Shown: positions 1-8,652 of the stretch, piece after piece
Layout: each line of letters opens with the position of its first letter
How positions within the stretch are numbered: position 1 is the stretch's first letter
Virus record (IMG/VR): IMGVR_UViG_2648501437_000024
Coordinates: 1-8,652 of that record
Direction: 5' to 3' (one strand)
Length of the DNA stretch: 8,652 bases
DNA from: a virus
Taxonomy: Duplodnaviria; Heunggongvirae; Uroviricota; Caudoviricetes
Position numbers and translations under genes: made by a program
The notes under the pieces: generated by a model
Told to the model about the DNA's origin: nothing
Database searches by the model: none
Seen by the model: the letters and a program-made list of their open reading frames with translations, nothing else

Positions 1-5704: not shown

Positions 5705-5995
5705 TTATTCGGTTGTAACTTTTTTGATCAAGGCCACTCTACGATCAGGTGTTCTTGTGATGGTGGCAGTGAATCGTTTCGCTTGGATAGTAATGGTTTC
5801 GTTCTCCTTAAGTTGCCCGTAGCGAGTTTCCACCAGGGTACCAAGACGCCACAGACCATCATCGATACGTTTATGACTAGCAAATTTAATAAGCAACAGT
5901 TTTACGACTAACTGACCTACGTAAAAGGCGAATGCGACTCCGGCCGCTAAGAAATAGGTGGCCAACCACCAGTCCCAAGAAGTTAAATTGCTCAT
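5705..5995 (-). CDS. hypothetical small membrane protein (96 aa, hydrophobic N-terminal segment)
   Basis: Track ORF; AAGG RBS about 7 nt upstream; its ATG overlaps the TGA of the upstream 50-aa ORF (ATGA); WDWWLATYFLAAGVAFAFYVGQLVV looks like a transmembrane helix. Confidence 0.6.
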   Translation of the reverse strand: MSNLTSWDWWLATYFLAAGVAFAFYVGQLVVKLLLIKFASHKRIDDGLWRLGTLVETRYGQLKENETITIQAKRFTATITRTPDRRVALIKKVTTE

Positions 5996-6144
5996 TTTCT
6001 AACCTTTGTTTCATGAACTACCCGATACACACGCTTTCCGATGCACAGTGTTTTGGTTTTAAGTTCCTGCTTAATTAAATCACGACAGATGCCGAAGCCG
6101 ATAAGGAAGCCACCCATAAAAGCTAATGAGATGTATGGAATCAT
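5992..6144 (-). CDS. hypothetical small membrane protein (50 aa), below the ORF-track length cutoff
   Basis: Hand translation: MIPYISLAFMGGFLIGFGICRDLIKQELKTKTLCIGKRVYRVVHETKVRK; AGGAG RBS 7 nt upstream; ATGA overlaps with both flanking genes; its start carries repeat copy 3. Confidence 0.5.
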   Translation of the reverse strand: MIPYISLAFMGGFLIGFGICRDLIKQELKTKTLCIGKRVYRVVHETKVRK

Positions 6145-6146
6145 TT
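6130..6146 (-). repeat. copy 3 of the repeated motif (minus sense AAATGATTCCATACATC), containing the start codon of the 50-aa ORF
   Basis: 17-nt exact match to 5118-5134. Confidence 0.6.
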
Positions 6147-6356
6147 TAACACTCCTGATTCTACTAATTGCTGTAGCAATACTTTCCCTTTATCAGTTAA
6201 CTGGTAGTTGGCCGAACACTTCGTTTCAGAAACGTTTGCAACCAACCCTAAACGCTCTAACTTAGCTCGCGTTTTAGGCTTCCAGTACTCAGGGAACTCC
6301 GGCCACTTACTGATTTCATGAAGCGTTTCCTTCTCCCGTTTACTTAATACGATCAT
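6141..6356 (-). CDS. hypothetical protein (71 aa)
   Basis: Track ORF; strong AGGAG RBS 7 nt upstream of the ATG at 6356; stop overlaps the start of the 50-aa ORF. Confidence 0.6.
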   Translation of the reverse strand: MIVLSKREKETLHEISKWPEFPEYWKPKTRAKLERLGLVANVSETKCSANYQLTDKGKVLLQQLVESGVLK

Positions 6357-6519
6357 CCTTAATCTCCTTCAGGGTGTTGGTTATTTCTACAATGCGATAA
6401 ATACGACCGCGTCTTTCTATAACACCGCTTTTAATGTAGTCATTGATGCAACTGGACATCACCACAATACCTATGAAAAAACCAACTGCTAAAAATGCAA
6501 TCATCCAGCCGAGCATCAT
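6340..6519 (-). CDS. hypothetical small membrane protein (59 aa), below the ORF-track length cutoff
   Basis: Hand translation: MMLGWMIAFLAVGFFIGIVVMSSCINDYIKSGVIERRGRIYRIVEITNTLKEIKDDRIK; GGAG RBS about 7 nt upstream, inside the ligase 3' end; overlaps the 71-aa ORF by 17 nt in another frame. Confidence 0.4.
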   Translation of the reverse strand: MMLGWMIAFLAVGFFIGIVVMSSCINDYIKSGVIERRGRIYRIVEITNTLKEIKDDRIK

Positions 6520-7838
6520 TCTTTATCTCCGATTCGATCTTCTGTATCGCGTAAGCAACGCGGCCATTTCAGTCGTGGGTGGCGTAAGCTGCCGTCCGGT
6601 GTTTTCTCGTGACAATGAACCTCGACAATACGACCACGGTACTTCTCTTTGTTGTTCCAGATCTCATCCAGATATTTATGCTTAATGCCGCTCGCACGAA
6701 CGATGACGCCGTTTTCAAGACGAATAACAATTTTTCCAAGTGTGTTGGCAAAACCAGAGTCCGGGTCGCCCGGCTCAAAGTCGATAATTTCACCATCTTC
6801 GGAATCTTCGTCTTTTAACTTCCACCAGCTGCGGGTACGTTTAAACTCGTAAACAGAGTTCGGATCTTTGCCCATCTCCCCTTCTTCGTTATCGTCCAGG
6901 CGTTTCATGAAGCGTTCGATGAAGTCTTCGTGGCTATGGATGATATAGAACGGATGCAGGTGAATGTCTTGTGTGTAGCCTTCACTGCGATCGTTTTTGA
7001 ACAACGCCACCAGCATAGCCAGGCGCTCTTTCAGCTTCATACCTGTCTTTGCATACTCTTTGGATTTAGCCTGTGCTCGCCATTCCGGTAGGAAGAAGTC
7101 GAAAACATGATAAATAGCGCCAATTGCCTGCACGTTCTTTTTGCGCAATGCAGATACGGACTGGTTAAATGAACCGGCAGTTCCTTCACCATCGAAGAAG
7201 ATGTGTTTGTGGCCTGAAAGTTTGCCTAATTCGAGCATGGCTGGCTTTAGGTGATCGAGAGACGTGATTGGATTACCAGTACGAGAAAGGAAGTTAACCT
7301 CTTCCTCGTCAACAATAACCTCGCAAATTACTCGCAAACCATCGAGCTTAAGACTGCCAATCATCGGCCATTTTGCTTTAGGATTTGGCTTGAAGGGGTA
7401 TTTGTCGCCTTTTTCTTTATACGGTGACGCCAGCTGCACCTCGAATTTCGGAATGGGATTTTCAAAAACCTTGTTGCATAGGCTAATCCCAACACCTGCT
7501 TTCGGGTCTTTTAAGAGGAAACGACGGAACACGTCCTGCCCATCGGCGCACATTGACGCCACGATAGACTCAACAGCTGCTATTGCTGCGTTCCCCGTTA
7601 GCTCGCGAGAGGCCAGCTTATTCAGTACATCAATGGCTTTTTCGTCACTTGGGATGGACTCACTAAGCGGCTCTGCCACTTTGTATTTCTTTACCCCAAA
7701 ACGGATGAAAGGGTTGAGCATCAATGAAACCATGCTTTGCTCGAAGTCATCCATGTTGGCCAATGCCTCTTTTTTTGCATTGGTTCCCATAGCTTTCATT
7801 TCGTCCAGCTTATGCTTAAGTGCGATCAACTTTTTCAT
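6516..7838 (-). CDS. ATP-dependent DNA ligase (phage T4 gp30-like)
   Basis: 440-aa ORF; adenylation motif I SLKLDGLRV (KxDGxR); motifs FDGE, EGYTQDIHLHP and WWKLK; C-terminal LRHPRL (motif VI); RELTGNAAI and FLSRTGNPI resemble T4 ligase segments as recalled from memory; GGAGG RBS; ATGA overlap with the upstream gene. Confidence 0.9.
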   Translation of the reverse strand: MKKLIALKHKLDEMKAMGTNAKKEALANMDDFEQSMVSLMLNPFIRFGVKKYKVAEPLSESIPSDEKAIDVLNKLASRELTGNAAIAAVESIVASMCADGQDVFRRFLLKDPKAGVGISLCNKVFENPIPKFEVQLASPYKEKGDKYPFKPNPKAKWPMIGSLKLDGLRVICEVIVDEEEVNFLSRTGNPITSLDHLKPAMLELGKLSGHKHIFFDGEGTAGSFNQSVSALRKKNVQAIGAIYHVFDFFLPEWRAQAKSKEYAKTGMKLKERLAMLVALFKNDRSEGYTQDIHLHPFYIIHSHEDFIERFMKRLDDNEEGEMGKDPNSVYEFKRTRSWWKLKDEDSEDGEIIDFEPGDPDSGFANTLGKIVIRLENGVIVRASGIKHKYLDEIWNNKEKYRGRIVEVHCHEKTPDGSLRHPRLKWPRCLRDTEDRIGDKE

Positions 7839-8317
7839 TGTTGTTTTACCTCCATATGTTGATCGATTTGCTCATGTGTTTCTTTTGTTGTTTCTTCAAG
7901 CAACGCCGCATACACGTCAGTGATCGCTGTTTGTGATGTGGTGCTCTTCTTAACCATGCTATTAATCGTTACACCGTCACGTTTTCGTTTTAAAGTTCTG
8001 GCTTGTTTATTCTGTTCTTCAACCTCCTTAATGAGCGCGGTCATATCTTCGAAATACAGAGATTCTCCTTTACGAATCTCTTCAACCATCATTTTTAACG
8101 CCTTGCATTTGCCTGCTTTGATAGCGGTTGCGCACGACTGGAATGAAGTTCGAGGAAGACGGTTTTCTTTGAAGGCAAGAATGGTGTGCTGGCAAACGGA
8201 GTAGCTGCAATATGCCGACTCACCGTTTATCTTTACTTCCTCACAACGAAGTGAATAACCATTATTTCCTGAAATAGAGGGGATTTTTGACAAATCAGCT
8301 TTCACAACTACCGCCAT
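7835..8317 (-). CDS. hypothetical Cys-rich protein (160 aa), translationally coupled to the ligase
   Basis: Track ORF; five Cys in the N-terminal 75 residues (C-x11-C-x4-C-x19-C-x8-C), then a charged, helical-looking C-terminus; its stop overlaps the ligase ATG. Confidence 0.6.
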   Translation of the reverse strand: MAVVVKADLSKIPSISGNNGYSLRCEEVKINGESAYCSYSVCQHTILAFKENRLPRTSFQSCATAIKAGKCKALKMMVEEIRKGESLYFEDMTALIKEVEEQNKQARTLKRKRDGVTINSMVKKSTTSQTAITDVYAALLEETTKETHEQIDQHMEVKQQ

Positions 8318-8372
8318 AAATAATCTTGTACTTACCTATCGTTATTTGCGTAAAAAACGACGCGCGGAGAGA

Positions 8373-8588
8373 TTACCAACTTCCCCAGCTAATCATCTTG
8401 CGCTGATCGCTTTCTAAGCGATAGGGGACAAGAAGCTCTGTGACATGATTGGTGGCGTATGATTTAGCCTCTTGCTCTATCATCGGTAATTCGTTAGCAA
8501 TCCTGACCATCTTCCCAGCAAACTCCGCCATTACGCCATCACATGCCTTCCCAGCATCAATATGAAGTGGCACACTGAATTTGGCCAC
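8373..8588 (-). CDS. hypothetical protein (71 aa), probable GTG start
   Basis: Track ORF; the first codon is GTG with no clear Shine-Dalgarno, so the start is uncertain. Confidence 0.4.
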   Translation of the reverse strand: MAKFSVPLHIDAGKACDGVMAEFAGKMVRIANELPMIEQEAKSYATNHVTELLVPYRLESDQRKMISWGSW

Positions 8589-8652
8589 CTGAACAGAGGT
8601 GATATGCTCACCTCAGAACAACACAGGTGCTCCAATGAAAAAAAGAAATTTC

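Follow-up and report, generated by a model that had tools for sequence, protein, structure and literature searches.

What do four small, overlapping genes at the end of a replication-gene cluster contribute to a phage-plasmid? The window (the whole stretch of DNA that was analysed, 8,652 nucleotides) shares 99% identity with Escherichia phage Cyrano, also named plasmid pLF82; Cyrano is a phage-plasmid of the SSU5 type. Its replication cluster encodes a helicase, a primase, two proteins of unknown function and a ligase, and the four ORFs form the coupled 3' end of this cluster. A first-pass annotation suggested that such small genes, three of them with hydrophobic N-termini, might act in superinfection exclusion, immunity or lysis control. 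The genes, in the order in which they would be translated, are as follows.

6516 to 7838, minus strand: ATP-dependent DNA ligase, 440 amino acids (Pfam DNA_ligase_A_M, E 5.8e-13), the gene upstream of ORF1 and called DNA ligase in the records of Cyrano, SSU5 and pJN2-26.
6340 to 6519, minus strand: ORF1, 59 amino acids, a probable N-out/C-in single-pass membrane protein (phrog_4381).
6141 to 6356, minus strand: ORF2, 71 amino acids, a soluble, basic (net +4) protein that models as a minimal winged helix.
5992 to 6144, minus strand: ORF3, 50 amino acids, a probable N-out/C-in single-pass membrane protein (phrog_6302).
5705 to 5995, minus strand: ORF4, 96 amino acids, a probable N-out/C-in membrane protein (phrog_4507).

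The four ORFs are genuine, conserved and translationally coupled protein-coding genes. The stop codon of the ligase overlaps the start of ORF1 in an ATGA (4 nt), ORF1 and ORF2 overlap by 17 nt, and ORF2/ORF3 and ORF3/ORF4 are again joined by ATGA. Each ORF starts with ATG and is preceded by GGAG, AGGAG or AAGG. The window contains 89 ORFs of at least 30 amino acids, so ORF size alone is not beyond chance and it is the comparative data that establish coding. ORF lengths are kept across relatives, and in 48 distinct cassettes the junctions (4 (or 1)/17/4 (or 1)/4 nt) and the Shine-Dalgarno motifs are kept as well. Purifying selection acts on all four: dN/dS is 0.115 for ORF1, 0.069 for ORF2, 0.170 for ORF3 and 0.101 for ORF4, at saturated dS values of about 1-1.7. 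The ligase has a dN/dS of 0.040, and the non-synonymous rate of the small genes is about three times that of the ligase. Antisense ORFs (e.g., 5699-5911 and 6041-6265 on the plus strand) were treated as non-coding because their frame and length differ among relatives.

The descriptive part of the first-pass annotation thus stands: ORFs of 59, 71, 50 and 96 amino acids downstream of the ligase, ATGA or 17-nt overlaps at every junction, a Shine-Dalgarno sequence before each ORF and hydrophobic N-termini in three were all found. Its remark that short ORFs could escape automatic annotation was also borne out: ORF1 is absent from the Cyrano record, and ORF3 from several plasmids annotated by PGAP. 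In addition, RefSeq wrongly names ORF4 'C-type natriuretic protein'.

The four proteins belong to families that are confined to SSU5-like elements. Each matches a whole PHROG profile (phrog_4381, E 1e-39, for ORF1; phrog_4054, E 5e-45, for ORF2; phrog_6302, E 8e-37, for ORF3; phrog_4507, E 6e-59, for ORF4), and all of these are families of SSU5-like hypothetical proteins labelled 'unknown function'. Neither Pfam nor NCBIfam gave a match above cut-off for any of the four, and sub-threshold profile matches (Dicty_CAD, UBA_BIRC2-3, UPF0154, SSO5209) were rejected as noise. PADLOC found no match for ORF1, ORF3 or ORF4. Across Pfam, NCBIfam, PADLOC and PHROG, none of the four proteins has a homolog in a known exclusion, defence or lysis family. 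Sequence searches of the PDB with profiles of ORF4, ORF1/3 and ORF2 gave chance-level matches only (E at least 0.2). Large protein searches (a word-indexed search of 5.8 billion proteins, and an exhaustive search of 1.84 billion representatives with a profile of the ORF4 alignment) recovered relatives in SSU5-like elements only, with no distant or annotated match; ORF4 has only 18 representatives among the 1.84 billion. We found no functional study of these genes in the literature on SSU5, pHCM2, pMT1 or the 'C-type natriuretic protein'. Because there is no homology to any characterised protein, what we say below about the target and effect of the four proteins is a guess.

Hydropathy separates ORF2 from the other three. 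The maxima over 19 residues on the Kyte-Doolittle scale are 2.55 for ORF1, 1.84 for ORF3 and 2.00 for ORF4, vs 0.21 for ORF2, and a crude Hessa sum gives -2.25, +2.1, +1.8 and +13.8 kcal/mol, respectively. From these values, ORF1 contains a clear predicted transmembrane helix and ORF3 and ORF4 probable ones, the latter two being marginal by the crude insertion-energy sum. One Salmonella variant of ORF3 has charged residues within the helix. The predicted segments span about amino acids 3-23 of ORF1 (nt 6451-6513; conserved G13xxxG17), 2-20 of ORF3 (nt 6085-6141; a GxxxG motif) and 9-36 of ORF4 (nt 5888-5971; invariant G19xxxA23xxxG27). None of the three proteins has a lysine or arginine ahead of the helix, and each has three or four within the 15 residues behind it. 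The tails carry net charges of +3 (ORF1), +7 (ORF3) and +6 (ORF4). ORF1, ORF3 and ORF4 are therefore each predicted to cross the membrane once, probably N-out/C-in, with the bulk of each protein in the cytoplasm.

The tails themselves are conserved. That of ORF1 reads RRGR(I/V)YRI(V/I), and the very basic tail of ORF3 ends in GKR(V/L)YRVVHET. By alignment, ORF1 is a diverged paralog of ORF3: the two align without gaps (hhalign P 6e-5) and have G13xxxG17 in common. In ORF4, the helix is followed by an invariant juxtamembrane motif (FAxxKRIDDxLWRLG), then by a predicted helix and a beta-hairpin. The AlphaFold2 model of ORF4 places a helix at residues 6-61 and a hairpin at 67-80 with low confidence (pLDDT 62), and for this reason it was left out of the fold search. 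ORF4 has no significant relation to ORF1 or ORF3 by hhalign (P 0.014-0.12). The beta-hairpin motifs of ORF4 and ORF1/ORF3 look alike by eye, and we claim no relation from this.

For ORF1 only, it is conceivable that the hydrophobic segment is a signal peptide (residues 1-23) that is cut before Cys24, leaving a lipid-anchored periplasmic peptide of 36 residues. The conserved sequence V/I-M/T-S/L-S-C24 matches a relaxed lipobox, and every ORF1 ortholog keeps Cys24. However, the N-region lacks lysine and arginine, there is no lipobox at the corresponding position of the paralog ORF3, and the strongly positive stretch behind the helix favors a C-in topology. We consider a lipoprotein highly improbable.

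ORF2 is a different kind of protein. It models as a minimal MarR-like winged helix, and the model contains the winged-helix core fold, with a Foldseek E of only 0.1 in the MarR-type comparison. No Pfam MarR or HTH model reached cut-off; the best were EarA and HTH_45, at 13.7 bits vs cut-offs of 22 and 25.5. PADLOC gave only weak matches to the C-terminal winged helix of Csa3/CARF proteins. MarR proteins have about 140 amino acids and N- and C-terminal dimerisation helices, which ORF2, at 71 amino acids, lacks. It is akin to many uncharacterised phage winged-helix proteins of 60-75 amino acids. The winged helix of ORF2, the paralogy of ORF1 and ORF3, and the predicted cytoplasmic location of most of each membrane protein are features that the first-pass annotation did not mention.

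The distribution of the genes indicates how the cassette was assembled. It is present whole or in part in 758 sequenced plasmids. Each of the four ORFs has about 530-680 PLSDB records; those carrying ORF1, ORF3 and ORF4 number 532, 682 and 653, and the matches are full-length in 478-670 plasmids, depending on the gene. Relatives whose ligase is 74% identical carry behind it only a 55-amino-acid ORF3 ortholog (hmmsearch E 3e-11) and an ORF4 homolog, with overlaps of 1 and 8 nt. Klebsiella lineages have lost the ligase, ORF1 and ORF2 and kept ORF3 and ORF4. To judge from these comparisons, ORF3 and ORF4 are the older, always-coupled pair, and in the SSU5/pHCM2/pMT1 clade ORF1 and ORF2 would have been inserted later, behind the ligase and ahead of ORF3.

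The module is accessory and its genes are individually dispensable. Some lineages have clean deletions of ORF1, of ORF1-2 or of ORF3/4; for ORF1, this is true of roughly one-third of the E. coli relatives. The lineages that dispense with each gene include isolated phages. In relatives with 56-57% ligase identity the site holds unrelated cargo. Xenorhabdus has a ParE/RelB-HTH pair at this site, Morganella has DUF4365 together with an unknown protein, and Buttiauxella has a phosphatase and ars genes.

During dormancy as a plasmid, the cassette is silent. In published RNA-seq data from a Cyrano lysogen, ORF2-4 have log2(fpkm+5) values of 2.3-3.0, on a scale where zero reads correspond to 2.32 (PMC9928086, supplementary table). 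CYRAN_36-39 are at or near zero reads, and CYRAN_37-39, at 2.3-3.0 in LB, are absent from the morons listed (PMC9928086). The ligase and the structural genes are at the same level as ORF2-4, and the repressor is at 6.4-6.8 (PMC9928086). These samples are of the lysogen, with no induced sample, and ORF1 is unannotated there, so that the values apply to ORF2-4 (PMC9928086). A role of the cassette in lysogenic conversion, as a moron, was rejected on the same data. We found no sigma-70-like promoter in 4900-8652 vs 5.8 expected. A candidate conserved structured RNA lies directly downstream of the cassette.

Our best explanation, which we put forward with about even confidence, is that the cassette is an accessory, lytic-phase inner-membrane module whose products form a helix-packed complex and alter host membrane function. 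The genes would be transcribed only after the plasmid escapes repression, and their products would be made in ligase-like amounts through ribosome re-initiation at the overlaps. The three hydrophobic helices would insert N-out/C-in, and their conserved small-xxx-small faces (GxxxG, GxxxAxxxG) could bring them together as a small hetero-oligomer or dock them on a membrane protein of the host, with the basic beta-hairpin tails on the cytoplasmic side. The most likely effect would be a change in host inner-membrane function during lytic growth, either a host take-over or the exclusion, on the cytoplasmic side, of DNA that enters the cell. The module would be neither a prophage immunity system nor a lysis determinant. 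We place its timing within the lytic cycle from gene position only.

One specific version of this explanation, rather than a contradiction of it, is early-lytic superinfection exclusion, in which proteins that appear shortly after induction or infection stop a secondary phage at the inner membrane from delivering its genome or passing DNA into the cell. The proteins are small, membrane-associated by prediction, accessory, fast-evolving and confined to one phage lineage, and their genes sit at a cargo hotspot, occupied in other elements by genes of the conflict type (the ParE toxin-antitoxin pair and DUF4365). However, only 1-8 residues of each are predicted to lie outside the cytoplasmic membrane, no exclusion or defence family was matched in PADLOC, Pfam or PHROG, and the winged-helix protein ORF2 is left without a role. 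In addition, as the genes show essentially no transcription in the lysogen, they cannot shield the element while it is resident as a plasmid. The prophage is therefore unlikely to use them for immunity or exclusion, and we also regard the early-lytic version as rather unlikely.

The likeness to known exclusion proteins is partial. Imm and Sp of T4 are small early membrane proteins that exclude superinfecting T-even phages, and Sp acts in the periplasm. Like them, ORF1, ORF3 and ORF4 are small phage proteins predicted to be in the inner membrane, accessory, and not expressed from a prophage. There is no sequence or profile similarity to Imm or Sp, however, and by prediction hardly any part of the cassette proteins lies beyond the cytoplasm.

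The position of the genes could also point to membrane organisation of replication. The basic tails, possibly together with ORF2, would bind DNA or the replisome and tether it to the membrane, in the manner of p16.7 or p1 of phi29. A helicase-primase-ligase cluster ends in these genes, which are coupled to its ligase, ORF3 and ORF4 are found behind the ligase even at 74% ligase identity, the tails have net charges of +3 to +7, and ORF2 models as a basic winged helix. Phage phi29 p16.7 is a membrane-anchored organiser of phage DNA replication, and the likeness extends to an N-terminal transmembrane helix, a helical and basic cytoplasmic part, and a gene among replication genes. Against a replication function, lineages that include isolated phages do without one or another of the genes, ORF3-4 occur without the ligase in Klebsiella elements, and unrelated cargo occupies the site in the relatives with 56-57% ligase identity. 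Furthermore, ORF1, ORF3 and ORF4 have no sequence relation to p16.7 (PDB, Pfam) or to any DNA-binding domain, and ORF4 is shorter than p16.7, with no recognisable DNA-binding domain of its own. We find replication tethering unlikely.

A more speculative proposal, which we think very unlikely, is that ORF3 and ORF4 (with ORF1 and ORF2 in the SSU5 clade) make up a membrane-anchored complex of a kind not described before, and that its basic hairpin tails bind nucleic acid. The partner would be either the phage-plasmid DNA during its replication or the candidate structured RNA immediately downstream. If this were true, the ligase-ORF3-ORF4-RNA-tRNA neighbourhood would be one unit that places replication or an RNA particle at the membrane during lytic growth.

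Lysis timing, another suggestion of the first-pass annotation, would require at least one of the proteins to be an accessory holin, an antiholin or a lysis inhibitor. The proteins do have a holin-like format (small, with a single predicted transmembrane helix and a strongly basic, highly charged C-terminus), but this format is generic and insufficient for membership. The holin, endolysin, Rz and Rz1 genes of Cyrano are at 26.7-28.2 kb and the cassette is at 37.4-38.2 kb, so that a complete, canonical lysis cassette is present 10 kb away in the late region, and the four genes are within the replication cluster with no lysin adjoining. No holin family in Pfam or PHROGs was matched. Lysis control as a main role is thus disfavored, and we judge any part in lysis timing to be very improbable. 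Of the functional suggestions in the first-pass annotation, it is the immunity and lysis options that have been weakened.

Least probable of all is an addiction-like toxin-antitoxin system that stabilizes the plasmid, with the hydrophobic peptides as membrane toxins and ORF2 as a regulator or antitoxin: a ParE/RelB-HTH pair is indeed found at the same site in Xenorhabdus and peptides of about 50 amino acids with one helix share the format of type I toxins, but addiction needs expression in the plasmid state, in which ORF2-4 are silent and the element's own toxin-antitoxin genes (KacT, RelE and HicAB of Cyrano are expressed in the lysogen) are 6-60 fold above background (PMC9928086), no promoter of the cassette's own was found in 4900-8652, the genes are coupled to the ligase, ORF3-4 persist without ORF2, and the predicted topology is opposite to that of Hok.

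We return to the preferred explanation, an accessory lytic-phase membrane module. Small bitopic regulators such as SPO1 gp56, MgrB and those of the AcrZ type bind larger membrane proteins through their helix. ORF1, ORF3 and ORF4 resemble these regulators in size (50-100 amino acids), in having a single predicted helix and in their conserved small-xxx-small faces. They differ in that there is no sequence relation and in that the cassette has three such proteins, co-translated.

Because the genes are real, conserved, silent in the dormant plasmid and individually dispensable, the cassette is unremarkable among small phage genes without a known function, and it overturns no expectation. Clinical E. 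coli, Klebsiella, Enterobacter and Salmonella (including pHCM2 of S. Typhi) commonly carry phage-plasmids of the SSU5 type, as does Yersinia pestis (pMT1). That the four genes are real means that database records can be corrected, both for the 'C-type natriuretic protein' label and for ORF1 and ORF3, which are often missing. The compact, testable module is ORF3 and ORF4, with ORF1 and ORF2 as a probable later addition, and it may provide a handle on how these elements treat the host membrane after induction.

Over positions 5600-6600, the window shares 99% identity with Escherichia phage Cyrano (OV696614), which is one and the same as plasmid pLF82 of E. coli LF82, and 75-77% with Salmonella phage SSU5; identity to Klebsiella phage-plasmids is about 70%. 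These matches therefore make the window part of a phage-plasmid of the SSU5 type. Within it lie a CobT-like gene, genes for an HTH repressor, an integrase and a glutaredoxin, three tRNA genes and a DNA ligase gene, the last followed by a cassette of four small genes:

6516-7838, minus strand, DNA ligase, 440 aa, upstream of ORF1
6340-6519, minus strand, ORF1, 59 aa
6141-6356, minus strand, ORF2, 71 aa
5992-6144, minus strand, ORF3, 50 aa
5705-5995, minus strand, ORF4, 96 aa

We are virtually certain that ORF1 to ORF4 are real genes. The first-pass annotation described them correctly, in their coordinates, overlaps (4 [ATGA], 17, 4 and 4 nt, in order from the ligase), Shine-Dalgarno motifs (GGAG, AGGAG or AAGG before every ATG) and three hydrophobic N-termini. 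Length alone proves nothing in a window where 89 ORFs reach 30 aa or more, and it is comparison with relatives that settles the case for all four. The dN/dS values, from 10-13 diverged orthologs per gene, are 0.115, 0.069, 0.170 and 0.101 for ORF1 to ORF4 (dS about 1-1.7); the ligase, at 0.040, lies below all four. By tblastn, ORF1 to ORF4 match 532, 637, 682 and 653 PLSDB plasmids, nearly always full-length and uninterrupted. In 48 distinct complete cassettes (101 loci fetched), the junctions are maintained at 4 or 1, 17, 4 or 1, and 4 nt, as are the ATG starts and Shine-Dalgarno motifs. Frame-disrupting differences in relatives, which the first-pass annotation had named as evidence against these genes, did not appear; gene losses are clean deletions. 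Each ORF matches a PHROG of unknown function over the full length, and all four are annotated in SSU5 (SSU5_045-048) and in pJN2-26.

Public annotation of the cassette is uneven, and the expectation that small ORFs would be missed proved right: ORF1 is unannotated in the Cyrano record and ORF3 is frequently omitted by PGAP. ORF4 orthologs are named 'C-type natriuretic protein' by PGAP/RefSeq. We found no support for this name in our analysis, nor did our literature search find a paper that applies it to plasmids; it appears to be an annotation error that has been propagated.

Relatives of the four proteins were confined to SSU5-like elements of Enterobacterales in every search. Searches of 5.8 billion sequences gave 42, 28 and 158 clusters, all SSU5-like, an ORF4 profile run against 1.84 billion sequences found just 18 representatives, and a PDB search found no relatives. 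Within this group the cassette is modular. Roughly one in three E. coli relatives lacks ORF1 through a clean deletion that leaves the ligase ATGA-coupled straight to ORF2, and record counts in E. coli agree (139 for ORF1 versus 218-220 for ORF2 to ORF4). One Klebsiella lineage has lost ligase, ORF1 and ORF2, with ligase residues 1-75 fused to the last 12 residues of ORF2, and keeps ORF3 and ORF4 intact and coupled. A second retains ligase and ORF2, has lost the ORF1 helix in-frame, and carries a tail-anchored protein of 129-138 aa in place of the ORF3 tail and ORF4. At 74% ligase identity, relatives combine the ligase with just two small genes, an ORF3 ortholog of 55 aa and an ORF4 homolog of 96-97 aa, and the overlaps are 1 and 8 nt. 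Because of these patterns of loss and retention, we take ORF3 and ORF4 to be the old core pair, into which ORF1 and ORF2 were inserted later.

Other lineages carry different cargo behind the ligase. At 56-57% ligase identity it is unrelated, consisting of a ParE toxin and RelB-HTH antitoxin pair in Xenorhabdus (L104, 5478-6188) and of DUF4365 and a 256-aa protein of unknown function in Morganella (L105, 5404-6926). Buttiauxella has an ORF3/ORF4 chimera, then a dual-specificity phosphatase and an ars operon, arsRDA (L013, 1-2377). Given the lineage-specific deletions and the alternative cargo, the position behind the ligase is a hotspot for cargo across the wider SSU5-like group, and ORF1 to ORF4 are accessory.

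ORF1, ORF3 and ORF4 are very probably membrane proteins. Each has a hydrophobic start, with Kyte-Doolittle maxima of 2.55, 1.84 and 2.00, versus 0.21 for ORF2, which has none. A crude insertion sum, on a residue scale reportedly that of Hessa et al., gave -2.25, +2.1 and +1.8 kcal/mol, versus +13.8 for ORF2. ORF1 and ORF3 align over 50 residues without a gap, sharing M2, an in-helix G13xxxG17, K30, R39-x-Y41-R42 and T47 (hhalign P 6e-5), and the 55-aa protein of more distant relatives, a clear ORF3 ortholog (hmmsearch E 3e-11), also matches ORF1 (pairwise BLASTP E 1.5e-5). For these reasons we regard ORF1 as a diverged paralog of ORF3. In ORF4 the helix motif G19xxxA23xxxG27 is invariant, as is a juxtamembrane motif (F38-A39, K42-R43-I44-D45-D46, L48-W49-R50-L51-G52); a low-confidence AF2 model (pLDDT 62) has a single long helix and, after it, a beta-hairpin (67-80). 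None of the three proteins has a lysine or arginine before its helix, each has 3-4 in the first 15 residues past it, and the net charges of the tails are +3, +7 and +6. By the positive-inside rule, all three should be N-out/C-in, with nearly the whole protein cytoplasmic. ORF2 is modeled with a MarR-like, winged-helix core fold, although it failed tests of membership in the MarR family.

Expression data place the cassette outside the plasmid state. In a re-analysis of LF82 RNA-seq that defined morons as genes at least 5-fold above prophage background, CYRAN_36-39, which include the Cyrano copies of ORF2 to ORF4 (CYRAN_37-39), are not on the moron list (PMC9928086). Values of log2(fpkm+5) in LB, where 2.32 means zero reads, are 2.45/2.66 for the ligase, 2.97/2.32 for ORF2, 2.32/2.32 for ORF3 and 2.83/3.00 for ORF4; terminase and capsid genes are at a similar level, and the repressor is at 6.75/6.39 (PMC9928086, supplementary table). 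A simple sigma-70 consensus scan of 4900-8652 on both strands found zero sites, versus 5.8 +/- 2.5 in shuffled sequences, which fits a long read-through transcription unit. From the near-zero reads and the lack of a sigma-70-like site, we conclude that ORF2 to ORF4 share the regulation of the replication genes and are switched off while the element persists as a plasmid.

The best-supported reading is that ORF1 to ORF4 form an accessory, lytic-phase module. We postulate that co-translated single-pass membrane proteins, whose helices carry conserved packing motifs, might form a small complex or dock onto a host membrane protein, exposing basic cytoplasmic tails, and that a small winged-helix protein would have been added in the SSU5 clade. 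We give this general mechanism an even chance of being correct. Superinfection exclusion, one role proposed in the first-pass annotation, would have to act in the early phase and seems unlikely; T4 Imm and Sp are alike in format, but the ORF1 to ORF4 proteins are not members of those families. That the proteins organize replication at the membrane is improbable, and the likeness to phi29 p16.7 is again one of format without membership, as it is for small bitopic regulators such as SPO1 gp56. The other proposed roles are contradicted: lysogen immunity by the zero or near-zero reads of ORF2 to ORF4 in the lysogen, and lysis control as a main role by the position of the Cyrano holin, endolysin, Rz and Rz1 genes (26.7-28.2 kb), 10 kb from the cassette. 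Plasmid addiction is likewise contradicted, as ORF2 to ORF4 are off in the plasmid state.

The roughly 770 nt from ORF4 to tRNA-Asn hold an element, on the ORF4 strand, that is strongly conserved and highly structured:

5100-5694, minus strand, structured RNA candidate (conserved core 5290-5694), between ORF4, which it directly follows, and the tRNA genes
5659-5687, minus strand, promoter-like pair TTTACT (5687-5682), 17 nt, TAAGAT (5664-5659), right after the ORF4 stop

The candidate is 78-100% conserved in 98 of 101 SSU5-like loci, above adjacent coding DNA, and its indels do not keep to multiples of three. For the 605-nt fold the MFE is -207.5 kcal/mol (z = -6.8), and in each sequence the minus strand folds more strongly than the plus strand. 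The share of paired cells across 89 pairs is 99.1%, versus 31-48% in slid controls, with four compensatory pairs in one helix and several invariant G-U pairs. An Rfam scan gave no family match, the sole match being a 14-bit beta_tmRNA fragment (5529-5622). The candidate is retained in lineages without ORF4 or without ligase, ORF1 and ORF2; no copy of it was detected near the ligase of the Buttiauxella, Xenorhabdus or Morganella loci. In 28 non-redundant relatives the hexamers TTTACT and TA[A/T]GAT are invariant or nearly so, and the spacer varies in sequence with constant length; with 8 of 12 matches, the pair falls short of the scan threshold. This conserved pair directly past the ORF4 stop suggests that the RNA and tRNAs form their own transcription unit with its own promoter.

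Elsewhere, Yersinia pestis pMT1 (L005, 1-3903) has the four small ORFs intact, with an IS100-disrupted ligase on one side and, on the other, caf1R of the F1 capsule locus, which abuts a truncated structured-RNA region. The window also differs from Cyrano at other sites. A segment of about 182 nt (4578-4759), absent from Cyrano, separates tRNA-Thr from tRNA-Ser, which are 8 nt apart there; it contains most of a near-threshold, full-length STnc100 match (RF02076; 4522-4706, minus strand; 44.8 bits versus a gathering score of 47, E 2e-8). Segment 3212-4293 stands in place of CYRAN_41, making another variable cargo site, and holds a plus-strand ORF of 302 aa (3385-4293; phrog_35492, function unknown) with a weak 'anti-restriction nuclease' PHROG match (E 0.003) and no match in Pfam or PADLOC scans. 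Likewise, 2904-2987 stands in place of the region of CYRAN_43 (L106, Cyrano 40268-40822), an annotated 184-aa hypothetical protein missing from the window, whose expression in the lysogen, 723-fold above background, is the highest of all Cyrano features (PMC9928086).

Public records already list ORF1 to ORF4 as hypothetical proteins. The present analysis adds their characterization as small phage membrane and winged-helix proteins: the paralogy of ORF1 and ORF3, the core pair, the predicted topology, the modeled fold of ORF2 and the silence in lysogeny.
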